In this document: one piece after another, positions 1 to 64,000 of the stretch
Position numbering within the stretch: the first letter of the stretch is position 1
Layout: every line of letters starts with the position of its first letter
Origin: Octopus vulgaris
Taxonomy: Eukaryota
Reading direction: 5' to 3'
Length of the DNA stretch: 64,000 nt
NCBI GenBank assembly: GCA_951406725.2
Contig: OX597814.1
Location: 98,270,001 to 98,334,000, forward strand
Made by a program: the position numbers and the translations under genes
The notes under the pieces: generated by a model
The model's input: only the letters and a program-made list of their open reading frames with translations
Databases searched by the model: none
Told to the model about the DNA's origin: nothing

Positions 1-311
1 AACAGTCAGCCGAAGCCATACATACATACATACATACATACATACATACATACATACATAACTTCTCTCTCTCTCGCTTTTTCTCTGTGAATCACTCACA
101 CATTCACTCACTACAAAAAGTGAATAAAAATTTCTGTTATTTCTCTCTCTTTCTTTCTCTCTCTCTTTCTCTCTTTCTCTCTCTCTCACACACACACGCA
201 CCAGGAACATTACTTTCTCTGTCTCTTCACACACACTGACAAAAGCAATTCACATACACACAATACATTCTGTCTCGCACACCCCATCACACACAGACAC
301 AGACACAGACA

Positions 312-353
<42 letters not shown>

Positions 354-373
354 CACACACAGACGCAGACACA

Positions 374-410
<37 letters not shown>

Positions 411-440
411 GCACACACACGCACACACACGCACGCACAG
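1..440. repeat. Compound microsatellite block (TACA)n/(TC)n/(CA)n
   Basis: Directly visible; explains ORFs 210..404 and 250..456. Confidence 0.95.
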
Positions 441-1012
441 CAATTCTCCGCTTCAAGCCAACTTCAAAAGAACTTCACTCATACAATCGCGCTTTCCCTG
501 AATCTTTCGCTTTCACGCCGACTTCAAAAGATCCCTATTCCTCCCAACCCCATATTAAAAAAATATAATTTTTTTACGGAAACCGACGATCACCTTCAAA
601 AATGTAAATAAACACACGTGGTTTATAAGTGGTTCGTATGTGACAATCGTGTGTTCCAATATCGAAAGATCGCCCAATGTTTCAATGATTAGGCAGAGGT
701 CCAATAGAATAGGTTTCAGAAACTGACTACGTACTAATTCGTTCTTCACAATTCCTGAAGCTGTTTTCTGACAAGGTGGGGTAGGGGTGGGAGGTCTCGA
801 AACTTTTATACAGCTGGAGGCTCCAATCGAAACAGGGGACCCGAAATGATAAGGCTGAGAAACGCTGTTATAGATTATGCCTAACCGAAAACGATCACAG
901 CCACATCATCCAAACAGACCGGGTGAAACCAGGCTTAACTGATGTTATAATGTATATATAAAAATTAAAAATTGTATAATATAGCAGTATTTTCGAACTT
1001 CATTTTTTACAA

Positions 1013-1400
<388 letters not shown>

Positions 1401-2902
1401 AGGTGTGTGTGTGTATGAGTGTGTGTTTGCGTGTGCTTGTGTGCATGTGTTTGCATTTGTATTTGTCCTTCACCACAATATGACAACCATGTGTGCTTGT
1501 TTATGTTTCCGAAAGTTAGTAGTTCGGCGTAAGAGACTGATAGAATAAGCACCAGACTTGGAAAATAAATAGTGGAATCGATTCATTCGACTTAAAACTT
1601 TCAAGGTGGTGCCCCAGCTTAGCCAGAATCCATTGATTGAAATATGCATAAGCACTGAACACTCAATACCACAGTATTTTCGCTGTTCTTTATTAAACGC
1701 ATTTTGAGCCCTCATTTTATTTAACCGTGTGCACACTCACAGACATATGAAGCTAGGAAAACCGTAATTATAGAAACCGATATAGTATTACTGTAATAGT
1801 CATGATGAGCATTGGATTTTAGATTACTAGGATGTTATTCTGCATTTTTCATGGTAAACAACTCGATTCAACCAAATTACTACGTATGATGTTTCCGATG
1901 TTTGCAACTTTTATCTGTTGAATATCCTAGTAATTGAAATGGGAGGGGTTTGTGGCACCGTTGCTCTCATGCTCTTGATACTTGCTTTAAATATTTTTAC
2001 AATTATATAATAAAATCCTTTTATTATTTTTTTTATGCACACTGAACAGTTGACCTCCTTCGAATTTCAAACGCCTAGAGTACTATGATCGCATTCCATA
2101 CGGGATTTTGTGCGAATATCTAAACACTGATAGTATAATCTGTTGTGGATGTAATGCTCAATCTCAATTGTTGTTAATTGGCGATCTACCTTCTTCCATT
2201 ATCGTTTATCTCACTTGCCTTTCAGGGCTCTAGCTATAGATTAAATAGCATGTGGTACGGTGAAATCGTGGGATGCAGCATGGTGAATGGGAACTATTTC
2301 AACAAATGAATCTTATTGAATTAATGGCGAAAAATTACTAGATGCTGAGCAGATAACAGACAACAAATTGTCAACGACCACTTTCAACCAGTTCAGTTGA
2401 CGAACAACTGTAATCGTGGGGTGCACAGATGCGTTGTTTCTGTTAGCGAAATACCAATGTGACTATTATCCAAGCCAGAAGTGCATACAATGCACGTCTG
2501 ACTCGGAGGAGTTGCACTGATCCTGACAAATCGCCGACCAGATGATGATGATGATGATCTTCTAAATTCTTGATCCAGCAATGTCGTTGGAAATTTGTCG
2601 TTTCTAGCAACTTTTGAAAGAAAATGTACTTTTGTTGTGGGTATGTGGCAGTGTCCGATGGTAAGTTTAGCATCGGAAGAAAACCAGAGTTGAGAGAAAT
2701 AATCCAGTTAAGAATGTTTATTTCGAAACAAATAACTGATGTGTTTATTGCAATGGTCATAGGGATCATCTCACCAGAAATTTCGAAACGTTCTTTAAAT
2801 CAACTGGAGTTGGTTGTTTCATTTTCCATTCTAGGAATATACTCCTATTTGTTGTTCATCTACATGAATGAAATTCTGTTTGGTCGTTCTGATTGAACTA
2901 AA

Positions 2903-2944
<42 letters not shown>

Positions 2945-2959
2945 TTGAGATTCAGTCTC

Positions 2960-3650
2960 AACTCATGGCTCGCCACTTCATCTTACGTGGGTATCCCCTC
3001 ACCACTATCCACACCGCCCTTACTAGAGCACGTTCCGTGGACCGTGCATCTGCTTTCTCCCCACGAACCCACCCTGCAGTCTCCCGCCTCTCTTTACCCC
3101 TCACTTATCACCTACCACCCTACTTCTCCATAATCATCATCATTGTTCGACCGTGAAAAGACTACCTCTCCAACACACCATTCTCCGAGCTTTCCGGCAT
3201 CTCCAGTCCGACCCGTCCACTTCACACATCTTCCCTAACCGACACCTCCCCTCCTCCAAACGAGCCCACAACCCACGAGACCTCTTGGTCCAAGGCTTCT
3301 TCTCCAACCCAAACTCCCAACCTGACTCGTTCCCCTGCCCACCCACGCTGCCGCACTTGCCCTTACCTCTCCAACACCACACTCCTCACCGGCACCTATC
3401 ATCGACCCTATCACATCACCGACTCCTTCACCTGCACTTCTACCAACATCATCTATTGCATCTTTTTTCTGTCTGCCATTCTCTGTACATCGGATAAATG
3501 GGACGCCGCTTGGCTGACCGGTTCGCGGAACACCTCCGAGACATCCGCCTCGGCAATGATATCCCGGTCTCACACCATTTCCGCTCTACCGGTCACTCTT
3601 TGCAACACCTGTCTGTGTTCGGATTGTCATTGCACAATAGCCATCCAGAC
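2960..3650 (+). mobile_element. Penelope-like element remnant: RT C-terminal linker and GIY-YIG endonuclease (frameshifted)
   Basis: Translations ...FILRGYP..., FTCTSTNIIYCI, CHSLYIG*MGRRLADRFAEHLRDIR and PVSHHF...GHS are typical PLE GIY-YIG motifs. Confidence 0.85.
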
Positions 3651-3946
3651 TACACACACACGCATACATACACATACATAACGCGACGCGTTATTAGAAG
3701 GTTCAGGGAGCAGTATTTAGTCATCTATGAAATTACGATATGCTATTACTATATAAATCCAATCATGAAATCAAAGGTTAAGCTAAATGGTAGATTCCAC
3801 GTCACATTACATAATGTGAAAAGAAGAAAACATTTTTGACATTTCTAATATTTTTGACAAAGGCATAAAAATATCAAATATATGTATCGCACAAACCCAC
3901 CACACCCACCCACCCACACATGTATATACATATATACATGTGTGTG

Positions 3947-4003
<57 letters not shown>

Positions 4004-4006
<3 letters not shown>

Positions 4007-4560
4007 TAGGAGAGGCTGTGTGGTAAGTAGCTTGCTTACCAAACACATGGTTCCGAGTTCAGTCCCACTGCGTGGCACCTTGGGCAAGTGTCTTCTACTA
4101 TAGCCTCGGGCCGACCAAAGCCTTGTGAGTAGATGAGTGGATCTGGTAGACGGAAACTGAAAGAAGCCCATCGTATATATGTATATATATGTATGTGTGT
4201 GTATGTTTGTGTGTCTGTGTTTGTCGCCCCAACATCCCTTGACAACCGCGAGCTGGCAGAAACGTTAGCACACAGGGCGAAATGCGTAGCCGTATTTCGT
4301 CTGCCGTTACGTTCTGAGTCGACTTTGCCTTTCATCCATCCGAGGTCGATAAATTAAGTACCAGTTACGCACTGGGGTCGATGTAATCGACTTAATCCGT
4401 TTGTCTGTCCTTGTTTGTCCTCTCTGTGTGTAGCCCCTTGTGGGTAGTAAAGAAATAGGTTCGGCAAAGAGACCAATAGAAGTACTAGACTTACAAAGAA
4501 TAAATCCTGTGGTCGATTTGCTCCAGCATGGCCACAGTCAAATGGCTGAAACAAGTAAAA
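4004..4560 (+). mobile_element. tRNA-derived SINE family A (octopus-type), interrupted by a family-B SINE
   Basis: Head ggctgtgtggtaag...ggttccgagttcagtccc (A/B-box-like) and tail cagcatggccacagtcaaatggctgaaacaagtaaaa; many homologous copies in the window. Confidence 0.9.
4248..4460 (+). mobile_element. tRNA-derived SINE family B nested in family A
   Basis: gagctggcagaaacgttagc...gtcgactttgcctttcatcc...aagtaccagttacgcac; homologous to the reverse complement of 20820-21035. Confidence 0.85.
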
Positions 4561-4599
4561 TAGTAAATATATATATATATATATATAAATATATTATCC

Positions 4600-5445
4600 G
4601 AAATGTACAGTACTATATATCCATCACAGCTGATCTTACCAATCGGTTTCGCTCTAAGAATACAACAGAATGTTAGGTAATAATCCGATCATTACGCTCA
4701 TCAGAGTTAGCCGATATGAAAGGGAATATGGCGACTGATCTCTATTGTCGGAGATGAATGGATACATTATGTTTGAGGTTGCTGTGAAAAAGATGGTGAA
4801 ACGAAAATGGGCAGGAGATTAGGTTAGGAGTTATGGTCTTTGTTTGGATTCGCAGTAAAGCCGGTATGAGTTATCTTGATGTGTTGGTTGGAAATGTGTG
4901 CGTTATGAAGTGTGGTGCTCCTGTGGGGATAGGGTTCGTGATATGTGTAGTGGTGTCATATGTATAATTTTTTTCCAGAGGTGTAGATATATATATACTT
5001 GTGTTCGTTCATCTGTTTCCTTTCTGCATTAAGGTTATGGGGTGTTTATGTTAGCGTACGGTGTGTAATCTGAGTGTGGGGAGTTTATATATATGGGGGT
5101 ACAATGAGTGTGTAGGGGTATATATTTTGGGAGTGGTAGACGACAGTCTATTTGATAGGTATCCGTTTCGTTGGGGCGTGCGTATATGTACATGGGTGCG
5201 TTGGTGTATGCTTGGTCCAATTCTTTGCTGGGCTCGAGGGTATTGGTGGACGGCCAAGGTTGGAGAAATGGTCGTTGTAGCCATAGTGAAGCGCACAGAT
5301 AAGAGAGAATGTACTTTTTTCATGTGGGCTAAGGTTAAACACTTCACTTCTGCTATTCAGGCAAATATCGGGCTCTGGGTACCCTTTAAAATCGCTCTCT
5401 TCTCAATCAGGCATAAAACCTGCACATTCTTCTGCTATAGAAGTA
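4600..5445 (-). mobile_element. Penelope-like element 3' remnant (endonuclease C-terminus, UTR and hammerhead)
   Basis: Minus strand near 5300-5440 reads LCLIEKRAIL...LNSRSEVFNLSPHEK, resembling the PLE C-terminal CxLCxxEK...LNxRSE motif; hammerhead downstream on the same strand. Confidence 0.65.
4629..4711 (-). ncRNA. Type I hammerhead ribozyme motif
   Basis: Minus strand gctaact CTGATGA gc...gc GAAA ccgattg GTA agatcagc; stem I imperfect. Confidence 0.7.
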
Positions 5446-5448
5446 CTA

Positions 5449-5657
5449 TTTACTTTTTACTCTTTTACTCTTTTACTTGTTTCAGTCATTTGACTGCGGC
5501 CATGCTGGAGCACCGCCTTTAGTCGAGCAAATTGACCCCGGGACTTATTCTTTGTAAGCCCAGTACTTATTCTATCGGTCTCTTTTGCCGAACCGCTAAG
5601 TGACGGGGAAGTAAACACACCAGCATCGGTTGTCAAGCAATGCTAGGGGGACAAACA

Positions 5658-5709
<52 letters not shown>

Positions 5710-5883
5710 CACATATACACGACAGGCTTCTTTCAGTTTCTGTTTACCAAATCCACTCACAAGGCATTGGTCGGCCCGGTGCTATAGCAGAAGACACTTG
5801 CCTAAGATGCCACGCAGTGGGACTGAACCCGGAACCATGTGGTTGGTTAGCAAGCTACTTACCACACAACCACTCCTGCGCCT
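5449..5883 (-). mobile_element. SINE family A, near full length
   Basis: Reverse complement of the head, body and tail seen at 16439-16748, with a (ttttactc)n tail. Confidence 0.9.
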
Positions 5884-6261
5884 ATTTACATTTCTCCAGG
5901 ATCTTCCACTTTATGTGGCGCTTTCCTTCAAAGACCAAACGTGCTTCGGGATGTAGAAGGAGGACTTGTGGCTGTTAAAACGGTTTCTGAAAGGGCATTC
6001 CGTTGCACCCAAATACTTCCGCATGTTCATTTGCCCATTGGGTCCTATGGATGTTACTTCTGCTTCGTATACAACTGCCTCCGCGGAATATTTTTACACT
6101 AGATACCCAGCTAAAAGAGATTTTCAGAGTAATTTTATTAAGTATTTTGTTGAATCTATTTGTACGTGGACAGTGTTTATCAACTAATCAAAGTAAGATC
6201 TTACCTACTCTGGTTTTAACATTTAAAGAGAAGAACCTCTCTCTCTCTATATATATATGTA

Positions 6262-6324
<63 letters not shown>

Positions 6325-6447
6325 ACACATATATTTTAACGCTTCTTTTATGTTCAGCTTTAATAAAAAGAATTTTATATTAATCCGATGTGTTACTCTA
6401 TACTTTTTGGGAGTACAAATTTATTATTCTCATACTAGAAAATTATT

Positions 6448-6494
6448 GACAGTGACGTCGGAGTTTCGGCCTGCTGACTCATCGTCGGACTGTC
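6448..6494 (-). ncRNA. Degenerate hammerhead motif
   Basis: Minus strand gacagt CCGACGA tgagtcagcaggcc GAAAC tccgac GTC actgtc; perfect 6-bp stem I, core U4 changed to C. Confidence 0.55.
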
Positions 6495-7677
6495 CGACGA
6501 TCTTCTAAAGAAAGAAATGAGGAGTGAAAACCGGTGGAGGGAGAAAATATGGAGACAAAGAAAAACGTATCTGAATTAATGGTGCTCCATGTCGGACTGC
6601 ATTCATATATACATTCATATATTTATATGACTGCATGTATATATGTATTTGCATAACCAAGTAATTTTATATACCTACTGCATGAAATGTTCGAACATTT
6701 ATAAGGCCAGTATTTAACTCCGTTTATTGTTACATTAAGTGGGTGTGGATTCAGTTTTACCCTCGACAGGATGGCAGTAAATTGTTAGTAACTTTATCCT
6801 AATATACTGTACCTCGTCCTGACACTCAAAACGTGACTGATATTATTTGAACTTATGACACATAATTTCGCAAGTTGTCATTAAGGAAATGAAAAATGGT
6901 ATACACTCATCTAATTTGTTTATAAATCCTTCCGATGTTTATATTCGTATGTATACATGCTTGTACTGTTATCAGTTTCCCTATCATTTTTGTCTAGAGT
7001 TTTCAGTTAAATGGCTTACAGTTTACATCCTCTTTTCCAAGACTGAAGATTCTAACCTCACTAGGGGAAAGCACAACAAAACATATAAATTTTTCGAACT
7101 GAATAAATGCCCAAATTGTTTTTCTATAAAAGCGTTAGAAACAAGAAATTCCACAAAATTCGAAATATTTCTGTATAGTCTTCTCAAATGTACATTTTAT
7201 TGAGCATGGTTAAGACATGACGATAGATTATACCAACTTATATTTCACTGTACGATTATTGTTTTCGTTTTGTAGGTTAACTGATTGTAGGCGTCACTTC
7301 CAACTATGAAATTTGATATTGAACATGCTGAAAGATTATTGTTGGAAATCTAACTGCCAGAGTTTTGTGTATGAGACATTTCTTATTGACAACATTGATC
7401 ATTTGTTATTGACACAAATATTTACGAAATTAATACTTCCATTTTATGTTTCTTTTTTGTTTTACGTAATATATCATGTGGATGTTTGTCACGTTATTAA
7501 CGAGGAGAATGAATATGATATCTTATAACTATATCAGTGTCCTAGACAAGTAAAATCTGATAATGTATGTATGTATGTATGTATGTATGTATGTATGTAT
7601 GTATGTATGTATGTATGTATGTATGTATGTATGTATGTATGTATGTATGTACGTATGTATGCATGTATGTATGTACA

Positions 7678-8872
7678 CAGACATGATAGAAGTAAATACA
7701 CACCCCATAAAACATCGTTTTATGTTTATTTTGACTTGAAGAGGTCTATATTTTTTATCAATTGGCATTTTTATGTTTCAAGTTCTATATGTGACTGTTT
7801 ATTCATGCCATATACAAAAGAAGCCTTGGAACTGTCCGAATTTCAAAGAGGCCGTATTGTGAGTCAATATGGACTAAGTCAGCGTGAAATAACAGAAAAC
7901 TTTGGGGGCCCCTCTTTCTATTGTTAATGGAGTGATTGTGCAATTCATCGGGTAGGTGGGTGGGGAAAGAAAGAATCTACATCACCTCGCCCAGGTCGAC
8001 CAGGACCCTCTGAAAGGACCCTTCGATTTATTAAGAGAAGTGTAGAGGATAATCCTCGTTGCAAAGCCTCTGACATAGCAAGTTGGTGTAAGTTCCAGAA
8101 CAGCTGTCAAGTATCTCCACAATCGTGGCTACTATGGCAGAGCAGTAAGAAGGAAGCCATTTCTTCGACCAGCCAATATCAAGCAGAGAAATTATTGGGC
8201 CAGTGAGATAGTTGAGAGACCACCAGCATTTTGGGACACTGTCATATTCTCTGATGAGCTCAGATTTGCAGTATTTTCTGACACTGATCGAGTGTAGACC
8301 GTAAAAAGATCGCAGCCAACGATGAAACATAGCGGCTATTCTGTGATGGTCTGGAAACAATTTGTAGCAATGGTCGATCAGAGCTGGTGGAGTGTGAGGA
8401 AACATAATCTCAGATAAGTGTGTCCATATTGCAGAAAGAATTCCTTCCGATCTTCTCCAGTGAGGAAATGTTTAAAGAAGATTCTATTTATGAAAGATGG
8501 GGCTCCTTGTCACACAGCTAAAAATACTCAAGAGTGGTTGGATGAGAATGGCATTAAAAACCTTCCATGGCCAAGCCAGTCACCAAATATGAACCATATT
8601 GAACACTTCTGGGGCATAATGGACAGAACATTTCATAAAAGGAACAACAAGGCATCTTCATTTTTGAGATTACTGCATGAAACTTGGCAACTGAATATTC
8701 GTCATCTGATCAGTAGCACACCTAATAGGATCCTTGCATTGAAAAATGCAAGGGCATGTCTAATAAATATTAGATATTCACATTATAATAATAATAAATA
8801 AACAATTTGAATGTGTAATTTCAAATTTAAATAAATTTTAATGGTTCTAAGTGTCTACTTCTGTCATGTCTG
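7678..8872 (+). mobile_element. Tc1-family DNA transposon with decayed transposase
   Basis: TIRs cagacatgatagaagta / tacttctgtcatgtctg followed by TA. Peptides from ATG 7805: ELSEFQRGRIV..GLSQREI (HTH), VIFSDELRF, FMKDGAPCH...WPSQSPNMNHIEHFW (DD34E-type). Multiple frameshifts. Confidence 0.92.
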
Positions 8873-8915
8873 TATATGCATGTATATACGTACATACATA
8901 CATATATATATATGA

Positions 8916-8999
<84 letters not shown>

Positions 9000-9023
9000 T
9001 ATGCATATATATATACACACACA

Positions 9024-9107
<84 letters not shown>

Positions 9108-10301
9108 CATATATATGTACAGGACGTCATCAACAGTAAACAACATGAAATACGAAAACAAATGAGTTAAATACGCAAATTACGGATAAAACTTTTTAAT
9201 TTTATTCCCTCAAAATCATTTTCCTGTATCATATTTAGATGACCTATTATACATAAGTAACTAAAGTGAACTCACTTTTGAGCTATCTTTAAAAACGTTC
9301 ACCCATGAATCCGTGTTTGTATTCTTATGCAAAACTAGTTTGAATAAGGGAAAGGTTGCATAGCACTCTTGGCTTTCAATAAATTCTAAACATTTATAAG
9401 ACTTCAGTGGTGATTAGATTCTATTGCTGAGTCATCATGCTTAACCATGAAGTAAATAATTAAGTTCTTCTTTCACTTTCACCCGTGTTGTTTCGGTTTC
9501 AGTGTGAGTTCTGCATGACTGCTAGCAGTATGTCACTCAAGAAAAGTTTCGAAGTTATTCAGAAGAACAAGGAGAAAGGAGGAAATATTTGGTGCAGCTG
9601 CAGCCCCATTCATCTAGAGGTCATGTGCCTGTAGAGGAACTTCATTGGCCATCAGAAACCGAATGCCAATCAAGGAGCAGATTGTTGGTCGGTACCAGTT
9701 TCTTGGGAAATCAATTAAAGACAGAAAGGAGAGAGTGGTGCAATTATCAAGAGAGGTGACACTACTGTGAAGAGATGAACTGAATTTTCCAATCCATTCC
9801 GAGCAAGTAATACGGCCCAAGTTCGAAAATATGTTTCATTTATATGACAAATGCGCCAATAGAAATTTGAGCCGTTACAAGAACTGTTCGCTGTCACTAA
9901 AGTGCACGGTGAATGACTCAATGCTGATAGGAAAAGGAGTACTCCATCCAACTCCAAAGCAAAGGCAAAGTGGACTATTCGACAAGCAGAGCTGCAAGCA
10001 AGCACACTATCCATCCTTTCAAGAGAAGATGCTCTGATGCTAAATTCTCCCATTCTTTATCAAACCCAACAACCCTGGACACTAACAGGGATTCTGAAGA
10101 AGAGATTGAAGAGTACAGGGTTCTAGGTTTTGGAAATCCATCCAAATGCAACCGGGTATAAAAATTTCAAGGTTTGTCATGGATGAACTTTTTTGATCAA
10201 ATAAAAGAAAAAAAATAGAAGCATTGGTTTTCATTGTTTTCTAGCAAAAGCTCATCAGAATATGATACAGGACTATGGAGTTGCAAAAACATTGTATACT
10301 T

Positions 10302-10422
<121 letters not shown>

Positions 10423-10482
10423 TGTGTGTGTATTTATATATGTATGTATATGTATACATGTGTGTGTATACATATATATACA

Positions 10483-10645
10483 TACAGGAGTGGGTGTTTG
10501 GTAAGTACCTTGCTTACTAACCACATGGTTTCGGGTTCAGTCCCACTGCGTGGCACCTTGGACAAGTGTCTTCTACTACAACCTCGAGCCGACTAACGCC
10601 TTGTGAGTGGATTTGATCGACGGAAACTGAATGAAGCCTGTCGTA
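10483..10645 (+). mobile_element. SINE family A, 5' half
   Basis: Homologous to 4004-4175 and 16439-16600. Confidence 0.85.
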
Positions 10646-11760
10646 TATATATATATATATATATATATAAAGACTGAAAAGTGTCATATTTAATTTTAAT
10701 CCCTTAATATCTTTAAGGATATCTTTCCAATTGCGTTGGCCCTTATTAACTATATGCTGTCACTTAGATAAGGCAAGTACTAGTAAGACTATGAATTCCT
10801 TGATATGGGATGACACAACTACTTTTAAAATTAATTTAGCATTCGGGGTTCTCTCCCTTTCCTGTATTGACCACAACCACCCATTAAAGCTAATACGTTT
10901 TAATTAATTAAATAGTTCTCGCCCAATAGATAAAGCATACTATCCCTCACATGTCCATGACATGCTGTTCAATGAGGAAATCTTCGAAAGTGTTCTACAT
11001 ATTCCTCTTGGTGACATGGGACATTTATATTTTCATTAACTACGTAATATGCTTTTTGATACGTGTCTAGAAGAGAAAACTTACACAGATAGTCAATTCA
11101 CTTTATTAGTTCTCTTATTCCTAAAGCATCCGATGGCAGAGCAAGCAAACTTCTGAAAATTATTTAAATGTGAAAATGTCAAAAGATAGCACCATTAAAA
11201 TAAGTGTTCTTGTAAAGTTTGCAAATAATCCTGACCGTTTTATTACAAAATAACAAAGAAAACGAAAATATAAATTCAACTGTATTGTTTTTCAGTTTAG
11301 TTATATAAAACAAGGACTTTTGAATGTAACCGTTTGATATTTACTGGCATTTTCCACGTTATTAAACAGTGCCAACGAATGTTTACTAAATTGCATCGTT
11401 ACTTTGTCGAAAGGAAATCTCCCACCAAATAGGGAAATGACCTAATGATAAATCACTAGTTAGATATAAAAAAAAAATACTTCATGTGTGTGCTTGACAT
11501 TAAACTTTCAGCTATATATTTAAAATCTGGTGATACAAAATATATTCCATATATTTATTACTCGTAAATAACAGTTTCTTTTCAAATCAAATTTTTTTAA
11601 CTTTAAAACTTCGAATTTTTACGATATATTGAAGTTTATACTAATGAAAAATGTTTGCACACACCCGAGTATAGATGCAGGACTTTCTTTTTCTATTCTT
11701 TCTCTCTGTCTATCTGTCTTCCTTTCTGTCTGTCCCTCCCTCTTTTTCTTTCTCCCCCAG

Positions 11761-11792
<32 letters not shown>

Positions 11793-12199
11793 ATATATAT
11801 ATGTATATGTATATATGTATATTCATATGTATTTTTAGTACATACATACATACGTACATACATATACAAACACACACACACATAATTTAAACAAAAGCGA
11901 ATCGAGAAATATCTTAGAGTGATATATATTCGAACAACAATAAACAAATATAAATATATCAACTATCATACAACATTAATTCTTGATTTATTAAAATTAT
12001 CTCTGCCTCAAGAAGACCTGTCATAATCAACAAATGTCAATTAAGACAGCCCTACTTAAGAAGGAGAGATAATCTCATGATACAAGAATTCTTCAAAGTT
12101 GACATGTTAATCAGGAAAAAAAACAAAGAACAGGCTTATTGTCTGGAGATAAGAGGATAGGCTTGGACATATATTTCTTGCTCAGTAGCCACTATAAAC

Positions 12200-12420
12200 A
12201 TGTCAATTGTCCTATAACCAAGGTACCAATTATATCCAGTTGTCAGGGGACTTAGAATTATTCAACGCACCGCTAAATCGTTGCAACACTCAGTTCCTAA
12301 GCCGACAGAAATAGGATCTGTAGGCGGGGAATGGTTTTTTGCTAAGATTGTGTATTTTGTGAATTTGTATTGGTTCGTATGTCTAGAGAGAAGAGGAATC
12401 TGAAATCGAAGACTACCTCT
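12200..12420 (-). mobile_element. Possible Penelope-like RT fragment
   Basis: Minus strand gives xIHKIHNL..IPRL-like residues across frameshifts, recalling the PLE PKIHK...RPI motif; heavily decayed. Confidence 0.35.
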
Positions 12421-12921
12421 TCTTATGAGAGGGGAAATCAGTTTCTTTATGACATGGTATAGGTAAGATTCAAGAATAATATATTATAAATAATCTTCAA
12501 TAATTTATCATGTAATTAATCTGAAATATTGCAAATGTAACTGATATTCGGATCAAAAGAAAAGAATATCTTTTCTTATGGGTTACCTGGGATGTATCGA
12601 TAACCTCATTTTCATTTAGTGTATCTAAGGCAAAATGTTTTAAGGGAACTCATATCTCATCGGTACAAAAATAGAGGATGACTAATATGTAACAGTAAAT
12701 GGACAAATATTTTGTTAGATCTTCACCTAGAAAGAAAATTCATTACTTCGTGGTAACTTTCAATAACTAACACGACTGGTTGGTTTGGAGTCGGTGTCTC
12801 ACCCGTTTAACTATCAAATCGGCTATCTGCAGGTAGCAGCAACTGATATATCTACAGTAAACATACTAAATATCAAACCACCACTTTCTATAGTAAGCAC
12901 TGTGCACAGTAAACACACACA

Positions 12922-13015
<94 letters not shown>

Positions 13016-13154
13016 AATATATATATATATAATATTAGGGAATAAATTATTATTCCAACCTTACAGGCAAAATTCTGTATAATAATATTAAACCGAATTT
13101 CGTAATATATAATATATAATATAAGCGAGAATGAAGCAACAAGAATGGATAGGT

Positions 13155-13245
13155 TTTTAGTACAATCGTTTCATACAAGGACAGGTTTTATTAAAAGTTG
13201 CAAAAATTACAGCATATAAACGTGTCCCGTACTCATCAGCTAAAA
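13155..13245 (-). ncRNA. Type I hammerhead ribozyme motif (left arm)
   Basis: Mirror copy of 13897-13987. Confidence 0.8.
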
Positions 13246-13896
13246 TACATGTGAATTCTCTAGACATCCTAGTGGTTGAGGCTATACTCATGAAGTAATG
13301 TAGATAATTAAGTAACATAAACAGATTTCTAAAGTTCATTAAAGTTCTTTAAAGATGATGTACAGTCTTATCACAGAATTTTAAAAAAGTCTTAATAGCA
13401 TCACAGAGAAGGTGACCTAATCCATAGTGCACATATGAATTTCCAGAGATATGATGAGGGATTACATACTCACAGAAGACAAATTTATCCATTGTTAATT
13501 ACAACGAGGTGGGTTTCAATTCCTGCTTATTAGCATTACAGAGAGGGTGAATTAATCCTTTGTATAGATGCACAATTTCCAATGGTGTAGGTGTAAATTT
13601 CCAAGGAATTTCACCCACCTCGTTGAAACCCACCTCGTTGTAATTAACAATGGATAAATTTGTCTTCTGTGAGTATGTAATCCCTCATCATATCTCTGGA
13701 AATTCATATGTGCACTATGGATTAGGTCACCTTCTCTGTGATGCTATTAAGACTTTTTTAAAATTCTGTGATAAGACTGTACATCATCTTTAAAGAACTT
13801 TAATGAACTTTAGAAATCTGTTTATGTTACTTAATTATCTACATTACTTCATGAGTATAGCCTCAACCACTAGGATGTCTAGAGAACTCACATGTA

Positions 13897-13987
13897 TTTT
13901 AGCTGATGAGTACGGGACACGTTTATATGCTGTAATTTTTGCAACTTTTAATAAAACCTGTCCTTGTATGAAACGATTGTACTAAAA
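13897..13987 (+). ncRNA. Type I hammerhead ribozyme motif (right arm)
   Basis: ttttag CTGATGA gtacgggaca...tgtccttgtat GAAA cgatt GTA ctaaaa; 6-bp stem I, long stem II, short stem III. Confidence 0.8.
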
Positions 13988-14150
13988 ACCTATCCATTCT
14001 TGTTGCTTCATTCTCGCTTATAATCACCCCACATTACTGTATTGTTAAATCAGTATAGTTTTTTTGGTGCATCTAAGTTAGGTACCATATTCAAGTAAAT
14101 TCATTTAAATTAACTTGAATCTTTATTGCTTTTTAATATATAATATATGT

Positions 14151-14734
14151 ATATAACTAATTTAGAGACGAACAACCACGCCACAACTCAGTCAATGAAT
14201 AACCCGTCCAAAACCATGCTGTGAGACATATACCATACACAATACTAAACTAAAATTTTAATAATATGTAAAAATGAATCATAAAATATATAAGAGCAAA
14301 TACTTTTAAAATCACACCGAATAACATACAAAGAAACATTCATCATAAACATATTATTAGAATGAACTTGGATACGGTTTGCTTATATGATTTTATATAG
14401 TCCTAATGCAGCCATGAAACGCGCGTAGTCGACGTACAAGTACTTACTTTTATACATTATATTTTTGTATTAATTCTTATTGTTCAATTTATATTTTATT
14501 TGATTTTAGATTAATATTTTTATGATAAATGTTTCTTTGTATGATATTCGCTGTGATTTTAAAAGTATTTGCTCTTATATGTTATATGATTGTAATAATC
14601 ATACTGTTCATTATTATATATTATTAAAATTTTAGATTAGTATTGTGTATGGCATATGTCTCACAGCATGGTTTTGTACGGGTTATTCATTGACTGATCG
14701 GTGGAATGGTAGTTCGTCTCTAAATTAGTTATAT
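14151..14734. mobile_element. Older fold-back element with diverged ~210-bp inverted arms
   Basis: 14151-14357 vs 14510-14734 inverted; the spacer keeps a hammerhead 3' half (cagccat GAAA cgcgc GTA gt) like that at 38788-38810. Confidence 0.8.
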
Positions 14735-15076
14735 ATATATAGAGAGAGAGATATGTAATTTAAAAATATAAATAAAAAATAAGGTTTAAATATAAATAAT
14801 ATATATATAAATGTAAAAATATACATATATATATATATATACATATAAAAATATATAAAAAATGATATATACATATTTATACATATCTATTGGATGGTCG
14901 TTGACTGTTCATGAGTTCCATCACCCTTTGATGCGTCTTATTTTTCACCCTTCTCACTAAGCAAGCCTGGTGGGGTTGCCAGTTTAGTCACCGACAACCG
15001 AACTGTGCAACAGGTTGTTACCTGTAGCAATCAAGAGCGACCTGACATATATAATCGTATAAATATATATATATTT

Positions 15077-15264
15077 GATAAAGATAGTTATGTCCACTCT
15101 ATGGGGTTACCCTGAGTTTCACGTCCATAAAACGCTTAGCTTTACAGCTTTTCTTCAGGCCTTAATGACTGGTCATTAGCTTCTGAAGAAACGCTGTGAA
15201 GTTAAGCGCTTTTTAGACGTGAAACCAAGGGTAACCACATAGACCGGCCATAGCTATCTTTATC
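15077..15264. mobile_element. 188-bp hairpin element with a hammerhead core on each strand
   Basis: Centre taatgac-tg-gtcatta. Plus strand CTGAAGA (15183)...gacgt GAAAC caagg GTA acc; minus strand CTGAAGA...gacgt GAAAC tcagg GTA acccc. Confidence 0.8.
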
Positions 15265-15325
15265 TAATTACTCTACTGCTCTATAACTTGGAGTGTTGCT
15301 CCTACTTCAGATTTATGATTTCCCG

Positions 15326-15408
<83 letters not shown>

Positions 15409-15460
15409 TATATATTATATATATATATATATTACATATATATATATATTATATATATGT

Positions 15461-15553
<93 letters not shown>

Positions 15554-15639
15554 TTAATATATATATATAAAATATATATTATATATGTATATATATATAT
15601 ATTATATATATATATTATATATATATATATAATATTATA

Positions 15640-15828
<189 letters not shown>

Positions 15829-15887
15829 ATTATAGTGAAGGGAAGAAATGTAGCTGAACGAAGATTCTACAGAATTCCTTTTATTAC

Positions 15888-15969
15888 TTTCTACACATGT
15901 TTCAAAGGCCGCAAATTTCCAAATTCGGACTGAATAAGGAGGCCATTTTGCAGCTTTCTCTTCAGGAAA
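15888..15969 (-). ncRNA. Type I hammerhead ribozyme motif
   Basis: Minus strand tttc CTGAAGA g aaagctgcaaa...tttgcggccttt GAAA catgt GTA gaaa. Confidence 0.75.
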
Positions 15970-16091
15970 ATCCAGGAATTTAAAACTTCAAAACAAATGC
16001 GCACCAAGGTATTCGAACAAAACGCTCCTTAGGAGCCCATGAAATGGCACAAAAACTCCTTAACAAGATAATTCATTTATCCATTTCAATA

Positions 16092-16232
<141 letters not shown>

Positions 16233-16236
16233 TTTT

Positions 16237-16426
<190 letters not shown>

Positions 16427-16438
16427 ATATATATATAT

Positions 16439-16878
<440 letters not shown>

Positions 16879-16919
16879 TATATATATATATATTATATAT
16901 ATGTATATTATATATATTA

Positions 16920-18045
<1,126 letters not shown>

Positions 18046-18109
18046 GAAAGTTAAACGGCTTGATAGATATGTAGATACTCAGAAAGATAGGTTGATAGAT
18101 AGATAGGTT

Positions 18110-18153
<44 letters not shown>

Positions 18154-18224
18154 CACAGACATATAGATAGATAAATAGATTTACAGACAGACTGACAGAC
18201 AGATATATATATATATATATATAC

Positions 18225-18273
<49 letters not shown>

Positions 18274-18275
18274 AT

Positions 18276-18553
18276 AAACAATTGCAGCTTGGAAGGTGTT
18301 TGTAAGCCTTTTATGAAACACACAAAAGCCGTTCGATTCACTTCAACATTTAAGTTTAATATTTTCGTCGCTTTAAGACCGCGACCTGTTCACTGACAAA
18401 AATCCGTGCTGCATACAAATTGCCAGTGAACAGGTCGCGGTCTTAAAGCGACGAAAATATTTTGACAACTTAAACTTAAATGTTGAAGTGAATCGAACGA
18501 CTTTTGTGTGTTTCATAAAAGGCTTACAAACACCTTCCAAGCTGCAATTGTTT
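18276..18553. mobile_element. Fold-back element carrying a variant hammerhead
   Basis: 18276-18398 vs 18420-18553 inverted; the left arm has a ~10-nt deletion. Confidence 0.88.
18420..18468 (+). ncRNA. Minimal hammerhead with G3-C8 swapped core (GUGAACA)
   Basis: ttgcca GTGAACA g gtcgc ggtcttaaa gcgac GAAA ata TTT tgacaa; the opposite arm has ttgtca, a perfect stem I partner for tgacaa. Confidence 0.65.
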
Positions 18554-18612
18554 TCGTTTCACCACACGATCTCAGATCAAATCACTTGCTATGCAAGTAC
18601 ATCTCCGTAATG

Positions 18613-18693
<81 letters not shown>

Positions 18694-19293
18694 GTAGATT
18701 GATAGATAGAGTAATACTGAGATTGATTGATTCTGTATTAAAGTACCACCACTGTTTCGTGTACATTTCTGTTGAACATAGTTGACGAATTAATGTTTTT
18801 AGAGAATCAATAAGAGAGATAGATGGACAGATTAATAAATATAGGTAGATATAAACAGATAGAGATAAATTAAGAGAGAGAGAGAGAAGAAGGGAGAGAG
18901 AGAGGCGATGAGTTGAGAATTAATGTCAGTGTTGTGGAATAGAAGAACTAATAAAATAAATTGGTTATGTGTTGAAGTTTTCTTTTCTGGACTCGCATTA
19001 AGAAGTGTACGACAGAGTTATGCAAGTACAAACATCCCTTATTACTTGAGGTATGTTTAGAAGACATCCTAACTTTCCTTTTTGAACAGTATGAATATCA
19101 TACAGTTTAAGTAGTTAAGAAAGGGATAAGGTAGTTTATGTGTTGAGCGAAGTATTTAAAGAATTAAAATCTATTAGCTTTAATGATTAAACATTAATGA
19201 TTAAAGGCGAAGTGAAAAACCCCGAAATCTACATCAATCAATCAATCAGTCAATCAATCAGTCAATCAATCAATCTGTCTGTCTGTCAGTATG

Positions 19294-19367
<74 letters not shown>

Positions 19368-19431
19368 CATCCATCCATCCATCCATCATCTATCTATCTA
19401 TCTATCTATCTATCCATCCATCCATCCATCC

Positions 19432-19482
<51 letters not shown>

Positions 19483-19498
19483 CATCCATCCATCCATC

Positions 19499-19557
<59 letters not shown>

Positions 19558-20490
19558 CTATTCTATTTTATCCTATTCTATTTTACTCTGCTCTATTTTA
19601 TTCTGTTCTATTCTATGAGAATTAAAATAAAAAATCCAGGTACTTGACAAAAAATATACATTGTAAAGATTAGAAATACATGAACTAAAAATTTTAATTG
19701 AACCATGAAAATATGTTATTGGAAGTCGTTGAGGGGAATACTGACATCCATTTTGCCCGTCATTTTACTAATTTCCTATTTTCTCTCTCTCGCTCTCTCA
19801 ATCCCTCTCCCCCACTTCGTTCTCTCTTTATTTTTTAGTCAGTGAGAGGAGCAGTAATACAACTCATATCCAACTACCCACATTTTAAAACTGAAATATA
19901 GTATTTTATATAAGTAGGCTGTGAACGCCCTAACTCCTAAACGTTGGATTATGAATGCACAAATTACTGTTGTAGTTCACTCTCCACATTTAAAACAATA
20001 ATACCGAATGGTTTTATTTTGCAAAAATCAATGACAAATACGAAATGTTACGTGATTTTTAACAGAAGTTGGAAGATAATTTTGAATGAATAATCTACAT
20101 AAAAGAAAGCCGAAAAAAATGGCTTTATTCAAAAGAGTTCATTTTATCATCCCTACTGAGACTGTTAATCAATGTTTTACCGCTAACTATTTTGCATCAA
20201 ATCAACCCTTTTCTTCGACCCGAATTTCCATCACGTCTCTTTATCTGTCAGTCCATATGTCTGTCTGCCTGTCTGCTTCTCACTCTCTTTGTTTGTTTGT
20301 CTGTTTGTCTGTTTCTCTTTCTTTTTGGTAGAATTTTCCTGGTTTTACTTCATTAAATATCAACAACAACGAGGAAGAAATATAAGAGAAAAACTAAGAA
20401 TAACAGGGGGGTTATTTCATCTGTTTTGATTAAATGATATATGCACTGTATATGCGTGTGCATATGTGTGCACATTATTTGTCTCTGCCC

Positions 20491-20566
<76 letters not shown>

Positions 20567-20819
20567 GCCTGCCTGCCTGCCTGCCTGCCTGTCTGTCTGA
20601 CTGTCTGTCTGTCTGTGTGTCTGTGTGTGTGTGTGTGTGTGTGTATGTGTGTGTGTGTTTCCATTTTGCGCTTGTAAATCAGCTTGCTCGACCAGTATCT
20701 ATTCTTTCACACACGCAAACCCCCTCACCTTTTCATACAAAATCTTTCACACTACCTGCCTATCAATTACACACAACACACCACGCTGTACTTTTACATT
20801 TGTACATCCCTATACACAT

Positions 20820-21035
20820 ACTATTTCTTTACTGCCCACAAGGAGCTAAACATAGAGGGGACAAACAAGGACAGACAAACAGATTAAGTGCGTAACTGGT
20901 ACTTAATTTATCGATCTCGAAAGGATGAAAGGCAAAGTCGACCTCGGCGGAATTTGAACTCAGAACGTAACGGCAGACGAAATACGGCTACGCATTTCGC
21001 CCGGCGTGCTAACGTTTCTGCCAACTCGCCGCCTT
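20820..21035 (-). mobile_element. SINE family B
   Basis: Reverse complement of 4248-4460, with a B-box-like gagttcaaattcc. Confidence 0.88.
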
Positions 21036-21404
21036 ACAACCAGCTCGCCGCCTTACCCCTATACACATACATACACCATATTAACACACACCACTCTACC
21101 CTTTTAGCTGCTTCTAGACATGGATGCGCTCTTATACTTGCATCTACATAATGACTGTTTCCTCTCGTCTTAACTCTTTCAGATAAAAAAGCATTCCCAC
21201 CAAGTTTCAAGTACTTCACCTGTTTTTTTTTTAACTGACTATTTTTTCCTCGCTCAGTCTTATTGCCGATGAAGACAGAACGCCTGAAATGTTAAGACAC
21301 TTTAACTTTTCATTAAAGCATTAAGCTAATGCCTTATCTATCAAACTTTATGATTCCTGTTATGTCCTTTTAATTGCTCATTGTATTTACTCTCTCTCTC
21401 TCTC

Positions 21405-21549
<145 letters not shown>

Positions 21550-21650
21550 CGGGGTGAGTACTTGATAATTATAAGCACCTGTGTATACCGTTTGGTGGTG
21601 TAGGTGGTGGAGTAAATTGATCAAAATAAAAACATGATGCCAAGGATTCA

Positions 21651-21728
21651 GCGGTACATATGTTTCGGGCCTTTATTAGACAGATTTATAACAATGCATA
21701 ATGTATGTCTGTGGCCTTCTTCAGCCGC
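21651..21728 (-). ncRNA. Type I hammerhead ribozyme motif
   Basis: Mirror copy of 22001-22078. Confidence 0.8.
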
Positions 21729-22000
21729 GCAAACAGCTTCCACAAGGACATGTGTTACATCAAAAATTCTTGGTTGGGGATGCAAATCCTCTCATTCGCG
21801 TACGACATAATGCGGCAACAGCATAGAATTGAAGCGTCCATCTCTTTCTTCTCTCAATGTAGAATCTACATTGAGAGAAGAAAGAGATGGACGCTTCAAT
21901 TCTATGCTGTTGCCGCATTATGTCGTACGCGAATGAGAGGATTTGCATCCCCAACCAAGAATTTTTGATGTAACACATGTCCTTGTGGAAGCTGTTGTGC

Positions 22001-22078
22001 GCGGCTGAAGAAGGCCACAGACATACATTATGCATTGTTATAAATCTGTCTAATAAAGGCCCGAAACATATGTACCGC
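22001..22078 (+). ncRNA. Type I hammerhead ribozyme motif
   Basis: gcgg CTGAAGA a ggcc acaga...tctgt...ggcc c GAAA catat GTA ccgc; palindromic stem III ACATATGT. Confidence 0.8.
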
Positions 22079-22111
22079 TGAATCCTTGGCATCATGTTTT
22101 TATTTTGATCA

Positions 22112-22171
<60 letters not shown>

Positions 22172-22255
22172 TTTAAATAAAAGTTTGACTTAATTTCATA
22201 TGAATTAAAATTTCGTGGGCATGCAGGACGGACGCATTTCATTAGATATCTTCTG

Positions 22256-22305
22256 ATATCTGATGAGATCGGTTCGTTCCAAGCACCCAGGAAACTTTGT
22301 CATAT
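22256..22305 (+). ncRNA. Hammerhead motif with decayed stem II
   Basis: atat CTGATGA g atcggt...acccag GAAA cttt GTC atat. Confidence 0.55.
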
Positions 22306-23749
22306 GGAGCTGAGTCAAGCTGTTATTTAAAAAAAATATGTTACTCCTTTCCGTTGCGACTCTACATTCTGTTCCCTGCCTATTTTCTTTTCTATCCTTC
22401 TATCATCCTCAATATTTCTTTTCCTCCCCTTCCTTCTGTGATGTCCCCTGTCTCTCTTTCTTCCACTCTCTACTATCTTTCTTTCCTTCTCCTTTCTCCT
22501 CACCCACCTTGTTTCTTTCCTTCATCCTCTCTCTCTTGTCCTCTTTCTCCTCTGCCTGTTGCTCGCACGTGACTACAAGCCATTTTTTTGTCTTTCCGTC
22601 TTTTCTGGACCGCTTGGCCTGACAGACTGACGTCATTTCTCTCGCCTCTCGATATTTTTCTCTTCTACTATTTATTCTATATCCTTTCAACATTTCTTAC
22701 AGGCGTTACCCATTACAATTCGTCTTGGCCTAACAGCCCTAAATATCTGTCTTCGTCAATTGTTTATTTCCGTACGTCCACTCTGTTGTCGTCTGTATAT
22801 TCGGAGCCCTAAAAATTTCTCGATGCTGCTGCCTTGTGAAGTTTTCCTGTTTTGTAGTTAAAAGCACGAAACAGTGAGTAATATCACAGTGGAAAACTGA
22901 GGAGGGGTTAGACTTCCTTTGGTATTTTGTCCCATACTTATCTCTCGTTGTGTGTTTACGTATTTTTCACTCGTTAGTGGTGTCCTGTTCTTAATGCTTA
23001 TTATATATATATATATATAATAAGCAAACTTTCAAAGTTTGTACATAAACTGTCGCATTCGAAAGCGACATTTAATTGACAGCATGTCAGGGGCCGTTTA
23101 GCTTAATAGTCAGAGCGCTTAGCGTGTCCCGTGGCCGCCTTCCGGCAACCCTTCCCCACGTCTTATAAGGGGTAAATACCCAATTTTTCACTGCTGTAGT
23201 TACAGCTTTACTGCGTTCGAAATTTACTTTCTCGTCTATAATATATATACTGCGTTGCATCGATATTCGAGTTAATTTGTTCCCGGAGACCGCCCGTAAA
23301 GTGGAAAATTGTAAAGCGGAGCAATAATTTCCCATAGCAGCAATGATATAAATCGTAATTTGTTTCCCAGGTAAATATATTTTACCGATAAAATTTATAA
23401 TGCTTGTAAATAAATGGCAATAAAACAACAGTAGAATGCAAAGAATATTTTATGTAAAGTAAAAAGAATATCAAGATCATTTATAACAAAAAATATTTTT
23501 ATTACAATCGTTTTCTGAGTCACTTCCACTAGCACTAGAATCGTGTACACCATCATTTGTAGATGCGATCACCGATTCACAAGCAGTCGTAGACGGATTG
23601 TAGATTTCTTTAAAAAAAAAACAGTCTAGAGTTGTTTGCTTAGAAGCATTTTTTCGTTGTCCTATAAATTTCTCGGCAGAAGCATTTATTATGGTAGAGG
23701 AAACTTTTGCACTTCGTTCAAAATTTGGATCTTGTGCTAGAAAAATAAA

Positions 23750-23803
23750 ACTCGTAAAGTCGGGGTCTCGTAAAGTGGGTCCTCGTAAAGTGAAGTATTA
23801 CTG
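23750..23803. mobile_element. Probable pogo/Tigger-type DNA transposon terminus
   Basis: Three ctcgtaaagt subterminal repeats ending gaagtattactg followed by TA; partner end not found. Confidence 0.5.
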
Positions 23804-24649
23804 TATATGCAATCAAACAAACTTATTTATTCAAAACTGTTTTCGTATCTTTATGCATACCTACGCACTCATCTATGTATGAATACATATATACTTTGGT
23901 TATCTAAATAAATTTATCTTGACTAGAATTTAACGTATGGGAACGTGTATTATAAATCACCCGTTGTGTCACTATTCATTTACATTACATTTCCAAAATC
24001 CAATGAGAGGCTGAAGCCTTTTGATATTCTAAGACTAGTATACTGTCAAAGAAAAAGAAATTTTTTGAACTTCTTTTGAAAATATCTATAAATTTTTGAT
24101 CGACTCTATAAAAACTGTCTGTTGCTAACGATTCCTTCTCTCTCTCTTTCCCGTCTCGTCACTACCCTGTTTGAAGTCTCGCAGCATTCGACCTTCAACT
24201 GCTATTTTTCTTCTCATTCTTCGTTTTTTTTAATGTTTGCTGTTATAGTTGCATTACTTGAAATGAGAGATATGGAAAAAGATGAAAAAAATATTGCCGA
24301 TTTGTTGTCTGAAAGTTTACCTAAGTTCATAGGTGAACAATTGTAGTATTTTTGGAAACACGATAATGTTTATTGGTGGTGCTCTCCTAGCATGCAGCAG
24401 TTTGATGTCTTTTCTAAAATCACAGCGTTATTTTTTTTCAAAGCAAGTCTGGTGTATGTGTGCATTTGAGATTGTATGTGTGTGTATGTGTGTATGTATG
24501 TATGTGTGTACGCGTGTGCGTTGTGTGATTATATATGGCTGTAGCTACGTCATCCAATTGTAAACCAATGGATCCGCATAGTGGTAACCAAACCTCACAC
24601 ACAAACACACACGCATACACACACTCACACACATAAATGTACGCATGTA

Positions 24650-25035
24650 TCTTTTACTTGTTTCAGTTATAAAACTGCAGCCATCTTGGGGGACCGATTC
24701 GAAGAACTTTTAGTAGAATGAATCAGCCCCAGTACTTATTTTTTCTTTTAAGTCTGGTATTTATTCTAAGGGATGGAAACATATCAACACCGGTTGTCAA
24801 GTGATGTTGGGGGACAAATACACAAAGACACGGCACATACACACATACACGCGCGCACGTACACACATATATGCAATGGGCTTCTTTCAGTTCCTGTCTA
24901 CCAAATCCATTCACAAGTATTTGGTCGGTCCGCGGCATTAACAAAAGAAACTTGCCAAAGCTGCCTCGCAGTGGGATATTACCTGGAACGATGTGGTTGG
25001 GAAGTAAGCTTCTTACTACACAGCCACACCTGCAT
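24650..25035 (-). mobile_element. SINE family A, diverged
   Basis: Homologous to 5449-5883. Confidence 0.8.
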
Positions 25036-25822
25036 GTATATATATGTGTGTGTGTGTGAAGGGTGGATGCGTGTATATGTGTATGTGTGTATACCAAAAC
25101 TCTTTGACACTGGTGTACTGTTTTTCTGATGTAGTCACGTTGCGTATGCGTACAGGTTTCTTCCTTTTTTAGTCGGGAAAACACATCATACCAACTGATG
25201 TAATGCCACCACCTGATTTAAAGATATCTTTAGCAGAGTTTGTTTGTTTGAAAACATTCGAGTGCGGTTACCGTGAACACTCGATGCACCGATACCATTT
25301 GCATATCACTAGACCCTGAAACTAAAACTTGAGCCGCCGGAAATTTCTCACTTCTTTCCTCTGATAACTGTGGATTTCAATTCAACCTAAACTCACACAC
25401 CACTTCTTACTAAACCGTAAACTGTATTCCTCTCCGATACACAAATCTTTCAAACCTTACATATAAGCAACTTCTTTTGCTGCTGTTAACGCTGTCGTCT
25501 CTTTACCCATTACCTAGCTCCGAAAGACAATCTCTGCCTATACGTTGATGCTACACACCCTACTATCCACCTCTCTTACTCGGATATTAATAACAAAAAC
25601 TTGCAGGTACTCTGTCTCGGAGCTGTACTCCCCTACTTCCCACCAATATATCTGCTTTTGTTATTCTTCGGTTGATGGAACTGAAAGAAGTCTGTCGCAT
25701 CTCTGTATAGCAGAAACATGTGTCGGTCACAGTAATCAAATAATTATGTTGTATGACCAGCTGTAAAATTAAAAGAATAATATGATGATGTGCCAGTCTC
25801 TGTATTCTTTATAATTGTTTGA

Positions 25823-26461
25823 AATCTACAATTTGGATAATATTCATAATCCAGAATAGCGAACCCGGAGTTTCCCATCAGAGGTATTACAACGAGATTG
25901 CTAATACTTAGCGACCATTGACGCTTGGTACTACTTGATGCTGTTAACCGTAATCTGGAATATACTCGAGAGCTACCACGGTACACGCCTGGATTATTTT
26001 ATCTCTATTCACTCAGATTACACGCACACACGCACATACACACATGCACACACACACAGTGATATGTGTATGTGTTTATTGGTGGTGCTTTACTAGCATG
26101 CAGCAGTTTGATGTCTTTTCTATAATCAGAGCGTTATTTTTTAAAAGCAAGTCTGGTGTATGTGTGTGTTTGAGATTGTATTTGTGAGTATGTGTGTGTG
26201 TGTTTGAGATTGTATGTGTGTGTAAGTATGTGTGTGTATGTTTGAGATTGTATGTGTGTGTATGTGTGTGTGTGTGTGTAATCTGAGTGCATAGGGATAA
26301 AATTATCCAGGCGGGTACCGTGGTAGCTCTCGAGTATATTCCAGGTTACGGCTTACCACATCAGGTAATACCAGGTATATGAGCAATCTCGCTGTAATTC
26401 CTCTGATGGGAAACTCCCGATTCGCTTTCCTGGATTATGAATATAATCCAGAATGTAGATT
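25823..26461. mobile_element. Inverted ~190-bp arms around a ~250-bp spacer
   Basis: 25823-26022 vs 26277-26461 inverted and moderately diverged. Confidence 0.8.
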
Positions 26462-26645
26462 CCCACCACCACTTGACAACTGGTGTTAGTTTGTTTACAT
26501 CCCCGTGACTTAGTGATTCGGCAAAGAAAGACGTTAGAGTAAGTGCCAAGGTTAACAAAAATGTACTGGGGTCGATCTGTTGTCCGACTAAGGCTGTTCC
26601 CCAGCATGGCCGCAGTCCAATGACTGAAACAAGTAAAATATAAAA
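26462..26645 (+). mobile_element. SINE family A, 3' half
   Basis: Tail cagcatggccgcagtccaatgactgaaacaagtaaaa. Confidence 0.8.
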
Positions 26646-27553
26646 GAGAAAGATAAAAACAATAAATGATAAATAAAAAGGATCTCAGAGGATTAATAAC
26701 TTGCTGAAATGATGTGCGATAGTATTATTTATTTATTTGTATAAACAAATTTATTTCATAGGCTCAATACCAAATGGGAGCAATAACATAAAGTCTGTAC
26801 AGTTTTGAGTAACAAGCCTATGTTTTCGGTGGCACTCACACAAGTGAAAGCAATATTCTGAAAACGGAAACAGTGACGTAAACAGCCAGGACATCTCTGT
26901 GTGTGATGACGCATTTCTGAGGTGATTCTAAAAGCAGAAAGAAATTCTCTTTTACCACACTCTTGCTGTTATCAGTCTTCAGTCTGTGGCCATGTGGCAG
27001 AACTACCTTGTGGAGCATCAAATGATTAATAACTCTGTGCTGTATCTTTTACTTATATTATCAATGTCTGCTTATCGAATGGCCAATGATTCCCTCTGCA
27101 TTAAGGAATAAATACAAGGAAGCACTTTGTTTGATGCAGCAATTTATCGGTAACACTCAGCCCTACCACGCACTGACTTGAATTTGTAAATAAGTTTATA
27201 TCCGTACATCTGATAGACACACATTTAACTTCGCTGTGCGAGTAGACCACTGAGTAAACTGCAGGATTCCCTTCTAAGGAACGACCTGCATTAAAAATTT
27301 GAATAGATTCTTCGATCGATATAAGCCCATGAAGAGCCGAGAAAGAGAGTGAGAGAGAGAGAGAAACGGAAATAGAGTGACAGAGATTCAGGGAGAGAGA
27401 GTGAGAGGAGAGGGTGACAGGATGGGGAGATAGGAAGAGAGAGAAAGAGAGAGAAAGAGAAAGCGTGAGTGAGAGGGCAGCTTACAGACATTTAGGTTAT
27501 CAAAGCATCGCTCTGTAAAAAGCTAGTAATTATTTTTATGGAATATTTTTCAG

Positions 27554-27635
<82 letters not shown>

Positions 27636-27814
27636 CAAGTAGGAGAAATATATTTGCTATATTCTCCGTGGGAGATGGGTAGTTTTGGAGGGTTTTAACT
27701 CCTCTTTCATGCAAGCAGGTGCATATCGTACCCTGACTTTTTATTATTTTTATTTTTATTATTATTTTGCATATTTGGATTATGCTTGTTGGCCATTTTA
27801 TTATTTTTTTTTAT

Positions 27815-29215
27815 AGATAAAGATAACCAATTTTACTGGGGAAGGTCAGTTTTGGGGTTTGCCCTGAGTTTCCTGTCCATAAAGGCGTATCGTCAGACCC
27901 CAAGACCTGTTGGCCTAAGAGCTGCCAGCGGGTTTAGGGACCCCATCTCCTATATGCCGGAACCCAACAACCGCAGAAAGAAGCGCCGCAGAAATACAAT
28001 TTGGTTTGCATTTCCTTCTCCCTTAACACAATAACACCCGTAGGTAGACTATTCCTTAAATTAATAGACAAGCACTTCTCTAGCTCCCATAGAAACGGGC
28101 ACATCTTCAACAGGTACAATGTTAGGGTATTAAGAGTATCCTAGTTAGCACCCCTAGGCCACTGGAAGAGGAAGGTTGTTCATGTAGGAACCATTACATC
28201 TGCCCAGGAGGAGGCCGCTATGAAACCAAAGAGGTCGTATATCAAGCCGAAGTACGAACGAACCCTGCCAATGCTACCGGCAGGACCAATAGCAGCCGTA
28301 GACACGAGGATAGAACCAACAACAGGGTCAGCAACACTACCCCTATCGGACAACATTGGCAACGTCAACATTAGCAGCACCAATGACACCCCTGACGGCA
28401 CCACTAGCATCAGCAACAGTAACAACACCATCGACGCCAGCCTTACCAAAAGCTTCCCTGATGTTCACAGTAGCAGACCTAACAACGGGTACACTGGCAG
28501 GCCTGATAGCCCCTATTGTAGCAGCGGTAACAGGTCCAGTACCAGCACCAGCTATAACAACAGCAACACCAACGGCACCGGCCCTAGCAGAAGCACCAGC
28601 ACAAACACAGCCAATAACACCTCTGACAGAAGTAGAAGCCCCTCCACCATCGCTGAAGACCACAATAATAATAATAGTAATATCAACAACATTAACTACA
28701 ATATTAGCAACAACAGCACCTCCTCCACATAACTGGCAGCGACGATACCATTACCAATGCCACCTCCACACCCACCTTCAGCAAGATCAACACTAACAGC
28801 CCCGGCTCCAGCAACAGTAATTCCGACGACAGCATCATCAGCAGCACACGCAAGGGCGATAACATTAACGACGCACCCACTACCTCCCGCGGCACCAACG
28901 CCAGCAGCTCCGTCATTAACACTAGTAACTCTAGCGGCACCAATACCAGCAGCCCCGGCACCAACACTGGCAGCCCCAGCTCCAGCCTCATCAACATCAA
29001 CAGCAATAACAGCAGCAACCACAGCAACATCAGCGACGGCAGCAACAATAGCAGTAACAACAATAACAGGTGCAGCATCGACATCGCACGCCCACGGAGA
29101 TGCATTGGATGTACTAGGAAGTCCTTCAAGAGACGCGTTTCCAACCATAAATCCTCCTTCAGGGTCCCGGAAAGGAGATACCTAACATCGCTGGCCAGCC
29201 ACGTCTTTATATAAT
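27815..29215 (+). mobile_element. Penelope-like derivative: antisense hammerhead, PLE linker peptide, then low-complexity tract
   Basis: RRKKRRRNTIWF / SLNTITPVGRLFLKLIDKHFSSSHRNGHIFNRYNVRV resembles the PLE NIIWFNPP...FLKLIDKHF...IFNR segment. Right boundary uncertain. Confidence 0.65.
27853..27902 (-). ncRNA. Hammerhead motif (cleavage site decayed), same family as 15077-15264
   Basis: Minus strand tggggt CTGACGA t acgcctttatggacag GAAAC tcagg GCA a acccca. Confidence 0.6.
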
Positions 29216-29329
29216 AGTTTCACTTTAATAGTTTCAGTATTAAAGTGAAACTATTAAAGTGAAGGCATCTGACATTACAATAGAGAGATGCTTTTGTTTC
29301 ACTTTTAACAGTTAAAACTGAAATAGTGG

Positions 29330-29512
29330 AGAAAATATGATATTGCTGTGGGCTCGCCCTAGGCAAGAAGTTAAATTTCCTTTTGCCCATGACACTACAT
29401 GGACCCTAATTAAGGCATGTGTACATTTTGAATGAAATTGGTTGTGTAGTTCTCAAGTTTTAGGGATTCACACAGACAGACAGACACACATTCTCAGTTT
29501 TATATATATAGA
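29330..29512 (-). mobile_element. Non-autonomous Helitron-like 5' end
   Basis: Minus strand begins a|TCtatatatataaaactgagaatgtgtgtctgtctg, the same terminus style as 33641 and 52539; 3' CTAG not found. Confidence 0.55.
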
Positions 29513-30217
29513 TATATATATACAAGGTGGGTTTAAATTCACAAAGGGTTTAAAATTGGTTGTGCCATTTTGGCGCAAATTGAGGACATACCGAAGCACA
29601 CACATACACACGCACACACAAGCAGACATTTTCAGTTTTAATATGTAAGATGTGTGTGTGCGTGAGTGTATGTGTGTGTGTATGTGTTTGTGTGTGCGCA
29701 CGTGTGTGTACATATATATCTGAATTAATTTTCTCATTGATAAAGTGTTCCACTTCAAGCATTTTTGAACTGTGATATTCTCATAGTTACATGAGTCTTT
29801 ACACCCAATGCGGAGCTATTTCATTACACCTACAATAGGAGTTGTGTTACTTCAACCATCATTAAGTTATTTCATTACAGCCATGGCTGAATTACACTAT
29901 GTCAACCAAATGAGCTGCTTTAAGGGAATATATAATGTATATAGAAAAAGTGAGTAACCACAAACAAAACAAATCGACTTCATCAAGGTCACAATATCTT
30001 TTTCAGTACAAACACCTGTAAGTTATTTCTTTACACTCGATATTGAGATTTAACATTAAAACCAACAACAGGTTGCAATATTACACAAAACACGTTAGCT
30101 CTTATTACAACCAACGCCTGTGTCAATGAACTTATCACCTCTCTATTTTATTGCAATCAACACTGATATTCTAGTCACTACTGATATCTCATTACAACCA
30201 CCCAGGAGGCAATGTTT

Positions 30218-30304
<87 letters not shown>

Positions 30305-30347
30305 GTGTGTGTATACATATATCTGTATGTTTGTGTATATACAGTAT

Positions 30348-30385
<38 letters not shown>

Positions 30386-30396
30386 GTATGGAATGT

Positions 30397-31968
30397 TGAA
30401 AAGGAACACACGAATTGATATATATGGAAAAAGTCAAGGTAGAAAATGTTAAAATACTTTTATAAAAAACATTTCAGTACCATAAAGTAGTTGTATACTG
30501 TCAACTTAATGCGACAGTCCCATAAAGGAAATCATACTACTGCTATTTAGCCCTAGGAAGCAGCAACGCTTCCCGTCGGTCTTGACACATTTCTGTGTCC
30601 TTATGTTTACAAGGGGGAGACAAGCGAAGCCAGCACTTAGGGACGAGATTCTGAGTCTTTCCTCGTTATCAGTCTGGGGTAGCATGGCCTGCTGGTTGGA
30701 GATGCCTATCTAGCTCTTGTAAACATATAAGAAATCTACAAAAATAGAAACAATGCATTTCTAAATATCTCAGAGAGATTTATGCCGTAGTGATACGATA
30801 AAGTAGTTGTATACTGTCAACTTAATATGACAGTCCCATGAAGGGAATCATACTATTGCTATTTAGTCCTAGGAAGCAGCAATGCTTCCTGTCGGCCTTG
30901 ACACATTTCCTGTATACTTATGCTTAGAAGGGGAGACAAGCACCCCCACCCAGCTAAGCCTGCAACCAGAGATTAGTTTTCATAGTATTCAAATACAAGG
31001 GGCATGTTCCTTGTTTCTGCCTGTCTCTGTCTCTCTTATTTACTCTTGTAGGGGATTATTTCTATTTGTGTAATATGCATCAAGTTTTACATTATTAAAA
31101 GTTGATATATGCTTAAATAGGTTTTTGGTTACCGAAAATCCAATCCTTATTATTTTATTATTAATTATAGTACTATATCTATTAGAAGTGAAATGCTTAT
31201 CTATGATAGAACGAATTACTCGGATAAGGTTAGTTCTTATCATTTTGCCGTATGGTAAGATAAGCCAGATATTATCATCCTTTTTATTGAGGCATTTCAC
31301 GTTGTTTTCGTGTGTATGTTTTATATATGGAAGATGTTACGTTTTAAGGATTTTTTTTAGTTTTCTTTTATTGTTTAGTCTGTAGTTAGGTCCATGTTGA
31401 TTGTAATTCATATTTATATTATCGTTATGATTGCAATTATTTCTATTTCTATGATTATGCTTATTAATGTTAATTTTCGGTTCATTTGTATTTATTATAA
31501 TCAAGTCTTCATTTACCTTGTTATTTGTCTGTGGGTTATCATTATGTGTGTCTAATTTAATTTTCTGTTTGTATCCTGCCTTAGCTAATGCTGAGTTATA
31601 ATAATCTTTATTTATATTAAAAATTTTTTGACTAGATGAAAGGTAATTAATTCTACGTTGAATATTTTTAACTAAGCAATTTGTGATTGTTTTATGATGA
31701 TAACTTTCTAAAATGGAAAATATCCCTTGCATTTGAAAGCTATGAAAATATTTTTTAAAAATACATTTCATTTAATTTAAAATTATAATAAAATAATAAA
31801 ATAAGAAGGATTGGATTTTCGGTAATTATTTTTCATACTTTACACTAAGTTGAAAAAGTCGCAATGACTGAAACCGGTACTAAAATGTTCTTCATGGTAA
31901 AATTATTTTAGCATTTTCTACCTTGTCTTATTTTCCTTATACATATCAATTCGCGTGTTCCTTTTCAT
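30397..31968 (-). mobile_element. Penelope-like element remnant bracketed by inverted terminal segments
   Basis: Minus ORFs: YHHKTITNCLVKNIQRRINYLSSSQKIFN...YNSALAKAGY and NIWLILPYGK...IIDKHF...IRIGFSVTKNL. 30397-30481 is inverted vs 31876-31966; 30482-30630 is duplicated at 30798-30945. Confidence 0.8.
31848..31881 (+). ncRNA. Minimal hammerhead with U3-A8 core (UUGAAAA)
   Basis: ag TTGAAAA agtc gcaat gact GAAA ccg GTA ct; perfect stem II, palindromic stem III ACCGGT, stem I only 2 bp. Confidence 0.6.
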
Positions 31969-32001
31969 CCCTCTCTCTTTCTCTCTCTAGACACAGACAC
32001 A

Positions 32002-32067
<66 letters not shown>

Positions 32068-32422
32068 CATCATTGACTCAAAGGTCAAGAGTTTCATGAA
32101 TTTTACTCAGTCTTTTAGCCTTTTAAGGCAAGAACAAGTGATCATAGCAATCTTCTTGCCTCCAGACTATCAGTCTTTGTTTCTCATAATGACATGCCAG
32201 TTTCGGAAAATGCTTGATTATTGAGGTCATTGCCCCTCCTCTTTAAAAATTCTAATTACAAACAGAAAACTATTTGTTTCACATTCTCTGGAACTGGAGA
32301 TGATTTCAGCATATCAGGATTATACTTTACGTGTTATTTGACATTCCCTCATTCGGTTTTGTTGTTCAAATATATGTCCCTAACCACTGAGTCATTTCTT
32401 TAAGGTAATTTTACACTTCGTA

Positions 32423-32471
<49 letters not shown>

Positions 32472-32718
32472 ATGTGTGTGTGTATGCGTTTGGACATAGG
32501 TGGATTTTTATAGACACGCAGGTGTTTCCATCTGTCTATTCTGCAGGTAGCATTGGTCTACCTATGTAAATATATAATATAATCTTGTATTGCAGTATAT
32601 GCATGTTTATACGTACATACATATATATGTGTGTGTTTATTTACACACCCAGACCATCCCTCAGACACACACATATACACATATACCAACACACACGTAT
32701 ATGCATGTAAATAAATAC

Positions 32719-32804
<86 letters not shown>

Positions 32805-33013
32805 GCATATGTACTTGCCTGCACATATATAAATATGCTCATACATGAATGTGGGTACGTGTCTCACGGGTAGCCTTCACATTTTTCTATCCCAAAGAAT
32901 TTTTCTGTTCAGCATTTACATGCTTATATTTATAGTATTTAGGTGCTTCGAGATCCAGTTTTCTCAAATAATTATAGAATTACATATATACATATATACA
33001 TATATATATACAT

Positions 33014-33101
<88 letters not shown>

Positions 33102-33254
33102 GTCTCCATCCAGCCACATATATATATCCACAGACACACACGCACAAATCTTAGTTGTGAAGTTTGTGTTAAGTCAGACGAAAATACCTTTTCTGCACAT
33201 TATATGTCTGTGGACAAACAAAAGTAGGACCAACCAGATGTATTTTATGTACAA

Positions 33255-33641
33255 CTAGCAGTATCGCCCGGCGTTGCTCAGGTTTGTAAGGGAAATAACT
33301 ATAAAGCATTTTTAGAGAGTTATAGCCAAAAAATAGCAAAAAAATGGAAAAAAATTATGGTAAATTTTTTTTTTGAGAGTAAAAAAAGGTTGAGTTGCGT
33401 CCCCTAGACAGTCTGTGGTTTGTTTTTTTTTATTCTCGACCCCATGTCGAATTTATCGATTTTTTCAGAACTGGGGTTAACTTTTCAAAATTTTCGCTGC
33501 GTTAGTTTTGAATTATGACATTGGGCTATGTGTGTGTCAAGTTTCATCAGAATCGGTTGAAAGCCGTGGTCAGGGTGAGGGTACGAGAAAACAGACACAC
33601 AGAAACACGCACAGACAAACTGCCGTTTATATATAGAGAGA
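33255..33641 (-). mobile_element. Complete non-autonomous Helitron (387 bp)
   Basis: Minus strand starts TC (tctctctatatataaacggc), ends with a GC-rich hairpin and CTAG, sits between host A and T, no TSD. Confidence 0.85.
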
Positions 33642-33713
33642 TTTAACCGTCAAAGAAGATACGACTGATATGTTCGCTATTAATAAGTCATAATAATAAA
33701 AATAATAATAATA

Positions 33714-33809
<96 letters not shown>

Positions 33810-33811
33810 TT

Positions 33812-34285
33812 AAGGCCAACAGAACAGATATAGTTGTCAGAGATCATGAAGAAAAAAATGCTTTCTAATTGATGTATCAATACCGGCAGATGACAACGTG
33901 TCTCTAAAAGAAATGGAGAAACTTTCAAAATACAAAGACCTGGAAATAGAGGTAACCAGAATGTAGAATCTAAAAACAGAAACAATTCCTATCATAGAGG
34001 TAACCAGAATGTGGAATCTAAAAACAGAAACAATTCCTATCATAGTAGGTGCATTAGGCATGATAAAAAAATATTCAGACAAATACATAACAAAAACACC
34101 AGGACTTACAAACACATATAACATACAGAAAATTGCACTACTAGGCACTGCACACATCCTACGCAGAACACTTTCCATACAATAACCATCAGAGTATCAC
34201 AACAAATCACAGCACATATCTAAGGCACACAGAGCTGCGCTCGGTAGTGAAGTGAAAGCACGCTATAAAAATAAAACTACTGAAT
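33812..34285 (+). mobile_element. 5'-truncated R4/Dong-type non-LTR retrotransposon (RLE domain and 3' UTR)
   Basis: ANRTDIVV...CFLIDVSIPADDNVSLKEMEKLSKYKDL...IPIIVGALG...IQKIALLGTAHILRRTL; (TAA)n on both sides. Confidence 0.88.
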
Positions 34286-34304
34286 GATAATAATAATAAT
34301 AAGT

Positions 34305-35970
34305 CAGATGCTGAAGCAGCAAGAAAAATTCTGGGCAGAAATATGGAGCGAAGAACCCCAACATAATATAAAAACAGACTGGTTGCGGGAATTACAAGAG
34401 AAATGGAAGGTGGAGTGAATTAAGAACACATAATTACAGGAAGGCTTACGACAGTGTTCCTCACTGCTGGCTATTGTAGTAACCAAGAACGCTCGGAGTC
34501 AATAAGATTATAAATAGCTTTATGAAAAAATAACTATGAGAGTGTGTCAAGTAGAATTGATATGTGATAATGAATCGCTACGAAGCGTGAAAATTCATAG
34601 GGGCATTTTCCAGGGAGACTTACTTCTCCGCTACGTCGTTGTTAATCACCCTGAGAAATGTACTGAGAAAATCCAGGCTTGCATATGAGTTTATTAAAAC
34701 CAAGGTGAAAATAATTTCCTGCTTTTTGTGAGAAAGTCCTGGAGTCTCTGATCCAAACAGTAAGAGTTTTCAGCAAGTATATTGAAATGCGGTCTTGGGT
34801 AAATAAGTGTGCAGTGTTAATTATGAAGAGAGGGTGGAAGATAATCTCCGAATGGTATAAAATTAGCATCATTAGATCGCTATGGAATAATAAGGGATAC
34901 AAATAATAAGACGATAAGATTATGGACGGAGAAATGAGAGAAAAGTGTCTTAAGAGCACGAGAGAATAATTAGGAAGGTTCTCGAAACAAAATTAAATGG
35001 AGAGATTATAATTAAAGGAATAAATACATGAGCTATGCCAATATTAATATACACTGCTCTCTTTCTGAAATGGATAAAGGTTGAGCTACAGAACTTGGAT
35101 AGAAGAACTAAAAAACTGTTCACAATGCACAATGCACTGTGTAAGAGTGCACTGGGATGTTAGCCAAGTGTGTGGCTTTGCAACAACATCGAAGGTTGTA
35201 TGGACACGAACCAGAGGCTGTTATGATAGAAAAGAAGAAAACAAGACCTTATGAGACTTCCTCATAAAGACTGACGGTATTACTACTGAAACAAGAAAAA
35301 GCAGGTTTTATCATAGAGAACAAAATAAACAGTGTAAGATCATGGATTTGAAATTCCCTGATAACAGAGTCAATACCAAAGAAGTGAAATAGACGTACCT
35401 GTGTGGTAAGAAGCTTGCTTCCCAACCACGTGGTTCCGGGTTCAATCCTTCTGCGCGGAACCTTGGGTAAATGTCTTCTACTATAGCCTCGGGCAGATCA
35501 AAGCCTTGTGAGTGGATTGGTAGACGGAAGATGAAAGAAGCCCGTCATATGTGTGTGTGTGTATTTGTTTGTTTATGCCTGTGTTTGTCCCTTTCCACCG
35601 CTTGATAATCAATGTTGGTTTGTTTATGGTGTGTAATTTAGCGGTCCGGCAAAAAGAGGCTGATATGATAAGTACCAGGCTTAAAAATATAAGGCATATG
35701 GTCGATTTGTTCGACTAAAACCCTTGAATGCATAGCCGCAGTCAGGTGACTGAAACACGTCAAAGATCCTCCAAAGAGCCGAAGAGACTGTGGAAGACTA
35801 AGACAACAGTTATTCTTGTGGTAATTGGTGCACTTGGCACAACACCCAAAATGCTACCTAAGAAACTGAAAGAGATTGGAACCGAGGCTCGTATTGTCGA
35901 CCTGCTGAAAGTGCCATTTTATATTCTGCAAGGATTTTGGGAGAGATTCTTGAGATTTGAAGAGAATTAG
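34305..35970 (+). mobile_element. Older, internally deleted R4/Dong-type LINE interrupted by a SINE
   Basis: Peptides FWAEIWSE, RGIFQGD, NKCAVLIMKRG, KGINT*A..I..Y....W...EL..LDRRTKKLFTMHNAL, and VILVVIGALGT. Confidence 0.8.
35397..35757 (+). mobile_element. SINE family A
   Basis: Homology to the other family-A copies. Confidence 0.85.
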
Positions 35971-35990
35971 TTGTCACCAAACCGTAACAT

Positions 35991-36318
35991 GTGGAGGCGC
36001 AATGCCCAGTAGTTAGGGCAGCGGACTCGCAGTTGGAGGATCGCGGTTTCGATTCCCAGACTGGGTGTTGTATGTACTTATTGAGCGAAAACACCTAAAG
36101 CTCCACGAGGCGCCGGCAGGGGGTGGTGGAGATCCCTGTTGTACTCTTTCGCCCCAACTTTCTCTCACTCTTTCTTCCTGTTTCTTGAGTAACGCTGCGA
36201 TGGACTGGCATTCCGTCAAGCTGGGTGGGTGGACTACATACGTCACAGAAACCGGGAAACCGGGAAACCGGGCCCATGAGCCTGGTTAGGCTTGAAAAGG
36301 GCGCATAAATACATAAAT
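35991..36318 (+). mobile_element. tRNA-derived SINE family C (V-domain-like) with 12-bp TSD
   Basis: TSD aaaccgtaacat at 35979-35990 and 36319-36330; tRNA-like head (ggtttcgattcc); gcgatggactggc segment; (taaa)-type tail. Confidence 0.88.
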
Positions 36319-36419
36319 AAACCGTAACATAATATTCATGCTAAATAATTAGTATGTACTAGTGCTTGTCAGTTGCTTCACCTTAACCAATTAAGCATGT
36401 ATAATAACAGAGGGTTTAT

Positions 36420-36690
36420 TGAAAGCAACAAGGGACTACGCAACAAAGAACTAGGCAATCAATTCCACATAGTCACAACTGAAGTTGCTGAAAAACAGAT
36501 GGGACTGGCTGAAGAAAGGGGCATTGAAAAAAGGGACAGTGAAAAGGAGATTGCGAACACCATACTTATAGCGCAAGGCCAAGCTTTGGCCATAAATTGG
36601 AGGGTCAACCTTAGGACTGAGCAAATGTCTCCACTGTGCTGCATCGGTAACAGAGTGGACGAAACCATTGCCTATATTGAGAACGAATTC
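36420..36690 (+). mobile_element. R4/Dong-type LINE fragment (zinc-knuckle region)
   Basis: KRDSEK...IAQGQALAINW...SPLCCIGNRVDETIAYI resembles the AAQEQAL...CRxC...ETIxHI segment. Confidence 0.6.
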
Positions 36691-36829
36691 ACCTCGTCCA
36701 CTTCTCCCATATAAAATACGTAACCTCCTGTTCTCAATTATTCGTCCTCGATGTCTCTGTAGCCGTGACCGTGAATGTGAGACACAATTTCAGTATATGA
36801 ACTAACACTTCCCTCGACGAGGATTACCT

Positions 36830-37070
36830 CCACCTGAGTGCAACCCGCCCTCACCCTTGTTCATGAAGTCGACCACACCTCTACCCTCTTCCTTGCGTCC
36901 ACCTCCCTCAAATTCCTTTCCTTCCCTCTTACCTACCACCCTCTTATACTACCTGCTCAGCGGATTATTCTACATTTATTCCAAGTCCTCCGGTCCATTC
37001 CCTCCACTTCTCCTACATAACCTGCGCTTATACCTGTCTTTTTCGATGCTTAAAATGCTCTCTCGACAAC
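36830..37070 (+). mobile_element. Penelope-like fragment related to 2960-3650
   Basis: ALTLVHEVD...PLTYHPLILPAQRIIL..FQVLRS parallels the 3010-3210 peptide. Confidence 0.6.
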
Positions 37071-37162
37071 TCAATTTATATATTTATGAATGAAGAAAAG
37101 AATCTCGCTCATTATGTCTCTCCTCTCTCTCCCCCTCTCTCTCCTTCTCTGTCTCTCTCTCT

Positions 37163-37203
<41 letters not shown>

Positions 37204-37397
37204 CACACATACACAAGGTGGACCAGACGACGATTGCCTGGCCGCTTAGCTCCCCGCTGTTGCGTGACATTTCCGTGTCTCTGCTACAGACACGTATTAA
37301 TCTTTCATTTTTCAAACAACCACTCCTCATTTATTTAATTACTACACTCTTTTCCTATAGCCGCGCACGCACATCATCACGCACATGACACTCACGC

Positions 37398-37469
<72 letters not shown>

Positions 37470-38360
37470 CTATATTCACATGCATTCAGACAATCAAATA
37501 CACCCACAAATGTCCAACGTTTTGCTCAAGCACGTAGTCACAACATGAAGACACACATAATAGCAAATACACACACATAATATCATATATACACACATAA
37601 TAGCATACACACACACTCTCCACTTATTTCTGCCATACCTCCCTCCATCAACATACCACTCAAATCGCACATAGCTCAGAGTCAATTACACACATACATA
37701 AATGACACATACACACTCGTATGAGGCTTATACGACATCAATCATTCTTTATACGCGCACAGTTATATATGCAAGGTTCAAGCAATCCATAGAACAACCC
37801 AGGAGCATTCATTATAACACAATAATAGATACACTCACAGCAAAAATGAGATACACACACACACAAACACACATACACACACACATACACACACACATAC
37901 ACACACACAGAGAATGGCCTATACATACACATATTCACTCCCCATAATACCATCACATTTAACGCAGCTAACGTAGATACGCTCATACGTAGTCACACGC
38001 ACGCGGACTCATATAAACACTTCCAAGACCAATATCCATACGTACATCCGTATATGTTACTTATCCCACTCCAGACTGGGCTCACATAGTACACATTAAC
38101 ACTGAAAGTATGTACATAAATTCGTGCACATATACACACGCGTGTGCACATAACATACTAATACAACCATACAGGGATTTGTACACAAAGGTTTCCACTC
38201 ACTGGTTTACAATGGAAACTCTAACACCCAAAAAGAAACAGAAACACACAGACACACGCACACACAAGCATTATACACTTTCGAGCTCATGCACACTTCA
38301 TAACTACACACCTGTATTAAGCCCAATATATATATTATACGCATATGTATATATATATAT

Positions 38361-38630
38361 TCTACATCGAGTGAAAAACGGGATGGACGCTTTGGTTTTG
38401 TTTTGGTGCCTAGCTCTCTTGTACACGACTATGATGATTTGCATCCCCAACGTAAATCGTCTTTTTCCCAAGCTTATAATGTAATGCATGTCCTTGAAGT
38501 AGTAATTGTACGCGGCTGAAGAAGGCTATTGACATACAAATTACATCAATTATGCATTGATATAAACCGTCTAATAAAAGCCAGAAACATATGTACTGCT
38601 AAATCCTTTGCATCATGTTTTTATTTTGAT
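38361..38630 (+). mobile_element. Diverged monomer of the 21613-22116 palindrome unit
   Basis: Starts tctacat like the palindrome centre and ends gcatcatgtttttattttgat like the arm end; (TA)n flanks. Confidence 0.85.
38512..38599 (+). ncRNA. Type I hammerhead ribozyme motif
   Basis: gcgg CTGAAGA a ggct...agcc a GAAA catat GTA ctgc. Confidence 0.75.
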
Positions 38631-38787
38631 AAATATATATATTATATTATATTAAATTAGAGATAAAACCACTATTAGGCAAATCAAACAATGAAAAACT
38701 TAAGCCAATACATAAAATTAATTAATTTAAATTATTTTAAATATATATCAAAAGCATTAAAAGATTAATAAAAGATAATGATTAAAG

Positions 38788-38854
38788 CACTACGATCGTT
38801 TCATGGCTGTCCAATTCGTAATAATTCGAGTTATGGTTAATCAATCTTCAGGTG
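38788..38854 (-). ncRNA. Type I hammerhead ribozyme motif
   Basis: Minus strand cac CTGAAGA t tgatt...agcca t GAAA cgatc GTA gtg; palindromic stem III ACGATCGT. Confidence 0.7.
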
Positions 38855-39156
38855 ATTGAAATATCAGACTTTATATTCAATAAACCATTAAATATTTATT
38901 AAAAATATATTTAGTAATAAAATATTTAGTAATAAAATGAACAACTATATATATCTAACTATAATTAAAAACAGAACCTAAATAACTAAGATAAACTAAT
39001 ATAAAATGTACTACAAATCACCATATATATACTATTACATAAAACAACAAATAGGGAGCTAATTAAGGCTAAGAAATATATATTTATCAAGAAATTTATT
39101 ATATAAGTAATTATATATGTAAAGTAACTTGTGCCTGCATTTTATTTTGCGCTCAT

Positions 39157-39201
<45 letters not shown>

Positions 39202-39287
39202 GTATGTATATATATATATATATATACATACATATATATACATATATATATATATATACATATATACATATACATATATATATATAC

Positions 39288-39370
<83 letters not shown>

Positions 39371-39516
39371 CATACATACATATATATATATACGTACATA
39401 TACACACACACATACATATATGGGGAGAATTCACAAAAAAAAAAACCAAAAGACGAAGACAGGTGGTGTGGACAAGAAAAAGATGTGTTAGTATAACGCT
39501 CGGGGAGTGAAAAAGT

Positions 39517-39552
39517 CTTTAACGATTCGATGCTACGCTCTTTCACAGAAAG
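39517..39552 (-). ncRNA. Strongly decayed minimal hammerhead-like motif
   Basis: Minus strand cttt CTGTGAA agagc gta gcatc GAATC gt TA aag; several core changes. Confidence 0.35.
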
Positions 39553-39634
39553 GAACACAGAAAGAAACAAGAAGAGAAAATAAATGTGTAGTGGCCAGCG
39601 ATTTATACATACATACATATATATATAGATATGC

Positions 39635-39692
<58 letters not shown>

Positions 39693-39821
39693 CATACATA
39701 AATACATACATACATAAATGCATACATACCAGAAAGTTTATTGATTATCACAATTGTTTCGACTCATCTTGGGAACCTGCTTTATTAGAAAACTACCAGG
39801 TGTATACCATACGATTTATTA

Positions 39822-39861
<40 letters not shown>

Positions 39862-39863
<2 letters not shown>

Positions 39864-40087
39864 CCTTTCCACTATAGGTTCAAAACCTGGAATTTGATGG
39901 GAGGGGGATGATCGGTTATATCGACACCGGTATTTGATTTGTACTTAATTTATCAAACCCGAAAGGATGAAAAGCAAAGTCGACCCCGGTGGAATTTGAA
40001 CTGAAAACATGAAGACTGACGTAATATCGCTTAGTATCCCGCTTAGTATATCGCCCGGCGTGCTAACGATTCTGCCAACACGCTGCT
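39862..40087 (-). mobile_element. SINE family B flanked by (TAA)n
   Basis: Homology to 20820-21035. Confidence 0.82.
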
Positions 40088-40169
<82 letters not shown>

Positions 40170-40363
40170 GATATATATATATGCACACACATACATACTG
40201 GATTGAAAATGAATTGACTAACACTGACGACAGAAACGCACATACACGTACTTCTTAGTAGCACCCGGATACACACACAAACATACACACATACACACAC
40301 ACACGCGCGCGCGCATATACATACATATACACATGCATAGGTGCATAATCTACACAAATTATG

Positions 40364-40403
<40 letters not shown>

Positions 40404-40410
<7 letters not shown>

Positions 40411-40829
40411 CATAGTTTCTCTGGTAAGTACGTAACTTCTCTCCTCTTCTGCCACTTGCGGTCATACAACCTCTACTATTTTTAAGACCCGACACAGCCA
40501 AAATACATTTCTTCATTACATTTTCTTTTTAAACTTTTCTTCTTGTACACTTTTCATTCGAGCTATCTAACTTTCTGAAGGAGGACCTGAAGCCCGAAAC
40601 GTCAAAGACATTTTAGTTTTCTGGAGAAATACTTCCATGAAAGGGGAATTTAACCCTCCATCAATTAATTTGGATAACAAAAAATGATAAAAGTATAACA
40701 AAAACTGCTTTGAGATCAGATATTTGCTATGTGTACCTTTAGCGATATCTACTAACAGAATACTCTTCGTCGCTACTCTCATACGCTTTCTCATAATTAT
40801 GTTACATTGCATGTACGAATATTCCTTCG

Positions 40830-40895
<66 letters not shown>

Positions 40896-41092
40896 CATAG
40901 TTTCTCTGGTAAGTACGTAACTTCTCTCCTCTTCTGCTTCTTGCGGTCATATAACCTCTACTATTTTTAAGACCCGACACAGCCAAAATACATTTTTTCA
41001 TTACATTTTCTTTTTAAACTTTTCTTCTTGTACACTTTTCATTCGAGCTATCTAACTTTCTGAAGAAGGACCTGAAGCCCGAAACGTCAAAG
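40404..41092 (+). repeat. Two ~204-bp direct repeats 485 bp apart, each ending in a minimal hammerhead
   Basis: 40404-40607 and 40889-41092 are near identical and each is preceded by (TA)n. Confidence 0.9.
41056..41092 (+). ncRNA. Minimal hammerhead (second copy at 40571-40607 has core CTGAAGG)
   Basis: cttt CTGAAGA a ggacctgaagccc GAAAC GTC aaag; stem III reduced to the ACGT palindrome. Confidence 0.7.
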
Positions 41093-42231
41093 AATATAGT
41101 ATTTAGATGCTTTGATATATAGATTATAAAGTCTTAGAAGATAATACGAATATTGTACATGCCCAAGCACTGCTATAGACACTTCGAAGTGTTATATAGA
41201 AAAATAACTCGTTTGTAATAGTTATGTATATCAGTACAGTTTTCTCAGTAAAAACAATGCGGGTTTAAAACTTTATTTTAAAGATCTATGTTTGTTTATT
41301 TTTTACACACTTTTGTGAAGTTCAACTTGAATTGTTACAATTCTGAGTGAAACCTCTTTCTGGAACAAACTGAAAACTGTCAGCATCGTTTTAAAGCAAT
41401 TTATCCACAATATAGGGAATTAACTTGACTTTATTTACTTTGGATATTAATAAACTTGAGCTGGGTATGTGTGTTAGTAACTGAAATACATGGATATATT
41501 TGTTTCGGAGGTGTGCTTGCCAAACAAGTGATTTAACCCGAAACAGTGCGTTGACATTAAAATAATTGTAGCGTGGAAGATACACGATTAGCTGTTCGGA
41601 ATCACACAGGCTTAATTTTGCTTATATAGTATTTGCTGTATGTTGTCAACATTTTCATCGCTCGAACTTTGACATCACATTAGAAAATAATAAATCTTTA
41701 CGTGAAATTTACAGTCTTTGTTTGTTCTTATATGACTAACGTGTATTTTACACTGCTTTGCATTGACATTACCATTATACACTTTGAAAACTATCATACA
41801 GGTGTATTAGATTAGACGTATCTGCAGTTAAAGCATATTACGACCAAAACAAGGGAAATTCTGTGTAGCCTTTTGACATGTTAGAAATAGCACCAGCATT
41901 GCTTCATACTGTACTACATTCGCGTATTAAAGAACGAAAATAACGTGAGATTATGTGATCGTAGACAGCTCTAAGTAAACAGGAAAACCACGACTAGAAT
42001 GGCAATAAGAAGGATGTTCGCTCAGAGTTGACCCCCGCTCCCTGCCACCACCGCCAACAACAGCAGCAACAACAACCACAACAACAACAGCAGCAGCAGT
42101 AGTCAATTGAAATGGATCTCTTTCCATCAACTCTAAAAATCTCGTTCACCAATCATTCTCCCACACATCCGTTCATTCATACATCCATGCATGCATCCTT
42201 CTATTCATACATCAATCCATGCAGTCATCTA

Positions 42232-42324
<93 letters not shown>

Positions 42325-42386
42325 CTTCTCTGTCCGTCTCTGTCTGTCTGTATCTGTCTGTCTGTCTCTGTCTATCTGCCTATCTG

Positions 42387-42419
<33 letters not shown>

Positions 42420-42769
42420 TGCTTTAAATTTCAGTTTTCATTTGATTTCATTCGCCACTTATTCACCGTAATGCTTTAGTTATTCTCTCGCTGCTCGTGT
42501 ATCAGATAAACTGAAAAAAAACCGAACGAGTCAATGGTGGGGCATTCATGTATCCACTTGATATTAGCTGCGAATCCCCCTAAAATAAGTATAAAAGAAA
42601 GAAAAATGCATTTGATAGTGAATTGCTACATGCCCAACCACGAAAGAAAGGGGATAGTTACGAATGCAATACTAAGTGATTAGTCTACTTGATCAGATTC
42701 GACCTAGGGTTAAATAACAACTACAACAATAATTTTAGCGTCGATGAGGACAATAATAGCAGCAAAAGT

Positions 42770-44065
42770 ATTCCTTTCTACAATAGGTATAAGGCCATAA
42801 ATTTCGGAAGAGGGGGCAAGTCAATAACATTGACTCCAGTATTCAGTTGGTGCTTATTTTAACTACCCCGAAAGGACGAAAGGCGAAGTCGACCCAGGCA
42901 GAACTTAAAGACAAACGAAATGCAACTAAGCCTACGATTCTGCTAGCTCGCTGCCTTAGCTGTAACAACAAAATCACCTTTATGGTACACCTGTTCTGTT
43001 GTGCATTAAATTCAACTGATAATCTAGTGATGTGCACAGTTCTTCTATATCAAAATTTTGTTGCATACCCAATTGAATATTAGCTGATGATTCATTTTCT
43101 GTGGTGATGTTTAACAAAATTTTAATATTTTTACCTTTTGCTCAGTTTACCTGGATTTACCTGTAATTAAAGTCACTTTGAGACAAAAGTTATGTAAAAG
43201 AATTGATTAGGAACCCTTTCTTTAATTATGTTCCAAATATCACATTAATATGTTGATAAGTAAAAAAGTTACAGTTATTTAATGAAACTAGTCTAAATTC
43301 ATGATTATTTTAGAATTTAATTGAAATTCATGAGGAGTGTATTTTGGTCAGAAATATAGTAACGAAAGGGTTAATATAAAATTTCATTTAAAAAACTCAT
43401 TTCCCTAACAGTTACTTGGGAAAAACAGATCTTGAGAATTTTCTGCTAACAATCCTTTCTACTATAGACACAAAGCCTGACATTCTGGGGAAAGAGACTA
43501 GTCGATTTCAATGAACCGCAGTACTTAACTGGTACTTATTTTATCAACTCTGAAACTCGGTAGGATTTGAACTCAGAACCTAAAGACAAACGAAATGCCG
43601 CTAAGCATTTTGTCCGGCGTGCGAACGATTCTCCCAGCATGCCGCCTTACATAGCCTTCTAATATTTCTTTCCACTATAGGCATAAGGGCTTTAATTTTG
43701 AGGGGAGAGACTAGTCGATTACATTCACCTCCAATGCTTCATTTTATCGACCCTCGAAGGATGAAAGGCAAAGTCGAACTCAGCGGAATTTGAAATCAGA
43801 ACGTGAAGACAGACAAAAATGTTGCTTACCAATTTGTTCGGCGTCCAACGTGCTAATGATAGTCAGTTAATAATCTTTTCTACTATAGGCACAAGTTCTG
43901 AAATTTTGGGTGAAGGAATCAGCCGATTACATCGACCCCAGTGCTCAAGTAGTGTTTATTTCATCGACCCCGAAAAGATGAAATGCAAAGTCCACTTCAG
44001 TGGAATTTCAAATCAAAATGTAAAGACGGAGGAAATGGTGGTACTAAACATTTTGTCCGGTTAGA
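42770..44065 (-). mobile_element. Cluster of four decayed family-B SINEs (~42770-42957, 43450-43648, 43665-43858, 43872-44065)
   Basis: Repeated tttctactatagg...ggatgaaaggcaaagtcga...ggaatttgaa pattern, all in the same orientation. Confidence 0.8.
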
Positions 44066-44447
44066 TAACGATAGTCTGTTAATAGTAGTTGTAGTCCATT
44101 ACAATGGTGGTACTTAACATTTTGTCCGGTTAGATAACGATAGTCTGTTAATAGTAGTTGTAGTCCATTACAATGGTGGTACTTAACAGTTTGTCCGGTT
44201 AGATAACGATAGTCTGTTAATAATGGTTGTAGTTCATTAGAATGGTGGTACTAAACAGTTTGTCCGGTTAGATAACGATAGTCTGTTAATAATGGTTGTA
44301 GTTCATTACAATGGTGGTACTTAACATTTTGTCCGGTTAGATAACGATAGTCTGTTAATAATGGTTGTAGTTCATTAGAATGGTGGTACTAAACAGTTTG
44401 TCCGGTTAGATAACGATAGTCTGTTAATAATGGTTGTAGTTCATTAC
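44034..44447. repeat. Minisatellite, 6 x 69 bp
   Basis: Units start at 44034, 44103, 44172, 44241, 44310 and 44379 (aatggtggtact...cattac/g). Confidence 0.95.
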
Positions 44448-46171
44448 TCCGTAATGTGTTAGAGCTGAGCCCCACTGTCGGTGGATAAAAATAAGTGACT
44501 TTATTTGTGGTCGAGTTTCTACTAAAATGATTGCACAAACAATTCACATACATATTTATGAAACAAAAATAAATTTCGAATAATTTGTTGCAGTTGGACA
44601 TAGTATTTTAAGCACTCAAACATGATTTAGTTTAATCTCAAGGGAAAGCATCTTCAAATTTCTTCCGGTTAATTACGACTTCCATATCTTTCGTATTTGA
44701 GTGTTCACATACTTACCTACCTACCTACATGCACATATGTATCTACAAATGGTACACATACATGCATATATATGCATACATGTAAATAAATACGAACACA
44801 CAAACGTACTATATATATGTATAGGCATGTATAAACATGCACACAGACATGCATATACATGCGCATTCATATTCAAATACGAATATATCAATCTGTCTAT
44901 ATATTAGACATATATATATATATATATGTACATGTATAGGTATATTTATATATATATATGTATGTACATGTATATATATACATACATGCTCACATATACA
45001 TATACATACATATTTATATATACATATACATACATATATATACACATATACATACATATATATTTACATATACATACATGCATACACATATACACACATA
45101 CCTATATACATATACATACATGTATATATACATATACATACATGCATATATACATATACATACATTATATACATATGCATATATATATACATATACATAA
45201 TACATATATGCATACATATATACATACAGCTATATACATACATATACATATATACATATACATACATACATGCATATATAAATACACACATACACATATA
45301 CACAGACAGTGGGTGAATGCATTTTTATTTGCAGAAACTTTAATTTTCTTAATTGCTGATTTTATCGCGAAAACCTGATTAGATTCACTGGTTTAATATA
45401 ATTGACTCTTTAATGATGTCAACTTGGCGCACTTGAACCTTGATTTTTCTGAGTATAGGTCTGATGTTCTTAAAACAATATCAATTATACAAAAAATAAT
45501 TCCAATAGTACACTAAAGCAAAGCCTCAACGATAAGAACAACAGCAACATAAGTAAAGAATCAATGACAGAACTATCGCGCAGTCACTCGACCTGCGAGT
45601 TAGAGCAGCTAAACTTTTCTCAAATCATATCCTACCTTCTTTTTAAGAGGATGTGTTGGACAAAATAGTCCTTGACCTGCTCAATGAGGGCAAATCTAGA
45701 TCTAAATAACAACAAAACATCATTAAATCCCACAGTAAATATAAGGATTCCGAATTGAAAGGTACTGAAATTTTTGGATAGGCGGGTATATATCTGTGTT
45801 GAAGCTGTTTCATTCCACGTATTCCACTAATATCGTTAGGAAAGACAGATATAAGAGCTTCTTGTTTGCCTTTTTTATACCTGTCCCCCACCACAGAGAA
45901 AACATTACCTTTTGTGTGTAAATGTGTGTAAACGTAGAGTAACTTAGGACTTATGTCACAAGTCACAAAAATATTATATTCTTTCAGAACCCATGAAACC
46001 AGAGCTAATGAAAAATCTGAAAAGATACATAGACATTTAGGACAAGCAAACGGCTAGGCGAAAGAAACCAGAATATTAAAGATAGTGGAGTTTCAGAATC
46101 AGTAAACTACTAAATAAATGCATAATGGAATTCACATTTTGCTGACAAGATTTTTCTCAGCCACAAAACTA

Positions 46172-46344
46172 CGAGAGGGTGCTAAAAAGTACTTGCCTTT
46201 AAGGGTGTCGCGAAAGGCCAGGGCTTAGAAAAACTGAAGGACCACTGCAATAAGTTTGTGAATCTGAGAGGGTAATATGTTGAATAAAATCAACTTCCTG
46301 TATTTTCTTTTACCCAAAGTCAGGAACTTTTCAGAATCCCTTCG
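46172..46344 (+). mobile_element. mariner-derived MITE
   Basis: TA-flanked TIRs cgagagggtgctaaaaagtacttgccttt / aaagtcaggaacttttcagaatcccttcg; internal KLKDHCNKFVNLRG*YVE* resembles the mariner transposase C-terminus. Confidence 0.8.
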
Positions 46345-46520
46345 TACAAGAACTTAATTTATGCGTTGCCATTATGCGCAAACTGTTTAATGGACTAATC
46401 TCGTTCCTTTGGAGCCGATGTAAGAATCTATTATAAACAAACGTAGAATGTTTGGAAAATGATTTGTTGACAAATATGGTGCAATAATTGCTTGCTTTGA
46501 AGAATTAAGTCAACATTATA

Positions 46521-47035
46521 GGGGCAGGCATGGCTGTGTCGTTAAGAATATCTAACAGGTATAGGTATAGCTTTGTGGATAAGAAGCTCGCTTTGTTACC
46601 ATGTGAATATAAGTTCAGTTCCATTGAACCGCAACATTGTAAACGCCTGCTACTATGACCGCGGACTGACCAATACTTTGCGAGCGAATGTCGTGAACGA
46701 AAATTCACACGTGGAAGTGCGTCGTATGTATGTGTGTATGTGTGTATGTATGTATGTATGTATGTATGTATGTATGTATGTATGTATGCATGTATGTATG
46801 TATGTATGTATGTATGTATGTATGTATGTATGTGAAGTTGTGTGGTTTAGTGGTTAGGGTACTCAGTTTATGATCGTAAGGTCGTGAGTTCGATTCACGG
46901 GTGCGCGTTGTGTTCTTGAGCAGGACATATTATATCACGTTGCTCCGGTCCACACAGCTGGTAGAAATGAATAGCAACTGTATTTCAAAGGGCCATTCTT
47001 GCCACATTCTGTGCCTGCTTAATCTCTCTGAAAAC
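46521..47035 (+). mobile_element. Two decayed tRNA-derived SINE heads separated by (TATG)n
   Basis: gggcaggcatggctgtgt...aagttcagttcc at 46521 and gtgtggtttagtggttaggg...gtgagttcgattc at 46840. Confidence 0.65.
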
Positions 47036-47154
47036 AGACCAATTGGAACCCTCATCATCCTAATCAGTAATGTATGTATGTATGTATGTATGTATGTATG
47101 TATGTATGTATGTTTGTATGTATGTATGTAAGTATGTATGTATGTATGTTTGTC

Positions 47155-48620
47155 TTTTCTAGTTTTTAATTATTACAAAGCTTCCACTGAGGAGGAAGCC
47201 GGTTTCCAACAAAGATACAAGGTTCCATCTTTGGAATGTAGTTAATACAGACAAATTCACATTTCAATCCACCTGTCAGTCATCGTAAGTCGAACTTTTT
47301 TACTTAAATGACCCCTGTTCTATCATAATTGAAAACAGTGTTGCTTTACTGTCAAGGTCAACTCCACGTCTTCTTCAGTCCAAGCAACGTCGTTCTCTTT
47401 GACTCTGTGTGTTCGTGTTCCAATCCTCTTTTCATATCGTCCGCCGCCATTATTTTCAATCCTCCTCTCAGTTATCGTAAGTCGAACTATTTTACTGTTC
47501 CACTCACAGATTGGTCAATTTCTCTTTCTGAAAATCTCAGTTTATCCATATTCTCAGTTAAGCATTTACTAACAGAACCTAGTGCTCCAATTATTATTGG
47601 TATGAATATGAATTCATAGTCTGGATATAAAAGCTGGAGGTTTCGAAGCAGTTGTCCATATATATACTCTTTTCTCTGATTTTCAAAGAGATACATCTGC
47701 AGGGCAGCTAACCTCTATGATGCCTTTGCCCCTCTGTCTCAAACAACAATATTCGGCATATTATGTTTATATTTGACTGAAGTTTTGATGGGAATATCCC
47801 ACCAGTATTCCTTGAGTTGGTGTTTATGAATGTAGTCCATAATAGAGGGATTTTCTAAGTTTATTTCAGGATAGTCTCTTTTGCGGATGGCATTGTAAAC
47901 TCTTTTAGTAACAACATCGTGCCGCATAGGGAGTTAGTACCGTGACGACATTTTAGGACAACTGCTAATCACATGCGTAATGTCTTCCACAGGAACATGA
48001 CATAGCCTACACACGCAGTTGCGCCTTGGAATTACAAAAGCGTCACTGTCTCTCTTGTTCACCAGCACTTTGTGGAAATCTCCTGTTCCTGGATTGCAAA
48101 CGCATAACCTTCAAAGTGTGATGTAGTGGTCTTGTATCCAAGAGAGGCTGCACTTCGTAACAATTCTACTGTCTTCTTCAAGCCTCCGGGTAACATACCC
48201 ATGCATGGTCTTTTTCTTTTTGTATGCTGAGTACTTTCCATCCAGGTCTTCTCTGAGGTAAGAGAGCCCAGCTATTTTGGGGCTGTATAGGATATCATAA
48301 GAAAGAGAGTGTTTCTTGAGGAGTTACTGCCAACTCGTACAATGCTGCTCACTTCACTTTTCAGCACTGCATTAATGCATTATTTTTGCTGCTGTCGTTT
48401 AGCAGGTGCTGCCTGAGCGATACCATACGGTATTCGAAGGCCGTCTGCACCAATATCAGGCCTCTACCACCTTCATTTTTTGTTAGGTAGAGCCTGTCAA
48501 CATCACTGTTTTTATGGAAGTTCCCAGTTGTCAGGATTTTGCGGGTTTTGATATTTACGGAGTGGATTTCCTCTACAGGCCAATCAAGTATCCCAAATGT
48601 TGGGATCAGTACTAGTACTG
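47155..48620 (-). mobile_element. R4/Dong-type LINE 3' portion (decayed)
   Basis: Peptides DVDRLYL...GGRGL, SHFEGYAFAIQEQEI, CRLCHVPVEDITHVISSCP, RHDVV...WWDIPIKT...HNMPNIVV, and FIPIIIGALG. Confidence 0.85.
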
Positions 48621-48689
48621 TATATGAATTGTGGGATTTTGTTTTGTTATAAGAAGAGAGTTCCGACTGCCATATTTATGTATATATAT

Positions 48690-48736
<47 letters not shown>

Positions 48737-48788
48737 TATACATATATATATATATATATACATATATATATACATTTATATATATGTG

Positions 48789-48856
<68 letters not shown>

Positions 48857-48859
<3 letters not shown>

Positions 48860-49196
48860 AGGCAGAATGCTAAATGTAAAGTAAATTTTAATAAAAATGG
48901 GTGTATGAAAAATTAAAAAAGAAAAAATAATAAATCAGGCCAGCTTTCATTGCAAGGCAAATTTTCAAGATTTGGAAGGGGAAAAATATTTTTATAAAAT
49001 TGAGGAAGGGGAAAAAATTTACAATGCTTTTAAAAAAAAAAATAATAATACATATATACAAAAATTAATAAATAAGTATACCTTTACATTGTAGAGTCAT
49101 TATGCTTTTAGAGTTCAATAATAGTCCTTGGAAAAACTTCTTTGGAGGATTAGGATGGATGCGTTTAAATGTAGTGTATATTTTGAAAGAGTGGGA
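48857..49196 (-). mobile_element. PLE-like 3' end family (second copy 54058-54212)
   Basis: Shared taaggcagaatgctaaat...ttggaagggg block; carries a U3-A8 hammerhead; minus-strand GLLLNSKS peptide upstream. Confidence 0.65.
48932..48973 (-). ncRNA. U3-A8 hammerhead motif (cleavage triplet decayed)
   Basis: Minus strand aaatc TTGAAAA t ttgc ctt gcaa t GAAAG ctgg CCT gattt. Confidence 0.55.
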
Positions 49197-49199
49197 TCA

Positions 49200-52100
49200 C
49201 CCCACTCTTTCAGAAGGGAAGAAAAAAGGTGAATGAGAGCAAGAAAGCAAAAAGATCAGTGATGACCACACCACATCTTGAGTGGACCAAAGAAGACGTG
49301 AAGAGACGCGAACACACAGAGACACAGAGAAAGCGACGCTGAGTGGACCGAAGACGTAGAGGTGACCTTGACAAGAGAGGAAAACTGTTGTAAAAGGTGA
49401 TACAACAGAGGTCAATCAAGTAAAATAGTTCGACTTACGATAACTGAGAGGAGGATTGAAAATAATGGCGGCGGACGATATGAAAAGAGAATTGGAACAC
49501 GAACACACAAAGTCAGAAAGAACGACGTTGCTTGGACTGAAGAAGACGTGGAGTTGACCTTGACAGTAAAGCAACACTGTTTTCAATTGTGATAGAACAG
49601 GGGTCATTTAAGTAAAAAAGTTCGACTTACGATGACTGACAGGTGGATTGAAAAATGGTAGCGGACGGCATGAACAGAGGAGTGGAGCGATGCGAACACA
49701 CAGAGACAGAGAGGGAAATGATGAAGCATGGAACAATGGCGGCGGACGGCATGAAAAAAGCCAAATTTACGGACGTACGCCATGGCATCCTGTGCCGTTT
49801 ATTCATGTATCGAGGTGAGCCAGTGTAGCTTGACGAAAGTATAATATATTGTCCAACGTTGGTAGCGTCACCTTCACGCTGCAACGCATCCCGAAGACCA
49901 GCGTAATTAGTAGCTCTCAGCTCGGTTTGATGGGTACGTATGTAGAGAAGACGTTCCACCTTAATCTTTGTGTTCGCCAACTTGTAGCCAACTTGTAGCC
50001 AGTCTAACCTGTCTTTCTTCCGCAGTTTCGTTAAGGATTGGTTGTTGTCGTCGACTGCGCTGGGCAGAAAGTCGGGCCTCTCTTGCACCTGGGGTTTCAG
50101 TCAGACGTGCAGGTTGGTTTCTATCATGCTGGACTGAAAGACGGGCTTCTCTTACAGCTGGGGGTCTCCTTCATGCTTGAGCGTTGGTCTCTATCACGTT
50201 GGGCTGAAAGACGAGACTTCCTTGCAGCTGGAGTCTCCCTCAAGCGTGAGCGTTGGCGTTGAATGTGTCGGGTAGAGAGGCAAGCTTCCGTTGTTTCAGG
50301 ATTTTCATCTAGACGTAAGTTGTTGGAGTTATTTCCCTGGTCAGCAAGAGGAACCTCCCTTGCTTCTAGAGTCTCCGACAGAAGAAACACTTGATCAGAA
50401 GTAGCCTAATTGTGGCAAAAGTAGAAATGACCGACATAGTTAAGATTTTAAACGCAGAAAAAATTAGATTTTGGGGGTCAGACACAAAATTCAATGAAAA
50501 AATAAAGCAGGGTACATAAATGAAATTAATTTTGACAAATATATGGCACAATTTTCCCGATATAATAGAATTGTGGATGCATTTTAAATAAATTTTCATA
50601 AAGGTTAAAGCTCTGATACCAACCTTTTTATCAATTTTCTCCAATGTCAGTATAAAAAATGAATATTCAAAATTTTCCTGATCGACTTCAATGTCATTGA
50701 TGTCGACACGTGCACTGTTTTCCTATGACGCTATAAAGCAAATCCGTGTTGTTTAAGAATGCGTTCTTGGGAAGCTGAAGTGTAGCTTATTTTTGAAGAG
50801 TTAATAATGTTATTTAATAGCGAAATAAGTGAAATAGTGATGCCCAATATAATTAAATGTAACGCCTAACGTAACGCAGTAATAATTGAGAACGTAGTGT
50901 TTATGTTTACCGAAAAAAGGAATTGCCGAATATTTGGGAGCGTAAGAATCAAAATTTAAAGCTTTTATAACATTTAGCACAAATTTTAGGAAATTAAAAA
51001 CTTTGTCATATAGGTTGCAAATCTTCTTAAAACTAACCAAATGTAGGTAAGGCTCTCAAAATTTGTTAAAAAGAAAATAATATTCGATATCGGTAAAAAG
51101 AGTATGTGAACATCAAGACGTGAGCGTTTGTTATTGACGCCCAGGTCGGCCACGGGGGCCTCCCTTGCCTCTGGAATGTCCTCCAAAAGCAAGTTTTGGT
51201 TGTGAGGAGTAGCCAGAGACGTAGCCTGATTGCAAAAGATATACAGAATAATCAGCCAATGTTCAGAAATTCTACAACGTTGTTACGAAACAAATAGATA
51301 CAAACGAAAATATGGGGGGGCAAGTCGAAATTTTGGAGAATACGTAGTCTTACCGGCGAAATAGCGGTCTCGCTGATGTGCAAGTTAAATTTTACAGAGT
51401 GATAAAGCAGATGTTTAATTTGTAAACATGTAAAAATGAACTAGAGCTTATTATCTAACTAACAATTATGTTTTAAAGCCGAATTAATGTTTATCAATGG
51501 AAAAATACCAATAAAGAACGTACCTGTGCACGCACCTCCTTCCTTCGCAATTTCAGGACTTTATTTCGTTTCTTAGAAAAGACTGAGCGTTTTCGGTTTG
51601 GCATATCGTATAACGATACTAAAAAGGCATGAAAAATAAGGCCTTAAGTTAATATGCTTAACAACTAACAAAAACGTATTGGTTTACATTGGATGAAGTG
51701 TCAACCAAAAAGTGGAAAGATAATGAAATTAATAAATATAGCTCATTGAAAAATTAATGTTCAAAGAAGTAGTAAACCATTGTAAATTTTTTGAGAAATC
51801 GAGAGGCATTGAATTAAGATGCCTAAGTAGTAATGGGATAAAAGTAATTCAGCTTTAATAATGGACCAATCTATCCATGCAAATAAGGATAAAGTAAAAA
51901 TGTAATAGTATAGTATTGTGTAATACTATCGACGCATCGTTAATTAAAAAATCGATAAGCATTCTCGGTGAAACGTGAAAAAATCACGCCTGTCGTCTCG
52001 TGACACTAAATCGAGAAAATAAAAATAACCGTAAATTTGATTATTTTTGTACTCATCGGCGGAATTTTTGAACAAGTCAAAATCTAAAAAATATATCTCA

Positions 52101-52539
52101 TCATATCCTACAGGGTGGTATGATTTTTTATGTAGAACAAATCAAAGATGCAAGCAGCAAAATATCAAACGGTAAAACGACTAAAAATGTAACTTTTTTT
52201 CGCTTCATGAAATCTTTTCTTTTAAACAACAATTTCCACAAAAAATTGACGGACTAATAAACAGAAGAGCCTGTAGATTATGCAAGTGTGCTTTTTATTA
52301 AAATCGTCCACAAAACATGACCTCCACAGCTTGCAGAATTGATCGAAAATGAGTTTTGTTGCCCTAGTAACTAAAGCTTTTAAGATGGAGATTTCTAACA
52401 TAGTCCAGTCGCTTCCTCGCCTCACTTTACATGTTTTCGCCGCAATCCGAGCACGCCTAATGCCATTGAACCCTGCATAACCATTAAATAAGACACGCAA
52501 ACATACATCTTTCGGCCATTTCACTTTTATATATAGAGA
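49200..52539 (-). mobile_element. Helitron remnant (5' end, N-terminal repeats, start of Rep region)
   Basis: 5' a|TCtctatatataaaag at 52539; ETPAARKSRL repeats; ERLLYIRTHQTELRA.NY.GLRDAL...GQYIILSSSYTGSPRYM. 3' end not seen. Confidence 0.85.
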
Positions 52540-53109
52540 TATATAAGTTAAAGGTATATAAAGATTAATTTGTCTTAACATATATCTCTGTGTTCCTTTC
52601 CGATTGAAAATATGTCTTCTCCCTACCTACTAAATCCTGCAGATTGTGTTTCTTGTTCCACATGACCATTTCTGGTGTTTCTGCTTTTCTATAACGCTCG
52701 TTAAGAATGTTAATGTGGAATTACAAATTGCTCACAAGTAAATCGTTGGGAGCCATCCACAGCTATTCAAAAATGGCTTGTTAAAGATAATTCGTTCGAA
52801 CAGCAGACCATCGCTAGCAAATACGTTTCTTTTTTCCTTCCACCCTCCCCACCTCACGCATGGATCCGTTTGGCGTTGATGAAACAAAAATGTGCTTATG
52901 TGCGAAATTAAAGTGACTATAGATCATATACCAATCCTTGGTGCGACAGATAAACCTATTAAAATAACATTCCTTCTAACAGCTAACTATGAATCAGAAA
53001 GCGACTTTGAATATATCTCGGGCACTCCTCAATACAGAATTTGGACAGCACAGTCTAACAAGAACAAGTCATTTATCATCCGTTTAAACAAACATTTGTC
53101 AACAGTATC

Positions 53110-54040
53110 AATGCATATATGGGTACAGGACACCAAAATAACGTCGAACACAATGAGAAACGAAAACATAGACACAAAACCAAGGAAATGGACATTTCTT
53201 TTAAACAACGAAAAAATAGAGTACAGGACATACACAACAAGGAAAATTCCCCTTCTTCAGTCGCCTTAGTTTCATCTACTCCACATTTCGAAGGTCAAGG
53301 CGATACATGACTTCAATAAAACTTTCCTTCCCGCGAAAATCAAATTAAATAAAAATTTGTGATTTTTTTGCGGAGAGGTAAAAATGGTAACAAAAACAGG
53401 ACAGTAACGACAGTACAAAATATAAACAGTAAAATACAGGACACGGAGAATAACAGTAACACAAACAAGAAGGGCTGTTAAGCCAAACGAGATAAAAAAT
53501 TTTTACGAACGCTATTTTTTGAGAACGGCAGGGAGCAACAGATTTTACCGTCTCTACTTGAAGGAAGCCAGGAGAAGAAAGACAGTGGTAGCCATCTCAT
53601 CGCGTGACCGCGACGGGAGGGAGGAGGAGGAGTAAGAGAAAGGGAGAGAAAAAAGGGAATGGTTGTAGAGAAAAGAATGAAGAATGGGAGAGAGAGAGGG
53701 GGAGACAGTAAGGTAGAAGAAAAGGAAAGCCAAAAGAATGAAGGCTGAGAAATGGAGGGGGAGAGAAAGGTTAAGAGTGCGCATCATTATTAATATTAAG
53801 AACAATCTTACTTAGAAATGGATGCGTGCGTTCCGTCATATAATAAATTAATAAATAAAACATATGCATATATACATACATATATGTACGTACCTACCTC
53901 TACATGTATATATACATGCATATATGGGTACAGGACACCAAAAAAACGTCGAACATAATGAGAAACGAAAACATAAACACAAAACCAAGGAAATGGACAT
54001 TTCTTTTAAACAACGAAAAAACAGAGTACAGGACATACAA
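53110..54040. repeat. PLE-like non-coding element with a ~125-bp direct repeat (53110-53235 / 53915-54040)
   Basis: Duplicated atgcatatatgggtacaggacacc...gtacaggacataca; related in reverse to 22860-22995. Confidence 0.7.
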
Positions 54041-54129
54041 AAGGAGAGGAAAAAATTATAAGGCAGAATGCTAAATTGAAAGTAAATTTTAATAAAAATG
54101 AGTGTATGAAAAATTAAAAAGGAAAAAAG

Positions 54130-54171
54130 AAATCAAACCGGCTTTCATTGCAAGGCAAATTTTCAAGATTT
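54130..54171 (-). ncRNA. Minimal hammerhead with U3-A8 core
   Basis: Minus strand aaatc TTGAAAA t ttgc ctt gcaa t GAAAG ccgg TTT gattt; perfect stems I and II. Confidence 0.68.
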
Positions 54172-54231
54172 GGAAGGGGAAATTTTTTGTTTTTAAATTG
54201 AGGAAGGGGAAAAAGTCAAACGAAGTCAATC

Positions 54232-54520
54232 AACTGGAGGATTTTAATGTTAGGGATGAAACAGACTGGCAAACAAAGAGCTCTCTTAGGCATTTCAGTG
54301 TGGAGAATATGAATAGCGAAGGTATAATGCTCTTAGATCTTTGCGATGAATATGATCTTTGCATTGCAAGCACTCTTTGCACAAAGGTGATGGCACAATA
54401 ACATGAATACACCCGAGAGCTAAGGTTTGACACTTGGATTATATTACCATCCGCAAACATATCTGACATTTTTAATGCCAAGTCTGTTCATGGATCGGAG
54501 TGCTGGAAAGACCACTGAAA
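54232..54520 (+). mobile_element. RTE-type LINE AP-endonuclease fragment
   Basis: DFNVR...ENMNSEGIMLLDLCDEYDLCIAST...T*IHPR...HLDYII. Confidence 0.75.
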
Positions 54521-55078
54521 ATACTAATTGATTTGCCCGGAATGCTAACGGGTCTGCCAGCCCGTCGCCCTAAAATTTGAAACCATTATTAAAAACATTA
54601 AAAGGGTATTGAGCTTTACTTGGATAATCGAAAATTTAAATTGCATTAATTATTGCTTATATATTCAAACTTCAAGAGAGGAAACATGATCCAATCTTAC
54701 ACAAAATAGTGTTTAATCGCGTTGGCTGAAAAATTCTTTTGTAGAAAAAAATGAAAATAAACATCAAGTTTACCATCAAATATTTCACCTGATGAGAAAT
54801 CGAAATCCGTCCGCAAACTTTGTTCAGCAGTAAAGTATTTTAAAATGAGCTTTTGCTTATTAATGTGCGCGCCAGTAGAAATATTATTATTGTCTAAGAA
54901 TAATCGAATTGCCATACCGAATCATTAAATTAAGTTTTACGGTAATCGGAGTACATCAAGAACTCCATTCTCTTTCCTCATTTCTACTGTTTGAAAAATG
55001 AAATGCGAGATATTTAATGCCTTACAATAAGCATCGTTAAACACAGATTAGGGACTTACAACTCATTATAAGCCTACA

Positions 55079-55184
<106 letters not shown>

Positions 55185-55715
55185 TGAAACGGAAAATATC
55201 TGAAACTTTAGTGAATATCGATCGATAGACGATTGTAAATTATTGATGCAGACGTTCCTATAAATAAAAAATGTTAAAATATATTGTTATATATCATCTG
55301 ATAAAACTGTTTACTTACTTGAAAAGAATCCCTTCAACTGAAATTAACTTGATGGTTTTCCAATCTAACCTATCATTTTTTTACAGAAAACAGAAGCAGC
55401 ACGAAATTCCCTTCAGAGCTCATTCTTTAGATGGTTAAGGAAGATATTTCTATCAGCGCGCACATTAAGTAGCAACAAGATCATTTTGAAATACTTTTCT
55501 GTTGTAGAGAGTCTGCGAGTCGATTTCGATTTTTCATTGTCGTTATTATATTATGCTAACGGCGATAGTAATTTTGAAATACGCGAAAATGACTTATGAT
55601 TTGTCTATACACAGAAAAGAAAATCGATATGTATGTCTCATGTTTATACGTATATATGCATGTATATATGTATGTAACCCTGCAAATATATATATGTATG
55701 CGTGTATATTATGTA

Positions 55716-55750
<35 letters not shown>

Positions 55751-55905
55751 CACACATACATATATATACATATATATATACATATATATATATATACATA
55801 CATACATACATATATGTATGTATATATATATATATATATATACTAGCTGAAGGTGACCCGCTCTACGCGCGGGTAAGAGTGTGGTATATATATATAAATG
55901 TATAC

Positions 55906-55973
<68 letters not shown>

Positions 55974-56849
55974 CAGATATATGCACTTTGTATATATAAA
56001 AATTATTATATATACATATTTATATATAGATACACACACATATATAAATTAACCCAATAAATATCTGATTCATAATATTTGTTGTCATGATTGAGTGGTT
56101 GTGTTGGCGATGATAATTCTCTCTATGAATGCAGACAGACGTAGAGAGTGAGAGTGTGTGAAAGCGCTGTGGAAGGCAGGGAGGGGGGATAACGGACGCT
56201 GTGAAACGACGTTATAAAGAGAAAGTGAATGTAAGGTAGGTAGACGCTGTGAAACGACGTTATAGATAGAACGTGAAAGGAAGGGAGAAAAGTGAGTGAG
56301 TGATGGAGGAAGACAGATATATAAAAGAATGAGAGTGTTGGATGTTTTGTTTGTTGGACCAATGTATTAAGGTAGTATTGTTTTATTGTTTTAAAACGAA
56401 AGAGGCAATGTGTTTGTTTCAAAAATTAAAGCATCTGTAATAGTGAATGAAATTAGAATTCACACCCAGCTCAGTTTTGTAGAAAGAGTATCACGATGTG
56501 AACTCATGAGTTGGGAGTTTGACTGAGAGAGTTTATATGGTGACACATGCCAGTCCTTTCGACACCACCTAAACAATGGAATAGTGTATAAAATGTAATT
56601 AACAACTCATTCACTTTATGAATGTCTTATGTTAGCGAAGAAACAATAACTTGACAAAACCGTTTAATGGAGACGTAGAAGGAATCGGAAAATGAGGAAT
56701 AAAGAGAATGAGTTGGATCAAATGTTTGCAAACATCTGAACCCAACGTTCTTTATGAACCATGTTCTTTTTAATGTCTTTATTTTCAAGAATGAAGAGAT
56801 AATGAAGAGGTGCAAAATAAAAAATCAAGCAAAATTTCATGACTTACAA

Positions 56850-57200
56850 TCAGTTTTCTTTTGTCAGAGCCTCCTGATAAACCACGTTCCTTGTGCGCTC
56901 ATGATTGCCAAGAATGAAGAGTTTATGTGGATTTCCAACTCGAGAACAGGCTACGTACAATTGACCATGACTGAAAACAGGTTGTGACAGGTTAATGCCT
57001 ACAATGTCCAGTGATTGTCCCTGTGATCTGTTGATTGTCATCGCGAAGCATAGTTTTATCGGAAATTGAAAGCGTTTAAACTGAATGGGAACATCAGAGG
57101 GTGAAATACTCATTTTAAGTATCATTTTGATTGTTCCTACAAATGGTCCACTCAAAATTTCAGCAGTTATAACATGGCTTTGAATCCTCCTAATAACCAT
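56850..57200 (-). pseudogene. Helitron PIF1-like helicase C-terminus
   Basis: FKRFQFPIKLCFAMTINRSQGQSL...VFSHGQLYVACSRV (SF1 motifs V and VI). Confidence 0.93.
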
Positions 57201-57218
57201 TTATATATATAACCATAG

Positions 57219-57254
<36 letters not shown>

Positions 57255-57258
<4 letters not shown>

Positions 57259-57320
57259 CTATAAATCTCACTAAAACTAAAGAGGCGACCCAGTGACGGA
57301 GAGAGTGAGGAGAAAAGTTA

Positions 57321-57367
<47 letters not shown>

Positions 57368-57520
57368 AACTATGAATCTCACTAAAACTAAAGAGGCGAC
57401 CCGAGTGATAACGGCGAGAGTGAGAAAAGTTACGAAATATATATATATATATATATTCTAACTATGATCTCAATCTAAAACTAAAGAGGCGTCGACGGGA
57501 GAGAGTGAGGAGAAAAGTTA

Positions 57521-57559
<39 letters not shown>

Positions 57560-58082
57560 ATGAATCTCGATCTAAAATTAAAGAATGGCGTTTCATACAA
57601 GCATATTAAAAGGCGACGGGAGAGAGTGAGGAGAAAAGTTACGCATATATATATATATATATATATATATAGCATCACAGAGAAGGTGACCCAATCCATA
57701 GTGCACATATGAATTTCCAGAGATATGATGAGGGATTACATACTCACAGAAAGCAAATTTATCCATTGTTAATTACAACGAGGTGGGTTTCAATTCCTGC
57801 TTATTAGCATTACAGAGAGGGTGAATTAATCCTTTGTATAGATGCACAATTTCCAATGGTGTAGGTGTAAATTTCCAAGGAATTTCATATTCACAGGCGA
57901 TAAATTTATCAATGGTTGAACACAATGAGGTAGGTATCAAATCTTGCTATATGATTAGGTATTTGCCACATTAATCACATTACTGCTATTTACAAGAGTA
58001 ATATATATATATATATATCTAACTATGAATCTCGATCTAAAACTAAAGAGGCGGCGACGGTAGAGAGTGAGGAGAAAAGTTA

Positions 58083-58121
<39 letters not shown>

Positions 58122-58183
58122 AACTATGAATCTCGATCTAAAACTAAAGAGGCGGCGACGGGAGAGAGTGAGGAGAAAAGTTA

Positions 58184-58248
<65 letters not shown>

Positions 58249-58312
58249 CTAACTATGAATCTCGATCTAAAATTAAAGAGGCGGCGACGGGAGAGAGTGA
58301 GGAGAAAAGTTA

Positions 58313-58363
<51 letters not shown>

Positions 58364-58423
58364 CTATGAATCTCGATCTAAAATTAAAGAGGCGGCGCCG
58401 GGAGAGAGTGAGGAGAAAAGTTA

Positions 58424-58456
<33 letters not shown>

Positions 58457-58516
58457 CTATGAATCTCGATCTAAAACTAAAGAGGCGTCGACGGGAGAGA
58501 GTGAGGAGAAAAGTTA

Positions 58517-58577
<61 letters not shown>

Positions 58578-58637
58578 CTATGAATCTCGATCTAAAACTA
58601 AAGAGGCGTCGACGGGAGAGAGTGAGGAGAAAAGTTA

Positions 58638-58688
<51 letters not shown>

Positions 58689-58750
58689 AACTATGAATCT
58701 CGATCTAAAACTAAAGAGGCGTCGACGGGAGAGAGTGAGGAGAAAAGTTA

Positions 58751-58789
<39 letters not shown>

Positions 58790-58851
58790 AACTATGAATC
58801 TCGATCTAAAACTAAAGAGGCGTCGACGGGAGAGAGTGAGGAGAAAAGTTA

Positions 58852-58903
<52 letters not shown>

Positions 58904-58963
58904 CTATGAATCTCGATCTAAAACTAAAGAGGCGGCGACGGTAGAGAGTGAGGAGAAAAGTTA

Positions 58964-59006
<43 letters not shown>

Positions 59007-59068
59007 AACTATGAATCTCGATCTAAAACTAAAGAGGCGGCGACGGTAGAGAGTGAGGAGAAAAGTTA

Positions 59069-59107
<39 letters not shown>

Positions 59108-59169
59108 AACTATGAATCTCGATCTAAAACTAAAGAGGCGGCGACGGGAGAGAGTGAGGAGAAAAGTTA

Positions 59170-59240
<71 letters not shown>

Positions 59241-59302
59241 AACTATGAATCTCGATCTAAAACTAAAGAGGCGGCGACGGGAGAGAGTGAGGAGAAAAGT
59301 TA

Positions 59303-59341
<39 letters not shown>

Positions 59342-59403
59342 AACTATGAATCTTGATCTAAAATTAAAGAGGCGGCAACGGGAGAGAGTGAGGAGAAAAG
59401 TTA

Positions 59404-59460
<57 letters not shown>

Positions 59461-59529
59461 CTATGAATCTCGATCTAAAACTAAAGAGGCGTCGACGGGA
59501 GAGAGTGAGGAGAAAAGTTACGCATATAT

Positions 59530-59604
<75 letters not shown>

Positions 59605-59670
59605 ATGAATCTCGATCTAAAACTAAAGAGGCGTCGACGGGAGAGAGTGAGGAGAAATGTTACGCATATA
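57255..59670. repeat. Satellite of about 19-20 units: ~66-bp constant block plus variable (TA)n
   Basis: Unit taactatgaatctcgatctaaaactaaagaggcg(g/t)cgacgggagagagtgaggagaaaagttacgc(at)n. Confidence 0.95.
57670..58000 (+). mobile_element. Fragment of the 13120-14022 element family inside the satellite
   Basis: 57670-57887 is near identical to 13396-13613. Confidence 0.9.
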
Positions 59671-59674
59671 TATG

Positions 59675-61130
59675 GCGACTGATAACACTGTGCCACACAT
59701 AAGAATGCTTTATACATGCATTAACCTCATCGGCTCTAGTGCCTGCTCGGACAACAGGAAGAGTTTGTCGAAAATCTCCTGCCATGAGAAACGTAGCTCC
59801 ACCCATTATTTTTGTATTGTGACGCAAATTTGTTGGAGAGTTCTGTCAAGAGCCTCAAACAATTACTCATTGTAGCCTCATCCCAAATAAAAAGACTGCA
59901 TTCACGAAGAGTCTTGCTCTTGAGGAACTACGATCTATATTACATATAGGATTATCTTTCTTTCCAATGTCCATGGGCAATTTGAATGCACCATGTGCCG
60001 TACGGCCGCCTTGAAGCAGTGTCGCTGCAATACCACTTGAGGCACATGCAATGACAAATCGACGTTCAGCGCGCAGCTTTGCGAGAATCAAATTGATAAC
60101 GAAAGTTTTACCAGTACCACCTGGAGCATTCAAAAAGAACAGCTTTCCTTGGTTCAATCTAACGCTGTCAATAATTTCATTATAAATCTCTCTTTGTTCG
60201 TGCAAAAGTCTTGGTTCATCTCGCGTACTTGTTTCCGTCAATTCGGCAACGTTGTAGTTTTTTTCTGACATGTATTCAACATCCAAAGGCGCTTCATGAT
60301 GGACAGGTGTTGGCAGATGGAATTCACTTAAACCGCGTATAACATAGCGTCTGATGTGTCTGTCCATGTCGATTAATGCCTCATTATAAACATCGTCGTT
60401 GCCATCACGTAGCGCTAAATTAGCCTGTATGTCCTTTGATAGGCTCTGTCTGAACGATTCCCAAAGGTTAAAAGGGTTGCTGGGATTACAGTGGATTAAT
60501 ATGCTACAAAACAATCGACGCATTTGCCATGGCAGTTTACAATTTGAGGCCTCTGCTAATGTCCTGTGTAAGTGGTCGTCATTGAGAAGAAGTCCGCGCC
60601 TCAAACATGCTTCCCTGTAAGTGGCGCAGATGATACCATCATCCGTGCGAAGATCAGCAAAAGACTTTCGTCCAGTAACTACATGAAGTAGCATTCTCAA
60701 AGAGATTTCCTGTTTGGTAGGATGAATATTATACACACGTCCAATGACGTTCTTCCTAGAAACACCGGGCCAATTGTCAAGTTCTGTTCCATGTGACCTG
60801 CGCTTCCAATTATTATTGTTGTATGTGTAATATTCCGGTACTTCAGGGTAAATGAGAGTAGCAGCAAACTCATCAACTGAACACAATTTAAAAAATGCTG
60901 TAAGCGTAGTCCCTTTTGGATTTTCAATGACTTGACGTGCATGTTTCTCTGTGAAGTAAACCAGCTGTCTCTTCTGTAAATGAACATTCAGGTGGAAAAC
61001 TGATGGTGAGCTTAGATGAATCTCGTATCCAAAAATGCGCCACGCTGCATAATTGTACATACCTACCGAAAACGTTGTGCGGCCACACCAAAACACGGCC
61101 ATATCATCGCCCTTATTAATGTACTTGGGT
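59675..61130 (-). pseudogene. Helitron RepHel fragment (post-Rep region, helicase motifs I-III)
   Basis: AAWRIFGYEIH, TTLTAFF, TYREAC..RGLL..D, APGGTGKTF (Walker A), ASSGIAATLLQGGRTAH, then frameshifted GDFRQTLPV. Confidence 0.95.
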
Positions 61131-61383
61131 CACATCTCACCGAACTGAGTAAACATTAATGTGTGCATTAAATGTTTTGACAAAGGAAAATGAATCAACA
61201 TATTTTGCAATGTAAACATGATTTGTTTTAATGTAGAAGAAAGATTGTCATGATTGTATGTTGGTGGTGGCGATGATAATTATCATTAGGAAAAACATAA
61301 GTTGTGGCGATGATAATTCTAGACCCCTTTTCACATTTTGATGAAGAGAACCCGATTTCATTCGGGTCTACTGGGGCCACATA

Positions 61384-61431
<48 letters not shown>

Positions 61432-61522
61432 CGCTGTAGAAATTAAATTAGGGATAAAACCACTAATAGGGAAATGAAACAGTAAAAAAATAAAAACATA
61501 AAACTATAATATTAGATATATG

Positions 61523-61553
<31 letters not shown>

Positions 61554-61957
61554 TGACAGGTAGACAATAGAATGCGATGGCGATGGGGATGGCGATGTAA
61601 TATTTGTTACTGTCTATGAACGCTGATAGATACATGAGTAAAATGTATGGGAAGCTAAGAGATAAGAGTGAGTGAAAATGTTCTTGGAAGAGAGTAAATA
61701 GCGAGAGAGTGATTTGAGGAAGACTTTACATTAAATAACGGTAGTTGCATTGTCAAATGGAGAGGAGTGAGAGGGTACTGGAGGAAATAGGGTGAGTGAG
61801 GAAGATGGCCCCTAGCAACCACACCTTTTAAGATAGGGATTTCTAAGGTAGCCCACAAGCATTGTCACCTCATTCTACATGTCCCTGTAAATTTTGGAGC
61901 GAATCGGACGGGATGTAGTGGCATTGAAAGCGATCCAAGCGGTAAAAACGCATTTCA

Positions 61958-62027
<70 letters not shown>

Positions 62028-62088
62028 CATACATATATGTATATATATATATATACATACATACATATATGTATATATATATATATAT

Positions 62089-62729
62089 AAAATAAGAAAA
62101 TGGAGGAATAGATTTCTTTCAGTCATCAACTACCAGATAATACCAATTCATATAATTTATTAACTAATTATTTAGATTAAATAGGAACATCCAAATCCAA
62201 CAGAATAATACAGAATAAAACAATATACATCAATAAGTAAAATAATACCATAAGAATAATACATATAAAATGGATCTTACAGCTGTTTAAGCCTGTAGAT
62301 AATAGTATCTCATTATGTATATATGTATATATGCTTATTCTTGTATATGTGTACCTTCTTTAATATTCATATTTGCATTTTATATCTTCATTTTATATCT
62401 TTATAATTATACTTTGCAATCTCTGACTAGGCCTTGAGATATATCTATAAGTAACTCATTTTTAATTATATATTACCTCAATACATCTGACTAATATGAG
62501 CATAATGAGATACTATTATCTACAGGCTGAAACAACTGTAAGATCCATTTTATATGTATTATTCTTATGGTATTATTTTACTTATTGATGTATATTGTTT
62601 TATTCTGTATTATTCTGTTGGATTTGGATGTTCCTATTTAATCTAAATAATTAGTTAATAAATTATATGAATTGGTATTATCTGGTAGTTGATGATTGAA
62701 AGAAATCTATTCCTCCATTTTCTTATTTT
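62089..62729. mobile_element. Fold-back element with 229-bp inverted arms
   Basis: 62089-62317 is the reverse complement of 62501-62729 with few mismatches. Confidence 0.9.
62419..62544 (+). ncRNA. Hammerhead motif with ~90-nt loop II and G8 changed to U
   Basis: atct CTGACTA ggcct...aggct GAAA caact GTA agat. Confidence 0.55.
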
Positions 62730-62902
62730 GTATTATGAATTTGAGGTAAAGCATTTAACCTTCGCCCATATAATACAATAAATGAATGAATTGCATTGCA
62801 ATTCTTAGCATTTATGTATTAGCCTTTCTGGGTACTTTACTGGCAGTATATTGGATAAATGATATCCCATAGTGGGTTACACTCATAACCCCTATCTCAC
62901 TT

Positions 62903-62959
<57 letters not shown>

Positions 62960-62964
<5 letters not shown>

Positions 62965-64000
62965 GACAACTGCTTATGATGTGGCTGATATTCTCAGTGT
63001 GAACTCCACAAAGTCTGCATCGGTTGTCACCTTTTACGGTTTTTCCCGTATCTCTATCCCTTTTGTGGATCAGGTACTTGGTTAATATTTCCTGTTCATG
63101 GATTGCAAACGCATACCATTCAAAGTGGGATGTAGTAATCCGGCTGTTGGTCCATGATAAACTGCTTTGATGATTGCTGTTACTATCATCACGGAACTTT
63201 CTAACAACATATCCATGCATAATCTTTTGCTCATATAGGTTCATCCTTTCATCTGATGATACGTTGCTGTAGGGTCGGGCGACTTCTTTGGGCATGTATT
63301 CTAGACAAAGAGTGTTGCTCAAGGAGCTGTCTCCTAAGCGTTATGATGTTATCAGTCTCATGCATGCAAACTTGGTCAAGAGACTCTTGGTGGTTAAAAG
63401 ATGTTGCCGAAGAGATATGATGCGACATTCAAAGGCATTTAGGCTCGATGTTAAGCCTCCGCCGCCTTGTTTACGTTTTTGGTAGAGATGGTCTACATTA
63501 TGTGTGCCTGTTAGTATTTTTCGGTTTTCACATCAGTGGCTCGGAGCTCATCGAGCGTCCAATCAAGCAGCCCAAGTATTGGTATGAATACTGTCACTGC
63601 AAACACATTGTGGGCCACTGTTTTATTAAATGCAGAGAGTTCTGAGGTCTAAAGTTTCTTTATTCGGCTGTAATATTCTTTAGTGACACGTGTCTTGCTG
63701 CAGGTACCGTTGTAAGTTATATTTTCATCGAACCCCCCTAGATACCTGTAATATTCCAAGTCAGATACAGGGGAAACAGTCAAATCCTTGATGGAGATAT
63801 TACTAGTCTAGTTTATAGTTTTCCCCTTTTCACAACCACATAACAACATTTATCCTGACCAAACTCCAGCCCTAAATCCTTTGAGAATGTTTTAACAAGG
63901 TCAATGCTCTTTTTCATCTCATGGATATCCTTTGCATAAAGTTTTAAGTCATCCACAAAGAAACAGTGTGTAATTTTGGTATTTCTGTTTCCTTGTGAGC
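62960..64000 (-). mobile_element. R4/Dong-type LINE remnant (RT to zinc knuckle), runs off the window
   Basis: ITHCFFVDDLKLYA...FSKDLGLEFGQDKC, VDHLYQKRKQGGGGL, SHFEWYAFAIHEQEI, CRLCGVHTENISHIISSCP. Confidence 0.9.

Follow-up and report, generated by a model that had tools for sequence, protein, structure and literature searches.

The 504-base palindrome at positions 21613–22116 of the analysed window (the whole 64,000-nucleotide stretch of the Octopus vulgaris contig OX597814.1) very probably consists of two 5′-truncated copies of the hammerhead end of a high-copy non-coding repeat, placed head-to-head within a (TA)n tract by a single insertion event of a Penelope-like element (PLE) protein. 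It is most likely an ordinary inverted insertion product of PLEs and not a new self-copying ribozyme element. The geometry of the locus, the two kinds of 3′ end, the (TA)n flanks, the many related copies and the continuation of the family sequence upstream of the axis are directly observed. An inverted 5′-truncated head-to-head copy, a type I hammerhead of the PLE type and a one-sided 3′ tail are all found at the locus. Membership of the family in the PLEs is likely, but not proven since no reverse transcriptase-endonuclease frame is tied to it.

Self-comparison resolves the palindrome into a left arm of 251 nt (21613–21863), with the element sense on the minus strand, a single nucleotide, and a right arm of 252 nt (21865–22116) with the element sense on the plus strand. 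The palindrome announced in the preliminary description is real, but with its one-nucleotide centre, the A at 21864, it is an odd palindrome and not strictly spacer-less; once folded, it leaves a 3-nt AAT loop (21863–21865) at the head-to-head junction. The family sequence of the left arm goes on to 21865. The two arms differ solely by a 1-nt indel, the left arm being without one G near 21731, and the base in question is present in the contigs of all four sequencing runs that were mapped. A 66-nt 3′ tail (21547–21612, minus strand), whose AC-rich start abuts the short 3′ end, is confined to the left arm, while the right arm finishes at the short, tail-less end itself; both kinds of end terminate in AATT. 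The view of the palindrome as a dimer of a defined unit therefore stands as far as the two head-to-head copies are concerned, but not for their 3′ ends, which differ by the tail present on one of them. On the left the tail is bordered by a (TA)69 tract (21409–21546) and on the right the palindrome runs into a (TA)28 tract (22115–22171), the two portions of what is likely the target microsatellite. TA-rich runs also surround a single copy (monomer) of the family at 38361, and a target-site duplication is unreadable within (TA)n. The window in general is AT-rich, microsatellite-dense, animal-like DNA.

Among the 24 public sequencing runs listed, 20 (from 12 studies) contain 64–82% of the sampled words of 21547–21895. 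Contigs were mapped for four of the 24 runs, X1, X3, X4 and X7, in which 1, 18, 2376 and 770 contigs, respectively, could be fitted; the summed contig depth compares positions only and is not a copy number. In all four runs the depth over the tail was about equal to that over the unit, and single contigs pass from the tail into the unit without extra letters (21547–21862 in X1, 21547–21649 in X3). Since its depth is like that of the unit and both are joined in single contigs, 21547–21612 belongs to the element as its 3′ tail. Further contigs halt at 21616–21620 and then enter (TA)n (one in X3, nine in X4 and four in X7, among the contigs listed); the tail-less end followed by (TA)n, seen in three of the four runs, is the same as that of the right arm and of the 38361 monomer. 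The family accordingly possesses two alternative 3′ ends, each of which occurs once in the palindrome. Some X4 contigs jump back within the tail, from 21603 to 21560 and from 21606 to 21555, producing tandem duplications of ~44–52 nt that possibly reflect renewed priming as reverse transcription begins. Only 839 of the 2376 X4 contigs are alike at the 99+ level. Pattern scans for the family retrieved no copies from metagenome contigs and none from viral contigs, and the family is not described in the titles and abstract beginnings of the papers listed on octopus hammerheads, head-to-head non-autonomous Penelope palindromes and cephalopod Penelope elements.

At the palindrome axis the contig depth collapses, from 413,776 just before to 281 beyond in X4, from 327,996 to 299 in X7 and to zero in X1 and X3. 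This more than 1000-fold drop implies that palindromic copies are rare. It also speaks against the palindrome itself being mobile, as a fold-back or MITE-like element with one ribozyme per strand, for which the near-perfect arms, the TA at both outer ends and the start of both arms within 2 nt of one point could be invoked. The 3′ ends of the arms are unlike, with a tail on one only, a single copy is present at 38361, and the read-through RNA is predicted to fold across the whole palindrome into one hairpin (−485 kcal/mol) that would sequester both ribozymes. We consider a mobile palindrome very improbable, and a MITE or fold-back unit was rejected on account of the asymmetric ends and the loss of depth past the axis. 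The contigs instead show loose ends at 21862–21865 (one contig of 121 nt in X1, five in X4 and four in X7, among those listed) which carry related upstream sequence. As contigs in three of the four runs extend upstream of TCTACAT, both arms of the palindrome are 5′-truncated. A start at TCTACAT is common to all three copies in the window, and the axis at this motif is a preferred stop point and not the fixed element end that had been proposed. Two single X4 contigs have an inverted tail of 20–25 nt joined to sequence starting at 21865 or 21867 and provide weak instances of head-to-head insertion with a very short partner, the sides measuring less than 30 nt.

None of the contigs listed for the four runs bridges the palindrome junction, which gives some weight to the idea that a single copy was turned into a palindrome by misassembly or by a fold-back read. 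In the same sense, no run contains more than 0.82 of the sampled words, approximately what remains after removal of the junction and indel words; most of the X4 depth lacks the left-arm indel, which is possibly a sequencing error, and the window contains long, low-quality-looking TA tracts. However, in a fold-back read the mirror symmetry would extend over the tail, the (TA)69 tract and the DNA behind it, whereas at this locus it ends exactly at the family-typical tail-less 3′ end and is followed by (TA)28 and unrelated DNA. The same geometry moreover recurs in a second family of the window, where the spacer is natural and the junction carries a short duplication. A sequencing or assembly artefact is thus unlikely, and we leave it a rather small chance.

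The second family is an unrelated hammerhead repeat with head-to-head inverted arms of 400 nt (13120–13519 and 13623–14022), which are separated by a 103-nt spacer and have the same outward-pointing orientation as those of the palindrome. According to a third copy of this repeat (57669–57887), 94 of the 103 spacer nucleotides are natural upstream sequence of the longer copy, and the junction carries a short duplication. The 13120–14022 locus is a textbook case of unequal truncation; the palindrome is the limiting case in which truncation is equal. The upstream part of the second repeat has an internal 69% repeat at 57800–57940. A third family is represented by a single type I hammerhead motif at 15835–16090 (minus strand; core at 15965, cut near 15892) between (TA)n tracts. 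No significant similarity among the three hammerhead families of the window was detected outside core-adjacent words (best E 0.07). The window holds further inverted repeats at 62085–62733 (240-nt arms with a 169-nt spacer, behind (TA)n), at 17513–18045 (arms around a (TA)n centre) and at 47262–49653 (235-nt arms 1.9 kb apart with other repeat fragments inside), and the hammerhead descriptor had no match in these three. An array of ~65-nt units with (TA)n of variable length between them (57220–59700) adjoins a Helitron-like helicase frame (PIF1, 59867–61129), and related decayed fragments of a non-LTR retrotransposon with a zf-RVT match are found at 47600–48600 and 62897–63650 (−), one of them ending directly in (TA)n.

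One hammerhead per strand had been noticed from the start, and the descriptor indeed places type I motifs at 22001–22078 in the right arm (plus strand, predicted cut after 22074) and at 21651–21728 in the left arm (minus strand, read from 21728 to 21651, predicted cut after 21655), with their cores 281 nt apart on opposite strands. A corresponding motif occupies 38512–38599 of the single copy (plus strand, predicted cut after 38595). Altogether the descriptor had six matches in the window, one per arm, one in the 38361 copy and three elsewhere, compared to a mean of 0.175 and a maximum of one in 40 shuffled windows. The arm motif is laid out as stem I GCGG/CCGC (4 bp), CTGAAGA, stem II GGCC/GGCC and GAAAC-ATAT-GTA, with an extra A following the CUGAAGA core. 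Domain II contains an internal loop and measures 51 nt in the arm and 61 nt in the monomer, while stem III comprises 2 bp around the palindromic ACAUAUGU, the cut being predicted after GUA. At the sequence level, the conserved core nucleotides C3–A9 and G12–A15, the NUH site and three helices are all present in the motifs. At the base of stem II in the predicted fold an A faces a C in the arm or an A in the monomer, which makes the conserved G10.1–C11.1 pair doubtful; because of an extra C or A before G12, this pair would require a bulge in the arm and would be displaced in the monomer. Rfam gave no match at the gathering score over the whole window, and within 21500–22250 at E values up to 10 it returned hairpin-driven microRNA models and other sub-threshold matches, the hammerhead being absent from them.

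The single copy (38361–38634, plus strand) lies between short TA-rich runs and belongs to a second subfamily, with 72% identity to the palindrome unit (blastn, E 1e-40). As originally reported, it begins with TCTACAT and terminates at the common gcatcatgtttttattttgat; it has the same 5′ start, here directly behind a (TA)n run, and the short 3′ end. Sequence of the monomer type is also present in loose ends of X3, X4 and X7. Differences between arm and monomer are unevenly distributed, with 37 of 134 aligned positions affected 5′ of the hammerhead versus 11 of 112 in the hammerhead and 3′ part (Fisher p 6e-4). This contrast supports the view that the ribozyme half would be under constraint. Selection on ribozyme structure as such, which had been deduced from the same two copies, is upheld only in the sense of a constrained 3′ half, since the 35 nt behind the ribozyme are equally conserved (3/35 positions differing, compared to 8/77 in the ribozyme; p 1.0). 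Given that the ribozyme and its 3′ flank do not differ in this respect, it is the whole 3′ half that is constrained, as would fit a ribozyme plus a protein-recognition end. Upstream of the ribozyme, a 16-nt block conserved between the subfamilies contains ATTTGCAT (21942–21949, plus strand; counterpart near 38446), which we take to be the octamer promoter motif; the block may be an internal promoter element.

From arm to monomer, stem II changes from GGCC/GGCC to GGCT/AGCC and stem I from GCGG/CCGC to GCGG/CTGC, precisely as described, but the helix covariation read into these changes could not be substantiated. The 14 pairs of these two independent sequences contain one two-sided change, one wobble and one inner stem II pair that is broken in the monomer. 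The covariation score was reached by 183 of 500 shuffles, or by 157 of 500 with the other inner register; covariation amounts to one compensatory pair between two sequences and is not significant. Simulations at the observed divergence retained all 10 core pairs with a probability of 0.06, gave at least one compensatory change with 0.16 and both with 0.013, for a set of 10 core pairs that omits the broken inner stem II pair. The wobble in stem I corresponds to a CpG-to-TpG transition. It is missing from the nine variable places listed from public contigs, which do include the neighbouring monomer-type letters at 21641, 21649 and 21682. GGCT occurs in a loose end of X7 and AGCC in a loose end of X4, so that each half of the stem II change is present in other copies, though on different molecules.

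The locus could have been formed in the following way. A PLE endonuclease would nick the TA tract, and reverse transcription would start at one of two internal sites of the RNA, both ending in AATT, which would produce either a tailed or a tail-less end. The cDNA would then tend to halt at TCTACAT, in the putative loop of an imperfect hairpin. The upstream sequence carried by the loose ends has its complement in the first 26 nt of the unit, and neither copy offers it a better pairing site. This complementarity makes it likely that TCTACAT occupies the loop of an imperfect hairpin formed by the longer element. Pairing energies of −14.5 and −12.7 kcal/mol were calculated with the monomer (shuffle p 0.0065 and 0.025), and of −11.2 and −9.5 kcal/mol with the arm (p 0.18 and 0.21, not significant). 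On the basis of this modelling, the junction at 21863–21865 probably corresponds to the loop region of such a natural hairpin. It is a tentative idea, which we would sooner doubt than adopt, that a conserved imperfect hairpin with TCTACAT in its loop sets the point of both arrest and fold-back of reverse transcription. The inverted second copy would arise either by fold-back copying of the cDNA or by a second priming event from the other nicked strand, followed by joining. Fold-back is slightly favoured, given that the two arms are identical in spite of the diversity of the family.

PLE hammerheads are thought to work as dimers (PMC4209133), and a dimer requirement is described for hammerheads with a short stem III (PMC6765202). 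Ribozymes on opposite strands cannot form the cis dimer that these hammerheads need, and the palindrome is therefore expected to lead no further. It is also predicted to be inert, as a single hairpin of 250 bp would form in its read-through RNA. What would have preserved the ribozyme is its role in the active parent element, not any need for it in the palindrome.

Six-frame translation of the palindrome locus revealed no telomerase-related reverse transcriptase or GIY-YIG ORF, and stops occur in all or nearly all frames of both copies. The lack of an ORF at this locus is expected of a 5′-truncated or non-autonomous copy. Elsewhere in the window, visual inspection suggests the CxxC linker and GIY-YIG end of a Neptune-type Penelope in a frameshifted remnant at 2944–3700 (plus strand), and the C-terminal portion of a reverse transcriptase of the Penelope type in a broken frame at 31043–31771 (minus strand). 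For these two regions there was no relevant Pfam match and no homolog at E 0.001 among 12 candidates; in a protein atlas the PLE-like remnants obtained a best score of 0.81, with GIY-YIG on 10% of the members of a rank-9 cluster.

A different origin would make the unit a non-LTR retrozyme or hammerhead SINE, that is a head-to-tail repeat with a circular RNA, and have the palindrome arise later by DNA repair or replication at a fragile TA tract. Non-LTR retrozymes resemble the palindrome unit in being non-coding sequences of 250–320 nt with a type I hammerhead (PMC7229834; 10.64898/2026.07.22.740005), and the low GC content agrees as well (PMC7229834). A 2026 preprint derives retrozymes from the pLTRs of PLEs (10.64898/2026.07.22.740005), so that the retrozyme and PLE classes overlap. 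Retrozymes are however arranged in head-to-tail tandem (PMC7229834), an arrangement found for none of the three copies in the window, which are solo or head-to-head. In addition, the upstream continuation in the contigs differs from the unit's own tail, and a one-sided tail is a PLE signature. A retrozyme followed by later rearrangement is improbable. The palindrome unit itself is, like retrozymes, likely PLE-derived.

Seen as an inverted PLE insertion product, the structure is ordinary for these elements and is not to be taken for a new mobile unit with two ribozymes. The family is young and present in high copy number, and both its 3′ ends and its preferred 5′ stop can be mapped to the base, so that it could serve to test how inverted pLTRs are formed. 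If the hairpin reading is true, the contig record could decide between self-primed fold-back and two-strand priming in PLEs. If transcribed, the locus would yield a perfect 250-bp double-stranded RNA.

The closest counterparts of the palindrome are the insertion units of EN+ PLEs. Arkhipova et al. 2013 (PMC3846280) described palindromes of 18–38 bp at pLTR 5′ ends and palindromes at inverted junctions, in a mostly head-to-head arrangement with a tail on one inverted pLTR, and proposed self-priming. In Craig et al. 2021 (PMC8557442), the same PLE architecture and (TA)n targeting are reported and the mechanism is called unresolved. The palindrome shares with these units the inverted head-to-head copy, the junction palindrome and the one-sided tail (PMC3846280; PMC8557442), as well as arms of pLTR size (~200–250 nt) and a likely TA microsatellite target, in which no target duplication is discernible. 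It differs by the absence of an ORF and of a direct pLTR pair at the locus, by arms that are cut at nearly one point, without a spacer, and by a tail of 66 nt compared to 30–40 nt for published PLE tails.

For the ribozyme, Cervera and de la Peña 2014 (PMC4209133) reported that PLE hammerheads have 4–5 bp in helix I, one additional base separating position 9 from 10.1, and a helix III that is small and palindromic. Dual hammerheads 100–700 bp apart on opposite strands were regarded as probably derived from truncated PLEs (PMC4209133). The motifs of the palindrome resemble these variants in being type I, in their 4-bp helix I, the extra nucleotide after position 9 and the small palindromic helix III, and also in the occurrence of opposite-strand dual motifs and mostly solo copies (PMC4209133). 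They differ from these variants in possessing a domain II of 51–61 nt with an internal loop and an extra C or A before G12. The Poseidon element PAc of the green anole offers a parallel for the 3′ ends. In Frangieh et al. 2024 (PMC11167929), two internal reverse transcription start sites define the tail, and both target strands are cleaved and extended. The PAc ribozyme overlaps the ORF start (PMC11167929), whereas the region is non-coding in the octopus family. By analogy, the two start sites of PAc would match the two 3′ ends of the palindrome family, and its AC-rich tail start, AT-rich target and AATT 3′ ends would likewise find their equivalents there (PMC11167929).

Follow-up and report, generated by a model that had tools for sequence, protein, structure and literature searches.

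The window, a 64-kb stretch of microsatellite-rich animal DNA from Octopus vulgaris, carries on its minus strand two partial copies of one repeat, each containing a motif laid out like a type I hammerhead ribozyme. The features are the following:

54042 to 54214, minus strand: repeat copy A, with a U/C-rich leader, the hammerhead motif and an AU-rich tail of ~90 nt
54130 to 54171, minus strand: type I hammerhead-like motif of copy A, with all core positions, U3-A8, U10.1·U11.1 and a UUU site
54160 to 54166, minus strand: core U3 U4 G5 A6 A7 A8 A9, with no other letter at ≥5% in any of four sequencing runs
54147 to 54159, minus strand: stem II of copy A, a U·U mismatch followed by 4 bp and a 3-nt loop; variants only at 54149 and at loop position 54154
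54136 to 54143, minus strand: self-complementary stem III block from A15.1 to U16.1, AGCCGGUU in copy A; a predicted dimer helix
54134 to 54135, minus strand: triplet UUU, with the predicted cut after U17 (54135) placed by hammerhead numbering
48855 to 49040, minus strand: repeat copy B, the same element as copy A; 5' boundary approximate
48932 to 48973, minus strand: damaged hammerhead-like motif of copy B; position 16.1 (48938) is C, and 16.2 and 15.4 are changed as well

The first-pass annotation had placed the motifs at 54171 to 54130 (copy A) and 48973 to 48932 (copy B), read on the minus strand, and had described them as two members of one family with a 5-bp stem I and a 4-bp stem II. 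Both strings lie at these coordinates, the two stems are present in both copies, with a 3-nt loop on stem II, and the motif pair sits within a direct repeat (54055-54214 versus 48854-49016) of 89% identity. The first 29 letters of the motif are identical in the two copies, and this string, searched with at most 3 mismatches, gives 2 matches in the window versus 0 in 100 shuffles. Pattern and similarity searches reveal no third copy of the repeat in the 64 kb. Copy B extends ~25 nt further on the 5' side and ends in a (TA)n microsatellite; its extra 5' letters resemble the loose-end consensus found behind 54214 in run X7.

In standard numbering, copy A has U3 at 54166, A8 at 54161, A9 at 54160, G12 at 54146, A15.1 at 54143, U16.1 at 54136, and U17 at 54135, and none of the 11 conserved core positions is missing. 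Both copies have core positions 3-9 and 12-15.1, with the Watson-Crick 3-8 pair in the form U3-A8. Two features are missing from the earlier description: stem II is closed in both copies by a U10.1·U11.1 mismatch (54159/54147 in copy A), and the C16.1 of copy B breaks the A15.1-U16.1 pair. This pair and the NUH site are kept in copy A and in the family majority, where the site reads UUU, and are lost in copy B, which is predicted to be inactive because C16.1 removes the A15.1-U16.1 pair. Copy A retains every core letter and is a lone fragment without a known function.

The state of the family can be read from contigs of 4 of the 24 listed sequencing runs (X1, X2, X3, and X7), placed on 53990-54290. 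Contigs were included at 80% likeness and differences were tabulated from 5%; such tables favor shared words, omit copies less than 80% alike, and carry no linkage between positions. The summed depth over the motif region in X1 amounts to ~5,000 to 45,000, versus 16 to 47 for single contigs, which indicates a high-copy repeat, depth being no measure of copy number. In none of the runs does another letter reach 5% at positions 3-9, 10.1, 11.1, 13, 14, 15.1, 16.2, 16.1, and 17 or in stem I, and variation at this level is thus absent in the four runs from 10 of the 11 core positions and from every one of the 10 positions in stem I. Since neither position 3 nor position 8 shows a variant of ≥5% in any of the four runs, U3-A8 is a family-wide state and not local decay; the scenario of a CTGAAGA core decayed in these copies only, which the first-pass annotation had raised against itself, is contradicted by the same tables. 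U3-A8, the U·U mismatch, and the UUU site are the family norm. The origin of U11.1 from C11.1 by CpG decay was considered and finds no support at this level, as no C reaches the 5% threshold at 54147, although a rarer form with C is possible.

At position 15.2, A makes up 47 to 57% of the depth; with this letter the pairing to U16.2 is retained, and the stretch between 15.1 and 16.1 reads as a perfect palindrome, AACCGGUU. The family stem III therefore takes the forms AACCGGUU and AGCCGGUU, both with a UUU site. The ancestral palindrome AGCCGGCT with a CUU site, which had been proposed by merging the two copies, does not agree with the runs, C at 16.2 staying below 5% in all four. The interior of the palindrome is the most variable part, with other letters at 16 to 32% at 16.3 and at 10 to 24% at 16.4, most of them pair breaking. 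G12 reads A in 3.5 to 9.4%. At one position of stem II, variants of both kinds occur: a change from A to G leaves a wobble pair, whereas C or U in place of A disrupts pairing. Only one-sided changes are seen in stems I and II, with no double-sided compensatory change among the variants of ≥5% in the four runs. Core and stems I and II together show 2 variable positions in 31, versus 19 in 117 for the flanks, a difference that is not significant (p = 0.13).

The AU-rich tail at 54056-54121 has 2 to 6 times the depth of the motif in X1, X3, and X7 and about one-third of it in X2; X2 and X3 share an organism code despite their opposite ratios, and library bias or a shared tail may account for the imbalance. 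Contigs from metagenomes, prokaryote genomes, and viruses, when scanned by pattern, yielded 0 matches in each set.

Chance occurrence was assessed with five type I hammerhead descriptors, which had been loosened after the candidate was seen so as to admit it. All five find copy A, and the loosest also finds a canonical hammerhead at +41060. The repeat-masked window was shuffled 150 times, block by block, with local dinucleotide content kept. In these shuffles three descriptors found nothing and the other two gave hits in 2 of 150; the descriptors being fitted post hoc, the true chance rate is somewhat higher. An Rfam search with E values up to 1 returned 146 matches with no hammerhead family among them, a result that carries little information because the canonical hammerhead at +41060 is missed too. 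The motif, whose core is A/U-rich in an A/T-rich genome, folds as a monomer no better than its shuffles (z = +0.79). The canonical motif at +41060 also folds poorly (z = +1.02), and the z-score test is therefore weak and nondiscriminating. The stem III block is predicted to form a self-duplex at approximately -10 kcal/mol. The double-hammerhead dimer is predicted at -12.9 kcal/mol, whereas a structure with the stem III duplex and stem II but no stem I reaches -16.7 kcal/mol. Three helices can form around the core, but the stems are weak and the predicted optimum is a fold other than the hammerhead.

The 3' side of copy A, at 54042, adjoins the tail of another, far more abundant repeat without a gap, and the family contigs end at the same position. 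The 5' side of copy A is cut by a fragment at 54215-54400 that is presumably LINE-like, as judged from familiar motifs; Pfam gives no significant match for this region. Other family copies run on past 54214. The family end and the start of the abundant-repeat tail share a word of ~10 letters (AATTTT then CCTT) at 54041-54060, where copy A joins them, which suggests a template switch or a preferred target. The very abundant repeat itself lies at 53225-53345 on the minus strand, with its tail also at 53916-54041 and a tail depth of up to about a million. It contains hammerhead core words in noncircular order, with helices of 7 bp and 5 bp in matching places.

An intact upstream open reading frame (ORF) of a Penelope-type element (PLE), for which the first-pass annotation had proposed to look, was not found near the two copies. 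Pfam identifies no PLE ORF beside or between the copies in 33 scanned frames, 27 of them from the 112 listed for 47 to 57 kb. Four peptides from elsewhere in the window, presumed to be PLE-like from familiar motifs and unnamed by Pfam, gave no tblastn hit at 47 to 57 kb. Within the 5.2-kb spacer lie Helitron pieces (Pfam Helitron_like_N, E = 2.7e-9) together with other repeats. The two copies were also considered as the end repeats of one 5.2-kb PLE, an arrangement rejected on the content of this spacer, which includes no PLE ORF. No target-site duplication was found at the copies, by eye or by search. Further Helitron remnants with Rep and PIF1 helicase lie at 49627-50100, 56850-57200, and 59867-61129, all on the minus strand, with a tandem array of ~110-bp units separating two of them at 57200-59700. 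About 150 bp upstream of copy B, at 49183-49210, lies a perfect 12-bp hairpin with a 4-nt loop.

Elsewhere in the family, the arrangement may be partly tandem or inverted, as single contigs contain a tandem joint in one case and an opposite-strand joint in another. One contig each in X1 and X3 jumps back from 54197 to 54125, forming a local tandem of the motif-bearing segment, and a single X1 contig folds back; single contigs of X2, X3, and X7 carry a copy without the motif. By analogy, the local tandem, the fold-back, and the motif-less copies would fit the habits of PLEs without proving a PLE origin. For PLEs, a bias toward (TA)n and insertion next to other copies have been reported (PMC8557442, PMC6765202).

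Besides the U3-A8 family, the window contains two further families of PLE-style hammerheads. The earlier statement that C-G, G-C, and U-A all occur at the 3-8 pair in this one window is borne out, with C3-G8 at +41060 and G3-C8 at +18426 and -18393. The C3-G8 motif belongs to a pair of plus-strand copies of 264 bp at 40345-40608 and 40831-41093, which are 95% identical and each end in a PLE-style hammerhead; the one at 40575 has G at position 9. The G3-C8 motifs (cores at +18426 and -18393) lie in the two arms of a head-to-head palindrome within (TA)n at 18180-18656. Each arm shows the extra nucleotide, G10.1-C11.1, the palindrome AATATT, and U17, and the side of stem I that is damaged differs between the arms. 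Broken ORF pieces at 3157-3836 (plus strand) and 31040-31771 (minus strand) presumably represent a PLE linker and GIY-YIG region, as judged from familiar motifs; Pfam assigns them to no named family. Fold-back insertions at 13120-14022, 15073-15268, and 21613-22116 bear CUGAUGA or CUGAAGA words on both arms and are possibly further inverted PLE ends. In the portion of the literature covered, G3-C8 appears only as a laboratory variant; a natural family with this pair may be more unusual than the U3-A8 one.

The first-pass annotation had presented U3-A8 as a third Watson-Crick solution for the 3-8 pair. As a novelty this does not hold, as Perreault et al. described a natural C3-G8-to-U3-A8 covariation that is active in vitro in 2011 (PMC3088659), and a Penelope variant has been published as well (PMC4209133). 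Perreault et al. also reported a natural stem II that starts with a U10.1-U11.1 mismatch, and U·U is the best tolerated mispair at this position (PMC3088659). Both features recur in the octopus family; in the section of that work covered here they are reported one by one, whereas in this family they stand together in a high-copy animal repeat without a visible tertiary contact. Cervera and de la Peña (2014) found ~1,300 U3-A8 motifs in Schistosoma by way of the Cercyon PLE, and most published PLE-type motifs likewise stand alone (PMC4209133). A hand count of the 56 rows of Fig. S3 in PMC4209133 gives U3-A8 in 2 rows, one of them with a UUGAAAA core in a PLE, and U17 in 24, with a UUU site in Crassostrea; in the figure as rendered in text, U·U at 10.1-11.1 occurs in 0 of 56.

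The closest published relative is found among the Cercyon hammerheads of Schistosoma mansoni (PMC4209133). The motif Schistosoma mansoni(4) shares the type I layout, the identical UUGAAAA core, and a short stem I, and the Cercyon hammerheads of this species show the same palindromic stem III, U17, U-rich and AU-rich flanks, and mostly dispersed single copies. In contrast, Schistosoma mansoni(4) has G10.1-C11.1 and Schistosoma mansoni(3) has U-A where the 4-bp stem II of the octopus family is closed by U·U; the stem III block comprises 4 nt there and 8 nt here, and no PLE ORF is linked here. The published PLE consensus consists of a U-rich 5' flank, a palindrome, NUH, and an AU-rich 3' flank (PMC4209133), and a palindromic stem III is a hallmark of PLE hammerheads. 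The U3-A8 family has the U-rich 5' flank, the AU-rich 3' flank, and a high, dispersed copy number, and the palindrome at 15.2-16.2 with loop 3 is present, as AGCCGGUU in copy A. G10.1-C11.1 after the extra nucleotide is highly conserved in PLE hammerheads, the published exceptions being U-A and A-U; both octopus copies have U·U, with no variant of ≥5%.

A self-complementary 15.1-16.1 block of at least 8 nt is shared with the long-stem-III PLE hammerheads of Aedes, Drosophila willistoni, and Saccoglossus, which differ in having C3-G8 and a paired 10.1-11.1 (PMC4209133). PLE hammerheads with such long palindromes are predicted to act as dimers, as is the family here (model reviewed in PMC6765202). 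Animal non-LTR retrozymes (bioRxiv 10.64898/2026.07.22.740005) are similarly noncoding, hammerhead bearing, and linked to PLEs, but occur as tandem monomers, of which this window has none. PMC8557442, in the passages covered, contains no description of the octopus family. A combination of U3-A8 and U·U in one hammerhead was likewise not found in the texts covered on PLE and natural hammerheads; it may have been described among small PLE variants.

The two copies are probably truncated end fragments of an abundant repeat that carries, family-wide, a minimal type I hammerhead of the PLE end-repeat kind. This reading starts from what is directly seen, namely, the sequence anatomy, U3-A8 and U·U throughout the family, the self-complementary stem III block, and the high abundance. 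The most likely description of the locus is an ordinary remnant of a Penelope-type element with a known core variant, given that the U3-A8 swap was already published in 2011. With no PLE ORF found beside the copies, no double-sided covariation, and weak stems, both the PLE carrier and the ribozyme activity are putative. By analogy, the motif would most likely work like a PLE minimal hammerhead; strict membership is incomplete, with G10.1-C11.1 replaced and with an ORF link and cutting that are presumed.

In the mechanism proposed here, the short stem III would be unstable in the monomer, as in published PLE hammerheads. Pairing via the 8-nt palindrome would take place in the parent element between two motifs, located either on a single tandem transcript or on separate ones, and would complete stem III and permit a slow cut after U17. 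Cutting would probably need the protein of the element or a chaperone. Short end pieces, truncated at the 5' side, may then have been copied by the PLE enzyme into microsatellites and next to other elements. For the anole PLE, hammerhead cutting occurs only with protein present, ribozyme-dead mutants still insert in vitro, so that cutting is not required, and no RNA-seq reads end at the cut site (PMC11167929). The dispensability of cutting for insertion in vitro makes a passenger role for the hammerhead possible.

A chance look-alike, in which an A/U-rich stretch of some other repeat, such as a MITE or the tail of a SINE, spells the core and the two copies reflect one event that was then copied, is quite unlikely. 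Three simultaneous departures from the standard consensus (U3-A8, U·U, and U17) speak for it, as do the weak stems, the lack of double-sided covariation, the nonsignificant excess of conservation, and the missing PLE ORF nearby. Against this, even loose descriptors yield hits in no more than 2 of 150 shuffles, the common 15.2 variant perfects an 8-nt palindrome exactly from 15.1 to 16.1, and each departure has a published precedent (PMC4209133, PMC3088659). Similarly improbable is a fragment of a nonautonomous retrozyme, a tandem, circular-RNA repeat of a few hundred nucleotides with a hammerhead, in place of the end of a protein-coding PLE. It would account for the lack of a linked ORF and for the one local tandem of the motif in the contigs; however, the window has no tandem monomer, 160 to 190 bp are shared by two dispersed partial copies 5.2 kb apart, and stems I and II are short, without a visible loop-loop contact. 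Most improbable of all is a coding constraint, suggested by the AUG that U11.1 forms inside the motif and that is followed by 19 to 20 codons in both copies. The three stem III differences between the copies are all synonymous in this frame, and the ORF of the anole PLE also begins inside its hammerhead (PMC11167929). Family variants, however, are synonymous in 5 of 23 cases versus 19% expected under neutrality, which argues against any constraint on the AUG frame, and one of them removes the start codon; a short reading frame from this AUG is thereby largely ruled out. An intron from 54138 to ~54071 was set aside as well, since the would-be donor G is the most variable position, although the acceptor is plausible by eye.

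A different kind of alternative accepts hammerhead descent and holds that the family spread after catalysis was lost, with the fold merely carried along or serving the PLE protein only as a signal for binding or initiation. It overlaps partly with the preferred reading, sharing the origin and differing in function, and is considered unlikely. The stacking of weakening features, the common G12-to-A and palindrome-breaking variants, and the anole precedent of insertion with a dead ribozyme and no RNA-seq ends at the cut site (PMC11167929) agree with such a loss. On the other hand, variation at the 5% level is absent from 10 of 11 core positions but present in the interior of stem III, and the U·U is the mispair that position 10.1-11.1 tolerates best (PMC3088659).

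As U3-A8 PLE hammerheads are already published, some interest lies only in the family-wide pairing of U3-A8 with U·U; as one more example of a U3-A8 Penelope-type hammerhead, the family carries little weight alone. That a high-copy family spread with U3-A8, U10.1·U11.1, and a UUU site while still cutting, as a dimer or with a retroelement protein, is a tentative possibility. If true, it would provide a natural example of a hammerhead that lacks tertiary contacts and yet tolerates several weakening changes at once, and, together with the C3-G8 and G3-C8 families, a natural series for examining how far Penelope-type elements need catalysis. Should the family cut, an element able to multiply would have combined U3-A8 with a U·U at the foot of stem II, which is relevant to whether the transposition of PLEs depends on their hammerheads or the ribozymes are passengers.
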